Shown here in pieces: positions 1 to 64,000 of a stretch of DNA of 64,000 nucleotides. The notes under the pieces are model-generated. The model was not told where the DNA came from. It did not search any database and was given only the letters and a program-made list of their open reading frames with translations. The translations under genes were made by a program, and so were the position numbers. Source of the DNA: Eledone cirrhosa (taxonomy: Eukaryota); NCBI GenBank assembly GCA_964016885.1, contig OZ024743.1:377890001-377954000 (forward strand), read 5' to 3'. Position 1 is the stretch's first letter. The number at the start of each line of letters is the position of its first letter.

Positions 1-434
1 AATAAAGCCCATTTCTTGCATTCAAATTAAACATGTGATAAATTAGGTTCAGCTTGTTTTTGTTTTGTTTTGTTTTTCTTTGGTCATATTGATATAAGTC
101 GACAAATTTTATTGTATATTTTTTACTTTAAAATTATGTTTGTAAAAGTGTAATAATTTTAAAATATGAGGTACTAAACAGATTCCTATCTTTTTATGTG
201 TATATATGTAGAACGGAATCCATAGTCAACTTTTGTAAAAACTTCGTGAATTTCATTAAAAAATCCTACCTCAGACAATATCTACTTGTTATATTCATTC
301 ACGGGCCAAATCTATAGTCCTTTGATTTTTTTTTCACCAAGACATTTCAAACAAACTCTTTGGCTTACTTCTGGTCCTCAATAATATAATATCCATCACA
401 CAACGGGTTACTGCATTACATCAAGATATTGGTA

Positions 435-632
435 TTAACACTTTAGCATTTAAACTGGCCTTATCCATTATCTATTCAAACTGGCTGTAACAGGCTGCTC
501 ATACTGATGTTAAGGCATTCTTCTCAAAATAAATAATATTAAATTCTTATAGATTCAATATTATGTGAGGTAAAACCTTCACTGTGAAAATACAGTAGTA
601 AATAAAGAGTAATGCAAATGCTAAAGGATTAA
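435..632. mobile_element. piggyBac-like MITE (TTAA TSD)
   Basis: TTAA-CACTTTAGCATTT...AAATGCTAAAGGA-TTAA; related copies at ~20010-20222 and 52540-52743. Confidence 0.6.
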
Positions 633-1204
633 GCATTATTCAAGCAAAATAAGAAGTTTTGACGTTTGGTATGTATGATCTATATACATTAGATAATAAA
701 TCATACAATGTGTCAGATGAAGTAACCAGTGTATAGTTGATAGATATATGTTTATATACTAAATCACATTATTACTCTATTGCGTGCTACAGCTGAGAGG
801 CTGAGGCCATGCTGGGGCACAGCTTTTTTTTTTTATAAGCGCACATTTAAAATTTGTACCTTTCTTAATTGAACAACAAAGTGGAAGATGTGTTGTCCAA
901 AATATAGTTAGTATCAACTCTTGGCTAGCAGATAGAATTAAGAAGGTCAGATAGAAAGTTTTATTAAACTGATTTTTCTACTGCGCTCTCATTAAAGAAA
1001 GTAGAAACAATTATCTAAGATGGATATATGAATTCCTTACAAATTAAAACATTAACATAAATATATCTATCTTCCTATGTTCCTACAATCAGTAATTAAT
1101 AAGATATGATAACACAGTTCACCATTTTAAAGCAACAAGCTTTGTGTCACCTTTGACACCCTGGCTGCTGAAAAGAAAAAAAATTAGCAAACAAATAATA
1201 ATAA

Positions 1205-1630
1205 TAATTTCTAATTTAGGCACAAGACCAGCAATTTAGGGGAGACAGAAAGTCGATTACATTAACCCCAGTACATGACTGGTGCTTTATTTAATCAAGC
1301 CCCGAGATTTGAACACAGAATGTAAAGAGTCATAACCAAACACTGCAAAGCACTTTTGTTTGATGCTTTAACAATCTATTCCACAACCCTCAAATAATAG
1401 TAAAAAAATGTTCCTAATTTATGCACAAGGCCAGCAATTTGGGGGAAAGGGGGAAGAGTCAATTATAATAACCCAGTAAATTACTGGTACTTTATTTTAT
1501 CAACCCCCAGAAGGATGAAAGGCAAAGTTGACCTTGGTGGGATTTGAACTCAGAAAAGCCATAACCAAGTTACTTCAAAGCACCTTGACTGACGTTCTAA
1601 AAAAAAATCTGCCAGTCCACCACCCTCAAA
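1205..1630 (-). mobile_element. Two tandem tRNA-derived SINEs with Nin/Deu-like core
   Basis: GAGTTCAAATCC B-box-like head and GCCTTTCATCCTT...GATAAAAT core on the minus strand; (TAA)n tails. Confidence 0.65.
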
Positions 1631-1951
1631 TAATAATAATGATAAATAAAAAATAAAATAAAAACTGTAATATGTTCAGCCCCGAAAAATGTACAACTCC
1701 TAGAACCTCAGTGGAACAGTATCAGAAAATACGATTGAAAATATTTCTCTGAATACAACAGACAAGACTGACAAATGATTGAATCATATTTCACAGAAAA
1801 GACAATTCATTGTAAATGCTAATAACTGCATCCTGTTATTTAACTGCTGTCAAACAACATAGTATCAGATTTTTTATTCATTAATTCAAATAAAAGGAAT
1901 GTACTAAAATTACTGTTATAAAACTCAATAATTTAAGCAATTCTGATCATA

Positions 1952-1998
1952 AACATACACACATATATACATATACACATATATATGTATATGCCCGT

Positions 1999-2071
<73 letters not shown>

Positions 2072-2100
2072 TATATATGTGTGCCAATACATATACATGC
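1952..2100. repeat. (TA)n/(CA)n microsatellite
   Basis: Direct reading. Confidence 0.95.
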
Positions 2101-2364
2101 ATAAGAAAGTGAGGAGTAACAAAAAAAGCTCAACTCTTGTTGAAAAAAACTTGAGTTTATTTGTTACTGAGCACAGCAACCATTATTTATCAAGTTGCAT
2201 GTGATCTGCTAACACACACATACAAGTGTGTGTGTGAGTGTATATATATATGGTGGCTGCAAACTCGTTTTCGAGTATGGCCACTACTTTATATCCGTGT
2301 AGGAGAACCCCTACCGATGCGCTGAACGGGTATATATATACACATACATACACACACATGTGAG

Positions 2365-2496
2365 TCCTGGGTTCAATTGGGGGGTAACCACAGGACTATA
2401 ACTGTTTCATAAAAAAAAATTCATCAGGTAAGCTTTCCTAATAATTTCTTTTGAAGGAAACAGTTTTAGTCCTATAGAAGCCATTTCTATATTAAA
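2365..2496. mobile_element. Family B fold-back element with two degenerate inverted hammerhead copies
   Basis: Minus-strand CTGATGA (2421-2427)...GAAACAG...CTGT; plus-strand CTAATAA...GAAACAG...TATA|GAAGCCATTTCTATATTAAA. Sequence is shared with the 32.6 kb and 62.4 kb copies. Confidence 0.55.
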
Positions 2497-2839
2497 CTTG
2501 ATGTATGTGTGTATGTATATGTATATATATATACTCAAATGTTCTAGAACAGATGCAAGTCAATGGTTGCAGGAAAAGCATAGATAGAAAAGGATGATAT
2601 TCTGGCAGAGGAAGATTATGGCAAAGTGTGTGTGGGAGGGGGTGCACAATATGGATGATGAGAGGAGGAGAGGCAAGTGAATCAAGAAAGCCTGAGTAAA
2701 GGTGAGACATAAAAAATGCACAGGTGAGAGAAAAGGCAAAGTGAGTAGACAACATATCTTAAGTCCACAGGCTGGAGTGTGTTTGACATTTATATATGAG
2801 TTTAGATACACACATATATACATGTGGGTATGTGTGCAT

Positions 2840-2976
2840 ATATATATTATATATATATAAATATATATTATATATTATATATATATAAATATATATTATA
2901 TATTATATATATATAAATATATATTATATATTATATATATATAAATATATATTATATATTATATATATATATATAT

Positions 2977-3033
<57 letters not shown>

Positions 3034-3093
3034 TATATATATATATTATATATTATATATTATATATATATATTATATATTATATATATATAT

Positions 3094-3146
<53 letters not shown>

Positions 3147-3353
3147 ATATATTATATATTATATATATATATATATTATATATATATATAAATATATATT
3201 ATATATTATATATATATATATATATAAATATAAATATATATTATATATTATATATATTATATATATATATATATAATATATATTATATATATATATAATA
3301 TATATTTTATATTATATATATATATATAATATATATTATATATATATATAATA

Positions 3354-3395
<42 letters not shown>

Positions 3396-3439
3396 TTATA
3401 TATATATATATATATATAATATATATATATATATAATTG

Positions 3440-3535
<96 letters not shown>

Positions 3536-3598
3536 TTTTATATATATATTTTATATATATATATATATATATAATATATATTATATATAATATATATG

Positions 3599-3638
<40 letters not shown>

Positions 3639-3654
3639 TTATATATATATATAA

Positions 3655-3685
<31 letters not shown>

Positions 3686-3701
3686 ATATATATTTTATAT
3701 A

Positions 3702-3744
<43 letters not shown>

Positions 3745-3781
3745 ATATATATATATATATACATATATATAATATATATTT

Positions 3782-3813
<32 letters not shown>

Positions 3814-3958
3814 ATATATATATTTTATATATATATATATATATATTTTATATATATATATATATATATTTTATATATATATATATATATTTTATATATA
3901 TATATATACACATGTATATACATATGTACATATATATATATATACGTACATGCATATA

Positions 3959-3998
<40 letters not shown>

Positions 3999-4022
3999 TA
4001 TATATATATATATATATATATG

Positions 4023-4076
<54 letters not shown>

Positions 4077-4258
4077 TACATATATATATATATATATATG
4101 TACATACATATATATGTACATACATATACATACATATATATGTACATACATATACATACATATATATATATGTGTACATGTATATACATATATATATATA
4201 TATATATGTACATGTATATACATATATATGTACATGTATATACATATATATATATATA
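2840..4258. repeat. ~1.4 kb compound (TA)n / TA-variant / (TATACA)-type microsatellite
   Basis: Direct reading; source of the spurious YIYI ORFs. Confidence 0.97.
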
Positions 4259-4406
4259 GATTTTGAGTTTATGTTGGTTGTATACCAACACCTCAGTATG
4301 CAGGCTGGAGCACTCGACGAAGTGCGCAGGTTGGTTTGGTTACTCCGGAGTAGTGTAAAATAAAGTTAAATAAAAGTCAAATGATTAAAATTTAGCTTCG
4401 TTTATT

Positions 4407-4461
4407 ACTGCTATATATATTTCAGTGACAGCCATCTTTGGCTGTGACCTCTTCAGGCAGT
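4407..4461 (-). ncRNA. Mirror copy of the type I hammerhead ribozyme motif
   Basis: Reverse complement of 5367-5421 in the left palindrome arm. Confidence 0.8.
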
Positions 4462-5366
4462 TTGAATTAGTATGGTATAGACAAGTACATATGTTGTTTA
4501 GGTGTATGATATTGTCAATACTCTGGTATGCCCAGTTCCTTGTTGGGTTGTTAATTCACTGGGGAACTGGAGTCATATGAATTCAAACAAACGAATTTTA
4601 GTGTCACAGGTCCCCTTCTCCTCTCATTGGTCAGTTATTAGTGTTGTCATTGTTGGAGTTAGCTTAAAAATTGATAAAATGGTAGAAGGGACAAGGTGTT
4701 GAAGGAACAAAATATCAAAAAATGTGTCAAACTTCCCATTGTTCAGTTCTGAGAGCATTCCTCAGTCAGAAGTCTATAGAATTCTTTCTGGGGTGAGGCT
4801 CCCTGTAGTGTTTATGCCTGCTATTGTTCAGTACATTTGACCTCCACCATTATTTTGGTACTGTTGTTGTTGTAGTGGTCAGCTTATATCTTGCTGCTGC
4901 TAACAATTTAGAAGTACTAAATTGTTAGCAGCAGCAAGATATAAGCTGACCACTACAACAACAACAGTACCAAAATAATGGTGGAGGTCAAATGTACTGA
5001 ACAATAGCAGGCATAAACACTACAGGGAGCCTCACCCCAGAAAGAATTCTATAGACTTCTGACTGAGGAATGCTCTCAGAACTGAACAATGGGAAGTTTG
5101 ACACATTTTTTGATATTTTGTTCCTTCAACACCTTGTCCCTTCTACCATTTTATCAATTTTTAAGCTAACTCCAACAATGACAACACTAATAACTGACCA
5201 ATGAGAGGAGAAGGGGACCTGTGACACTAAAATTCGTTTGTTTGAATTCATATGACTCCAGTTCCCCAGTGAATTAACAACCCAACAAGGAACTGGGCAT
5301 ACCAGAGTATTGACAATATCATACACCTAAACAACATATGTACTTGTCTATACCATACTAATTCAA

Positions 5367-5421
5367 ACTGCCTGAAGAGGTCACAGCCAAAGATGGCTGT
5401 CACTGAAATATATATAGCAGT
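5367..5421 (+). ncRNA. Type I minimal hammerhead ribozyme motif (Penelope/retrozyme type)
   Basis: ACTGC-CTGAAGA-[GGTCACAGCCA aaga TGGCTGTCACT]-GAAA-TATATA-TA|GCAGT. Core intact, stems I and II pair, palindromic stem III; AATAAA follows. Confidence 0.8.
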
Positions 5422-5465
5422 AATAAACGAAGCTAAATTTTAATCATTTGACTTTTATTTAACTT

Positions 5466-5506
<41 letters not shown>

Positions 5507-6544
5507 TGTATATACATATATATATATATGTACATGTATATACATATATGTATACACTTGTAGATATACGTATTAATCATCATTTTTACATCCCCTTTTC
5601 TGTACTGGCATCGGTTGGATAAGACCTTTGATGCAGTTTTTCCATAGCCAGATGCCCCTTCTGACACTAATCCATACTCTATTTTTAAATATGGCATATT
5701 CTGCTAAACTCTGTCACATTGAGTTGCAAGAAGTATCATATATGCAGGACATAAACTAACACCATTACTTGCATTAAATAGGGACGATATGAAGACATCT
5801 GCAACAACTCACACACGTACATATATCATCATCACCGTTTTACGTCCGTTCTTCCACGCTAGCATGGGTTATATATATATATATCATCCTCATCATCATC
5901 ACCATTTAACGTCCATTTCTCCATGCTTAAATGGGTCAGACGGGTCGTCCGCATCAAGAGATAAGTCTGGCCAGGATTGGCTACACCAATCTGACGGGAT
6001 TGTAAAGTTGGCCAGGGTTTTTACAGATGGATGCTCTTCCTAACACCAACCACATATATATGTATAGTAATTGGTAAAATTCTGACGGAGAGCTCACTCT
6101 GTTTTAGCTGGCCTGTGTTTCTGTGTGTGATGAGTTTCTGTCTACTAAATTTCACTCACAAGGCATTGGTAGAAGACATTTAGCCAAGGTTCCACACAAC
6201 AGGGTGGAACCTGAAACCACATGTTTGCAAAGCAAGTTTCTTGACCACACAGCCATGCCTATATAGTGGAATGTTTCATTCAAGGTTGCTACCAAATACA
6301 AGATTTGACCCCAATATGGTAACTGGGAGAGAAAACTGAAAACCTCTATGGTTGTAGAAATCAGGTCTCTGGTAAATGAGAAAATCTGACACCAAATCAG
6401 TGTTAAAAAAAAAATTATGGATAGTTGTTTCAGAACTAGTAGCTACTTTATTCTGATTATAAGGTTAATTATGTACCAATAATTATTGGCAAATTTTGTT
6501 TGTGACCAAATGTTTGGATAGTAATCTCCAAAATCTATTTGTCT

Positions 6545-6786
6545 CACTACCTGCATCAGTTGTTAGCTGTCAGGACACTTTCATGCTTCTTAAAATTCGT
6601 CAACACTACACCTGATATTCCCCCTCCATACACACGCAGGCATGTGTATGTGTGGGTCTGTGTGTATATCATGGCTCATACACTGTTCACTTTCCTGACT
6701 TTTGTACATTATTCTATATACTATACATGCACCTTTGATGAGTTGTAGTGCACCTGAGCACTGTACATAATAATTTTCATTATTAA
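6545..6786 (+). mobile_element. CR1 3' fragment
   Basis: Homologous to 18945-19185. Confidence 0.8.
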
Positions 6787-9700
6787 ATATCCCATCCTGC
6801 AAATTCAAATATAAGTTAATATGGTAAATCCATTTTTAAAGTTAGGAATGTGAGTTTACAGGAAAATTGTTATTTAAATACCAAGGATGTTACCTTACTT
6901 ATTAGCTAAAGACCAGCTGCTGCAGTTTTGGAGAGATTAAAAAATAAAAATACACACACAAAATCTTTGCACCCACATAAAATATATGCATGCATATGTG
7001 TAAATATGTTAGTCTACTTCTTTAAATGTGAGCATGTGTGAGTAAAAGTATGTGGTTAAACAATTAGGAATAAGGAGAAAGAAAATATGAGAAAATCTGT
7101 TTAGTTTTTAAAAGATGAAAGTGCATAAATAAATAAATGAAAACCCAATGTAGTCTCTGATCGAGACGAAGTGAGAGTATTTGAATACATATAAAATGAG
7201 AAAACTCATCGCTAGACCAGCTAAATGCTGTCAAAGATAGCGATGGGCAAAAATGCCTGAGGACAGAGACCAGCGGCCAGTGGTCAACAGCAAGACAATC
7301 CACAAGATGGGTGACAACCAGATCGTGTGGATCTTCCAGTCACTTCTATGCGTCAACACACTCCTCCTTTTCTTTCAATCTTTTCTATATTTCATCTGCC
7401 TGTCACCCACCTTGTAGATTGTCTCTCTTTTGACCTCTGGTTGCTGGTCTGTGTCCCCATAGGCATTTTTTGCCCACCGCTGTCTTTAACAGCTGTTCTA
7501 GATATGAGTTTTCTCATTTTTATATGTAAATAAATATATTTTCTATGAATTGTCGATTTGGTGAAATCTAATTTCATCAAATTAGTCTGTAATACTCAAA
7601 CAAATATTTTCAAAGAAATTTCTTATAACCTGCTGCAACAGCCTTAACTCGATTTAATCCAAGGTTTACATTTTAACTATTTCTGAGCAATCAATATATC
7701 AAGTAATGTTGCTTCATTATCTTTATTAACTCTTAGTTGAATCATTTACTGGTTTGAAACAAAATTTGATTAATGGCACTAGTTAAGAAAGAGAGAGAGA
7801 GCATGTGAGAGAGAGAGAGGTATATATTATTTTACATACAAATTTTTATAATTGTTATAAGTGAGACATTTTGTGTTTGTTGTTGCAAATGTACATATTG
7901 CCCAAGTATATACTTTTATAGTGAGACCCTCTTCCTATTTCAATCCTGAGGTAGAAATTATTAACAAGAAGAAGCCATATAAAGGTTTCTGTGTTAATAT
8001 GAATGTGTGTGGTTAATAGTCCAACAACTTAACCACAGTTGTTATAATTCATCCTAACCATTTAATATGTTACAAACAACCTTTTTCATCTCTTCCATTG
8101 CTGAGTCTATGAAAAGGCTGGAAGAAAACATAGCAAAATGCATTTTATTTCCTTCCTTTTATATTTGAACTTATATTGTAGTTTTTATGTATTTGTGAGT
8201 TTTATATCGAATAATAATATTTGATTCGTTTGCAAGCAAACAGCTTCATTACACTAGGTATTTTAGACAACTACCACCATCCTTGTTGCTTGCAAACGAA
8301 TCAAATATTATTCGATATAAAACTCATGAATGCATTAACATATCCGCTATGTTAGAGCAAAAACTAATATTGTATTTTTTTTATTCTTGCTAATTCATAA
8401 TTTCCTTTTTTATTTATTTATGATTTACAAAGGAAAACAGTGGACTATTTATGAAAAAAAAAGGGATGGGGGGGGGGGGGGGGGGGGGGTAATCAACACT
8501 ACTTCATCAATTTGTAATTTGGGATCAAGCCACATATTTGTAGAGAAGGAGTGTAGTTGATTTAAAGTCTCCCTACAGTACATTACTGGTATTTTGGTTA
8601 TTGGCCATACCAGAAGGATAAAAATAAATCCCAGAATGTAAAGGAGTGTAAGTGTAACTAAATACTCAAGGTACTTAGTCATGTAATTAAATTTGTAAAA
8701 TAAAATAGGTAAACTGTGATGTTTCAGGAAGAGCCATTCTTTGGATTTGAGAGTTTTTTTGTCAATACTAGTTTCCTCAAACTCAATTTTTTTTAGTTTG
8801 ATACTTTACCATTTCTGTCATGCCACTGCCCATAAGACTTAATTATTAATAGAAAAGAAAAAGAAAAATGATTGTTATTTTAAAGACTAATTTAAAATTA
8901 ACTGGGAAGTTAATTAAATATTTTCTTCACATCAAATTTTTCATCTCATGTCTATTTTTCTATTATGACAAAGTAGACAGGACTACAAATCCAATTTGTT
9001 TATATGCATGATTAGAGAAAGGATTTTAATGGTTGGCTACACTTCATAATATTGACGTTTGTGTCATATAATATGAGCTATACGCATTTCTGTACTAGTC
9101 ATATGTATTTCCAAATTTACAACACAAATATCTGAGACTCGTAACCAAATAATTCAGTAACCACTTACCATAATCCTTCCGTTGTTATTTCTCACTGTCA
9201 AAATATAACAATTTATATTAATGATAGGAGAAATTTCTCACAAGTTTAACAAGAATCTTTAAATGAAGCAACATCTTTTAGTTTTTATCAACTACTTCAA
9301 AATTGTTATCCATGCCAGCTTCCTGTTGTTAGATTACAAGTTTAAACGAATTAGATAAATAATATTTAGTAGTAGTAGTAGTAGTAGATACAAACCAAAA
9401 TAATTTTGTACCGTCTGAACACTATATTCAAAATAGAAATAATATGGGATGAATATTTCAGATGTGTTTTTTTCTTTTCCATTACGTTGTTAATAAAGTG
9501 TGAAGCAAATAATGCCACTGCAATTTCAATAGGTTGCTGGCAAGATATCACAGTAGAAAAAAACAGCTGCAATAAGGAGGAGTTATTAATACATTACGGA
9601 AATATTATTTCACTCCAAATCACAAATATCAAAAGAAGGTCAAACAGACATCCCTGCAGAAATCCTCACCTAAAATATAATGTTTAGGTTTAGGTGAGGA

Positions 9701-9799
9701 AACATAAAGAGGACATTATATATGGTAATTAGGAACATAAAACAAATCTTATTGGATCTAATAGAAGTGATGGATTGAGGTTTCAGAAGTTATACAAAA

Positions 9800-10050
9800 T
9801 TAAGATTGACAACAAGTGTAGTTAGATACTGGAGTTGTCTCCCCAGAAGGAAAGGCTTTGTTGTTGTGAGGCCGAAGCTCATGAGCTTTAGCTTGTTTCG
9901 TCAGTTCTCGTGCAATATCAAAGAATAACTTTTCAACATTGTCAGCCTCTTTTGCAGATGTTTCAAGGAAAGTCATCTCATAACGGTTCGCAAACTGTTC
10001 TCCTATTGTAGTAGGTATTTCTCTGCGGTTTATCTGATCAATTTTGTTAC
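9800..10050 (-). CDS. RAB30: Rab30 last coding exon (NKID...ETSAK...CCQS*)
   Basis: Pyrimidine tract plus TAG acceptor; GNKxD and ETSAK motifs; TAA at 9800-9802. Confidence 0.93.
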
Positions 10051-13000
10051 CTACAAAGAAAAGGAAAAAGAAAAATGAAAAGAATTCACAATATCATCGT
10101 CATCACCATTTGACATCTATTTTTTATACTTGCATGGGTTTGACAGCTTGTCACGTTATGAGGCCAGATTAGATCAGGTGACCACATTTTACTCATACAC
10201 TCTGTTTAGGGTTTGATTTTCTATGGCTGGGTACCCTTTACAGTGTGTACTGGGAGCTTTTTTTGTGGCACTAGCACTCCCACCTTATGGTGGACTAGTG
10301 CTTTTTGTTATGACACTAACATTACCACATTATAGGTTGTATTGGGTGCTTTTTGTCATGACACCAATATAAACTGTCTTACAGATACAATAAAGATATT
10401 TTCCAAAATGTAATTGCAAGACACATGTATCCATAACATAATTTGTGTGATACAGCATGTAACAAAGCTGGCCCTTTGAATTACAGCTTCCATCCATCGG
10501 ACAGGCTTCTAAACAATTTCTGTCTCCTCAATTTCACTCACAAGTCATGGTTCATCACAAAGCTATGGTAGATTACACTTGCCCAAGATGCCAAACAGTG
10601 GGATTAAACCAGGGACCTAATGACTGTGAAGCAAACCCCTTAATAATTCGACCATTCTACATCCACTATCATAATAATATAATAATAATTGTTTATACTT
10701 TTAGCACAAGGCCAGCAATTATCCAGTACATTACTGGTACTTTATTTTATCGACCCCGTAAGGATGAAAGGCAAAGTTAACCTCGTCGGGATTTGAACTC
10801 AGATCATAAAGAGACGTGACTCTATGCTTCAAAGCATGGTGTCCGACTCTCTACCGATACTGCCAATCCACCGCCCTATAATAATATAATAATATGAAAA
10901 TTATTGCGTACAGTGCTCAGGTGCACTACAACTCATCAAAGGTTCATGCATAGTACATAGAATAATGTACAAATGTCAGGAAAGTGAACAGTGCACGAGT
11001 CATGATATACAAACGTGCATACGTGTGTATGTACAGGGAATATCAGGTGTAGTGTTGGCAAATTTCAGGAAGAATGGAACAACATCATAAAATGTTGTTT
11101 GGCATAAAAGAGAGCTTTTTTTCTAATTCTCATTTAATGATTTCACAAAAAGGCACATATTTGGTTCATGTAAACCATCACACATTTTTCAAAATAACCG
11201 AAAGAAATAATTTATTCAATATCAACAAAAGAGGGAACGTATGAAAAGAAAAGAAATGTTTTTCTTTCTATATATGCACCCAATACAGACTGTAAAGTGT
11301 TTAGTAATCAAACAGAGAGGGCTTATATGTATTTCTCAAGTCAATGATATTATCACTGATGACTAAGATTTACAAAGATATTTGGAAATTAATTCAGAAA
11401 GTAATTTACCCAGCTAGATAGTAGTGGCAGTGCCACAATAAAACACACCCAGTACACTCTGTAAGGTAGTTGACATTAGGAAGGGCATCTAACCATAGAA
11501 ACCTTGCTAAAAAATGGAATGTACAAGGGAGACATGATCCTCTGATGGCAGTGACCTCAAGTATTCAGACTGTAACATGTCCGACCCATGCCAACATAGA
11601 AAGTAGATGAACATTTGTTAATAAATATTGTATCTGGCACAACTCATTATAGTCACCAATATCTGAAAGAAATTGAATTACAATATAACAGCCCTTCCCA
11701 ATCTGATCAAGGACACACTCATTAAAGCTCCAACATCTGGCAAGTGACTTAGTACGCACCCACAAGATTATTAACCATCTTTTCAACAACCCTCGGCACC
11801 ATTTTGAATTCTGAATGTCTAACATTTGTGGACATGCGTACAAAATCTGAAAACAGTACAGTTCCCATGACTTTCGGAAACATATTTCATGCTCAGAGTT
11901 GCTGAAGCATGGAACAAACTACCTGCATCAGTTGTTAGCTGTCAGGACACTGCATCCTTCAAGACATCCATGCTTCTCGAAATTCGCCAACACTGCACCT
12001 GATATTCCCCTCCATACACATGCAGGCATGTGTATGTGTGTGTCTGTGTGTATATCATGGCTCATACACTGTTCATTTTCCTGACATACATTATTCTATG
12101 TACTATACATGCACCTTTGATGAGTTTTAGTGCACCTGAGCACAATAATTTTCATTATTATTATTAACATAACAACCTTTCTAACTTAAGCAAGCATGAA
12201 AAATGAATATCAAATAGTGATGATGATATCTCATATATGGAGTAGTTCAAATTACTTCTACTTTTTTAAAATCTATTAATAATATTTTTGTTAAATTAAG
12301 ACAGAGAAACAACTGTTTACAATGAAGGTTTTTCATAGTTTCTCAAACTAGATGTCATTTATGAATTTTCTTTTTTTTTTTCAAGTGAAATAACTGTAGG
12401 AATATTTTAACAGATAGAAGTATTCAATATTGAAAGTATTTATTTAAATTAAAATAATAAACATGAAGAAAAGAGGAAGAAGGGGAAGAGAGGGGGAAAA
12501 CTTTACATTCTTGTGGGGTGGTATATATCAGCTGTGTCCTGTGGACAATATGACAGAAACATTGCCACAGAGAACAGCCAGTGATATCTGCTGCATCAAC
12601 CATACAACCTTACAGGGCTTCTTCCTCAGGCAGGATGTACTCTTCCCAACTTTGTGGAAGAAAATGGTAATCCAAGAGCCAAGGACACAACAGGTCTTGA
12701 CAGCAACTGGCACAAAAAGGAAGCAGTTAGTTAAAGCCTGATTCTGCTCCTCTGCTGGTTAGTGGCCAAAGTGATGAAACTGACAACAGAGAACATTTTA
12801 CAGCATGTGGCATCCCAGATTAGTGATTCCCCCTCCCTCAAAAGGGAAAACGGTTGTCCAATTTAGCCACCTACTACCAGTGATTCACCCTCCCTCAAAC
12901 AGGAAAAGGGTTATCCAATCTCTGATCGATCGACAAGATCCCAGACCTCATTCGCTTGCCGAGTAGGGTGGACCTCATCAAATCAGACCAAGGAAACAAT

Positions 13001-16000
13001 ATTTCCATTGGACTTTCCATTGCTGATACTATCGCAAATCCTGGCAGAAAGAGCAACGTCAGATAAAGTGTCTTGCTCAAGAACACAACACATCACCCAG
13101 TCCAAGAATTGAACTTGCAACCTCACGATTGAGAATCCAACTCTCTAACCATTAAGCCATGCACCTCCTACTATCATATTTCTTTAACTGCAGTGTTAAT
13201 GAGATTGCAGCAATGAAATAAAATTTAAGATAATAACAAATACAAAATTATAGCAGTGTCATTGATTTCCATGTCTGAAATGACTCTTATTAAAGATAAG
13301 ATTAGAGTAACATGCAGTACAGAGGTGAAAATAGTCAAAATAGCTAGTCACATTTCTTCTACATACATTTTTAAAGGGTTTTTTAAGCAAATTCATATGT
13401 ATCTTGTAAATGTAAATGATCTGCCTGTTTATGAGAGCCTGGAGACCACTCCAATTGTGCCATAGGCATGGCAACCTCCCTAGAGTTGGTTATGAAATGA
13501 TAAATGTACCTAATACATACACTCTGTATTAGCTATAGAAAACTTGTCAAACAAAGGGTTGGGTGGACTCTTCAGTTGTGCCAAAGACATGACAACATCC
13601 CTAATGTTGGTACCATGATATAATGCACTTCGTAAAGCATAGGATCATGTTTGGAAACATATATAAATGGGATGCATACCCCAAGTCTACCTGGATGACG
13701 GTGGCTCAGCTAGAATACTGAATGGTCAGTGAAAACATATCTACCCTTGCTAGCAGGCAAAATAGGTGCTAAATGATGGTGATGATGAATCAATGAAAAA
13801 GTATCAGAAAGAACTCTAAGCAAAGTGCCTGAGGTTATGACCAAGCATTATTAACAACAAAAGTCTATTAGAGATTTCTGAGTCCTGTAGCACAAGGAAA
13901 ATAATTGTTATGCTTCAGTTCAAAACTAACAAAAACACACACAGGTGAAAACTAACAAAAACATACACAGGTCAAAACTAACAAAAACATACACAATTCA
14001 AGACTGTTTGTTAACTGTACCAATAAAGACTGAAATTTGTTTAAATAATTCAATAGAAAACTTTTTACAGGAGAGAATTTAGAGCAACAAATAGAATCAC
14101 AAACAGATGGTTTTATACAAGTTACAGAATTGCTATCATTGATTGATAGCAACACAGATAAAACATAAGGTGAATGTATTAGACATGAAAATATACTATA
14201 TACACACACACACACATATATATATATGTATATAGGGCAGTTTAGGCAGCATATTTATAATGACTAGCGAGAAAGTAATAAAGCATGAATTATTTGATAA
14301 TATAAAATTAAGATAGATTCAATGTGATTAAGGTATATATATACAAGTATATCAGTAGTACTGGCCTGTATATTTGTGCTATCAAAGATGTCATACATAT
14401 GGATGATGAATGCAGCAACACAACAAGCATTTTAAGGTTATTATTAAAGTTAGGATTAGCAATGAGTATAGCGAGGAATTTAGCGTACAGGTTGGGGTCC
14501 ACCAGGGCTCTGTTCTTAGCCCCCTCCTGTTCATCATAGTCCTGCAGGCAATAACGGAGGAGTTTAAGACCGGATGCCCATGGGAACTCCTGTATGCTGA
14601 TGACCTCGCACTCATAGCTGAATCTATGGTAGAACTAGAGAATAAATTCCAAACTTGGAAGCAGGGACTAGAAAGAAAGGGTCTCAAAGTCAACATGACA
14701 AAGACTAAGGTCCATGTAAGTAGATGAGAAAACAGAACCCAGATCCCCTCAGGAAAATGGCCTTGCTCAGTATGTAGGAACTCCATTCTCTGCCCCAAAT
14801 GCAAACAATGGGTACACAAGAGATGTAGCGGGATCTCGGGAAGCTTAATTAAGAATGTAGGATTCACATGCAGCAGCTGTGCTGAGACAGCAAGCAGTAA
14901 ACAGCCACAGGAAACAAGTACCACCAATCTCTGGGAGGGCTCTGTAGAAACAGTAGACAGCTTCTGCTACCTAGGTGACCGAATTAGCAGCGGAGGTGGG
15001 TGTTCAGAAAGTACAATAACTAGGGTAAGAACAGGATGGAAGAAGTTTAGGGAACTACTACCACTGCTAGCTGCAAAAGGCTTCTCTCTCAGAATGAAAG
15101 GCAGACTGTATGATGCGTGTATCCGAACAGCGATGTTGCATGGTAGTGAGACCTGGGCGCTGAAGGTGGAAGACTTACGTAGATTAGAGAGAAACGAAGC
15201 CTGCATGCTCCGATGGATGTGTAACAGTAATATACGTGAATGACAAAGCATAAATGAATTGAGAGAGAGACTGAGCATAAGAGGAATCAAATGCTGTGTG
15301 CAGGAGAGGCGGTTGCGCTGGTATGGACATGTGATGCGTATGAAGGATGACAGCTGCATAAAAAGGTGCAGAGCACTAGAAGTTGATGGAAACCGCGGAG
15401 TGGGGAGACCCAAGAAGACCTGGGATGAGGTGATAAAAGCCGACCTTACCCAATTACACCTCTCAAAGGCAATGACACACGACCGTGACTTCTGGCGTCA
15501 CGCAGTAATACAGAGTACCCGACCTCCCATGGGTACAAGCTGAAGCATATAGACAATATGCCCCCACACCCCCCACCGCAAAAAAGCACCCAGCCCACAC
15601 TGTAAAGTGGACGTGTAGGCGCCACGAAAAAGCACCCAGCACTCACTGTAAATGAGGTTGGTGTTAGGAAGGGCATCCAGCTGTAGAAATCAAGCCAAAT
15701 CAGTTTCTGTATGAGCAAGGCATGGTCAGCCGACCAGACACTGCCCACAACAGAACAACCCGTCTAACCCATGCTAGCGTGGAAGAACGGACGTAAAACG
15801 GTGATGATGATGATTCCCACTAAAGCAAGAATTAGCCTTGCAAGCTTCCAGACATGGAGTCCTTTTTGAGGCAAGATTTTACAGCTGGATGCTCTTCCTA
15901 GCACCAACACTTTTAATCACTTCTAATAATATAGATAATTAAAATTGGCTGAAAAAAAAACCCCAAAAAAACTGCCATATGCTAAAATTTAAGGACACGA

Positions 16001-19000
16001 TGGATAAAACTTTAGTAGAAAACTTGAGATCATTTCAATGGAATTCTAGGATCAACTCTTAGGTCAGATGGTGAGATGAGAAAGAAGATAACTATGTTAG
16101 CACAGAAAATAACATGAGAAAATAAATTATAATAACAATGATGAAGTTTCAATTTCTGTCTAAATATATGTAGAGGTTGCCGACACTAGCTTGTGCAGTT
16201 CACATCTCCTTTATTTGTTCCCTTTTTTGAGGGAGGACATTGTTTTTACAGCTGTATCTCCTTTGAACAATGGCAGAGACAAAGTTTGTGCCACCTGGTG
16301 TGATGCTGTAGTGTGCTGCCCCATTGCACCCATGAAAAAAAACAACACAATGCACATCAAAAGTGCTGCCTTACACCAGTTATGTGAATACCTTCATCAT
16401 CATCGTTAACGTCTATCTTCCACGCTAGCAGGAATTGTCCCACTTGAGGCAAGATTGGTTGTCTTGCTCGTATAGGACTGTCTGGCAGGTTTTCCACGGC
16501 TGGATGCCCTTCTTAACACCAACCACGTTTACAGTGTGGACTGGGAGGTTTTTACTGTGTTACCTACACAGCCACATTACAGCGTGGAATGTGTTTTTTT
16601 GTCGTGACACCTACACGACTTCATTTATTTAGGACTTGATGTTGTGGTCCCAACATAACTTTACAGAGAAAGGGTGGTGTTGATGGTGGTGGGGTGGAGG
16701 GGGGTGTATATTTGATTAAGAGGTGCCTACTGACTGTAGGTTTCGCTTTGTACTTAGTAGGCAAGGCGGGTTTTCTATATTACTGCGTAGCACCAAAGAT
16801 CTCGGTCCAGCGACATTGTCTTGGAGAGGTGTAAGTGTGTAAGGTCGGAATTTATCAAATCGTCCCAGGTTTTTCTGGGTCTGCCTACTCCGTAACTTCC
16901 GTCAATTTCGATCGCCCTGTACTTTTTTATACAGCTGTCGTCTTTCATGTGCATCACAAGTAAACAGCATCTGATCCCTCTTATACCTAATTTCTCACTT
17001 AGTTCCTTTATGCTTTGCTGTTCATATCACCATACATTTTACGTGTTGTTTATCATACCACATTAATTTCTAAATATCGCAAAGGGAACATTTTCCTTAA
17101 TTAATAAAGAGAAATTATATTACAAATATTTTCACAATATTTTTTATTTCCCCATTCACTGTATTCAAAATTTTTTTTTTACTGTTGAATCCTAATTAAG
17201 CCATCATTAAAAAGAAATAAAATATGAACATTCAATTATATCAGTTATCTCCCTTGCCACTAAAATCGCACCTCCCATTTATTGAGTGGCTGAAATTCTT
17301 TTAACTTTTTCATCCAGCCCCAAATAATGTTTCTACAATTTCTTTTAGTATTTAGGGTGGTGAATTGATGTTTAAAACACTACTTTATAATAAGCTATTG
17401 TATAAAACTAAAGTGAAACATTGACTAAATTTTGACAGAAAAATCTTTAAAATTTGAATTATTATACATAAAATAATTGTTTCTACTTTTGGCACAAGGC
17501 CAGCAATTATCCCAGTACATTACTGGTACTGGTACTTTATTTTATCGACCTCGTAAGGATGAAAGGCAAAGTTAACTTCGGCGGGATCTGAACTCAGATC
17601 GTAAAGGGACGTAACTATGCTGGAAAGTATGTCCAACCCTGATTTCTAATATAGTCACAAAACCAGTAATTTTTTTTTTTGGGGGGGGGGGGGTTTACAT
17701 TGACCCCAGTGCTTGACTGGTAATTTATTTTATTGACTTTGTAAGGATGAAAGGCAAAGCTGACTTCAATGAGATTTGAACTCTGAATGTAAAAAGCCGA
17801 AACAAATTGCAGAAAGCATTTTATCCAACACACTGACAATCTTGCCAATCAACTGCCCTAAAAACAACTCAATCTTGTGTGGTATGTGTAATTCTACAGA
17901 TTATCAATTTGATTAGAAAGCAGATTAACTGAATTGTTAAAAGGAAATAAAAAAGCTATATATCATTTTTAAAAGATATTTTTCTTTGAGAGTTGCAAAT
18001 GATTGCGACTAGGTTGTTGTTTACTTTCTCCAGCTAAGAGGAAAATTTCAATTACCATATTTCCCAGCATAAAAGACAGCACATTTCCCCCAAAAATAAG
18101 TTTGAAAAATTCAGCCTGTGACTTGTTAGACAAGACTTTGCTGTTAAAACAGCAAAATGCTGTTCTTGGCTCCCTTTTGTTTGTGGAATATATTAATGAC
18201 ATAGATGCCAACTTAAAGAATGCCACAGTACTGAAATATGCAGATGACATCAAGCTGTACCTTGAGATAAAAAGAACAGATCCTGAACACTATAGATCTT
18301 GCCTGCAATCTGACCTGGACACAATGCAACAATGGATCACAGACTGGACAAGTGCACCACCATGCATTTTGGGAGTAAAAACCCAGCATCCACATACTCC
18401 CTCCACAACACTAATATCAAGAAGTCTTCTTGTGAGCGTGATCTGGGCATTACAGTCAGCAGCGATTTGCATTGGACGAAGCACGTCTCTAAAATTGTCA
18501 AGAAGGCCAAGGGTGTCTTAGCATCACTCAGCAAGACCTTTGTCAGCCGCTCTCCAGATATCTATTTAAGGCTGTATACAGCTATGATGCGGCCACACTT
18601 AGAATTTGCATCACCAGTCTGGAACCCCTATCTTGCTCAGAACATTGACCGCCTGGAAACTGTTCAGAGACATGCAACAAAGCGAATACCCTCCATCAGG
18701 CATCTACCATACTCTGAACGCCTTGCTTCCTTGGACATGGATACATTGAAGCTCTGACGTCTGGCAACTGACTTGGTAAACACCCACAAAATTATTAACC
18801 ATCTTGCCAACAACAACCCTGAGTACCTTATTGATTTCCCTATGTCTAACACACATAGGCATGCCCACAAAATCAGAAAACAGCACAACTCCCATGATTT
18901 TCGGAAACATTTTTATACGCTCAGAGTTGCTGAAGCATCGCACAAACTACCTGCATCAGTTATTAGCTGTCGAGACACTGCATCCTTTAAAACCTCCATG

Positions 19001-22000
19001 CTTCCTGAGATTCGCCAACACTACACCTAATATTTCCCCTCCATACACACACACACATGTATATCATGACTCATACACTATTCACTTCCCTGACATTTGT
19101 ATATTATTCTATGTACTATACATGCACCTTTGACAAGTTGTAGTGCACCTGAGCACTGTACCCAATAATTTCATTATTATTATTAAAACTTAATATTTTC
19201 TTTATAACAAACACAAATAATAAAAACTTACCAACTAAATAAGTTAACACTTTGCTGTTAGTATGCGTTTCAATTTCATTTATCCATTGGATAAGACTGT
19301 CATATGAAGCTTGACAACAAACATCATAAACAACAATAAGGGCATTTGCAGATCTGTAGTACGACTGAGTAATTGAACGGAATCGTTCCTGGCCAGCAGT
19401 GTCCCAAATCTGCAGCTGTAACAATAAATATATGAGATATAAAATAATAATGATGATTACACAAAAGGAATCAACATTTATTTAGTTTACAATCTGATTA
19501 AATTTCTAAGGAAAGAAAAAAAATATTTTGAATTTAATAGGCAATCAAGAAACATCAATATACAAATAAATCTATTCCTCATGCTTATAGAGGGAAAAAA
19601 TCGGCCCCAGTACTGGGATTTGAACTCAAGTGCAGAAAGCTGGAACGAGTACTGCAAAGCATTCTATCTGACATTCTCACAACTCAGCCATTTCACCACC
19701 TATAACTTGTTTCTCAAAAAACTATTTTAATCTAGAACTTGGCAGTTAGTGATTTGCAGAAACATGAAAAAGAGAAACAATTATGTAAGACATGAATATC
19801 TTAATGGAATGCCAAATGCAATAGATTTAAGAAATAATAAAAATAAAGATAACATTTTTAAAATCAGAAAAGTTACAAAATCAAGACCAGAGATTGAAAG
19901 ATTACATTGGCTATGTCATTACCATATTTCTAATGAAAGACACTGCTTATGGTTTTCAAATAATTTTTTAAATAATTAAGAATTTGGAGGGATTTAGTCA
20001 TATACCTAATTTTCTCATTAAACTAGCTGTATCTGGCAAGAATTCTCTCACCTCTTTCTGTTCAAACTGGCTGTAACTGACCACTCATACCATTGTTAAG
20101 GTATTGTTCTCAAAATAAATAATATCAAAATAGATTTGATATTATGTGAGATAATTATGTGAGGTAAAGCCTTTACCACAAAAATACAATAGTAAATATA
20201 GAGTAATGAAAATGCTAAAGAGTGAAGACGTTTGGAGTCCAACTGAACAAAGGCTCTTACATAAAATCATGGTGGAAGATAGATATAATCACATTAAAGA
20301 TTTTTATCGTTTCAGGCAATTTTATATCGAAAGGTTTAATAAATGTAAATTTAAATTTTAGTAGCTTTTGTTTTTTCTTCTTCACCCACTTATTCCTGAG
20401 ATGGTCGTGGGGGCAGGGTCCTCAAACACTCCTTCCAGCAGGTCCTGTCAGAAGCAACCTTCTCCAACTGATCCTACCCCTGGGTCTCCTGTCGGTTAGT
20501 TTTGGCCATAAAATCTGTCCAGCAGTTATTTCCTGAGACATTCTAACCCCATGCTCATATCGGAGCTGTGATCTCTCAATTCAGAGAAGTATTGCCTCTA
20601 TCTTGAGTGACTCTCTGATCTCCGAGCTACGCACTCTTTCGAGTAACATTACTCCAAAGACCCTTCGGAGAAACACCATTTCAGCTGCTTGTATTCGCGA
20701 TCGTATTCTTTCGATCATTGGTAAGGGTTGGCACGAATACCGAATTGAAGATAGCGAGTTTGGCTTCAAAAGGATTAAAAGGGAGCTTAATAGATATAAA
20801 TTTAGATTTTGGTAGCTTTTGCTGAATAATTCATATAATCATTTTTCAGGTAGATGAAAAAGGTATCCAAGATGTCCAGCTTGATGAATACTTCAGAACT
20901 GTCAAGGACTACACTGTATAATGTATACACTGTATAACACTGAGGACTACACTGTATAATGTCTACACTGTATAACACTGAGGTATACACTGTATAACAG
21001 TTTACAGTAGTTAACAGCATGAACATGAATGTGTAAGCAGCTGAGTTATACTTTGATCATGAAGAGAGTTTAGGAGAAAACCAACCCTTATGAGACTTTA
21101 GAATAAATAGATTAGGGGACTAAGGAATCAATGTCAATACATCTTAAGATAACCTTATAACGATGCTTTAACAAACAAGCATTTTAAAGCCATCTTCCTT
21201 ACTAAAGCAGGGTTTAGTATTGTAGGCCCTATGACAAGCTTCTCCATTTTTCCCTATCATCTGACTATAAACTATTGGAAGGGAGTCTGTCTAGAATATC
21301 TGTGTAACAGTTTGCAATGGCCTACACTGTAAATTAGTTATGCTGGTACCAAAAAAAGAAAGCACCTATTCCACCCTGTCAGGTGGCAATGGTGGTGTCA
21401 CAAGGAAATGAACCCAGTACTGGCTGTGAAGTGGTTGGCATTAGGAAGGGCATCTAACTGTAGAAAACAAGCCAAAAGCTGAATATATGAGCAGGACATA
21501 GTTATCTTCAAACATAATTTTATATTAAGTTACTATCTTAGTAATGAAATAATTAATAATATTAGTAAATCTCTCAAAATTCTGCATTAATTAATTAAAA
21601 TATACTGTATTTCATTAGAAATGCAGCCATGAAAGGGTTAAGAACTTTTTGTTATGCTACATTCAAAACACAAGTTTAATAATAAGAATGTTATATTACT
21701 AAATCCTTGAACATTCTTGGTTATTTTCAAAACTATTTGAAGCATTTGGTGTTTTTCATTAGAAATATGGAGCAGATGTTTAAGTTCTAAAAAGATAGAA
21801 TTCTTACCTTCACCTTGTCTCCATCAATTTCAACACTTTTTATCATGAAATCTACTCCTATGGTAGCTCCTTGACCGGGTGGAAACAATCCCTGAAGTGA
21901 AAATTATTTCAATAAATGTTCATAAAAACAATCACAAATCATTATCCTCATCATTGTTTAAGTTCCAGTGTGTCAGGGAAAATTGTGAAGTTGATGGCGA

Positions 22001-22648
22001 GAAGTGTATCTGAGATGATAATGGTATACTTGCCCTCACTGATGCTGAAAAGAAAGTAGCATGGAAGTGCCACTATGAAAGACTACTGAATGAGGAGAAT
22101 GCATGGGAAGAAGATAGTTTGCCCCAAGTAAACCCAACAGAGGCCACCCTTCCTTATAGCGGTGCCACCTAGTACCAGGCCCCAAAACTGTGGCTGCGCT
22201 GTGAGATGGGTTAGGTTCTTCGTATCGGTGCCATCCAGTACGAGGCTCCAAAAACATGGTTCCATTGTGAGACGGGTTCGGTGTGGCATCCAGCTGTAAA
22301 ATACCCAGCCAATTTACAGTTCCGCCAGAGCAAGGTGCGACACATGGTGAACCCTGGCCAGACTTGCCTCCCAGCGTGGACAACCTGTCTAACCCATGCA
22401 AGCGTGGAAAAATTGATGTTAAACGGAAATGATGATGATATATATATATATATACATAAAATGTGTGTGTGTGTGTGTGTGTGTGCAGTCATAGTCTACT
22501 AAACATTTCCATGTTGCATATTACATCAAGATCAGAACATTTAGAAAGGAATTTAACTTACCTGTGTAAATCTTCGGACAAGACATGTTTTGCCAACACC
22601 AGCATTTCCTATTAACACTACCTTGAAGAGGTATTTATAATCTTCCAT
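9800..22648 (-). CDS. RAB30: Ras-related protein Rab-30, whole spliced CDS (exons 22562-22648, 21808-21891, 19232-19415, 9800-10050; 606 nt, 201 aa)
   Basis: Manual splicing gives MEDYKYLFKVVLIGNAGVGKTCLVRRFTQ/GLFPPGQGATIGVDFMIKSVEIDGDKVK/LQIWDTAGQERFRSITQSYYRSANA...YLVG/NKID...ETSAK...TCCQS*. All G-motifs are present, plus the Rab30-typical GLFPPGQGATIGVDF and a C-terminal CC prenylation motif. Introns are GT-AG with consistent phases (0,0,1). Confidence 0.95.
10680..10880 (-). mobile_element. Nin/Deu-type SINE
   Basis: Same core; internal deletion shared with the copy at 17480-17620. Confidence 0.65.
10885..11078 (-). mobile_element. CR1 3' fragment
   Basis: Reverse complement of the CR1 3'UTR/tail. 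Confidence 0.8.
11700..12166 (+). mobile_element. CR1 3' fragment
   Basis: Homologous to 18730-19185. Confidence 0.8.
14434..15814 (+). mobile_element. 5'-truncated RTE-clade LINE (pseudogenised RT C-terminal half, PHD-like Cys region, (GAT)n tail)
   Basis: GVHQGSVLSPLLF, LLYADDL and RRLRWYGHVMR motifs; in-frame stops; tail AAAACGGTGATGATGATGAT. Confidence 0.9.
16395..17030 (-). mobile_element. RTE 3' fragment
   Basis: MKDDSCIKK...GRPRKTWDD; 3'UTR homologous to 15560-15814. Confidence 0.8.
17470..17860 (-). mobile_element. Two Nin/Deu-type SINE copies
   Basis: AAGGATGAAAGGCAAAG core twice on the plus strand. Confidence 0.65.
18160..19185 (+). mobile_element. 5'-truncated CR1/L2-clade LINE remnant
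   Basis: YADDIKLY, ERDLGI, RPHLEFASPVWNP and LETVQRHATK motifs; 3' stem GTGCACCTGAGCAC plus (ATT)n tail. Confidence 0.9.
19232..19415 (-). CDS. RAB30: Rab30 coding exon 3 (LQIWDTAGQERF...YLVG)
   Basis: Within ORF 19116..19424. WDTAGQE motif, CAG acceptor, GTAAGT donor, 184 nt. Confidence 0.95.
20375..20745 (-). mobile_element. RTE-clade LINE 3' fragment, second family
   Basis: RIQAAEMVFLRRVFGV...RSSEIRESL; 3' end matches 61240-61530(+). Confidence 0.7.
20905..21000. repeat. Minisatellite of TACACTGTATAA-based units (38-bp period)
   Basis: Five TACACTGTATAA units read directly. Confidence 0.85.
21808..21891 (-). CDS. RAB30: Rab30 coding exon 2 (GLFPPGQG...DKVK)
   Basis: 84 nt, CAG acceptor, GTAAG donor. 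Confidence 0.95.
21990..22440 (+). mobile_element. RTE internal fragment joined to an RTE-type 3' end
   Basis: EKKVAWKCHYERLLNEENAW-like coding remnant; (GAT)n tail. Confidence 0.6.
22562..22648 (-). CDS. RAB30: Rab30 coding exon 1 (MEDYKYLFK...RRFTQ, P-loop)
   Basis: ATG at 22648, donor GTAAGT after 22562. An acceptor AG at 22657-22658 implies an upstream UTR exon. Confidence 0.95.
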
Positions 22649-23384
22649 GGAGTATTCTATAATAAGAATATTGATATATCTTATTATATATTATATAATA
22701 AAACAACAAAAAAAGCATATTAAGGCTCATAGGCCCATGAGAAGTATGTCCATTCTCCCTTTCATCTGCACACCCCTCACCAACCCCATGACTTTCATTT
22801 CCTCCTCTGTCATCTTTAGCCATGTTTTTCTTGGTCTTCCCCTTCCTCTACTTCCTTCCACATTCATTTCCATTACTCCTCAGACACAGTCACGTTCATC
22901 CTTGCTCAAAATATGACAACATTCATCACTGGTTCTATTCTCATAGTCCTCTTCAATTCATTGGTTATCTTTCTCTCTTTTTGAATAATACTCTACTTAT
23001 CCACTGAACAATTCTTTCCAGCCTTCTCTGCTGCTCTAAGTAAATCACACATGCCTCGCTCCCATAACTCAGGGTACTGTTCACACATGTAGCATACACC
23101 TTCCAGTCTTCCCTGCTGTTCCACATTCATGATCCCTGTCTTGCTCCTATAACTCATAGTACTGCTCACACATGTAGCATACACCTTCCACTCTTCTCTG
23201 CTGCTCTATGTACAACACCCATGTCTTGCTTCCAACAATTGAATACAATAACATAATCAAATATAATGTCTTCCTCTAACAATGTCTTTATACAAAAGAG
23301 TTTCATAAATTACTCAGGTATCAATTTGGAAGCAGAAATCTCAAAATTTTGATAGTTGAAAGCAATAGCAATATTAGTAACAAT

Positions 23385-23505
23385 CAAGTTCAAATCCTGC
23401 CGAGGTTAACTTTGCCTTTCATCCTTATGGGTTGATAAAATAAAGCATGAGTAATGCACTGGGATAATTACTGGCTTTGTGCCAAAAGTAGAAACAATAT
23501 TAGTA
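23385..23505 (+). mobile_element. Nin/Deu-type SINE
   Basis: GTTCAAATCC...GCCTTTCATCCTT...GATAAAAT. Confidence 0.6.
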
Positions 23506-24109
23506 ACAATGAAGGTAGTGGATAGGGAGGAAGAATTTTTTGTAGATACTTAGGTAATATTTTCACTAAAAGTTTCTGTGACTGAGGGAAGGGAAATGTC
23601 TTGGTTATTTCCACAGTTCTGTTACTCACTCTTCCAGTGCTGGTGCCATGACAAAAAACACCCCATCTACCATGTACAGAGGTAGTACTGGTGCCACAAC
23701 AAAAAATACCCAGCTCACCTGTAAGGTGGTAACGCTGTCTATATCATAACATATCAATTCTCTATATATGATTGCAGTTCTTCACTCGAGATTTTCCACA
23801 ATCAATTTGTTTACTTTTAGATTTTGACCAGCCAGTTTTTATCCTTCCTTTATCAAAGTATCTCCAGTTTGAAGCAGGTGTTTCAATCTCTAAATAGAAC
23901 TGCCTGGTCACTGGAGCAGGAGCTTGGGGAGCTGTCACTCTTCAGGGTTATCCATTGCCATTGCACTCAAGTCACCAGTGTGTAGATTTCTGGCTAGCAA
24001 TTTCCAGCTTCCCAAACTTACCACTTTCACTGGACCTATCCTCTCTTCACCCTCACACACTCTCCCCACTCTTAATACCATGCTCACATTTGCTAAATAT
24101 CACACACAC

Positions 24110-26130
24110 CTTGGACATGTGATGCGTATAGAGGATAACAGCTGTATAAAAAAGTGCAGGGCACCCAAAGTCGATGGTAACTATGGAAGAGGAAGACCTA
24201 GGAAAATTTTGGATGAAGTGATAAAAGTTGACCTTGCCCAATTAAACCTCACAAAGGAGATGACACAAGATTGAGATCTCTGGCATCATACTGTATTGCA
24301 GAAAACCCACCTTTTCATGTACACAAAATGAAATAAAACATGTAGAGGACACATTAGTCTGCACCAATCCTTTATCTCCCTGCGACATAAACTCTTCCCA
24401 ATCTTAATACCCCACTCTCATCTACTATATTGATGTTGAATTTGCTTATCTGTCCCCACACCAACCCTCACCCCTGATACACCTCACCTGCCTAACCCAT
24501 ACATAGATTCATGAAATCTGATCTCTCATAATGCCATTGCCATTACAAAAAGCACAAAGTCCATACTATAAGGTGGTCATGTTTGTGACACAACAAAAAG
24601 CACCCAGTAATGAGGTCATGTTGGTGAATCACAAAAAGCACCCAGTTCACCGTGGAAGGTGGTCGTTTCGGTGCCACGGTAAAAAACACCCAATGCACAC
24701 TGTAACATGGTTGGTGTTAGGAAGGGCATCCAGCCATAGAAACCAAGCCAAAATACAGATCTGTATAAGCATGACATGGTCTCTGAACCTGACTTGTCTC
24801 ATACTGTGACAACCTGTCTAACCCATGTAAGTATGGAAAATGGACATTAAACGATGATGATGATATATAGATATATATATCATCATCATCAACATTTAAC
24901 AAGTTTTCCCTGCTAGTAATGGTTGGACAGGTCACCACTAATCATGTCACTACTTAATTGTTGCTACTGATCTCTCAGATGAGCTGAGATCGCATCTAAC
25001 TTACATATGTTCTAACACTCTGCAGAGTGCACTGCATGCATTTTATCTTGGCACGAGCACTATAGAGATTGTCATGTCTTTGTTGCAACTGAAGAATCCT
25101 TTCAACCCTTCGATTAAGAAGTCTTCTACAGCTGGATGGCCTTCCTACCATTTTACAGTATATTTGATGCATTTTATCATGGTACCAACACTAAAGAGGT
25201 TGGTGCAGCATTCACACAACTGAAGAGTACTCTCAGTTCTTTTTTCACATGATTTCTGCAGCTAAATACCTTTCCCAACAATAATTAGTTTATAAAGTGT
25301 ACTGGGTGCATTTTTATGGCACCAGCACTGGAGTAGCTGTTAAGCAGTGACTGAAGGGCTTCTTTAATGCATTTCTAGCATTGTTTCAATAGTTACAAGC
25401 TCTTCCTAATGCCAACCAATTTACAGAGTGTACTGGATGCATTTTATTATGGCCCCAAAACTATAGTTAGTCATTGACTCAACTGAAAAGTTCTCTTTAC
25501 CCTATAGTGAGGGATTATTCTCCAGTACCACAAGACACCAATCCTCACAGTCATTTGTCATCTCTGTTGTGAAATTCAGTATCTTCAGGTTGATTTTCAC
25601 TACTATATTCCAAATCCTTCTGTGTCTATCTTTTCCACATATTTTATCTACTGAGACTTCTATGCACCTCTTTATACAGCTATCGTCTTCCATATGTATC
25701 ATAAATCAATTACCACTGCAATCTTCTCTTTTGCACACTACATCCATTTCCTCTTATGCCTAGTTTTTTTGCTCAGTTCACTTATGCTGCATCATACCTT
25801 CACATAAACATTACGCATTCATCGGAGTATACTAGCGTCATTCCTTTCAAGTCTTCACACATCTACAGTCAAGGCCCATGTTTCATTATCATGCAGCATT
25901 GCAGTTCACAGAGTTTACCTCTTAGTTGTTAGCAGAGGTACTAGCTACCCAAACTTTTTCTAGCCAGTTCCTACTCTGGCTACTACACATTCAGGGCATC
26001 CTTCCCCACTACTTTAGTAGTCACCTAGGTAACAAAAGGTGTCCACAACTTCTAGAGAAGAATCAGGACAATTAAAGGAACCTATTTCACATGTGCTTAA
26101 TGCTTAGTTTTCTTTTACAGCTGGCACATA
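24110..26130. mobile_element. Cluster of degenerate RTE fragments in both orientations (plus ~24110-24865, minus ~24880-26130), tail-to-tail
   Basis: GHVMRIEDNSCIKKC...GRGRPRK; MEDDSCIKRC; facing (GAT)n/(CAT)n tails at ~24850-24895. Confidence 0.7.
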
Positions 26131-26294
26131 TAAAGTCTACCTTCCCCACGAACCTGCCTGCAATCCCACAACATAGTTGCTGCATATATACATTGCACAG
26201 AATGCACCTTATAGAATTTCTGCCCACTCCTTGACAACACATTCACTATATATAGATATAGCACAAGTAGAAAGTAACTATATGGGTATATACA

Positions 26295-27858
26295 TATCAT
26301 CATCATGATCATCGTTTAACATCCATCTTCTACGCTAGCATGGGTTAGACGGTTTTGTTCCATTTGATGCAGGAATGGTCGGGAGACCATGTCTCGCTTG
26401 CACGGAAGCATCTCTGGCAGTTTTTTTTTACAGCCGGATGCCCTTCCTAACACCAACCACATTTACAGTGTGGACTGGGAGCCTTTTCACTGTGTTTCCT
26501 ACATGGCCACCTTACAGTGTGAACTGTTGTGTCATCGGCACAGTGGATGGAACGGGAGAGGGAGGATGGAGTAGGGTGTACATTGGGTTAAGAGGTGCCT
26601 ATTGAGTGTAGGTTTGTATGCGATGGTAGTCGGGTCTTCTGTACAACTGCATGGCGCCAAAGGTCTCGATCCAGTGTCATTGTCTTAGAGAAGTGTAGGT
26701 GGGCAAGGTCAGTTTTTATCACCTCGTCTACCCACTCTGCAGCTTCCATCAATTTTCATTGTCCTGCACTTTTTTATACAGCTGTCGTCCTTCATATGCA
26801 TCACATGTCCATACCAATGCAATCTCCTCTCCAGAACACAACATTTGATACCTCTTATGCTTAGTCTCCTTAATTCGTTTATGCTTCGCCTTTTGCGCAC
26901 ATTACTATTACTCATCCATCGGAGCATGCAAGCTTCATTTCTTTCTAATCTATGCAGGTCTTCAGCACACAATACCCAAGTCTCATTACCATGAAATATC
27001 GCTGTTCGTATACATGTATCATACAATCTGCCTTTCATTTTTAGAGAAAAACCCCTTCTGGCCAACAGCGGTATTAGCTCTCTGAACTTTTTCCATTCCA
27101 TTCTAACTCTGGCTACTACACTTTCAAAGTACCCTCCTCCACTGCTGCTTTTGTCAACCAGGTAATGGAAGGTGTCTACTATTTCTATAGAACCATCTGG
27201 GCAGTTGAAGGAGATATCATCCAGTGGGTCCTTGCTATTTACTGCACCTGAGCATCGGCCACATATAAAATCTACATTCTTAGATAGCTTACATCTACAT
27301 ATTTTATGTACCCATAGTTTGCATTTGGGACATAGAATGGAGTTTCTGCCTACTCCTTTCTTACACACTGAGCATGGCCATTTCCCAGAAGGTACCTGTG
27401 CCCTATTCTCCTTTCTACATACTAGAACCTTAGTCTTAGACAAGTTGACTCTAATGTCTTTTGATTCAAGGCCATGCTTCCATGGTTGGAACTTCCTCAC
27501 TAGTTCAGCCATGAATTCAGCTATGAGAGTTAGATCATCGGCATATAGAAGTTCCCATGGGCAGCCAGTCTTAAACCCCTGTGTTATAGCCTGTAGGACA
27601 ATAATAAACAGGAGGGGGATAAGAACGGAGCCCTGGTGAACCCTTACTATTACGCTAAATTCATCGTTAATTCTAACCTTGCTGACTGTTCCTCTATACA
27701 TGGCTTGTATAGCTCTCGCAAGCCATTCTTCCACTCATAGTTTTCTAAGAGCCCACCAGATTAAGGTGCGTGGGACTCTGTCAAAGGCCTTCTCCAGGTC
27801 AACAAAAGCTAAGTAGAGGAGTTTACTGTTAGCTAGGTACTTCTCCTGTAATTACCGT
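26295..27858 (-). mobile_element. 5'-truncated RTE-clade LINE, same family
   Basis: 341-aa ORF 26709..27734 with HQGSVL and LYADDL; upstream AFVDLEKAFDRVP; (CAT)n tail on the plus strand. Confidence 0.9.
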
Positions 27859-28106
27859 ACATATATATAAAGTTAACTGAAGAGAAATTGGCAATCAACT
27901 TTTATATATCATCTGAATTTGTCATAAGTATGTAGGTATGTGTGTGTCTGTATGTATATATATATATATATATATATGTATGAATGAAGTAAATCCAAAT
28001 TCAATAAACAGACCAGGATTTTTTCATTTTGAGGATTGAAAGCAAAATTTTTTGCTTTTAAGAAACCACTGGTAAATGGAATAATTGCCTTATGTTGTTT
28101 ATTACA

Positions 28107-28151
<45 letters not shown>

Positions 28152-29403
28152 CACCTGATGATTCTGAAAGTCTTTACTGCTGCATATATGTTGCAGTGTA
28201 ATAGATTCCAATGTAAGAGAAGATAATATCCTTCGAGAAAAATTAAACATTCAATAATAAACATCTGGTTGCTTAACTATTACTTTATCATGAAGAAAGT
28301 ATCAAGGAATATTTTATGTCGAAATTAGAAGGAAATTAGAATATATATTCTTGCATTAAAAAATATGAGTTTCAAGGCTATATATTTTGAAATGGGTTAT
28401 AGGCAACCCCGATTCTTTTAGAATAATTTAAATTCTTTGCAATATTTTTAGACAACGGTTAACGGTTTAATAAAACACAGATGTTTTAAAAGTGGCTTAA
28501 AATAAATCTTTTTCGGTTTGCATCATCACCACTAATTTTATCTTCACTGATAATTCGTGTATGTATTTAGTTATTCTTCAACCCCAAATAGGCTTGGAAC
28601 TAGCAGACCTTAATAACCAAAGGCGTTCCAGCCGTAACCATCCCGTTTTTTTTTTGTATATTTAAGACTATATTGTGCAACGTGTCCTTTGATTTTTCGA
28701 GACTTTGGGTATAATTCGAGGAATATTTGGCTTCTACTTCTAGCAAGTTGAGCCACTACGAAAATGATCACTCATCTATTTGTGTACGTAACATACACAC
28801 ACCATACACATATTTATCTATCTACACCAACAAATTTATTGTTTGCTTCTATTGTAATGTCCTCTTTTTTGCCCTTGTAGAAAATAAAACCAAATCACCA
28901 TCACCATTACCATCATCATTAATAGATTTCCTTCTGTAAATTTTCGATAACAGAAATGTAGTATTACAAATACCTCGTGAGCCCCGAGGAAACTTATGTA
29001 AATCAATATGTACAATGTATATTCTACGATAACAAGCACACTATAGTGTCTGTTGCAAAACCTAGTCATTTTTACCATTACCTAACCAATTCTTTCTGAA
29101 ACACCAAAAATTACGAAACTACAAGTGATTATTAAGGTTAACGTGGTAGTAGCCTCTACGTGGTAATTCAATCTGCTAGAAATAAAAGCCAAATCTTCCT
29201 AGATCCCAGTCTACTATCTTATACAGGACACAATGGATAATCTAGTCTTAAATATCCGGAAAAAGAAGAAAAAGACCTAAGAGTCAAGACTGGAATGTTT
29301 TTGATCATAGGTCAGCTCAGCCAGAGTTGACCTGTGGTTAAACAACTTCCAAACGAACAATATATACATATATATATTTATATGCGTGTGATACATTTAT
29401 ATA

Positions 29404-29528
29404 TATATTATAAAGAATCGGGACCCCGACGGCTGAGCTCTTGCCGTTTCAATAGCTAGTTCCAGGCTGGAACTAGCTGTTGAAATGGCAAGAGCTCAGC
29501 CGTCGGGGTCCCGACTCTTTATAATATA
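29404..29528. repeat. 62-bp-arm GC-rich hairpin carrying the 3' half of a hammerhead (GAAACGGC...GCCGTC)
   Basis: Pairing sum 58932, 3 mismatches. Confidence 0.85.
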
Positions 29529-30128
29529 ACCGTACTCTACAACCCCAAGTATCGAGTAATCTGGTGAGTAATGGTCTCGCCAGTTTTAAACCGAATCTCT
29601 CTTGATCATATATATATATATATATATATATCAAGAGAGATTAATACTGAAAATATTACTTTATATAAAGTAATATTTTCAGTATTAACGAATCAAAATA
29701 TAAATTAGGAAGAAGGATAACTAAGCTAAAATGATTTATATTTGATTTGCTCTCAAATCTGTTATGATATAAACTAATATATATTGAATTATATATATCA
29801 TTCAGTTGCATCTCATAAAATCACGATAGATATATATACGTAACAGAGGCAGTAAAGTAGATGAATATTTGTAATAAATTACATATTTTTATATGAAAAC
29901 TTAGAAGAGGATAATTTCTACTTTGATATGAGTCTAATTACCCTAACCGGGTACCAAATTACCATACTTTAGATATATTTTAAAAAAAACAGGTAAAGTG
30001 TAATAATGTAACACACCCACTTCGTCGTCTGCTTATACATATTCAAATTATACCGATGGTTCAAATGTTTTAAGTAATTAATTAAAAATCTGATCAGCTG
30101 GTTTCAGAGATTAAAACAATTAACTTAC

Positions 30129-30300
30129 CTTATGGAAGATCCTGACGAAATATAGTAATTATTCCTTGGAAAGCTGCACAAGAATTAAAGATCAATTAGA
30201 GGGGAATGGCAATGTTAAGTATTAAAGGTTTTACACACGGACAATCAGAAGAGATTTATGACTAAACAACAACGGAACGTAGCACTTAAACTACATCAAA
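30129..30300 (-). other. RAB30: Putative Rab30 non-coding 5'UTR exon (donor end only; upstream boundary unknown)
   Basis: Strong AAG|GTAAGT donor on the minus strand at 30123-30131, near the shared promoter region. Coding exon 1 is preceded by an acceptor. Confidence 0.45.
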
Positions 30301-30338
30301 GCATTAAGATATCTTGCTTTTAATTATCAATAACCGTA

Positions 30339-30403
<65 letters not shown>

Positions 30404-30559
30404 AATGAGCATCACATACATACATGCAAACAAATAATCAGATGTTTATCTTCCCGAAAGAGGTTTAACATGCTATTGAATGACTTTTATAGATATAATG
30501 TAAGATAGAATAAACATTATAGAACGTACATTTAAAAACAATATGTGTGTATATTTATA

Positions 30560-31200
30560 CAAACATATAAAAATGGCGTTATCTTCTCACACTGACAATA
30601 ATTTCAAATAATATTGGCAACAAAACAAAATATCAGAAATTCACGGTGACCAAAAACCGGCAGTAAATTCCGTTAACTTCCGTTTTTTTCAAGCATTCCT
30701 ATATTTGACTATATATTTTTTTATTTCTTTAAAATTAAATTAGAATAAAAATAAAAAGATTTACACCAAAAAATATCTTTTATAATGATGATAATATATA
30801 TAAATATATATGCGTATTTTTTAAATCAAAAACTAATTTTCACACACACACACACACACACATATATATAATTACTATTATTATTATTAACTTTAAAAAT
30901 CGACTGAATTAAATATAAATGTCAATTTAACATAAACTATATACATTTCTTTTTAAAAATTAGAGATAATAAGTAAAGGCAAGAATAAATATCATTTCCA
31001 AGAATTTAATAGCATTTTCTTATATTTTATCTTTATTTGTTAGTTGTTTTTTTTATAATCAGGATATTGCGAATCACGTGTGCAAACAATATTGACCAAT
31101 GAGAATACAGTAATAAGGTGTCTACGTCATTGTCCTGCGTCTAATAGCTGTTACTTGAACTTCTCTCGAAGATGTCGGAGATAGAATAAGCTTTTATAAA
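30560..31200. promoter_or_regulatory. Putative bidirectional promoter region between Rab30 and PCF11
   Basis: Local CpG enrichment. YY1-like AAATGGCG (30571), ETS-like ACTTCCG (~30676), E-box CACGTG (31075), CCAAT (31096) and CRE-like TACGTCA (31123). Confidence 0.5.
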
Positions 31201-31254
31201 GTGAACAGAGTATTGCTAGAAAATAATTTCAGGCAGGAAGGTTTTTCTTTTTTT

Positions 31255-31315
<61 letters not shown>

Positions 31316-31413
31316 TATATATATATATTTTCCAATACATACTTTTATGGAGCAATTCTGAGCTATAATCCTCTCCTATATCAAACAGAAGATAACTAGA
31401 CTATATATAATAC

Positions 31414-31578
31414 ATGAAAATGGCTGATGCCGAAGAAGTGATAGATAGCTACCGTTCGTCTCTTGCTGATTTGACCATTAATAGCAAGCCACTAATCAGT
31501 ATGTTGACCATGCTTGCCGAAGATCATATCCAGTATGCCCAACACATCGTTCAGCTGATCGAGCAGCATTTACAAAAG
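31414..31578 (+). CDS. PCF11: PCF11 exon 1 (CID N-terminal part; ATG 31414 or 31420)
   Basis: ORF 31414; non-consensus donor AAG|GTTTCG. Confidence 0.92.
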
Positions 31579-33406
31579 GTTTCGCTTTCTACATTTTTTT
31601 AGGATTCTATCAATTCGCCATCGGATTTCAATCAATATTGTGTTTCTTTATGTTATTATTCCGCGATATTTTTTTTTCTGTGATCGCCATCTTGAGTTTG
31701 TGAGATTGAAATTTGAGTGCGAAATGAAAGGTTCTCTCATATTCTACTTATAAATATACTTGTTTTATAAATTTTTTTTCAGTATTGTATTGTATTAATT
31801 TTTATTACTTCTTTTTAAATGCGTATGAGTTGTTAATTCAATGGTAATTCCTGATTTAGGTCAGTTAATGTTTGTTAGATGACCTCTAGTAGTTTTCTCC
31901 TTTTTTCCTCCTTTAATGAAACTGTTTTATGATATTTAGTAATCATTAGAGTTTGTAATATTATTAATAGATACAAGACTTTTCTAAATGTTTAGCGTTT
32001 TGAATAAGTGATAATACGACAGAATTGTTAGATGTGGGATGGCGAGTTAATATGAAGACCCAAAATCTAGATTAATCATGAAATCACCAGGAAGTTATTA
32101 TATAAGCATAATATTAATGATTAGTTGAATCGTTTGAATACTATAATAGTGGAAGGTTTATTCACGTCTTTATACTAATTTTTGGTTGAAAACCGCATTT
32201 TACAGAAAAGTTGGCTGTCATTAAGAAAGTATATATAACAAATCTCTTGTATCCATGGTCATTAATGAATTTAATTTGCTCTACTACAAGCTATCTTATA
32301 TGTATTATTATCTTGTCTCATTGTTACCGTTAGTGCGTGTAACATTAAATATTGTTCCTTCATAAATACCTAAATTATTTGACTATTGTTAGAGCATTCC
32401 TCTTTGAAATGTACACTTGAATTTGTATGTGTGTGTGTGTGTATATGTATTTCGATTCTTTATGTAGATATATATATATGTGTATGTGTGTGTGTGTGTG
32501 TATATATATAATCCCGAGTTTAATCGGGAGTAACCACAGTAAGGTACTCAATACGTTAGAATGTCTACAGAATTTAATATAGAAATGGCTTCTATCGGAC
32601 TAGAACTGTTTCGTTCAAAGGAAACTCAGGAAAGCCCCTGATAATATTCTTCGAATGAAATGTTATAGACCTGTAGAAGCCATTTCTATATTAAATTATA
32701 TTTCCTTGTACCTTGCCATATCTATTATTTTGATAGACTTATTGTGTTAGACTATGTAGGGAATGGTTATTATTAATCGCTGCCGCTACTACCTCATCAC
32801 ATCCTTTTTTAGTTTCAAGGACTTCAAGATCGCTTCTTGTTTTTAATGTATAAAATAATTGAATAGTATTGATAAAATAACCTGATTTAAGATTCTTTCA
32901 TTGGTGTCGACGTGATTGTTTAGTTTAATATTGAAATTTATTTGCTAAGTAAGACTTATTAAAATATACTGTTAATTAGCGTTAGTTTATTTTTCATATA
33001 TTAATTTGACTTGTGATTCTATGTAGTTAATATTTTAGTGTTGGTGTAGATATATTTAAATTTAATCGTTCAAATTAACATAGGTAGTTTATGTAGTTTC
33101 GTGTACATGTGGTGTGAATACACGATTTAGTCAGTGAAGTGCAAATAAAGTATATATAAAAAATAATAAAAGTAAAGAAAGGTGCTTTTTCGTTATTACT
33201 CTGTAAAATATTTCATTTTCATTATTACTTTGCAAAAATATTTTCATTTTTGAAATTATTTATCTATTCTTAGTCATTTCCTCTTAACCTATTTTTTCCC
33301 GTCTACAATTGTAGCTGCATTGTTAAACGCTGTCAGACATTAATTCAGTGGTTGGGGTGCCATATGTTTGAATAAATTCAACCGTTTTCATGAACCATTA
33401 CATTTT

Positions 33407-33455
<49 letters not shown>

Positions 33456-36400
33456 GAAAATGTATAAAGGTTCATGAAAACGGTCATATATATATTATAT
33501 AATAAGTTTGTTTTTTTAAATTATATTTATAATGGTTTCTTTTATTAATAAGCTATTAAATAATGACGAAATAGTCCAGAGAATAAAAACTAATAATTAC
33601 TTTGGCTATTGGGATAAGACCCATACTGTCAGTAATGCATTTGGAAATGTCTTAAAAAACAATTATTCTGCAGCTTTGTTACAAGATGTGTAATCGAGTC
33701 TCCAGCCATCGTTGATATTTTTCTTTCTGGTGTTAATATATGTCATCCATCAACCGTACTTCGTCCGTATTTAAACAATCCTAACTTAGTAAATTAGGTT
33801 GTTTCCAACCCCATCCCTCTCATAGTTTTATAAACTTTTATACGGACGTTAAATTGCTTTCTTTCCGTGTAAGTCTTAGAATTCTTGTATAAACATCCAT
33901 TAACCCAAATTCTGATTGTAAAAATATTTATTTCCGGTATTGCTTAAGAAATTTGCTCAAATTCAGAGAAATTAGTGATGGAAAGCTTTGGAAACTGCTT
34001 CTTTGAGTTGAATACTTTGCAGTTGTCATTTCGAAAGGCAAATAAAAGCGTAAGTTTGAATTAGGATTGAAGAACAATAAAAGCGCACGTATTCAAATCC
34101 AGCCATATGCATGTTTTTTTTTTTTTTTTTTTTTTTATGTCCGTTGCACTTTATATTCTATGTTCACGTGTTAAATTGATATATTGATGCGCTTGCTGGT
34201 TCTGGTTCGGTCTTCCCCTGTCAGGATGAATGGCCAAAATCTACGTGCAGAGCATGAGGTAAGATGAACTTGTCCACAATCCAGGTTCTCTTTGTCATTT
34301 CATTTAACATTGACAATTCAGTATAAACTGATTATTTAGTGATTGAGATCTAGTCATATTCGTTTAAAAATGAAATTATTTTATATCCTTTGTCACCAGT
34401 TAAACCTGTTGATTCCTTTACGGACAGGGTCGGATAGTTTTAGTTGAGTACATTTGGGCCTGTTGATTTAGTTGATGGCGTTTATTTTATTTTTACAATG
34501 TGGATATTAACCATATTTCTAATATAAGACAGTGCCTGTGGTTTTCGGGTCTACAAAATAAGAATGGGTGTGAGTAATAAAAGAAACTATCATTAAGCTG
34601 GTGTTTGGAACATAACTTAAGGTACTTGCATAAAATTATGATGGAGGCTTTTTTTTATATACAAGATATGATCACAACCCTTTAGTCACCAATCATATCA
34701 AAACCGGTTCTGGTTCTATGAAATAAAGTCACCCATTTTAAAGGTTTCCAATTTAAATTAAAATCTATAAGAACCTTACATTAAGTTACTTAGTAATGAA
34801 ATGATTATTTATTTTAGTAAATTCCTCATTGATTAATTAAAATAGAGAGTATTTCATTAGAAATGCAGTTTTGAACGGTTTAAAATAAGCGGTATTGTAT
34901 CAAAAGGTTTACAGCAATTTTTTTTCCCATTTAAATATTCTGACATCTGGTGAGACCTACCAATATATAATCAATGAAGATTTTACATATACAACAATGG
35001 ATTTAATTTCCTTGTTGCTGCATAAAAATTAATCGGCCAATCCCCAAATTTGATGCTAATAATGTAGTTTTAGTATTTTAAATTTAATGGAGGCATGTAA
35101 GTGAAATTATTTGCCTATATTTTGTTGACTTGACATCTTTAGGGTTTTTTTTTTGCTTATTTTAATTATTTCTAATAGAACGTGCAGGTTCAGGGAAATG
35201 GCAGGCAGTCACTACAAAGTGTTTGTTTTGAGTCACTAAAACATCTAGTGTTTGTTTTGAGTCAACTTTGCCTTTCTTCCCTTCTTAAATTGCTGGCCTT
35301 ATGCCAATTTTTTTTAGTTCGTGTTAGGGAAATGTTATCAAACAAAATCAAGAATTACATGTCACCTAAGATTAAACAAGCTTGGGGTGAGCAGGGAATC
35401 TTTCTGTATTTCAATTTATGTGATATTCAGGACACTCAAGGTTTTCTCGTGTTAGTAAATGGTTAGGTGTCAGTAATTCCATGACTGCCATTCTTTGGAA
35501 ATACATAAGAGAAAGTATGTTTCTATTCGATGAAGGATTTTCCTTTGGAACTTCAATTAAATTCTGGTTTTATGTGTATTGTCAGTAAAGTAGTTAATGG
35601 TCATTGATTAGAGTTTATTTTATATAATATATTTCTGTAGCTAAAAGTAATTGGGTGTAAATTTAAGGGTGAAAGTCATGGTTATCTTTTTATGTACATT
35701 TTCCATACTGGCATGAAGTCCAGATATGCATTACTCCACTCTTAGTTAGATAAGAGGTATAAGTCTATTTTTCTCCCCATATATAATGAGTCATGATAGG
35801 CTTTCAAGTTTGTATAGATGATGACTCGATATCGTATATATACATACATTGGTGTATGTTTTTACCAGTTATTTAGAATAATTAATGTTGACCATTACAA
35901 TAACCTGGTGTGGTGGTGAACGATTTGAATTTTTTTTTTTATTCAACATGGACACTGGCTTTGGAATTAATGGGTGGATAGAACCATCAGGTCAAATCTT
36001 CCTTTTGGCAGTGCTATGCAATTTCCACATCCACAAGTTTTCTGGTGTACAGTATACAGAAGACTTGCTCCAGTCAAACGCAGCTTTTTAAATACCTTTA
36101 GCATGATGAAGTACACCCAGTTGATGGTGGGTGGTTAGACTGATCCAACTCGTGCAGAAATTTTCAGGCTTTCCATATTGCACAGCCTCCCCAGTGTTCG
36201 TATGGCAACATACAGTGTAGGACGTATACAATCTTCTGTTGTGTGCAAGATTATGCAGTCAGCCTGGAAAAACTTATGTAAAAAAAAAAGATAATTTTGG
36301 TTGTTCCAAGACTACAAGGAACCTGATTTGTGTTAGCTTGCTGGGAATTATTATTTGCCCGAATCATGGTATAATTAGTTGTATATTAAAAATATCTCTT

Positions 36401-39400
36401 AATATAATTTTCACTAAAACTGTGAATTCCAACATTGAGGTTTGATCTCAATGACATGTACAATGTATCTTTTGTCAATATATAGTGTCTGTCTTTTGTG
36501 CACATTTAACCTGCCTAGTTTCTTTCTCATCCTTTCTCACTCCACATTCTTTGAGTTAGCATTACATATCCAACTTGCATATTTTCAAGCCTGCAGTTGA
36601 TGGCCAAGACTTATTCCTTATGCATTCTTTTTGCATCCCATCTCTATTTTGAGTCAAGGTATATATTATGCACATACATAGTGGTTTAGCCATCTTTTCT
36701 TTAGAATATCCTTATAATTTTACCACCCTTAGTATTTGGCTTATTTGTTGATTATAATGATGGTAAGTTCTTTAATAGCTTGTTCAAACTTTTTTCTTTG
36801 TTTCTACTAAAAGTGGGGAGTTCTTCAATTTCAAATCAGCTTTTAATAGTATTAATTTGAACAGTGTGTACATTTAATATGGCTGTCCTAGAATTTGCCC
36901 TGAAGCCTATGCAAGCCACGGGAGGTAAGTACACACTTAAATGATTAGATTTAGAGGAATGTCAGCCATTTTACAAAATATTGTAGAACTATAGATTAAA
37001 TTGTCATTGTACTTATAATTCATTAACATGCTGAGTCTTTTGTCTTTCGACATCACTTTCAATATTTTGAGTAATTTATTTTAGTTATTTTTCTGCTAAT
37101 GTGAACTTTGTGTGTAGTGTGGTAAATGGTTAGATCTGTATGTGATGCAAGCTATTTGAATTTTTTATTTCTGTCTAGACAAACATTAATAAATATAACT
37201 TTATCTTGATTACACTTGCGTGTAATTTTCTCTTTTTCTCCCGATTTCTTATTTTTTTCAGGCAGCATGGTGATTCGGTGATAGTGCTGGCATTGGTACT
37301 TTAAGAGTACTTTGTGTCCTTGCCATAGCTGCAGTGAGAGTATTTATTGCTATAAGTACCACAGGAATGAATGCATTAATAGGTTTACAATTTGTGCATC
37401 ACTTCTGCTAAAAATTAAGTCCAATAAGTTGCTCATGGATAGTAAACTACAAGCAAGTGTTTATGGTCATTTACTTGCCTTGCTAAAATAGGGATTGTTT
37501 GGTTTGCAGCCCCCATGACAGGCTTCATACTCAGTGTTTCTTTATTAGGCAATGCTTTATGGCTGGATACCCTTTTTCGTGCCAACATTTTTAGTTGTTT
37601 CTTAACACATACAGGGGTACAGTGTAGTAAGAAGCAATTTAAATGGTTGCCATGAAGGGCACCCACCTGTAATGCATTTCCCAATTCATGGACTCTGGTA
37701 ATAACTTTAATTAGGTGAGGGAATGGCTACAATTATTTGTTCATCAAACATTTTCCATTCTTAGGGTGGTGGAGTTCTTTCTAGATTTAAAATTCTATTT
37801 AACCATGGGTAAATATGTTCATTTAATTAATATTAATTAGATGAAGTTACACTGTTTGATGTTAATTATAGTTGAGTATCTTGTCATGGACTCTTTAAAA
37901 CAAGCAATGTATTATTTAGTTAGAATTTGATTCTATTGATCACAAATTAGATTGTTGATATATATTGGCAATCTAATTATACAAATATATTTTAACAATA
38001 TTACCAAATATTAATAAACTAAATTTAAGTTATTTAAACCATTTACCTACTTTCTTGGATTGTAGTATCTAAATAAAATCTATCAAATATGTACCTGTGC
38101 GTGTAATGCCGATCTTTAAATGAGGGGGATTAATGGGGTATCTTTGGGTAGAAATGAAAGGAGTATCATTTGAATTGGCTGCTTTTACACGCTCTTATCC
38201 TGAAAAGCTACATCTCAAGCTGGATTCAGCAAAAGTATCTCAAGAAATTTCAGCTGGCGTTTGTTGAACAGTTAGAAACTGTATTAGTTTATAAGAATAA
38301 ATGATTGCCCGTCAATTTGTCTTGCCTTCTGAGTACTTAACATGCAAGTTTTGTTTTTGTTTCATAATAAATAAAGTATTTCAATTTTGAACAGATGCAG
38401 GTTTAGTTGGTCAAGTTGGCTAGCAGCATGTTTTCAGAAATTTTAATTTTAAAAATAATTAGCATACTTTTAATGCTAATTGATATTTATTTAAATATCT
38501 GATTATAAAATTGAAGTATTAAAACTGATTTATGTAGCCAACTTGCTTTAAACTTGTTTCTTTCACTCTTGAGAGGTTCCCAACTCATTTAGATGGCTCA
38601 CTGTGCATTGAATGTTTATAAAGAGTTAATGTAACAACAATACTGAATAATTTTATGTTTGCTAATATTGTTAATCATTCATATATTTAATTAACTTTTT
38701 TTAATCTGAGGAAAATTAACATGTATTTTAATTGTAAAATCATAAGATTGTTTGTTTGTTGTTACAAAACTCTTTTGTCATCTATTTTGGGAATCTTTAT
38801 TGGGTTATATTGCCATGAATTGGCTAAGTTGTATTGTTCGAATCCATTTTTCGAAATTAAGAAGAAACCTTGTGATTCATTGGACAAGATTCATTTTCCA
38901 TGAAATAATGGAATTTCAAGAAAGAACATCAAAAGAGAAGCGGTAGGAATGATGTTACGTAATTTCTTGTTAAATGAAGACCAATTTCTGATTATGCATT
39001 TACATCTTAAATGTACAGCATTACAAACCTTAGGAATTGATAAACAGGTAGGAGAAACTCCACACTGTTGGTGGTCAACAATGATAATAAATGTACTTCG
39101 AAAATCAGTTTGTATCCTGGATATTTTTTTTTTTTTAACTGGTGATTGATTAGGTCATTAGTGACCTAACGAATATATCATAAGCATCACGATTCCTTCT
39201 AAAGCACCTGTTACGTTCCATTGTTTTGGATGTCAGGTAAGAGTTTGGATATTTCTTCATGCTCTAGATTTCAATTATATTTTTATAAGTTGTGTAGTTT
39301 GGTCTCGCCACCAAAAGATCTTTCACATGTGAACTTCAGTGTATTTTCAGTTGCAGTTTGGTCAAAACACTGAAATTTGGTCTTGTGAGATCATTCTTAG

Positions 39401-39478
39401 AATCTGAATGATCAAGCATTAGGTTTTTCTCATGTACACAAGGCTTGAGAATTGTGGAGTGATCTTGATTTTCATATT

Positions 39479-39511
<33 letters not shown>

Positions 39512-42335
39512 CTTTCATTTAGAAATGTATTTCATATTTTAAGTCTGTTCTTGTTCTTTTCAGGTCAAACCATCACAGAAATTACCAGTTCTATATTTGA
39601 TTGACTCAATAATAAAGAATCTGGATGAGTGTGAATACCCTCAACTTTTCAGCAAAAATATAGTTGCTATATTTTGTGATACCTTTGAAAAGGTTAGGAT
39701 GAGTTGCAGTGATTTTTACGTAGATTTCTAAATCTTGGTATTCATATGGGAGGGTTTTAAGAGAGGTAATTTGGGCAGGTGTTTTTGTGAATAAAGTTTA
39801 GCTTTTTCATTTTTGAGTACATCTAATTTTCTTTTGTCGTAAAATGTTATTAAAGAATGTTTCAATTATTTTGTGATGTACTTTGTATCATTTTTTTTTT
39901 CCATTCATATTGATTAGAATGCTTAATTATCAGTTTAAATATAAAAGTTGCTTGGCTAATTTTCTATTTTGAATTTATTAGTATTCTGCCAAATAGATTT
40001 GTTACACAATTCAAATTTAGTCTGCTGAATATATTTACATTATAATTAATAGAAAAGGTTTCCAAAACTACAAAAATTTGCAGAGTGGATGTTGGGGTTG
40101 TATTGCTAAATATACAGGTTTTTTTGGTGTATAGGTGGATGAAAAAACCAGAGCAGCAATGTACAAACTTAGACAGACTTGGCAGATGTATTTCCCTAAC
40201 CAGAAACTATATGCACTTGATATGCGTGTGAACTTGTTGGATCCAGCTTGGCCTGTCATCGCAGATCCTCCTGGACAAGGAAACATACATGTGAATCCAA
40301 GATTTTTAGTCCAGGTAAAAGATATCCTGCCAGCTCCAGTTGATGACCTTTTTCCCCCTTCCCATAGTTGCAATAAAAGATTAGTTAATTCCATTGTTAC
40401 TAACATATTGTCATTTCATGTGACAAATCTTCAGTTCAAAATTTTGTTGCAGTAAATTTTTTTTTATGTACAGGGAAATTCCGTTATAAAAAAATTCACA
40501 GGGTATAAGAAAATTTCTTTGTAACAAGATCGACTTAACACATTGAGTGTGTGGCCGGGGATTGAAAACAAATTTTGTTATACTGAAAAATTTGTTATAA
40601 CGGAATTTTACCTGTACATAGTTCATTGTAGGGAAATGCTTTTTCTTTTTTTGTTTTAGATCATGAGAATGAAATTTTCATTTTTATAATCTAAAAAAAA
40701 AAATGGGTTGCATTGAAAGTATTAAATCAAAATTGTTAGTATATATGTATTTGTTTTAAGAAAGTAAGGGGGGGGGGTCTAATTGGGATCATGTTACGGT
40801 TTTTATTTCATTGAATCTCTATTTTGATTTTTCTGTATTAATTCTGGCTTTTCCATCATGTTGCTACTATGGCAGTACTGTCTCTACTAGAATGGGTTAG
40901 TTTCTTGCGGGCTGTTTAGAGTAATAAAATATTGTGAATGGACGGACAAATAGTTTTTTTTTTTTTTTTTAGTAAAATGTTTGCCTCACAGCTCATTAAA
41001 ATGTACTCAATCTATTGTATATCGCCATAATATATATAAAATATTAGAATTCTAAATGTTCCATTTTATCTTAGTTAGAAGAGGGCTTCATTTCATGTAA
41101 TTCTTGGTAAAGTTTAGTTCCTTATACACTTTAGTTGGTCAATAGATGTAAATATATTTTTTTTTTTTTTTTTTTGCTGCACAAAATCTGAAAAGTTCTC
41201 TTTATTTCTTTCTCACTCAAAAGAATATTCATGTTTACAAAATAAACCTTGTCATCATCCAACTTCCCCCCTCTCCCATCTTTGTCTGGGTTACAATTTT
41301 GTGGTTTCCATACCAAAGAAATTTTTGTATTTTAGCCACCACAACACTTGTTGATTATGTAGGAGTTAAATATTTCATTCATCATTCTCATGGATTTAAA
41401 TATCACCTCATACTGTTCATTTAAATCTACTAGGCTTATTTCATTCAATCTAAATTAAATGAAGTTATCTGAAAAGCTGGGTAATGAGTGGTGGGCTTTT
41501 TCTTTAAAGTTTAGTTGTATAGATGTGTGAGCATTTTCAGTTATGTAAAGTTTTCTTTGCGAATAGCGATAATCTGGGTTATTTTCGTTTGTGATTATTT
41601 GAATGTCTTCGCGTTTATTCCTTACAATAAGATCTGTCTGAACAAGTTTGAAGCAGCAAGTTTTACAAATAAAATTATTGCTAATTTCAATAAAACTTGA
41701 CATTTTATTAACCTATCAAAATGTTCAGTAGTCAGGCAGCTAATTAATGCTGTCTTTTCTGAACAGAAAGAGGAAGAAAGAAAACCTGTAGAGCAACCAG
41801 AAACTGTGATGAGAAAACAATTGATAGCTAAGCAGCAAGAATTACTGGGAATATTGCAGCAACAGGTGGACCATGACTCAACAGAGCCTACTGCCAATTC
41901 ATCAGACAGTATCGACAAACACCAGGTAATGGTGTACTGGGTTCTATTTTTCCTGACAGAAAAATTGAGGCTACTAGGGTGTCTTTTTATGTACAGTGTT
42001 TTGATTTTTATTATATACAGCAGTAGGGACCAATTTAATTTATTTATATATATGGTAGATATGGATTAAGCTTTGAAGCAACATCTCAATTGAGATCCCC
42101 CTCCTAAGAAAGATGCATGTTATATAATGGGTTGTCTGTTTTTTTTTAGTTGGATGATGACTTGTATATACAGTATTGTCTTAAGTTTGACATTTATATT
42201 AGACATAATTAGTATTTTTAATTTCTATTCAGAATCGTTTTTATATATCTAACCATATAATTGATTCAGTATTTTTTTTTATTTTGCATTTAGTTAGTTA
42301 TATACTTTTTAGTTATAAAATAGTAATACTTATTT

Positions 42336-42367
<32 letters not shown>

Positions 42368-45300
42368 CTTTCCCACCATAGGATGATGACCTCTCTGTGA
42401 TTAGTGATTCATCACATACTGTGAAAGCATCTTCAATACTATCTTTACCAACAATTGTCCCTAATAATTCTACCAATAGACAGTTTATGAATTCAGATAC
42501 AATTCCCACATTTTTGTCCAATTCTGAGGCTTCTAAAAAAGCAAGTTTGCCTTTACCTAAAATTGGCGATGTATCCCAGGCTCCCAAACTTCACGAGAGG
42601 CAGAATAATACAAATATAAATGTGACACAATCTACTACTACTACTACCACTATTACTCCTACTCCTGTGGCAGTTCCAGTCAAAGCAGCCAGGGACCCTC
42701 GCCTTGCCAGAGATCCTCGGTTAGCATCTAGAGATCCTAGAATTCAACCTCTTAATCGCAAGAACAAAGATGACTCTAATAATACAGGAAAAACTGATAA
42801 AGACTGTTCAGCTCTCAGTACTATTTTTTCACATAGTTTATTGTCTAATATACGTAGTTTAGATGCTGTGTTGTCTCACTCTCATTCAAATCCTGCCTCA
42901 AGAGACACACACAAGCTAGATGTTACTCCAAATGTTGTTGATGATTCAAATGCCAGTAAAAAGAAACAGTTATTACCAAAGAGTGAACGAGAAACTACAA
43001 ATGAACAAAGGTTTTCACCTGGCCATGACTATGATGTAGAAGTAAGACCTGCATCCACCAGTGTTTCTTCAGTTCCTGATAGGCTTATGAATAAAAATAG
43101 TGCTGGAAATTTTATGGAATTAAATACATCAGAAGATTCCAAGCTATCTTCTGAAGGTATATCAATGGATGTGACAGCACCACAAGTCTCAAACAGTGTT
43201 ACTATGCATTCAGTTTCAAATAGTTCTAAATTATGTGGAGAAACTAGTGATTTAACAAATAATCCCATACAGTTTTCAGGTGATTATCTCAAAACTGATA
43301 CTGGCATTCAAAGCAAAATATGTGAAGAAGACAAGCATATTGATAAAGGCCAAACAAGTGATAAAATGCGTTCCTCCTCCAGAGATCGACAAAAGACCAT
43401 TGATGATAGTGAGAAGAGCCGTAGACGGGATGACCGGGAGAATTTACGCGAACATAGTCGTCATGGTCGAGATTTTAGGAGTAGTCGACGAGGTGACCGT
43501 CGGGACGATGAGGCAAGAAGATTAGGTGATAAAGATGACGATAGGCGTAATCGGCACCGAGAAGATGAATATCGTGACCGTAATACTGATAGGTTTGGTC
43601 GTGAACGGCGTAGTAAAGATAGATTTTCTAGTCGGCACGGCAGAGATCGCTATGATGATGAAGACCATGAGCGATCTAGATGGCGAAGAGGGAGGGATAG
43701 ATCACCTTTTAGACGGTCACCTGAATCTAGCAGTGGACGTAATTGGCATCCAGAGGAAAGAAAATATAAGGATCAAAGATCTGATATGTGGAAAAACTCT
43801 GGAGATGTCCACATGTCTCACATTGAAAATAGTGACCAGATGTCTTCAAAGGGGAATCAAATTCATCGAGGTCCGAATCTTAGCAAATCTATTTCTAACA
43901 ATAGTAGGCACGATAGTTCTGGTCCCAAGGAAAGTTTAAATGGCAAATCATCAGATGAGAAATCTCTGAAAAGAGATAGGGATTACAGAGATGTGTCTAT
44001 AGTAAATACACCATCTAACTGTGATCTCTCAGGACCATCTAGTCAAAAGCAAATGTGTACGGACCCAGGAATTGATGTATCAGAACATTCCAGTACTAAA
44101 GAAGATTTAAGGTTAGTTGATTTAATATCTTGCTATTTGACAGACATGCATATTAAAATTATTTTAACTTATTTAAATCAATTTACTATTAGTTTTTAGA
44201 TATCTACATACATGCCATTTCTTCAACTTTAGGATCTGTTTTCGGTTTGAAACCTAAATTGTTTTTTAAATATTAGTGTCAGATAAATATAACTTCTTGA
44301 TTTGAAATAGTTGTGTTGGTGTTTCACAACCACTTTAGTGTTAAAATATAACCAACTAATGTAGCTATAGTATTTTTTTTTATATTTTAATTGGCATAGC
44401 TTTGTAATGAATATTTTAAAATACTTTTCAGTGATTTATTTGGTAAAGAAGATCAAGATTACAGAGTACCTCCTGGCCGAATGAATGATCACAACACATT
44501 TATGAGAAGTAATAGTCACTCAGGTTGGGCAAAATACAAAGCTGATCATCCTAATAACTTTACAGATGAAAATGATACATCTCCAACTCCAATGGATATT
44601 GATGAGCGATACAAAGACGTTGATATGCGTTGGAATCCAGGCCAAAGGCCTGGCTGTTTGCAAAATCCGTTGAAGTCTCCATACTCTGGAAGAGTATTAG
44701 ATTCTGCTACAAGAAATGAACATGCTAATTTAATTAGAGGTGCAGCAAAACTAGCTATGTCAGGTGAATTATCTCATGAAGAACATCAGTTAGTTCTAAA
44801 GCAAATTGGTAATTTGCAGAATATGAACTATGATAAGTCAGGTAAAGATCTTGATCATTATGAAGATAATCGAGAAGGTAACTCACTAGCTAGAGATTTT
44901 GATCATAGGTCCCATGATGTTAAAAACTACCATCTACATGAACAGATGAAATCAGGCAAGTGGATGCCAGAAATGTCTGGGAGTAGTCCTCAAAGAGATT
45001 CATCCCATATGTTTCACTCTAATCATCGTCAAGATGCTGATATGAGAGGTCAAGTTAATGATATGCCACCTAATATGCAAATGTCTAATCGGCCACATCC
45101 AGTTCACTCAAATAATTCTTGGGCTCCAAATGCATTTATGCAATCTGATTTGATAGATCCACGTTGGAAGGGAAATGCTACTATAGCAGATAGTGAAGTA
45201 TCTGAAGTTTTAATTGATCATAAACCTTATGAGATTGTATTAAATGGAAAGCGGCGAAAGATTAGGTTGCATGGAAAGGTGTTTGAAATGTTTGCTGATG

Positions 45301-48300
45301 CGAGAGAGAGAGCTATATCAATTAATAACCACATATATTACCGATTTGGTGAAGATATTAAAGATGTGCAAATTGATGGTCGATGGCACAGAATACACTA
45401 TCAAGGGCAACCTAAAAATATATGGGTAGATGGACAAAGTTATGAGGTACGAGTGGATGCACCACCAAGGCGTATTATACTTAACAAAACTGAACACTTT
45501 CTCCATATTGATGGAAGAGATATGATGATTTTTATTGATAGAATAAAACATGGCATATATGGTGGTCCACCAAGAAATATATTTATTAACAATGGTTGTC
45601 ATGAAATAAGGTTTGACCCTCCACCAAGGCAAATTCTAATAGATGGTAAACAATGTGAATTGAAATTGAGTTGTCGTATACCTTTTGTTGTTATTGATTG
45701 CAAACCACATGGCATCAGGTTTGATGGTCCAGATCGAGAAATTATCATAGATGACACTTCGTACATGGTTCCAGTTGATAAACCAATAAAAATTCGACTT
45801 GGTAAACGTCCTCATTTTCTTGCATTTGGTGGTCCTGCTCATGAAGTTATTATTGATGGTAAATGGTTTGAAGTTCGATTTGATGGTCCGCCGGTAGAAA
45901 TTCATCTAGGGAATAGAACCCACTCTGTCATGCTGAAAGGTGCCTCTCCTAATGTAAAAATTCTTGGAGAATTACCTTTTATCCCTGAACCAAGTAGGCC
46001 TCAATTTAGTTTTGGAAATTCAAATATGTTTAATCCAACACCTCCTATAGTAAATAACTTTAATCAACCAAGAGTACCAGATAACTTTCAACCAAGGCCT
46101 CCACACTGGGATGTTGCATTTGAAAGGAGGCAAAATCAACCAGATACAATGGCAATGATTCGACAATCTCATTTCCCACCAGAGAGACCTTTAGAAAGCT
46201 TAAGATTTCCAACAATGCCTCCTATCATTGGATCAAACTCTGTACAACCACTCCCTGCTCCCAGTCTAATGAATAGTGGACAGCCTCCATTTTATCCCAA
46301 CATGACAGGAACTATTGGTGCAGTTGCACTGCCACCACTACCAACCCTACCCCCAGGCTTAGGTCCGGTTCCTACACCCACACCGGTTGCTCCACATCAG
46401 TTTCCTCAAATTACCTTCACAACAGGTTAGTGTTGCTCATTTATTTTTTCTTTTGTATATTAAAAATGTGTTTCATATTTCATATAACATTATTTAATTT
46501 TACTTTTTTGTTTTTTTACCTTAGCTGGCTTTGTTGGAAATATCTCTGCTCCTGCCATATCAACTGTTCCAGTTACTCAAACTGCTCTTGCAACAGCCAA
46601 TATTGTTTCTAATAATGTGTCTGTACCAGCTCCCCCTCTTTCAGTAAATGCTCCTACTTTATTACCAGGTCTAACATCTCTTCCTTCTGCACTCAACAAG
46701 ATGGTTCCTCCTCCTAATAATTTATGTAAGTCAATTTTATTTTGTTTCATTTTGTATTAATGGGGTCTTAATAAAACAATCATTAAAACTTAATTAATCA
46801 TAATTATCATTAAGTCTGCTTTTCCATGTTGACATATGTTGGATAGGATGTTTTGAGATAGTCTTATAGCTGGATACCCTTCCTGGCCCCAACCCTTTTA
46901 GTTGTCTATTACAACATGCAGGGACATATTAAACATTTTTAATTAGCTGTAACAGAAACTGTTTGGTCTTATAAAACTGCATTGTTGTGTTTATAAATCT
47001 AAAAAGGGGAAAAGAGAATGAACGAGAAGATACAAATATTTTGTTCACCTAATGATATTTTCATGTTCTATCAGTTCCTTGTTATGGGAACTAAATTAAC
47101 ATCTCTTCAGTATTGTAACTGAAATTGCTAAAGAATTACATATATTGTGTAAAAACAGTCTTTTTTTTTTTTTTTTTTTTTCAATTTAAGAACTTCTATT
47201 TGGGATGGCTTATTTAAAATTATCATATTTTAGTTATCTTAAAGTAAATCAACATGTAGTAAATGATATATTTCTATCTTTTTCAGTAACTGTAGGTCAA
47301 CCACAACCAGTAGTAACTCAGCCTATTGATGTTGCATCACTGTTCCAAAAACTTGTCAGTGCTGGTATTATTCCAAATAATGTCGCCAAAAAAGAAAAGG
47401 AAGAACCTCCTGAAAAGGTTTACATACTTTTCTATCTAGTATTTTGTCTGTTTGTTTTGTGAAAATCTATCTGTTATGATATTTCACGTTTTTTGTTCTC
47501 CTTTTATAGGAAAAGGAACCAGAACCTGAAGTAATTCCTGATTTGACTGATTTTAAGAGTGACAAATTAAAAGTGTAAGTATAATTTTTCTCCTAATAAT
47601 ACTTAACTTCATTTTTTAAAAACACTTAAATGTTGTATTTTTTTAATTTTAGTAATACTTGAATAAAATTTTTTCCAACTGTTAAAATTTGCTCCCTTCT
47701 GGGGCCTCAGGATATGCAAACTTTCTGTGTCCATCCCATGCCTCCCAGAACAGGTCACGGGTCTATCTCTAGTTTTTGCGGCATGAGATGGAGACTGCAA
47801 TATATTTTTCGAACAGGCCCCTCCACCTGAGGCCTTGAATAAAGGGTTCATAAAAATTGTAATTTTTGTAAAAAGTGTGTTGTCACGTTAATTTCATCTA
47901 ATTTCCTTTTCTGAAACTATAGAATGTGCTTTTTCATCACTGCATTCTTACTACTACTACTGCCATCATTTTCTTACTGAAGCATTTCTATAAATCAACT
48001 AAAATGCATCTAAAGAAAAATATTTAAATACCTAGTTTTATGTTAAAAACCTCTTTATATCTATGTTTTCTTTCATTTGTGTCACCAAAATTTGCATATT
48101 TATTATACAGATTAAAAATTTCGTTTAAACCATTCTAATTATACTATCATTATATTACATTTTAGATTCCCTTGTTTTACAAATTACATAACATATGAAA
48201 GCACCCCCATTAAATTTCCAATTGAATTATATTGTTCACTGAATACAGTCTATTGTCATGTTCAATGACAACCCCCAACATTGGTTCATTGTAAAATCAA

Positions 48301-49930
48301 ACGTGTTGAAATCTAAAGTGGGATTCAAGACTTGTGTCTTTCTGAAACATTGCTACTTTTGTTACAAGAAGCATCATGCTATTTGTTTTTGAAAAGATGC
48401 TTTAGGCTATGTACAAAATGAATGTATCTGCTTTTTCCAGTCTTCTATGGAATTACACCTATTGTTTACATGGATTCTTAACAGCTAAAAACAGGAACTT
48501 TAATAAATTTGATTAAATATCATTATCATCTCTAGTGTATGATTAATTGCTATTGGTTTGTTAAATTAAAATTTGGATTTATTTTCTATGTAATTTTTTT
48601 CTCTCTGTATATTGTAGAAAATATGTGCAGTTCATTAATGAGATATATGATGGTATCCAATGTTCATCTTGTGGTATACGTTTCACCGTGGATGATACTG
48701 AGAAATATCGAGAACATCTTGACTGGCACTTTCGGCAAAACAAAAAAGAGAAAGACGATTACAAGGTTGCTAAGTACAGAAAATGGTATTATGAGATGAA
48801 TGTAAGTATTTCTATGGAATGGGGTCATATCAAAAGCTCATTTGTTTTTTATTCCATAGGTTTCCAGTGCTTGTTGGGAAGTTGGTTAAGATATTTTTAA
48901 CTGTTTCCTTACCATATTTCTAATGAGTGACACAGCTCATCATTTTTAATATTAATAATTTGGAGTGATTTAGTGATATAACTAATTTTCATTATTAAGC
49001 TGGTTATGGGTGGTGGATTGGCGAAAATGCTTTGTAGAATTTAGTTACAACCGTTCAAATTCTGAGGTCGATAAAATAAACTTCATTTATTCAACTTTGC
49101 CTTCCTCTAAAATTACTGTCTTTGTGCCTATGTTGGAAACAATTATTAAGCTCGTATTTGGAACATAACAGTTCTTAAATAAAATTAGGATAGAACATTT
49201 CTAGATATAAACATTTTAAAACAGGCAGTTCTGTATCTGCTGGATTAGTATCAAAAGGATTAAATACACTCAAGCAGACAACTTATTAAATTTAGGGATT
49301 AAGAAATTGTTTCATTTGTGATATATGGAAACTTTTTAGAATAGGTACTATATGTATCAGGTAGTGAATTAGCAGTCATTAGAACATCAGCTAAAATGAT
49401 TTACAATATTCTTTCTGGCTCTCTGATCAAATTTCACTGTGGTCAACTTTGCCTTTCACTTTTTTCTCCTCTATCTCCTTCTCTGGAAGAAATTGCCTGT
49501 GTTCAGACTTGGAGAGAGTTGAGCTCAGCTGGGTTTTAAATGACCAAGACTCCATCACATGTTTACAGGCCCATACAGACACACTATTTTAACTACTACT
49601 AATTTATCGGGTTTACGTTGAAGGGATGAAATGCTGATTATTTAGGTTACTGGAATGAAATGAAATAATGTCTTATTCTCAAGTTATTTTTAACATTTTC
49701 TATCTGTTTAATATATGGGTTTTTTTTTTTTATTCTTTTCAGGAATGGGTCCAATATAAAGAGATTCAGGATGATGAAGAAAAGAGTAAGATTATATATA
49801 TATATTTTTGTTTTTATTAGTCCAACAATTGAATCCCCTCTGCTGGTGGTAGTCTCACTATATGTTCATTGAGTATCTTTCTACAATTAATTTACTTAAC
49901 AGAAATGAGTTTAAAAAATTTTTAATAAAC

Positions 49931-49970
<40 letters not shown>

Positions 49971-52900
49971 GTGTCAGACAACATGCTTTGCAGCAGACTG
50001 TTACGGTCCTCTACAGTTTGAGTTCAAATTCCGTTTAGCTTTGCCTTTCATCCTTATGTGATGAATAAAATAAAGTTGGCTTTGTGCTAAATGTAGAAAC
50101 TATTATTGTTATAGTTACAGTTCTTTACGTTCTGAGTTCAAATCCCACCGAGGTTAACTTTACCTTTCGTCCTTACTGGGTTGATAAAATAAAATACCAG
50201 TAACGCACTGAAGTCGATTTAATCGACTTTCCCTCCCCCAAGATTGTTGGCCTTGTGCCTAAATCAAAAATTATTATTGTTAAGTAGGGTGGTTTAATAG
50301 GAACGTTAGAGCATAGGACAAAATGTATTGCATTTCCTGCCCTTCACTTTCTGGGTCAATAAAATAATGTACCAATCAGATACCAGTGTCACTTTAATTA
50401 ACTAACTGCTTACCTAAAGATTGTTTAACTCATGTTAAAATTATTTTTTTTTTTACTAGATCGCAGCAACTTTTTTGAAAATATGCTGAATTCTGTTCAA
50501 GAGCCATCGTTGGTTGGAGCTCAAGGAAATAAGGTTTTGCAGTGTCCAGCTGCCACTGGAAATGACACAGATGATGTGAGTTTTCTGAGTTGTTTTAAAT
50601 TCCATTAAGAAATGTTTTTACTGTGAAATTTGCTTCAATTTTTATATATATTGTTTCAATGAAATTATTGTAACATTTTTTTTATCTTTTCTTATAGGTC
50701 TGCGATATTTGTAGCGATCCCTTTGAGCAATTTTGGAATGAAGATGAAGAAGAGTGGCATTTAAGAAATGCTATTCGTGTTGAAGGAAAGGTGTGTGTTA
50801 AATTTCAAAACGTTAGCCCATGTTAATATTTTAGCAGTTGGGTAATCTATGTTGATGCTAGAATGTAATTTCAAAATTAACATATTTCCTGGATCAAATA
50901 ACTTTATGATTTTCCAAGCAATAATGATAATGACAAAGTTGGAATGTTACATATTTTCAATTGGTAGTTCTGGACCCTCAATTATTAGATACAACATAAA
51001 AACTTCATGTAGTACCTTCACCATTTTATATCATAGTTTATTTTGGTGAAAAGAAATGAGATTTCTGCTTCATAATTATACAGGTTTAGTTGGCTACCTA
51101 TGAAGTTTATATCTCATTGGAGGTTTCTCAGGTGTTTTAATGATAGGGGCTCCAGCCATGTCATGAAGTGTCTTGCTCAACACAACACAACACCTAATCC
51201 AGGAATCAAACCCACGACTATATGATTGATTGTGAGCCCAACATTTTAACCTCTAGGGTACACACATTCAGTTTACTTTGAAATATATTAAATCTAACTT
51301 ATAAAATGTCCTTAGAATAAATTATTAGCAGCTTCTTGCTATCAAGGTCTCAAATAAATCCATTATTCTTAAATTGGCAAATTTGTTAGAATGTTGGATA
51401 AATGCATGGCAGTATTTGTTCTGACTCTACCATTCATGGTTGAGAAAATAAAGTAGCAGTCAAATACTAAGTCAGTATAATTGACTTCCTCTCCCTACAG
51501 TTTGCTGCCCTTGTGCCTAAATTCAAAATCATTCTAACAGATTACAAATGGCTTGGGCAATAATCTGAACCTCATGTCTAATCATGGTCTTTTCACACAA
51601 ACATCATCCATTTTCCATGCTAGCATGGGTTGGGGGACTAAGATCTGCTCATGCAGAACTGATTTTGGCTTTGTTTCTAAGGCTGGATGCCCTTTCTAAT
51701 GCCAATCACATTTACAGCGTGTGCTGGGTTCTTTTTATCCTGGCACCTACACAACCACTATACAGTGTAGGCTGGGTGCTTCAGTTCTACACCATATATA
51801 CATTTGAATATAATCCAACCCCTTTTATGTCTGAGAAATAGGCAAAAATCTAAACCCTGTTTATAGGCCAAGTTTTTAATTTTTTTTTTTTATTGTTGCA
51901 TATTTCTAAGCTTACATACAAGTATATACAGTATTTCTGAATTGGCTCATTTGTTTTATATCTATTTCACAGACATATCATCCTGTTTGTTATGAAGATG
52001 TAAAAGAGGTAATTATATTTTCCTATCTCAATTATGTTAATAGAAAATGAAAATCAATTTTTGTTCATTAAATCTTGGAAATTAATACTGCTATATTAAT
52101 TTGTAACATTCTATAATGGAATTTCATAAAAGTTTTCTCACCTTAAACTTAGAAACAACAATAGTAGCTTTACATGTTTATAGTGTTCCTCACCCTAGGT
52201 GATAATCATTCTACATTTGAAGAAATATTTTCAACAATTCACTGATGATAGATTATCTCCATTCCATACTTTGATTTCTAAGTAGAGGTTTAAAACTGGT
52301 GAAAAATAACGAGATAATTATGGTAGTTGGTTACTTTTATCTCTAACCCTTTTTTGAAAATTTAGGATAATAAAAAAAAATATTGGAGATTTATAAACAA
52401 AACTCGTATGTTAAGCATTAAAAGACAATCTGAAATACTTTGAATATCTTGATTTATGTTGTTACAGTATAGATTTTTAAAAACAATATTTACTGCTGGT
52501 TATATTGGTAAAACAAAGGAATTTTAGGAAGAGTATTATTTAACCCTTTAGTTTACATTACTCTATATATACTATTATATTTTCATGGTAAAGGCTTTAC
52601 CTCACATAATATTGAATCTATGAGATTTTGGTATTATTTATTTTGAGAACAATACCTTAAGATCAATATAAGGGGCCAGTTACAGCTGGTTTGAACTGAA
52701 AGAGGTGAGAGAATTATGGCCAGTTTAAATGCTAAAGGGTTAAGATCATCATCATCATCAACGTTTAACGTCCGTGTTCCACGCTTGCATGGGTTTGGAC
52801 GGGGGTTTTCCCACTTGAGGCAAGAGTGATTGTCTTGCTCGCATAGGACTGTCTGGCAGGTTTTCTACAGTTGGATGCCCTTCCTAACACCAACCACATT

Positions 52901-53649
52901 TACAGTGTGGGTCTGGGAGGTTTTTACCGTGTTGCCTACACGGCCACATTACAGCGTGGACTGTGTGTTTTTTTGTCGTGACACCTACACGATCTCATTT
53001 GTTTCGGCCTGGATGGTGTGGCACCAACATAACTTTACATAGAAGGGGGCGGTGGGGGTGGTGGGACGGGGGTGTATTTTGTTAGAGATGCCTATTGATC
53101 AAAATTACATTTAGATATGGAAATATATTAAAATGTATTGCTGGTTATCTAAATAATACCATAATTATTAGGAGTATTTGTGAGTTGAAAATAAAATAAA
53201 ATTGTCGTTGGTATTGTTTTAAGGTTTCTTTGTCAATAAGACTTGCAAAATGAGAATGATGTTTCCATTTATTAAAATATTTTCAGAATATTGAACACAC
53301 ATCTGCAGATGTATCTCTTGAAACACCAGATACACCAGATACACCAGATACACCAGATAAAGATCCTGTTAAAGATGACAATTCCAGCTCTGCATCAAAA
53401 ACTGATACAGCAGCTACAACCGAAACTGCAGTAACTGAGACTCCATCATCAACTACATTAACTGCTGTAACTGCTTCAGTGAAACAAGAAAATTCAAGTG
53501 AAGTTCCTACATCATCAACAACATTGGCAGCAGTAACGACAGCTGTGGTATCAACTATTAATACACCTGTTACATTGGATTCTCGCATCACAGCTCAACC
53601 TATCACCACAATAGTTAGTTCTTCTGGGTTGAAACAATCCAGTCTATAA
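31414..53649 (+). CDS. PCF11: Pre-mRNA cleavage complex II protein Pcf11, whole spliced CDS (15 exons, 5589 nt, ~1862 aa)
   Basis: N-terminal CTD-interacting domain (YRSSLADLTINSKPLISMLTMLAED...KLPVLYLIDSIIKN...DPAWP...IHVNPRF). C2H2 finger CSSCG...HLDWH, Clp1-binding RKWYYEMNEW, C2HC finger CDIC...YHPVC. All 14 introns are GT-AG with phases that keep the frame. Confidence 0.93.
32511..32697. mobile_element. Family B fold-back element with degenerate inverted hammerhead copies (PCF11 intron 1)
   Basis: Arms AATTTAATATAGAAATGGCTTCTA / TAGAAGCCATTTCTATATTAAATT; internal CTGATAA-ATTC/GAAT-GAAA. Confidence 0.6.
33020..33200 (+). terminator. Candidate intronic polyadenylation signal cluster in PCF11 intron 1
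   Basis: TGTA at 33022, 33045, 33092, 33102; AATAAA 33144 and 33165, TATAAA 33155, AGTAAA 33171; downstream GTGCTTTTTCGTT. Confidence 0.55.
39564..39692 (+). CDS. PCF11: PCF11 exon 2 (VKPSQKLPVLYLIDSIIKN...FEK)
   Basis: DSI motif of the CID; TTTTCAG acceptor, GTTAG donor. Confidence 0.93.
40135..40314 (+). CDS. PCF11: PCF11 exon 3 (VDEKTR...DPAWP...IHVNPRFLVQ)
   Basis: ORF 40135; conserved CID end; AG/GT boundaries. Confidence 0.93.
40471..40614. mobile_element. Tc1/mariner (Tigger-like) MITE
   Basis: TA-CAGGGAAATTCCGTTATAA...TTATAACGGAATTTTACCTG-TA: TIRs with TA TSD. Confidence 0.7.
41767..41925 (+). CDS. PCF11: PCF11 exon 4 (coiled-coil MRKQLIAKQQELL)
   Basis: CAG/GTAAT boundaries, phase 0-0. 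Confidence 0.85.
42382..44111 (+). CDS. PCF11: PCF11 exon 5 (low complexity, RDPR repeats, R/D/S charged region)
   Basis: 600-aa ORF; long T tract plus TAG acceptor; GTTAGT donor, phase 2. Confidence 0.9.
44432..46425 (+). CDS. PCF11: PCF11 exon 6 (DLFGKEDQDYR, beta-repeat/FxGP region, Pro-rich)
   Basis: 649-aa ORF; TTTTCAG acceptor; GTTAGT donor. Confidence 0.9.
46525..46725 (+). CDS. PCF11: PCF11 exon 7 (Pro/Ala/Thr-rich)
   Basis: Open frame, phase 1-1, TAG/GTAAGT. Confidence 0.8.
47287..47417 (+). CDS. PCF11: PCF11 exon 8 (IDVASLFQKLVSAGII)
   Basis: Conserved LF.KL...GI helix; CAG/GT. Confidence 0.88.
47510..47574 (+). CDS. PCF11: PCF11 exon 9 (PEVIPDLTDFKSDKLK)
   Basis: PDLT.F motif; TAG/GTAAGT. 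Confidence 0.88.
48618..48801 (+). CDS. PCF11: PCF11 exon 10 (C2H2 zinc finger, start of Clp1-binding motif)
   Basis: GIQCSSCGIRF...HLDWHFRQN...RKWYY. Confidence 0.93.
49743..49785 (+). CDS. PCF11: PCF11 exon 11 (EWVQYKEIQDDEEK)
   Basis: Completes the RxWYxxxxxW motif; CAG/GTAAG. Confidence 0.88.
49965..50390 (+). mobile_element. Tandem Nin/Deu-type SINE copies in PCF11 intron 11
   Basis: Two clear B-box plus core copies and one degenerate copy. Confidence 0.6.
50460..50575 (+). CDS. PCF11: PCF11 exon 12 (RSNFFE...CPA)
   Basis: S.FFE motif; TAG/GTGAGT. Confidence 0.87.
50698..50790 (+). CDS. PCF11: PCF11 exon 13 (CDICSDPFEQFWNEDEEEWHLRNAIRV)
   Basis: First half of the C2HC zinc finger. 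Confidence 0.93.
51973..52008 (+). CDS. PCF11: PCF11 exon 14 (TYHPVCYEDVKE)
   Basis: YHPxCY completes the C2HC finger; CAG/GTAAT. Confidence 0.9.
52540..52743. mobile_element. piggyBac-like MITE, inverted relative to the 435-632 copy
   Basis: TTAA-CCCTTTAG...CTAAAGGG-TTAA termini; interior matches 435-632. Confidence 0.65.
52745..53095 (-). mobile_element. RTE 3'UTR fragment
   Basis: Near-identical to 16395-16730; (CAT)n tail. Confidence 0.75.
53287..53649 (+). CDS. PCF11: PCF11 terminal exon (S/T-rich tail, (TPD)4, stop TAA)
   Basis: TTTTCAG acceptor; 120 open codons to TAA 53647-53649. Confidence 0.75.
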   Translation, partial: NIEHTSADVSLETPDTPDTPDTPDKDPVKDDNSSSASKTDTAATTETAVTETPSSTTLTAVTASVKQENSSEVPTSSTTLAAVTTAVVSTINTPVTLDSRITAQPITTIVSSSGLKQSSL

Positions 53650-54031
53650 GAGCAGTTGACTTAGTTACATATGAACATTTCCCTGCTGGCAAGAAATACC
53701 TTCATAAAATGAACATTAATACTGTTTAATTCATCTGTAAATAACAATGCTCTTTTTTGCCTACTGTTTAAGACAAACATGTTCCCCATTTGAACACAAC
53801 ATATTTCCTTCTTCATATTCTCTCTTTCTCTTTTTAAACATTCTCAATGTCTGCCTGAGGCTTCTAATTAGAATAAGAGGAAAGAGAAAATTGTATGAGT
53901 GTTAGTGTTTATTTTTATTTTCTGACCTACTTGATATAAGGTCTATGTGATACATGCTACTGTGATGAATATTCCAAGGAAAGGGCTGTGATACATATTT
54001 CTTCCATGGCAGCAGTGTAAACGGGTAAATT

Positions 54032-54037
54032 AATAAA
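54032..54037 (+). terminator. Candidate PCF11 poly(A) signal AATAAA
   Basis: About 380 nt after the stop, followed by a U/GU-rich stretch (GTTTTCTGTTTTC). Confidence 0.45.
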
Positions 54038-54104
54038 AATCAAAAAGAAAAACGTTTTCTGTTTTCATTATTTATACTCGTGTTTCTTAAACCATGATGT
54101 AATT

Positions 54105-54344
54105 CAGAGGTTCTCAAACTGTTTGGGCCAGTAACCCCCGCCACTATTTCCGGAGAGACCTGCCTACACGCAAATTGTAAATAATATATAATTAAAAAAA
54201 TTGTTAATTGATATATACTATGTATAAATAGATGTATATTTTTTATTTTACTATATATATAATATGTATCATTTGATATTTAATATACTATTATATCATC
54301 TCTACTGCCCCCTTAGGCCCCAGCACCCACTTTGAGAACCTCTG
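54105..54344. mobile_element. hAT (Charlie-like) MITE
   Basis: TIR CAGAGGTTCTCAAA/TTTGAGAACCTCTG; 8-bp TSD ATGTAATT/ATGTAATA. Confidence 0.8.
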
Positions 54345-56612
54345 ATGTAATATTTGAACTGGTAGTGCTTGTGCTATGATCAAAAGCATCCAGTCTACAC
54401 TGTAAAGTGGTAGTGCTGGTGCCATGATAAAATACTCTCAGTACATATTAAAGTGGTTGGCATCCATTTGTAGAATACGTGTGTATATATAAGGTTTCCA
54501 GTTAGTAAAGCTATTCAAGCATCATTTTACATTTGCTTTTCCACACTGGCATAGGTTGAACCATTAGAATGTTTTGTGGTATTTATTCTGGCTCTGCACT
54601 CTAAATTCCAATCCCACTTAGGTCAACTTTGCTTGTCATCCTTTTAGGTTTGATAAAGTACCAGTCTAGTACATTCTCTCTGGAAGAAATGTCCAAGACA
54701 AAACCCTTACAACTACATCAATAGTTGAAGGAAGGGCTGAAGAAAGTATATATAAGAATGAAGAATAATGTATTCTGGAATCTTATCAATTTATTAATCA
54801 TGTCATTGTTATATGGATTTCAATGGCATCAATTATGTAGTTGATAAGATTTCATCAGACAGCCATTATGTAACCCCTTATGGAGTCGATAAAATAAAGT
54901 ACCAGTAATGCACTGGGGTCAATTTAATCAACCTCCTCGCTCCAAATTGCTGGCCATATGCCTAAAGTAGAAATCATTATGTAATTATTCATACTACAAT
55001 ATGTTCAGGATGAGTGTTTTCAATGTTGGCACTTCAAGCCCAGCAAACATAAATCTTGTTAAAGGACTCACTATAGAGCATCACTTGGGGTGTGCCCACT
55101 TCAATCATTGATTAAATGCATCTCTCCTATGATCGTTTGTCATCATTTCTACCAGAATACTGCTTTATTCTTTATTCTTATGTAAAAGCTCTGTTGTACA
55201 TAAACCTGAGTGACTATATCACAGTCTGGACACTGCTACGTTGAGTGTTGAAACTTGTTTACACAAGTACAATTGGGAATCAGTTATCAATTAATGAACA
55301 TGAATGGACCAAATATGTATACCATATATACTAGAATATAAGCCAACCCCCTATTTTATGTCTAAGAAATAGGCGTAAATCCAAGCCCCATGTATAAGCT
55401 GAGGCAGCTAATCAACACGTTTAGATGGTGTGGTTTTGAAATTCTCAACTGTAGAATATATGAAGTTTTAATATTTTGATATTTAAAATTTTTTAAGTGT
55501 CTTTTAAAGTTTAGTTTTTGTTTCACACCTCCATTATGATTTTTTTTACCAATTTCCAACCGTTTTCATATTCATTAAAAACATGTGAAAAGCAACAGGA
55601 AAAACAAATTTGATCTCCAAAGCAAAAATATTTATGTAGAATTTAAAGTTGGTGAAAATCCTGACCTTGAACATAATCTGACCCCCACCCCCATTTCACT
55701 TTTGTTTTTGTTTTGTTTTGTTTTTTTTGTCACATATTTCTCAGCTTATATCTGGTATAGAGCAACAAGATGTTGACCATGAGTGGAAACAAATGAAGTG
55801 TACAGGTTCTGCTGAATTTATGTTAGTGTGTGAACTGAAAGAAAAACTGAGTGTAAACAAAAAGACTTTCAACAAAGTCCCTATCAAATTTCACAAAAAA
55901 CGGGATCCCAGAGAACTGCATTGCAATCTTTAGAAATATTTAAGTCAAGCTCTGTAAAGATGGAAAATGTAAACACTAGATAGTTTGACATCACACTGGA
56001 GTTTTCCATGGCTGTATCTTGTTACCATTCCTCTTTCTACTAATCATGGATTTCATCATGAAAAGAATCTGTGAGGAACAATGAATAAGGCATTCAGTGG
56101 GATAATCAGTGACAGTTGAATGACCTGTATCACGGTTTTTAAAATAGGTACGCCGTATCTCTATATGTTATAAGAGGCAACTAAAAGGGTTGGTGTCAAG
56201 AGGGGCATACAATTGTAAAATATTGTCTTATAACATCCCTTCCAATCCATGCCAGCATGGATAATGATGATTACATTGTTGTTCTAGACTCCAGAGACTC
56301 TACGACAGCTGACTTAAGTTATTGAGAGAAATGATGAAGAAAACCAGATTGGAAATTAATGCAAAAAAAAGACAAAGGTCATGAAGAGGAAATAAAGAAC
56401 AGGATTGAAGTCATAACTTTCTATCTGTGAACTCGAAAATACATGGCATTCCCTTTTCTCTCTCTATGTATGAACATATCTCTCACTTGGTGCTCCTCCT
56501 CTCTTTCTATATAAATGAGGGCAAAGTCATAACTTTATGTCTATCTACTTCTTTCTGTCACCTCAAAAATACAGTGTTCCCTTTTCTCTCTCTATCTATT
56601 TACATATCTCTC

Positions 56613-59600
56613 TTTTACAAAACACTGAAAATAAATTTCACGGAGGACGTGCCTCCCCCCCCCCCTCCTGCGCCAAACCAATCAACTGCGTCCTCCTAAA
56701 AAATGTCACCCCCCACCTCACCCAGACACCCACTCAACCACAAACACCCCAACCCCACAACACACTGATGCCCCTTCACTTCCACAAACCACCACCCCAC
56801 CCAACAACCCATCCCCAACCAGCATGGAAATTGAGCGGCCCGTTTCCCGGGACGCAGAGAGGTAAGTGCCTTTTCTCCTTGCCACCAACATGGCTGTGCT
56901 AAGAGTAGGGTGTCTAAATGCGCATGGCCTAGGCTCATCTTGGAAGCAAGCAATGCTTCTAAATGACCTCAGGTCACAATCTATAAATGTGGTGGTTATC
57001 TGCGAGGCCCGGATCAGCAGCATGCGACAGCTAGCCCCCACCTTTGACGACTTTGAGATGCACGCATCTCTCTGTCAGCCCGGAGGTGGGGGTGGGGTTG
57101 TCGTTCTGCTGCAAAAACATATGGGCCTTGCCACACAGATAGTTCACTTGGACCCAGGGGGTCGACTGGTGGTGCTGGACCTTGGCAGTGGTGAAGGTAG
57201 AGCCTTTAGGCTGGTAGCCGCATATGCCCCTTTTGGGACAGAGCGGCCCGACTTTTTCCAGCGTCTGGAGTCTTTTGTAGGGACGACCCGTTCCCTGCTT
57301 TTAGTGGGGGACTGGAATGGTATCTGGATGCACGTTGGGACTATGCAGGGGCATGTCCCGATAGAGAGGGGTGCAACAGCCTCAAGGGGTTACTCGGCCG
57401 ATTTGACCTGGCCGATAGATTTCGACTAGATTTTCCGACGGTGCCAACCTGGTCTTGGTCAAATCGCAGCGGATCATCTAGGTCGTACCTAGATAAGTTT
57501 TTAGTTAGAAATAAGGACAGGGACTTTTTAAGTTGTCCAGAAATGCTCATGGTTGGCTATTCAGACCACAAGTTGGTGACCTGCATGGTCAACCTTGATA
57601 GAACGCATAGACAGGGCCCCGGTTACTGGAAGCTCAACTTGTCCTTACCGGCAAGTAGAGCTTACAGGGATCGGATTAGTACGTTAGTTAAGGAACGGTT
57701 GACTGGAGCGATCGTCAACAGCAGGTGGTGGGTATCTCTAAAGAGAGTGATAAGAGTAGTCTCGATAGAATTTAGTAAGGTTCTAGCTGCGGATAGGAAT
57801 AGGAAGGAAAGGGGGCTAATAGATAGAGTAGAAGAGGCAATTAGAAGCGGCGACGTGGCCAGAGTGCTAGCGTCGAGAACGGCTTTGAGCCAGTTTTTCA
57901 ACGCGAAGCACAAAGGCTGCGTTGTCCGAAGTAAAATACGTGCTCTAGGGAACGAGGGGACCAAAGCTGTTAGCTGGGCCCGCGTGACAGAGGCCAACAG
58001 TGGAACTAAATCCACCATCCGGTCTTTGCGAGACCAGGATGGACGGGCGATTCTTGAGCCTAAGCAGATGTGTGAGGCCTTTCAAAGGCACTTTGCCCGA
58101 CTGTTCGGAAGGGGCAGGGAGCCGGTTGGGGATGTGGACTTCAGTCCATACCTCGACGGCCTGCCGCGTCTCTCGGACAGGGAGGCGAAGTCCTGCGAGG
58201 AGCCGATTTCGGCCGCTGAGATAGAGGACGTGCTGAGCCAATGCGGCAAACGCAAATCCCCGGGTCTCGATGGTCTTCCATATGAATTATATCTAGCTAT
58301 GCCGGACTTGTTCCCCAATCTCCTCGAGGCGGTCTACTGCAACTGGCAACAGAACGGGAGAATTCCCTGTACTGTGACCAAGGGCGTAGTCACGCTAGTG
58401 AGGAAGGACGAGAACAAGGGGGACGAAATAAGTAACTTCAGGCCCATAACTCTGCTAAATACAGAGTTACAGATTTTGGCCAAGGTGCTAGCAAAGAGGT
58501 TGGCGCTTGTCGTGGGCAACCTGGTGGGAGATGCGCAGACATGTGCTATCCCGTCCAGGTCCATCCATGACAACCTCCACCTCATGCGATACATCATAGA
58601 GAGGGTTGGGAACGAACCCGGCTTTGGTGGGGCTCTGATCAACTTGGATCAATCTAAGGCGTTCGATAGGGTCGACCATGGTTACCTGGATGCAGTGCTA
58701 GAGGCGGCAGGCTTCGGACCCGTTTTCAGGGGCTGGATCACTGCTATGCACAGCAGCCGCATCTGCTCTAGGGTCAAGGTGAACGGCTACCTCTCGGAGC
58801 CGTTCAAAATCGCGCGGTCCATCCGACAAGGGTGCCCTCTCTCCTCCCTTCTGTATGTGTTGACTCTCGAGCCACTACTGCGGAAGTTGGAGTTGTTGCA
58901 GGGCATCCCTTTGGAACCGGGATTGCGGAAAGCGGTGTCGGCCTACGCTGATGACGTGACAGTAATGGTGTCGACGGCCTCCGAAATCGGGGCGGTCGGC
59001 ACCTTACTGGAGGAGTATGAAAAGTTCACAGGGGCTAAGCTGAACCGGGACAAGTCGATCGGTTTGCAACTCGGCACGTGGAGGGGCAAACCGATGCCCT
59101 CCGATGGCATCGTCGGATGCTGGACGGAGGGCCCGGTGAAGTTGCTCGGGGTCTGGTTCGGACCGGACCTCTAGGTGGAGAAGAACTGGGCGGAGGTTAC
59201 GAACAGGGTGTTTGCACTGACCCAGAAGTGGGCCAGTTGCAAACTATCCCTGAAAGGTCGGGCGGAGGTGGCGAACACCTATATAGCGTCCGTCATCTAC
59301 TACCGCCTGACCGTAGTGCCCTGCCCAAGGAAACCCTCGCCAAGATGGAGCGCGCGCGCTTCCAATTCCTTTGGAAGAGGCAGGCTCCTATGGTGAGGAG
59401 ATCCATCTGCTGTCAACACCCTTCGAAAGGAGGGCTGGGGATGCCGTGGCTAATGATGCGTAAACACGCATTAAGGCTACGGCACCTCTACGTATTCCTC
59501 ACCGGTCAACCGGTGTGGGCCTCGTTTGTGAAACGAACCTTTCCCAGACTCGTCTCACTCACCGAGCTGCAATCCTGGGTCAAGCAAAGACCGAGAAAAC

Positions 59601-60589
59601 TGGGCGCCTGGCACACTGAGTGTGCCCAGGCGCTCACCGCCCTCTGGCAGGCGGATCCGGTTATCAGTGGAGACTCCACCGCAACATTCTATAGAGGGCT
59701 GGTACGCAGCAGGTGCGACGACGCCCTCGGAGAAGCCCTAGACATGGAGGAGGACGAACTGGCCAGCCTGTTCGGTAGGACATTCAGCCCGGGACCTATG
59801 GACAACTTCCAGAAGTCCCTGGCCTGGCAGTGCTACCAAGGGGCTCTACCCGTTCGAGAAAAGCTCTACAGACATGGGCGCCCGGGTAGGGACCCCACCA
59901 AAAAGATCTGTCCCAGATGCGTGTGCAACGAGGAAACCGTTGCACACGCATTGGTACACTGCTCGGGCGTAGCCGATCTGTGGGGCTATGTCGAACAACT
60001 GCTGTCAAGGGTGGGACCGATCCGGTTGACCACCGAGTCTATTGTAATGATCAAGCCGCCTCCCCCCTTCAAAGATGAAGGAGAGGCGATGTTTCTGTGC
60101 GTAATAGCCATGGTGAAAGAAGTTGTATGGTGGACACGTCTGAAAGGACTGAGGTCAGGCACCTTTCTCTCTGGCCAACAACTGGTCCGTTTCTTCCGAT
60201 ATCATTTCGGAAGAAGGATCAGGATGGAGAGAGAGGTGCTCCACCCCAGTCGTTTTTATGAAAGATGGGTGAAAGTGGCGAGAATGGCCCGTGTGAATGG
60301 GCCTTCTCTTTACATAAGCCTGTAGGTGGAAAAGAGGAAGGAACGAGGGAGCACCCCGTCTCTGTGCTCCTGAGGAGAAGGGTTGCACACTTTTTTCGAG
60401 GGTGTGTGCGAACCCCCAAGGCGCCTCCTCTCTATGGAGGATTTTGTTATAAATTTTATTTTTTGTTATATTTTATTTTATTTTTATATTTTGTTATTGC
60501 CTCCTCCTTATTGAGGAGGCCTTTTTGTGTAAACTCCCCCCATTGTACTTGTCCCACTTTTGATGCCCTGGTGGCAAATAAAAGAAACA
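56613..60589 (+). mobile_element. Tx1/L1-clade non-LTR retrotransposon, 5'-truncated in ORF1, 20-bp TSD
   Basis: TSD TATCTATTTACATATCTCTC at 56593-56612 and 60590-60609; 3' end GGCAAATAAAAGAAACA; much more GC-rich than the flanks. Confidence 0.9.
56890..60325 (+). pseudogene. Disrupted Tx1-type ORF2 (APE endonuclease, reverse transcriptase, C-terminal CCHC)
   Basis: LNAHGL, VGDWN, SYLD, SDH (APE); KSPGLDG, FRPITLLN, DQSKAFDRV, RQGCPLS, YADD (RT); CPRC...HALVHC. Frameshift near 57325, TAG at 59172, frameshift near 59330. Confidence 0.92.
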
Positions 60590-60919
60590 TATCTATTTAC
60601 ATATCTCTCACTTGGCCCTCCTCCTCTCTATATAAAGTGAGCATGAAGGATGAACAGACAGACAGCACTCTTATTATATAGATTATTAAATCCCTTTAAA
60701 TTCTTAATTATATTCAAAATCATAAGCAGTGTCTTTCATTGGAAATATAGTACAAAAGGGTTAAAGAAAATCATTATGATGAAGACTTCAAGACATGAAG
60801 AATGCATGTGGCTGGTTATGTCAAAGACACAACACGATACTACAGTCTAGGAATTGAACCCACAACAATATGACTGCAACTCCAACACCATAACCACCAG
60901 ACTACATGAAAGTTATACA

Positions 60920-61115
60920 ACAATAACCAGCAATTTAGAGGAAGGGGAAGTAAGCTTATTATACTGAACCCAGTCATTAACTGGTACTTTATTTGCTCGA
61001 CTCCAGAAGGATGAAAGGCAAAGTTGACCATGGTAGAATTCTCACTCAGAGTGCAGACAACGAAAACAAATACTGTAAAGTATTCTGGAGTTCTAATGAC
61101 TCTGCCAAACTCAAA
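60920..61115 (-). mobile_element. Nin/Deu-type SINE
   Basis: GAAGGATGAAAGGCAAAGTTGACC core on the plus strand. Confidence 0.55.
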
Positions 61116-61224
61116 CAATTGATAAACAGGATTATGTATCTCACAAAATAGATGATAGCACTGTATGCCTAAAACTAATTTTCAAAAATGATTTTAATCA
61201 TCAAACTGAAAACCACGTGTGTAG

Positions 61225-61532
61225 CTCAGAGATTAGAGAGGCGCTCCAAGTAGAGCCGCTTCTTCTCCGAATTGAGAGATCACAACTCCAATGTTATGGG
61301 CATGTGGTTAGAATGTCTCTGGAAAAAATTACTGGACAGATTTTATGGGCAAAATCAACTGGCAGTAGACCCTGAGCAAGATGGTTGGGTAACATCCTTG
61401 AGCTTGGCTGGTCTCACTTGGGGATTCAGCTGGATCAGTTGGAGATGGTTGCTTCTGACAGGACCCGCTGGAAGGAGTGTTTGAAGATTCTTCCCTCACG
61501 ACCCTCTCAGGAATAAGTGGGCAAAGAAGCAA
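61225..61532 (+). mobile_element. RTE-clade LINE 3' fragment, second family
   Basis: 3' end CAGGAATAAGTGGG..AAGAAG shared with 20385-20430(-). Confidence 0.65.
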
Positions 61533-62429
61533 TAACAGTTTATAAGATCTACTGTACCACTGTCATCATTTTAAACAATGTTCAGCAGAAATGTTACACA
61601 TATATTGATATCACTTCAAGGCAGCAGATTGTCAGAGTCAATAGAACATCAAATAGAATGCTTTACAGTACCTTTTCCAGCTCTCTGCCCTCTGAATTCA
61701 AATCCCACAAAGGCCAACAATGCCTTTCATCCTTTCAAGGTTGATAAAAATTTACCAGTCCAACTTCCTCTCTCACACTCTCTGTCTTTCTTAAGGAGGG
61801 CCTCCAACAGGAAAATATCCAAGAAATGCTGTATATCATTCTGTAGCTCGTCTAGAATGCCCAAGAAAATCTGATATGATGTAAGTCTACTACAAAAACA
61901 ATAACTCACATCATGTGATCTTCTTTGAATTATTACTTTAGGACTACATGGAGTTCTAACAATGTTATGGGCCCTACCACAAAAAGAGAGATACCAGTAT
62001 ATATATCATCATCATCATCGTCATTGTTGTTTTAACATCCACTTTCCCTGCTAGCAAGTGTTGAACACACACACATATATATGTATATATAAACAAATTA
62101 TCTCGAAAATAGAGTTTTGAGATGCAAGTGTATTAGGATTCTCAGGAAAATGGGAAAACTTGGCGTATGTAAGCTGTTAGAACAGCAAAATACCGTCGAA
62201 GCAGTGTTGGGTGAAATATTACCACGAAGGACAGAGATCAGTGGCTTGATGCGAGTTGACTCAAAGAAAGGAAAAGAGGATAGGAAGTAGGAAAAAGAAT
62301 GGATGAAAGTGAACAGGTCACAAACATATGCTCTTCAGATCTCAACCTCTTGCAGTTTCAACAAATCTTCCTTCATGTCAACTTACATCGAGCTGCATAT
62401 ATATACATATATATATCTAATATAGAAAT

Positions 62430-62481
62430 GGCTTCTACAGGACTAGAACTGTTTCACTTGAAGGAAATCACCAGGAAAGCC
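62430..62481 (-). ncRNA. Degenerate type I hammerhead ribozyme (family B)
   Basis: GGCTTTC-CTGGTGA-TTTCCTTCAAGT-GAAA-CAG ttctagtc CTG-TA|GAAGCC; one core substitution. Confidence 0.55.
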
Positions 62482-62670
62482 GACTATCAGAAGAGATCAC
62501 AGAATATATCATATAAGCAAATATTGCACCAAGAAAAATATAAACTTTGGCGAAGTTTATATATTTCTTGGTGCAATACTTGCTTATATATATATATACA
62601 TATGCAGAGGTTATATTTAATTTTAAAATGTTTATAATTGATATAAAGCACTCAACAGATAGTGGAGTAA

Positions 62671-63046
62671 ATATACAATATATTAATAAATGGAAACTAT
62701 ATTTATAAAACCATATTTATTTTATTATACATATTTCAAGGGCAACTAAGGCAAATTTTGGTGTGCTTTCATCAGATAAAATACAGATTTGTTTTATAAA
62801 TAAATATTGACATACCCGGAAAAAAAGACAACCTTAATGGTTGGAGCTTCCTGGATAGCTATCAAGGAAGCTCTAACCGTTAAGGTTGTCTTTTTTTCCG
62901 GGTATGTCAATATTTATTTATAAAACAAATCTGTATTTTATCTGATGAAAGCACACCATAATTTGCCTTGGTTGCCCTTGAAATATGTATAATAAAATAA
63001 ATATGGTTTTATAAATATAGTTTCCATTTATTAATATATTATATAT
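62671..63046. repeat. Near-perfect palindrome (~185-bp arms, centre GATAG|CTATC 62858/62859)
   Basis: Positions pair with sum 125717, with a handful of mismatches. Confidence 0.92.
62934..62999 (+). ncRNA. Type I hammerhead ribozyme motif (mirror copy at 62718-62783 on the minus strand)
   Basis: TATTTTAT-CTGATGA-[imperfect stem II]-GAAA-TATGTA-TA|ATAAAATA; 8-bp stem I. Confidence 0.7.
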
Positions 63047-63049
63047 ATA

Positions 63050-64000
63050 TATATATGTATGTTCTTCTGGTTTTATAATTTCACAAAGTTTTACCAATAG
63101 AGAGAGAGTCGGTTTCTAACATAGACACAAGGCTCTCTCATTGGAATTTACACAATATCAACTAGATAGATATGTATGTATGCATGTGTAGATATGGATG
63201 TTATTGTATGTGTGGATGTGGATGTTTTGAGTTGTATGTGTGCATGTGTATATGCTTTGCCTCTGTACATGTGTAAATGCAGTTACTAGATGCAAAATTT
63301 TTGGAATGTTTTACATATTTTTACTGTTCCATTAATGGATTGTACTTGTAATTTCCTAACTAGTTGTGTTCTTTCTGTTCCTGTGAAGCCTAGCTTCTCA
63401 AGATTTGTATTGAGGCAGTTACTAACATACCCCAGTGCCCCAATAATCACAGGCATAAATCTGAAGGTGTAATCAGGGTGGAGTATCTGCAGATTTCTCA
63501 TCAGTTTTGCATAAATATTCTCCTTTTCACTAATCTTTGATATTATATTGGCATCTGCTGGGCAGCTAATTTCCACTACTGAGCATGCTTTCTTCTCCCT
63601 GTCCCATATCATAATATCTGGTCTGTTATGCCTGCATTTTATTGGGGTTTTTACTAGAACATTCCACCAGTACTCTTTCATATTATGTACATGGATGTCT
63701 TCCACATTGCTGTAGCTTTTAATGTGTTTATTATCGGGGCTATCTTTTTTACGAACTGCATTGTACAGTGTTTTGGCCACTACATCATGCCTCATAGGTA
63801 GATAGTACCGCGATGACATCTTTGGACAGCTGCTGATGACATGGGTGATATCCTCGATGTTAGTTCACAGTCTACACTTGTTATCACATCTAGGTGTTTT
63901 GCCTGTATCCCTATCTCTTTTGTGAATCAGGTATTTCGTGTTCTTGGATTGCAAAAGCATATCCTTCAAAGTGGGAGCCAATATAGCGGTTGTTGGTCCA
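63050..64000 (-). mobile_element. R4/Dong-like non-LTR retrotransposon 3' end (restriction-like endonuclease), continues beyond window
   Basis: ORF 63286..63819 with RHD, RPD...VEISCP...K..EK..Y motifs; upstream disrupted CRL(C)...H.ISSC zinc knuckle; 3'UTR runs into (TA)n. Confidence 0.8.

What the first reader, a model, noticed from the sequence alone, without database searches (positions are those of the whole stretch)
4260..5472. Apparently perfect 1.1 kb palindrome with two outward-facing intact hammerhead motifs
Seen: 556-bp arms with no mismatch I could find, a 5-nt spacer and (TA)n on both sides. The left unit extends ~95 bp further (4260-4355). Each arm has an intact CUGAAGA/GAAA core, a palindromic AUAUAUAU stem III, predicted cleavage after AUA (5416) and an AATAAA right after stem I. 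Established: such minimal hammerheads usually cleave as dimers, and long perfect palindromes are unstable (cruciforms). Inference: a very young insertion or one homogenised by arm-to-arm conversion. Read-through from Rab30, whose stop is ~4.3 kb away, would give a ~550-bp dsRNA hairpin (ADAR/Dicer substrate) that also masks the ribozyme.
Basis: partly seen in the sequence, partly recalled or inferred. Interest (0 to 1): 0.75.

Follow-up and report, generated by a model that had tools for sequence, protein, structure and literature searches.

The report
Mirror-image Penelope retroelement insertion with hammerheads
This perfect 1.1-kb palindrome is one young insertion of a very abundant Penelope-like jumping gene: two mirror-image copies of its ribozyme-bearing end, likely made by copying the element's RNA from both cut ends of the target DNA, which is an ordinary and already described kind of footprint.

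Summary
The arms are 4356-4911 and 4917-5472, 556 nt each and 100% complementary. Both flanks are (TA)n, and a 96-nt extension lies on the left (4260-4355).

It is not a stand-alone ribozyme palindrome. It is a minimal insertion of a young Penelope-like element (PLE) of about 4.1 kb, present in at least about 1,600 copies in this 3.0-Gb genome.
- The two arms are 5'-truncated pseudo-LTR (pLTR) pieces of 561 and 556 nt, joined head to head.
- The "5-nt spacer" belongs to the left copy.
- The left extension is the family's optional tail. It sits at exactly one end in 12 of 15 fully visible pairs.
- Head-to-head pairs are the rule: 11 of 11 close pairs in one search, and 16 against 0 in another.

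The hammerhead is the PLE "minimal" type.
- About 16,700 motif matches occur in the genome, against 3 in the control.
- Helices I and II covary across three families.
- The window copy has G.U at 10.1-11.1, and no Rfam model matches it.

All of this architecture is in print. The scan has also noted it on other DNA (293 notes, at least 35 genomes).

No independent read was found that bridges this locus's centre, and RNA data were lacking. Interest is low.

The parts
3500..4259 (.). (TA)n-rich compound microsatellite, left part of the insertion target
   Evidence: families D1/D2. The same GTACATGTATATACA-interrupted TA repeat lies right of the insert.
4260..4355 (-). 96-nt optional 'tail' of the left copy. 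It is the element sequence that follows the main 3' end in full units.
   Evidence: 96/96 or 93-96 nt at 98-100% identity directly after ref 3396 in other loci; in more-than-unit copies it continues into the 5' UTR and ORF.
4356..4916 (-). Left 5'-truncated pLTR copy, 561 nt (ref 2836-3396)
   Evidence: BLAST to the long copy of L013, 99.8% over 561 nt. The copy includes the 5 'spacer' bases.
4917..5472 (+). Right 5'-truncated pLTR copy, 556 nt (ref 2841-3396), without tail
4407..4461 (-). Minimal type I hammerhead motif of the left copy. Cleavage is predicted after 4412 on the - strand.
   Evidence: Mirror of 5367-5421. Motif family tested.
5367..5421 (+). Minimal type I hammerhead motif of the right copy. 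Cleavage is predicted after 5416.
   Evidence: Sequence. Covariation in helices I and II. The minimum-free-energy fold of 5360-5432 equals helices I+II, -16.7 kcal/mol. No Rfam match.
5422..5427 (+). AATAAA just after helix I. A hexamer at this place is kept in all three hammerhead families seen.
   Evidence: listing (families A, B, C). Function not tested.
5473..5556 (.). (TA)n-rich microsatellite, right part of the insertion target
9800..10093 (-). Rab30-like last coding exon. Its stop is about 4.3 kb upstream of the palindrome in the gene's direction.
   Evidence: Pfam Ras 1.8e-12; best PDB match Rab-30, 4.2e-13.

Best explanation
The palindrome is a single insertion of a young, high-copy, endonuclease-bearing Penelope-like retroelement (PLE) into a (TA)n microsatellite, and its two arms were likely made at insertion by target-primed reverse transcription from both cut strands.

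Shown here:
- The insertion consists only of two 5'-truncated copies of the element's pseudo-LTR (561 and 556 nt), joined head to head with their 3' ends outward.
- One copy carries the family's optional 96-nt tail.
- The arms match a roughly 4.1-kb unit laid out as pLTR with hammerhead, tail, 5' UTR, an RT/GIY-YIG-type ORF, then pLTR.
- Head-to-head pairing, a tail at one end and TA-repeat targets are family-wide.
- The hammerhead is a structure-conserved PLE-type minimal motif.

Inferred:
- The element's protein cuts both strands of the AT-rich target.
- Each 3' end primes reverse transcription of the element RNA, at one of two internal start sites. These sites are the main 3' end and the end of the tail.
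- The two cDNAs are joined where they stop.
- Here both stopped at ref 2836/2841, a recurrent 5' end. That gives an almost symmetric palindrome whose arms are identical because they are new copies of the same RNA species.
- The hammerhead belongs to the element's own RNA life cycle. It is not evidence that the palindrome has a function.
For: Family size: the 556-nt arm has 1,644 first-look candidates in the own genome. 40 were scored, and 41 of the 43 listed matches cover 1-556 at about 100% identity.

Orientation:
- 22 of the 43 matches form 11 '- then +' pairs, and none form '+ then -' pairs.
- Among the 100 listed hammerhead matches, I count 16 '- then +' neighbours within 2 kb and 0 '+ then -'.

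Junctions: arms of other pairs are truncated at different points. Junctions are blunt, show 1-9 nt of overlap, or hold up to 28 nt of filler.

Tail: exactly one arm has the 96-nt tail in 12 of 15 pairs whose two outer ends were visible. Both arms have it in 3 of 15, and neither in 0.

Unit structure: five loci read pLTR...3396 / tail 96 / 98 nt / 540-nt 5' region / ORF body. The tail is therefore simply the next stretch of the unit.

ORF:
- It has YRDD and a C-terminal Cys-rich plus GIY-YIG-like region, read by eye.
- There are 870 homologues at E<=1e-5. The best is a Solemya velum protein carrying PF01541 GIY-YIG and PF26215, at 1.1e-167.
- The nearest Atlas clusters combine HTH_animal, RVT_1 and GIY-YIG (0.95-0.97).

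Hammerhead:
- The pattern has 8,398 + 8,346 matches against 1 + 2 in the control.
- On 24 distinct sequences, 92.8% of cells are paired against at most 55.4% when the 3' partners are slid by 1-3 columns. 10 of 15 pairs change on both sides. 0 of 500 shuffles reach the observed paired share or covariation score; 28 of 500 reach the observed number of pairs changed on both sides, and 496 of 500 reach the number of further pair types.

Reads: RAD-seq reads and contigs of the same species show the 5'-truncation depth gradient. They also show head-to-head joints of other pairs, for example 4572->5248 in 24 and 13 reads.

Literature:
- Inverted 5'-truncated copy, tail at one end, (TA)n targets and hammerheads in pLTRs: PMC8557442, passages.
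- Inverted pLTR plus tail, and palindromes at junctions: PMC3846280, passages.
- A PLE protein cleaves and extends both strands, and two RT start sites bracket the tail: PMC11167929, main text.
- Paired minimal hammerheads 100-700 bp apart on opposite strands: PMC4209133, parts 1-2.
Against: - Pfam finds no RVT_1 or GIY-YIG domain in the element's own ORF, even at E<=10. The RT/EN assignment therefore rests on homologues, Atlas neighbours and motifs read by eye.
- No Rfam hammerhead model matches.
- The window copy has G.U instead of the conserved G10.1-C11.1, plus a C.C mismatch in helix II.
- The tail is 96 nt, not the 30-40 nt described.
- No target-site duplication can be read in a TA repeat.
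- No independent contig bridges this locus's own centre.
- The both-strand priming step is inferred from one in vitro study of a lizard element. It was not shown for this family.
- The covariation rests on three lineages only, and the catalytic boxes were fixed by my search pattern.
Confidence: 0.9

Rival explanations
1. Same element, different way of making the mirror half. The first cDNA folds back and primes on itself (snap-back or self-priming, or use of an antisense template), so the second arm is a copy of the first arm, not an independent second priming event.
For: Arkhipova et al. 2013 (PMC3846280, discussion passage) read palindromes at inverted junctions as self-priming. The window junction is blunt and nearly symmetric. 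Near-symmetric junctions recur at the same element position in four other loci. Many short near-symmetric joints appear in contigs.
Against: A simple fold-back copy should reproduce the first arm's outer end. Yet 12 of 15 pairs have the tail on one arm only. Most pairs are strongly asymmetric, for example 2803|449 and 3152|2836. The recurrent 5' end at ref 2836 also occurs on one arm alone (L018). That fits a common RNA end better than a hairpin turn.
Confidence: 0.2
2. Assembly artefact. A fold-back chimeric long read or a collapsed repeat created a palindrome that is not in the animal's DNA.
For: No contig of runs X1-X3 bridges the centre; pieces stop at 4916 or start at 4917 or later. Palindromes and PLE structures are known to trouble assemblies (PMC8557442 passage).
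Against: - The structure is asymmetric in the way the biology predicts: a tail on one side only and a 5-nt offset.
- It lies inside a 379-Mb contig with different flanks on the two sides.
- A second locus, C4:347129590, has the mirror-image architecture, 563 and 557 nt with one tail.
- Head-to-head joints of sister insertions are seen in RAD-seq raw reads of other individuals.
- The missing bridge is weak evidence, because a single-copy junction need not survive in these short contigs.
Confidence: 0.03
3. A DNA-level palindrome. A single pLTR insertion was later duplicated in inverted orientation, or two old copies were homogenised by gene conversion.
For: The arms show 100% identity.
Against: The '- then +' arrangement with outward 3' ends is family-wide, with a different junction at each locus: 11 of 11 close pairs, and 16 against 0. 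Identity is expected for arms made together in a family whose copies are 98.6-100% alike.
Confidence: 0.03
4. A host hairpin-RNA gene (miRNA or siRNA precursor), or a non-LTR retrozyme that makes circular RNA.
For: Rfam miRNA-precursor models score on the palindrome centre, for example MIR2630 at 111 bits.
Against: All those scores are below the families' gathering thresholds (111 against 144, 82 against 110) and come from any long perfect hairpin. Retrozymes are head-to-tail tandem hammerhead repeats, going by the abstracts of PMC7229834 (listing) and 10.64898/2026.07.22.740005. This structure is inverted and belongs to an autonomous element.
Confidence: 0.02

Closest known systems
Insertion units of EN+ Penelope-like elements with an inverted 5'-truncated pLTR and an optional tail (Arkhipova et al. 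2013, PMC3846280; Craig et al. 2021, PMC8557442)
   Same: Head-to-head inverted 5'-truncated copy. Tail at one end. pLTR formed by more-than-unit copies. AT-rich or (TA)n target. Hammerhead in the pLTR. Frequent 5' truncation.
   Different: The tail is 96 nt here, against 30-40 nt described. This locus holds no ORF at all, only two pLTR stumps. The PLE clade of the family was not resolved. Pfam does not recognise its RT or EN.
Minimal hammerheads of metazoan PLEs (Cervera and de la Pena 2014, PMC4209133)
   Same: CUGANGA and GAAA boxes, short helix I (5 bp), long helix II, small palindromic helix III (AUAUAUAU), massive copy number, and pairs on opposite strands 100-700 bp apart.
   Different: Helix II is 10-11 bp with a conserved C.C mismatch. 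The window copy has G.U at 10.1-11.1; 14 of the 24 distinct family sequences have G-C there. Cleavage was not tested.
Poseidon PAc of Anolis carolinensis, studied in vitro (Frangieh et al. 2024, PMC11167929)
   Same: It gives the mechanism used here: cleavage and extension of both target strands, AT-rich cut sites, two internal RT start sites that bracket the tail, and a hammerhead just upstream of the RT start.
   Different: It is a different host and family. In PAc the hammerhead overlaps the ORF start. Here the ATG lies about 421 nt after the predicted cleavage site. Nothing was measured for this family.
Non-LTR retrozymes of animals (PMC7229834, search listing and start of abstract only; Li et al. 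2026 bioRxiv 10.64898/2026.07.22.740005, abstract and outline only)
   Same: Type I hammerheads related to PLE pLTRs. Non-coding short units.
   Different: Retrozymes are head-to-tail tandem repeats thought to give circular RNA. This is an inverted pair made by an autonomous element.

Membership tests
EN+ Penelope-like element (insertion unit) | Full-length relatives encode RT plus GIY-YIG endonuclease in one ORF: direct domain match | tested here: not met
   Pfam on the 698-aa uninterrupted ORF part of L013 and on the 510-aa N-terminal part of L030 gave no RVT_1 or GIY-YIG hit, even at E<=10.
EN+ Penelope-like element (insertion unit) | Full-length relatives encode RT plus GIY-YIG endonuclease: homologues and motifs | tested here: met
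   870 homologues at E<=1e-5. The best carries PF01541 GIY-YIG and PF26215 HTH_animal. Atlas neighbours combine HTH_animal, RVT_1 and GIY-YIG at 0.95-0.97. YRDD and a C-terminal Cys-rich plus 'IVYGC...YIGAT' stretch were read by eye.
EN+ Penelope-like element (insertion unit) | Pseudo-LTR from more-than-unit (partial tandem) copies | tested here: met
   Five loci (L069, L072, L074, L078, L079) read pLTR end / tail / 98 nt / 5' region / ORF.
EN+ Penelope-like element (insertion unit) | Inverted 5'-truncated copy abutting the 5' end | tested here: met
   Window: 2836|2841. There are 19 other distinct junctions. 11 of 11 close pairs are '- then +'. 16 against 0.
EN+ Penelope-like element (insertion unit) | Optional tail, usually at one end only | tested here: met
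   The 96-nt tail is on one arm in 12 of 15 pairs. The length differs from the published 30-40 bp.
EN+ Penelope-like element (insertion unit) | AT-rich or microsatellite target, with a short target-site duplication | tested here: inconclusive
   (TA)n flanks are present at the window and at the other loci. A duplication cannot be read inside a TA repeat.
Hammerhead ribozyme, PLE minimal type I | Catalytic core C3 U4 G5 A6 N7 G8 A9 ... G12 A13 A14, an A15.1-U16.1 pair, and H17 that is not G | tested here: met
   Read from 5372-5378, 5405-5408, 5415 and 5416.
Hammerhead ribozyme, PLE minimal type I | Helices I and II kept by compensatory change | tested here: met
   92.8% of cells paired, 10 of 15 pairs changed on both sides, at most 55.4% when slid. 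Three lineages only.
Hammerhead ribozyme, PLE minimal type I | Conserved G10.1-C11.1 pair | tested here: not met
   The window copy has G5379.U5404. 14 of 24 distinct family sequences have G-C. The T>C variant at 5404 makes up about 20-40% of family depth.
Hammerhead ribozyme (Rfam models) | Match to an Rfam hammerhead covariance model | tested here: not met
   No hammerhead family at E<=1 or at E<=10 on 5345-5445.
Hammerhead ribozyme, PLE minimal type I | Self-cleavage, as monomer, as dimer or with the element's protein | not testable with these tools
   No assay was possible and no RNA run was listed.
Non-LTR retrozyme | Head-to-tail tandem repeats of a hammerhead unit | tested here: not met
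   The two motifs are inverted. Neighbouring motifs in the genome are '- then +'.

The most novel reading that the evidence does not exclude
The centres of these palindromes are a natural record of RNA ends. The element makes a short pLTR RNA with a discrete 5' end at ref 2836, and another near ref 3175. Both cut target strands copy this RNA to its very end, so near-perfect palindromes form again and again at the same element position. If so, thousands of such junctions in one genome would map the transcription start sites and the two-strand priming of Penelope-like elements without any experiment.
Probability: 0.35. Interest if true: 0.4.

Novelty: new member of a known kind. Interest (0 to 1): 0.15.

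Why it matters
It matters little as a discovery, because the architecture is textbook for Penelope-like elements and the scan has met it many times. It is useful in three ways.
- As annotation, it shows that a striking ribozyme palindrome near Rab30 is transposon debris.
- It warns that about 16,700 hammerhead motifs in this genome come from these elements.
- It is raw material for the still unsettled question of how these elements build their mirror halves. The relevant signals are a tail on one arm only, blunt or microhomology junctions, and recurrent 5' ends.

Tried and rejected
- Rfam: no hammerhead match. The sub-threshold miRNA-precursor hits are generic hairpin matches and were rejected.
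- Pfam on the element ORF: no RT or EN domain.
- Own-genome search with the 96-nt tail: nothing found, not even the window itself. It is uninformative, so the tail was traced by BLAST in fetched loci instead.
- Sequencing runs: no RNA holder listed, so expression, editing, small RNAs and cleavage ends could not be examined.
- Reads on 4865-4963: no contig of X1-X3 bridges the centre, and run X5 (another organism label) laid nothing. This does not show absence.
- Whether RAD-seq reads cover this locus's junction could not be told from the family pile-up.
- Earlier findings by place: nothing.
- I considered a promoter reading of the depth step near 5248 (a CCAAT and an A/T-rich box upstream, by eye). 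I left it as a lead.
- The clade of the element (Neptune, Nematis, Poseidon or Hydra) was not resolved.
- Supplementary files of the cited papers were not opened. The family lists in supplementary file S1 of PMC8557442, and the hammerhead alignments of PMC4209133, could show whether this family is already catalogued.

Full report
OBSERVATION. The inverted repeat is exactly as described. The arms are 4356-4911 and 4917-5472, 556 nt each, 100% complementary, with 5 nt between them. Both sides are a TA-rich compound microsatellite with the same GTACATGTATATACA interruptions.

The hammerhead boxes are present on each arm, facing outward. On the right arm:
- helix I 5367-5371/5417-5421
- CUGAAGA 5372-5378
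- helix II 5379-5404
- GAA 5405-5407
- AUAUAUAU 5408-5415
- A17 at 5416
- AATAAA 5422-5427

The left-arm mirror copy is at 4407-4461 on the - strand.

A Rab30-like last exon lies on the - strand at 9800-10093. Its stop is 4,328 nt from the palindrome, and transcription runs towards it.

WHAT IT BELONGS TO. The arm is a very abundant, very young repeat of the window's own 3.0-Gb genome.
- It has 1,644 first-look candidates. 40 were scored, and 41 of the 43 listed matches cover all 556 nt at about 100% identity.
- 22 of those 43 matches form 11 '- then +' pairs with inner distances from 3 to 3,878 nt. None form '+ then -' pairs.

I fetched longer pairs and used the long copy in L013 as a yardstick. 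Ref 1 is L013 5313, and the element's 3' end is ref 3396.
- Every pair is two copies with their 3' ends outward and their 5' ends truncated at different points. Examples are 2803|449, 2797|2302, 1|1803, 3152|2836 and -226|2942.
- They are joined bluntly, with 1-9 nt of overlap, or with up to 28 nt of filler.
- In the window the left copy runs ref 2836-3396 (561 nt) and the right copy ref 2841-3396 (556 nt). The '5-nt spacer' is therefore simply the end of the left copy.

THE LEFT EXTENSION IS THE ELEMENT'S TAIL. The 96 nt at 4260-4355 occur at 98-100% identity directly after ref 3396 in other loci.
- Among 15 pairs whose two outer ends were inside the fetched DNA, exactly one arm has the tail in 12. 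Both arms have it in 3, and neither in 0.
- In five loci with more-than-unit copies the order is pLTR end (to ref 3396), tail (96 nt), 98 nt, a 540-nt 5' region, then the ORF body.
- The tail is therefore the next stretch of a roughly 4,130-nt unit. The region from the ORF stop (ref 2097) to ref 3396 behaves as a pseudo-LTR.

THE ORF.
- It is about 821 codons, with its ATG at L030 5501 and its stop at ref 2097.
- By eye it shows a YRDD reverse-transcriptase motif and a C-terminal Cys-rich plus GIY-YIG-like stretch.
- Pfam does not recognise it.
- It has 870 homologues at E<=1e-5. The best are mollusc proteins carrying GIY-YIG and HTH_animal domains.
- Its nearest Atlas clusters combine HTH_animal, RVT_1 and GIY-YIG.

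THE HAMMERHEAD.
- No Rfam model matches.
- The motif CTGANGAG-N24-26-GAAATATATATA occurs 8,398 + 8,346 times in the genome, against 1 + 2 for the reversed control.
- Among the 100 places listed there, I count 16 '- then +' neighbours within 2 kb and no '+ then -' neighbours.
- At least three families share the boxes but differ in helices I and II.
- I aligned 24 distinct sequences, with exact duplicates and several near-identical copies among the 30 loci left out (29 distinct motifs). On that alignment, 92.8% of cells pair, against at most 55.4% when the partner is slid. 10 of 15 pairs change on both sides. 0 of 500 shuffles reach the observed paired share or covariation score; 28 of 500 reach the number of pairs changed on both sides, and 496 of 500 reach the number of further pair types.
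- Caveats: there are three lineages only, and the boxes were fixed by my pattern.
- A C.C mismatch at the fourth pair of helix II is kept in all three families.
- The window copy has G.U at 10.1-11.1. 14 of the 24 sequences have G-C, and the T>C variant at 5404 makes up about 20-40% of family depth in reads.
- The minimum-free-energy fold of 5360-5432 is exactly helices I+II (-16.7 kcal/mol). Two copies are predicted to pair through the 8-nt AUAUAUAU.
- These traits match the minimal hammerheads of metazoan Penelope-like elements (PLEs): long helix II, short helix I, small palindromic helix III, low activity in vitro, probably dimeric. That paper also notes paired motifs 100-700 bp apart on opposite strands (PMC4209133, parts 1-2 read).

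READS.
- Contigs and RAD-seq reads of the same species label pile up on the stretch at family depth. Depth rises towards the 3' end, with a roughly ten-fold step near 5248/4578 and a peak over the hammerhead block.
- Most RAD reads fit only an ~80-nt block (5360-5439) and then run into unlike sequence. The hammerhead block is therefore shared by many diverged elements.
- Head-to-head joints of other, shorter pairs are seen in contigs and in raw reads of two individuals, for example 4572->5248 in 24 and 13 reads.
- For this locus's own centre, no contig of X1-X3 bridges 4916/4917. The locus is therefore not independently confirmed. The asymmetric tail, the interior position in a 379-Mb contig and a sister locus with the mirror architecture all argue against an artefact. 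That sister locus is C4:347129590, with 563 and 557 nt and one tail.

A RECURRENT JUNCTION POSITION. Searching the genome with the window's centre found other loci whose two arms also meet at ref 2834-2844:
- C421:73204 (2836|2836, with extra nested pieces)
- C4:347129590 (2834|2840)
- C1:66019131 (2844|2838, an older pair whose two arms are about 93% and 98% like the yardstick)
- C10:46856443 (2836, with a short partner)

These loci were selected for resemblance to the window. L018 was found independently, and one of its arms also starts at ref 2836, opposite a partner starting at 3152. This points to a preferred 5' end, possibly an RNA end. I could not test that.

MECHANISM. The shown steps are the anatomy above. 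The inferred steps come from the literature.
- A purified PLE protein cleaves and extends both strands of an AT-rich target. It starts reverse transcription at two internal sites that bracket the tail (PMC11167929, main text read).
- The inverted 5'-truncated copy, the one-sided tail, (TA)n targets and hammerheads in pLTRs are listed as PLE hallmarks (PMC8557442 passages; PMC3846280 passages).
- Two cDNAs primed from the two cut ends and joined where they stop explain the outward 3' ends, the independent truncation points and the tail on one arm.
- A simple fold-back copy of the first cDNA, the self-priming idea of PMC3846280, fits the symmetry. It does not fit the one-sided tail.
- Identity of the arms needs no gene conversion.

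A transcript through both arms would fold into a 556-bp hairpin (-1033 kcal/mol) and bury the ribozyme. The geometry for Rab30 read-through is right. No RNA run was available, so this remains untested.

COMPARISON AND NOVELTY. Every structural feature is already described for endonuclease-bearing PLEs. Earlier notes of this scan report the same kind of palindrome on other DNA (293 notes in at least 35 genomes). Those notes agree with this reading but are not independent evidence. Particular to this family are:
- a 96-nt tail
- a conserved C.C mismatch in helix II
- the recurrent junction at ref 2836
- a very large, very young copy population

Verdict: a real feature, an ordinary member of a known kind, of low interest.

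Noticed in passing
window 5382/5401 (mirror 4427/4446); alignment A1 columns 19/39: A C.C mismatch at the fourth pair of hammerhead helix II is kept in all three helix-II families, although the pairs around it covary. It may be a protein or tertiary contact.
   Followed up: partly
window 5422-5427 and loci L032-L061: An AATAAA-like hexamer directly after helix I is present in all three hammerhead families: gcagtAATAAAcg, gcagtaAATAAAgg, atagAATAAAta. Whether it is a polyadenylation signal or part of the RT start region is unknown.
   Followed up: no
window about 5248-5270 (mirror about 4558-4578): Family read depth rises about ten-fold here, and many contig joints of short, near-symmetric pairs end here. 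This suggests a second, much commoner 5' end near ref 3175. By eye, a CCAAT and an A/T-rich box lie about 50 and about 22 nt upstream.
   Followed up: partly
coded runs X5-X16: Runs under 12 other organism labels, from 11 further studies, hold 5-51% of the sampled 31-letter words of 4260-5472. Near-identical pieces of the element are therefore present beyond the window's species label. These could be close relatives, shared conserved blocks or transfer. X5 laid nothing on the centre.
   Followed up: partly
L030 (G000:C4:287388000-287397999), about 2560 and 5330: Two neighbouring composites share the identical junction 3102|-540. This points to a local duplication of an already inserted pair, not to two insertions.
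   Followed up: no
L063 (G000:C421:71704-74825), 1263-1562: At this palindromic junction the minus arm's 5' terminal 100-200 nt is present twice (ref 3037-2840, then 2938-2836), as if the polymerase switched template repeatedly.
   Followed up: no
window 5825-5936: Two 45-nt direct repeats, 80% alike and 67 nt apart (ATCATCATCACC...GCTAGCATGGGT type; family D3). They may be pieces of a SINE-like repeat.
   Followed up: no
window 1890-4259: More than 2 kb of almost uninterrupted TA, TATG and CA microsatellite lies left of the insertion. This is a large target for TA-seeking elements.
   Followed up: no

What the first reader, a model, noticed from the sequence alone, without database searches (positions are those of the whole stretch)
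31570..33240. PCF11 intron 1: weak 5' splice site plus clustered TGTA and poly(A) hexamers, suggesting autoregulatory premature termination in an invertebrate
Seen: non-consensus donor AAG|GTTTCG, an ~8 kb first intron, four TGTA within ~125 nt upstream of AATAAA(33144), TATAAA, AATAAA(33165) and AGTAAA, then a GU/U-rich element. Read-through into the intron stops at 31602, giving a 62-aa truncated CID. Established: vertebrate PCF11 autoregulates through a conserved intron-1 polyadenylation site with clustered hexamers and upstream UGUA. Inference: the same feedback loop exists here, by deep conservation or convergence. Caveat: AATAAA is frequent by chance in AT-rich DNA; the clustering is the signal.
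Basis: partly seen in the sequence, partly recalled or inferred. Interest (0 to 1): 0.7.

Follow-up and report, generated by a model that had tools for sequence, protein, structure and literature searches.

The report
Slow-splicing PCF11 first intron, likely attenuator
In this mollusc (likely an octopus), the gene for the transcription-termination factor PCF11 has a long first intron with a poor splice donor that RNA reads into, which likely lets transcripts stop early and limit the protein, a feedback already described in vertebrates and flies, although no RNA ends are shown at the stop signal first flagged.

Summary
The motifs are real and correctly placed: donor AAG|GTTTCG (31579), a 7,985-nt intron 1, read-through stop at 31602, four TGTA, then AATAAA/TATAAA/AATAAA/AGTAAA at 33144-33176. 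The cluster is rare (about 0.01-0.07 per 8 kb of genome background, criteria chosen after seeing it).

Its use as a poly(A) site is not shown. A same-species RNA contig bridges it, and others cover the intron to 39459. All 5 relatives' runs laid have an unbroken exon 1-intron contig, but they were chosen by shared words.

Across other animals the intron position and weak donor recur, but a poly(A) cluster does not; one animal simply retains the intron.

Best reading: a PCF11 attenuating intron with premature polyadenylation somewhere inside it (0.5). The 33.2-kb site as the main one: about 0.25. The loop is published for vertebrates, and PCF11-dependent premature cleavage for Drosophila. The scan noted a similar intron in a fungus. 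Verdict: likely new member of a known kind; interest 0.36.

The parts
31414..31578 (+). PCF11 exon 1 coding part (first 53 residues of the CID from ATG 31420; in-frame ATG also at 31414)
   Evidence: (yeast PCF11 structures, E 4.8e-8)
31576..31584 (+). Weak splice donor AAG|GTTTCG (0 of 4 consensus matches at +3..+6)
   Evidence: its use is shown by the spliced joint
31579..39563 (+). Intron 1, 7,985 nt, phase 0, splits the CID
   Evidence: GT..AG joint in RNA run X21
31600..31602 (+). Stop codon of the read-through frame (60 or 62 aa product, predicted)
31579..31737 (+). Conserved 5' block of intron 1, aligned in 5 of 5 relatives' runs laid
   Evidence: read-through tails of P0001 and P0002 fit its first 21-23 nt within 2-3 letters
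31607..31730 (+). Predicted hairpin: arms 31607-31633 and 31704-31730, 23 of 27 paired; arms nearly invariant, loop variable; no covariation
   Evidence: I18; z -2.3 to -2.6; one search gave z -0.78 on a wider stretch
33022..33105 (+). Four TGTA (candidate CFIm sites)
33144..33176 (+). AATAAA, TATAAA, AATAAA, AGTAAA in an A-rich tract: candidate proximal intronic poly(A) signal, use not shown
   Evidence: bridged by an RNA contig
33182..33260 (+). U/GU-rich downstream stretch (candidate CstF site)
37232..37261 (+). Strong acceptor-like site (second-best pyrimidine tract in the intron); would add three codons and a stop; no listed joint uses it
38128..38434 (+). Distal conserved non-coding block with AATAAA at 38296, 38366, 38370: second candidate 3'-end region
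   Evidence: X3 record 26; 6.2% substitutions vs 4.6% in exons
39564..39692 (+). PCF11 exon 2 (CID continues)
   Evidence: PF04818, E 1.6e-6

Best explanation
Intron 1 of this PCF11 gene has a weak donor and RNA runs into it unspliced; part of that RNA is likely cut and polyadenylated inside the intron, which would give a short, non-functional message, and PCF11 itself likely promotes the cut, closing a negative feedback loop. Shown: gene identity, intron bounds, weak donor, motifs, a spliced form in this species, and exon 1-intron contigs in relatives. Inferred: that cleavage occurs; that it occurs at 33.17-33.20 kb (the first and best-formed signal, probably partial use) and/or near 38.3-38.45 kb (the conserved block); that the conserved hairpin slows donor use; that PCF11 level sets the split. 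My odds: 33.2 kb used at all about 0.4, as the main site about 0.25; distal block as the main site about 0.2.
For: The cluster is rare against 760 kb of genome background and 1,000 shuffles and is the first AATAAA after the donor. 5 of 5 relatives' runs laid (X15, X6, X12, X14, X3; 4 organism codes) have one contig bridging the donor to 31737; X14 and X3 are RNA by spliced joints. X21 (same species, RNA by three GT..AG joints) has contigs over most of intron 1. An intron at the same codon is proven in 20 of 46 animal-type loci (exon 2 found downstream) and inferred in the other 26. Only 2 of 46 loci (1 of 23 distinct donors) have +5G. The intron-1 donor scores below the intron-2 donor in 14 pairs, one-sided Wilcoxon p 0.039. 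Block 38128-38434 is as conserved as exons in X3 (19 of 307 vs 28 of 608 substitutions, p 0.34), while the 573 letters before it on the same contig do not align at 85%. Octopus uses canonical poly(A) signals (PMC9699675 supplement). The same architecture is proven in vertebrates (PMC6458999, PMC6428223) and indicated in Drosophila (PMC11368245).
Against: X21 record 9 bridges the cluster (32672-33374), and contigs continue over 33477-34102, 34840-37546, 37570-38676 and 38685-39459, so RNA passes both candidate sites. X3's and X21's contigs do not stop at one place near the distal block (about 38453 vs 38676). In 20 complete intron-1 sequences from other animals AATAAA exceeds shuffles in only 1 (L041, p 0.03), and L004, L035 and L038 have none. 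L038 retains the whole intron while later introns are spliced. X14 also has an unspliced contig across intron 2 (record 5), so read-through is not unique to intron 1. Runs were picked by words shared with the exon-intron stretch, which favours read-through. Intron-2 donors also mostly lack +5G. In one group of five related loci intron 1 is not weaker; the sharper contrast (9 of 9 vs 2 of 9 with a +3 pyrimidine) comes from a split I made after seeing the data, and the lineages are not independent. Another donor of this gene, at 47418 (inferred boundary), is nearly as weak.
Confidence: 0.5

Rival explanations
1. Intron 1 is a retained or detained intron: the weak donor (and hairpin) leave the whole intron in otherwise spliced transcripts, which would be held in the nucleus or destroyed through the early stop codon, with no cleavage inside the intron.
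For: L038 is identical to the spliced L039 except for a complete 652-nt intron 1 that has no AATAAA. X21 contigs cover intron 1 as far as 39459, 104 nt from the acceptor. The weak donor recurs across animals but a poly(A) cluster does not.
Against: It does not explain the rare TGTA plus hexamer cluster. In X21 one contig carries the exon 1 end, all of exon 2 and exon 3 without a break at the acceptor (record 14).
Confidence: 0.22
2. No regulation: the contigs are ordinary nascent pre-mRNA of a long first intron, the cluster is a chance A-rich tract, and the conserved blocks are DNA elements (promoter-proximal or enhancer).
For: A-rich tracts of this kind occur 0.6 times per 8 kb and 16 of 58 have two AATAAA; 6% of 125-nt tiles have 4 TGTA. 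A YY1-like motif (name recalled) sits unchanged at 31685-31693. Intron flanks are conserved in intron 2 as well (X14 record 5). The distal block has no Rfam match, no long ORF and no stable fold.
Against: 0 of 58 A-rich background tracts had 4 upstream TGTA. The donor is weaker than the next one across 14 pairs. The hairpin arms are conserved while the loop varies (13 of 70 vs 0 of 55 variable sites, p 0.0005). The loop is documented in vertebrates and indicated in fly.
Confidence: 0.22
3. Exon 1 is spliced to an alternative terminal or poison exon inside intron 1 (acceptor 37261, stop after three codons) that ends in the conserved distal block.
For: Strong acceptor-like site at 37261 upstream of the conserved AATAAA block. 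Short PCF11 forms from a slug, a sea slug and an ant have tails that do not begin with the read-through valine (P0031, P0108, P0095).
Against: X21 record 11 bridges 37261 unbroken (34840-37546), and no listed joint uses it (15 of 100 joints shown). Those tails matched none of the fetched introns.
Confidence: 0.06

Closest known systems
Vertebrate PCF11 intron-1 poly(A) site, PAS1/IPA (PMC6458999; PMC6428223; PMC8934653)
   Same: First intron splits the CID; very weak donor; fairly long intron; tandem AATAAA (the human site also has a TATAAA between its two AATAAA, figure text); truncated ORF.
   Different: The vertebrate site is conserved, has mapped 3' ends and was deleted with effect. Here no ends are mapped, the cluster's conservation is untested, the intron is 8 kb rather than 3 kb, and there is a second conserved block and a hairpin at the donor.
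Drosophila PCF11-RC short isoform and PCF11/Cbc-dependent premature site (PMC11368245)
   Same: Invertebrate PCF11 with a short isoform encoding a partial CID and premature cleavage; the authors suggest the same autoregulation.
   Different: The fly site is described as far 5' in the RC coding sequence of an 819-nt isoform. Here the candidates lie 1.6 and 6.7 kb into the intron and dependence on PCF11 is untested.
CSTF3/CstF-77 and Drosophila suppressor of forked intronic poly(A) feedback (PMC3708835, search listing and abstract start only; su(f) seen only as a reference title in PMC7471841)
   Same: 3'-processing factor with a large, weak-donor intron holding a poly(A) site.
   Different: Different gene and intron.
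Budding-yeast PCF11 attenuation by premature termination (as summarised in review PMC7471841)
   Same: PCF11 level is limited by early termination.
   Different: Uses the Nrd1-Nab3-Sen1 route, absent in animals.

Membership tests
PCF11 intron-1 polyadenylation autoregulation | Gene is a PCF11 orthologue | tested here: met
   Exon 1 matches yeast PCF11 structures; exon 2 hits Pfam CID; named homologues are Pcf11 or CID proteins
PCF11 intron-1 polyadenylation autoregulation | First intron splits the CID; read-through gives a partial CID | tested here: met
PCF11 intron-1 polyadenylation autoregulation | Weak 5' splice site on a long intron | tested here: met
   0 of 4 consensus matches at +3..+6; 7,985 nt vs 442 and 1,452 nt for introns 2 and 3; genome percentile not computed
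PCF11 intron-1 polyadenylation autoregulation | Tandem AATAAA with upstream and downstream elements | tested here: met
PCF11 intron-1 polyadenylation autoregulation | Poly(A) signal conserved between species | tested here: inconclusive
   No relative's DNA over 33.0-33.24 kb was available. The distal block is conserved in one relative, but only 8 of its 19 substitutions were listed. Distant animals lack a consistent cluster
PCF11 intron-1 polyadenylation autoregulation | Polyadenylated RNA ends mapped at the site | not testable with these tools
   Only contigs were available; one bridges the site
PCF11 intron-1 polyadenylation autoregulation | Site use depends on PCF11 level; deletion raises full-length mRNA | not testable with these tools
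   Needs knockdown or deletion
PCF11 intron-1 polyadenylation autoregulation | Same codon position as the vertebrate intron | tested here: inconclusive
   No named vertebrate sequence among the listed hits (120 of 795; 18 of 18); the equivalence is recalled and also claimed by note e1-9886994
Retained/detained intron control | Transcript keeps the whole intron while other introns are spliced | tested here: inconclusive
   Met in another animal (L038 vs L039); not shown in this species, where no listed contig spans intron 1 into exon 2

The most novel reading that the evidence does not exclude
The weak-donor intron at codon 53 of PCF11 is an ancient sensor shared across animals, and lineages have swapped its exit route: intronic polyadenylation in vertebrates and flies, full retention in some animals, an alternative exon in snails and ants. 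In cephalopods a conserved hairpin beside the donor and two poly(A) regions set the choice between splicing and terminating.
Probability: 0.2. Interest if true: 0.65.

Novelty: new member of a known kind. Interest (0 to 1): 0.36.

Why it matters
PCF11 is a limiting termination factor that favours early poly(A) sites in long introns, so its set-point matters in a 3-Gb genome with long introns. A molluscan loop would add a third major animal lineage to vertebrates and insects and argue for an ancestral circuit rather than convergence. The cross-animal pattern suggests that the weak donor, not the poly(A) cluster, is the conserved part. Published octopus full-length poly(A) reads could test this directly. 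It extends a known mechanism rather than adding a new one.

Tried and rejected
Runs: no listed holder was on record as RNA; X21, X14 and X3 were shown to be RNA only by spliced joints; X15, X6 and X12 remain guesses. 7 of 24 listed runs were laid.

A 32-nt match at 33149-33180 in X15 and X12 looked like conservation of the cluster. I rejected it: its flank belongs to another locus, L001 on C19.

No relative's contig otherwise aligned over 33000-33240 (80%, 85%), and X14 had no cover on the distal block. These are holes and prove nothing.

Contig depths were noted but cannot rank parts of a gene. X21: 15.4, 14.3, 10.5, 23, 13.6 and 5.7 along intron 1; 21.7 and 14.7 for spliced exons; 3.7 and 1.1 in two intron-3 bins; no cover listed at 39523-39561. 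X3: 17.1 on the distal block, 2.8 just after it. There is no step at 33.2 kb and a fall at 38.45-38.7 kb; at most a weak hint. X3's second contig (38529-38663) overlaps a stretch with an 82% copy elsewhere, so I do not count it.

Rfam gave no match at gathering level in 31300-39700 (8 weak hits, mostly on TA/TG repeats). The distal block folds no better than shuffles (z +0.74) and has no stop-free frame over 48 codons. A donor-proximal hairpin is not general: z below -2 in 2 of 22 other loci. No long-range pairing between the two conserved blocks appeared among the 25 longest of 94 inverted repeats.

Literature: 'Pcf11 + intron + polyadenylation + octopus' returned 0 papers. Searches listed no molluscan case in titles or abstract starts, but led to the Drosophila paper. 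PCF11 is not mentioned in PMC9699675's main text or in the four supplement files searched; figures and isoform data there could bear on the claim.

Full report
Gene and organism. The window holds a PCF11 gene on the + strand. Exon 1 matches yeast PCF11 structures, exon 2 hits the Pfam CID model, and the nearest named homologues are molluscan. No tool named the organism. Spliced joints in run X21 fix intron 1 at 7,985 nt, intron 2 at 442 and intron 3 at 1,452.

The observation. The cluster is the first AATAAA of the intron and the only one of 196 in the window with four hexamers and four upstream TGTA. Against 760 kb of arbitrary genome sequence, tandem AATAAA alone is common (0.93 per 8 kb). 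Adding three or four TGTA drops it to 0.074 or 0.011, and the full pattern was not seen; intron shuffles agree. These criteria were fitted to the site. The hexamers are partly a product of an A-rich tract, which is common, though none of 58 such tracts had four upstream TGTA. The region is single-copy. So the cluster is more than chance usually gives, at a modest level.

RNA evidence, contigs only. X21 is RNA of the same organism code as the DNA holders. It shows the spliced exon 1-exon 2 joint (26 letters on the short side) and a contig from 31551 into the intron (28 letters in the exon, short of a formal bridge). One contig bridges the whole cluster (32672-33374), and others cover 33477-34102, 34840-37546, 37570-38676 and 38685-39459. 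RNA therefore passes the proposed site. Partial use, or rapid decay of a short isoform, is not excluded. All 5 relatives' runs laid have a single contig from exon 1 to 31737. They were found by words shared with this stretch, so this is selected, and X14 also carries an unspliced intron-2 contig. An apparent match at the cluster in two relatives came from another locus.

First, the 5' 160 nt of the intron are conserved unevenly. All 13 listed variable sites lie in 31644-31703, none in 31579-31633, and record totals leave at most one unlisted per run. By my reading of the bin depths, deletions of 12-21 nt fall within 31615-31684. The invariant parts are the donor and two arms that can pair (23 of 27, probabilities 0.9 or more; z -2.3 for the first 160 nt; z -0.78 on a wider stretch). 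Invariant arms give no covariation, and a YY1-like DNA motif (name recalled) in the loop is also unchanged, so a DNA element remains possible. Read-through tails of two closer homologues fit the first 21-23 intron letters within 2-3 changes; P0001's fit is the best of 7,964 positions. Second, relative X3 has an 897-nt contig aligning at 38128-38434 with 6.2% substitutions, not different from its exons (4.6%, p 0.34). The block is single-copy, has no Rfam match or stable fold, and holds AATAAA at 38296, 38366 and 38370. That contig ends about 38453, some 80 nt past the last hexamer, while X21's runs to 38676, so no common end is seen.

Other organisms. A metagenome scan gave 62 loci. 46 are animal-type with a donor after the residue matching codon 53; exon 2 was found 347-4,532 nt downstream in 20 of them, and in 26 the intron is inferred from loss of the coding frame. 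Ten of 11 divergent loci (L054-L064) have a 74-83-nt intron there. I set aside L039 (spliced), L050 and L052 (no clear intron), L051 (contig ends) and L065 (weak hit). Of 112 short proteins with an anchor, 106 continue with valine, as read-through of a GT would give; many may be gene calls on DNA, and exon 2 also often begins with valine. Intron-1 donors are weaker than intron-2 donors over 14 pairs (p 0.039), with the caveats of a post hoc split and related lineages. A poly(A) cluster is not a shared feature: 1 of 20 complete introns exceeds shuffles and three have no AATAAA. L038 retains intron 1 in an otherwise spliced copy of L039. The conserved trait looks like a poorly spliced intron at this codon, with the exit route variable.

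Mechanism. Most likely, slow donor recognition gives the cleavage machinery time to act at intronic signals, and PCF11 promotes that, limiting itself (0.5). Retention without cleavage (0.22), no regulation (0.22) and an alternative exon (0.06) are the rivals. Cleavage, its site and the feedback are all inferred.

What is known. PMC6458999 (passages, supplement search) and PMC6428223 (passages, section 12) show the vertebrate loop: conserved intron 1, very weak donor, tandem AATAAA, deletion raises PCF11. PMC8934653 (passages) confirms it. PMC11368245 (passages; its supplementary figure S15 not seen) reports a Drosophila short isoform with a partial CID and a premature site whose use needs PCF11 and Cbc. 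PMC7471841 (passages) notes premature termination of yeast PCF11. PMC8904962 and PMC6884704 (passages) cite only vertebrates. PMC9699675 (passages, supplements) shows canonical signals in octopus and does not mention PCF11. I found no molluscan report.

Verdict. It works like the vertebrate and fly loop on anatomy; membership is unproven because ends and feedback could not be tested, and no defining feature failed. Interest 0.36.

Noticed in passing
L035, L038, L053, about 105-170 nt into intron 1: Three related animals share a short intronic motif (L038 vs L053: 90% over 42 nt; the core is seen by eye in L035) in otherwise unalignable introns; L038 is the intron-retaining transcript.
   Followed up: partly
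P0031, P0108, P0032, P0095: Short PCF11 forms from a slug, two sea slugs and an ant (named isoform X2) whose tails do not start with valine, hinting at an alternative exon inside intron 1; some may be gene-model errors.
   Followed up: partly
P0013: A 63-aa exon 1 read-through peptide of Pacific oyster stands in UniRef and on 617 Logan contigs; whether these are RNA or DNA was not determined.
   Followed up: no
window 33372-33493: A (TA)21 run flanked by complementary arms forms a 61-nt palindrome about 200 nt downstream of the cluster.
   Followed up: no
window 32518-32700 and about 34540-34880: Two high-copy repeats inside intron 1 (very high DNA depth); the first has 36-nt inverted arms.
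   Followed up: no
window 47418: A later PCF11 donor (inferred boundary) reads AAG|GTTTAC, nearly as weak as the intron-1 donor.
   Followed up: no
window 36565 and 37385: X21 differs from the assembly by a 13-nt deletion and a 7-nt insertion in intron 1, probably alleles.
   Followed up: no
window 56866-60325 (+) and 63286-63864 (-): Long frames that look like non-LTR retrotransposon endonuclease and reverse-transcriptase pieces, judged from the translations only.
   Followed up: no
window 38574-38700: 82% match to one other place in the genome (L003); by eye the likeness runs on to about 38830, probably an old repeat next to the conserved block.
   Followed up: partly
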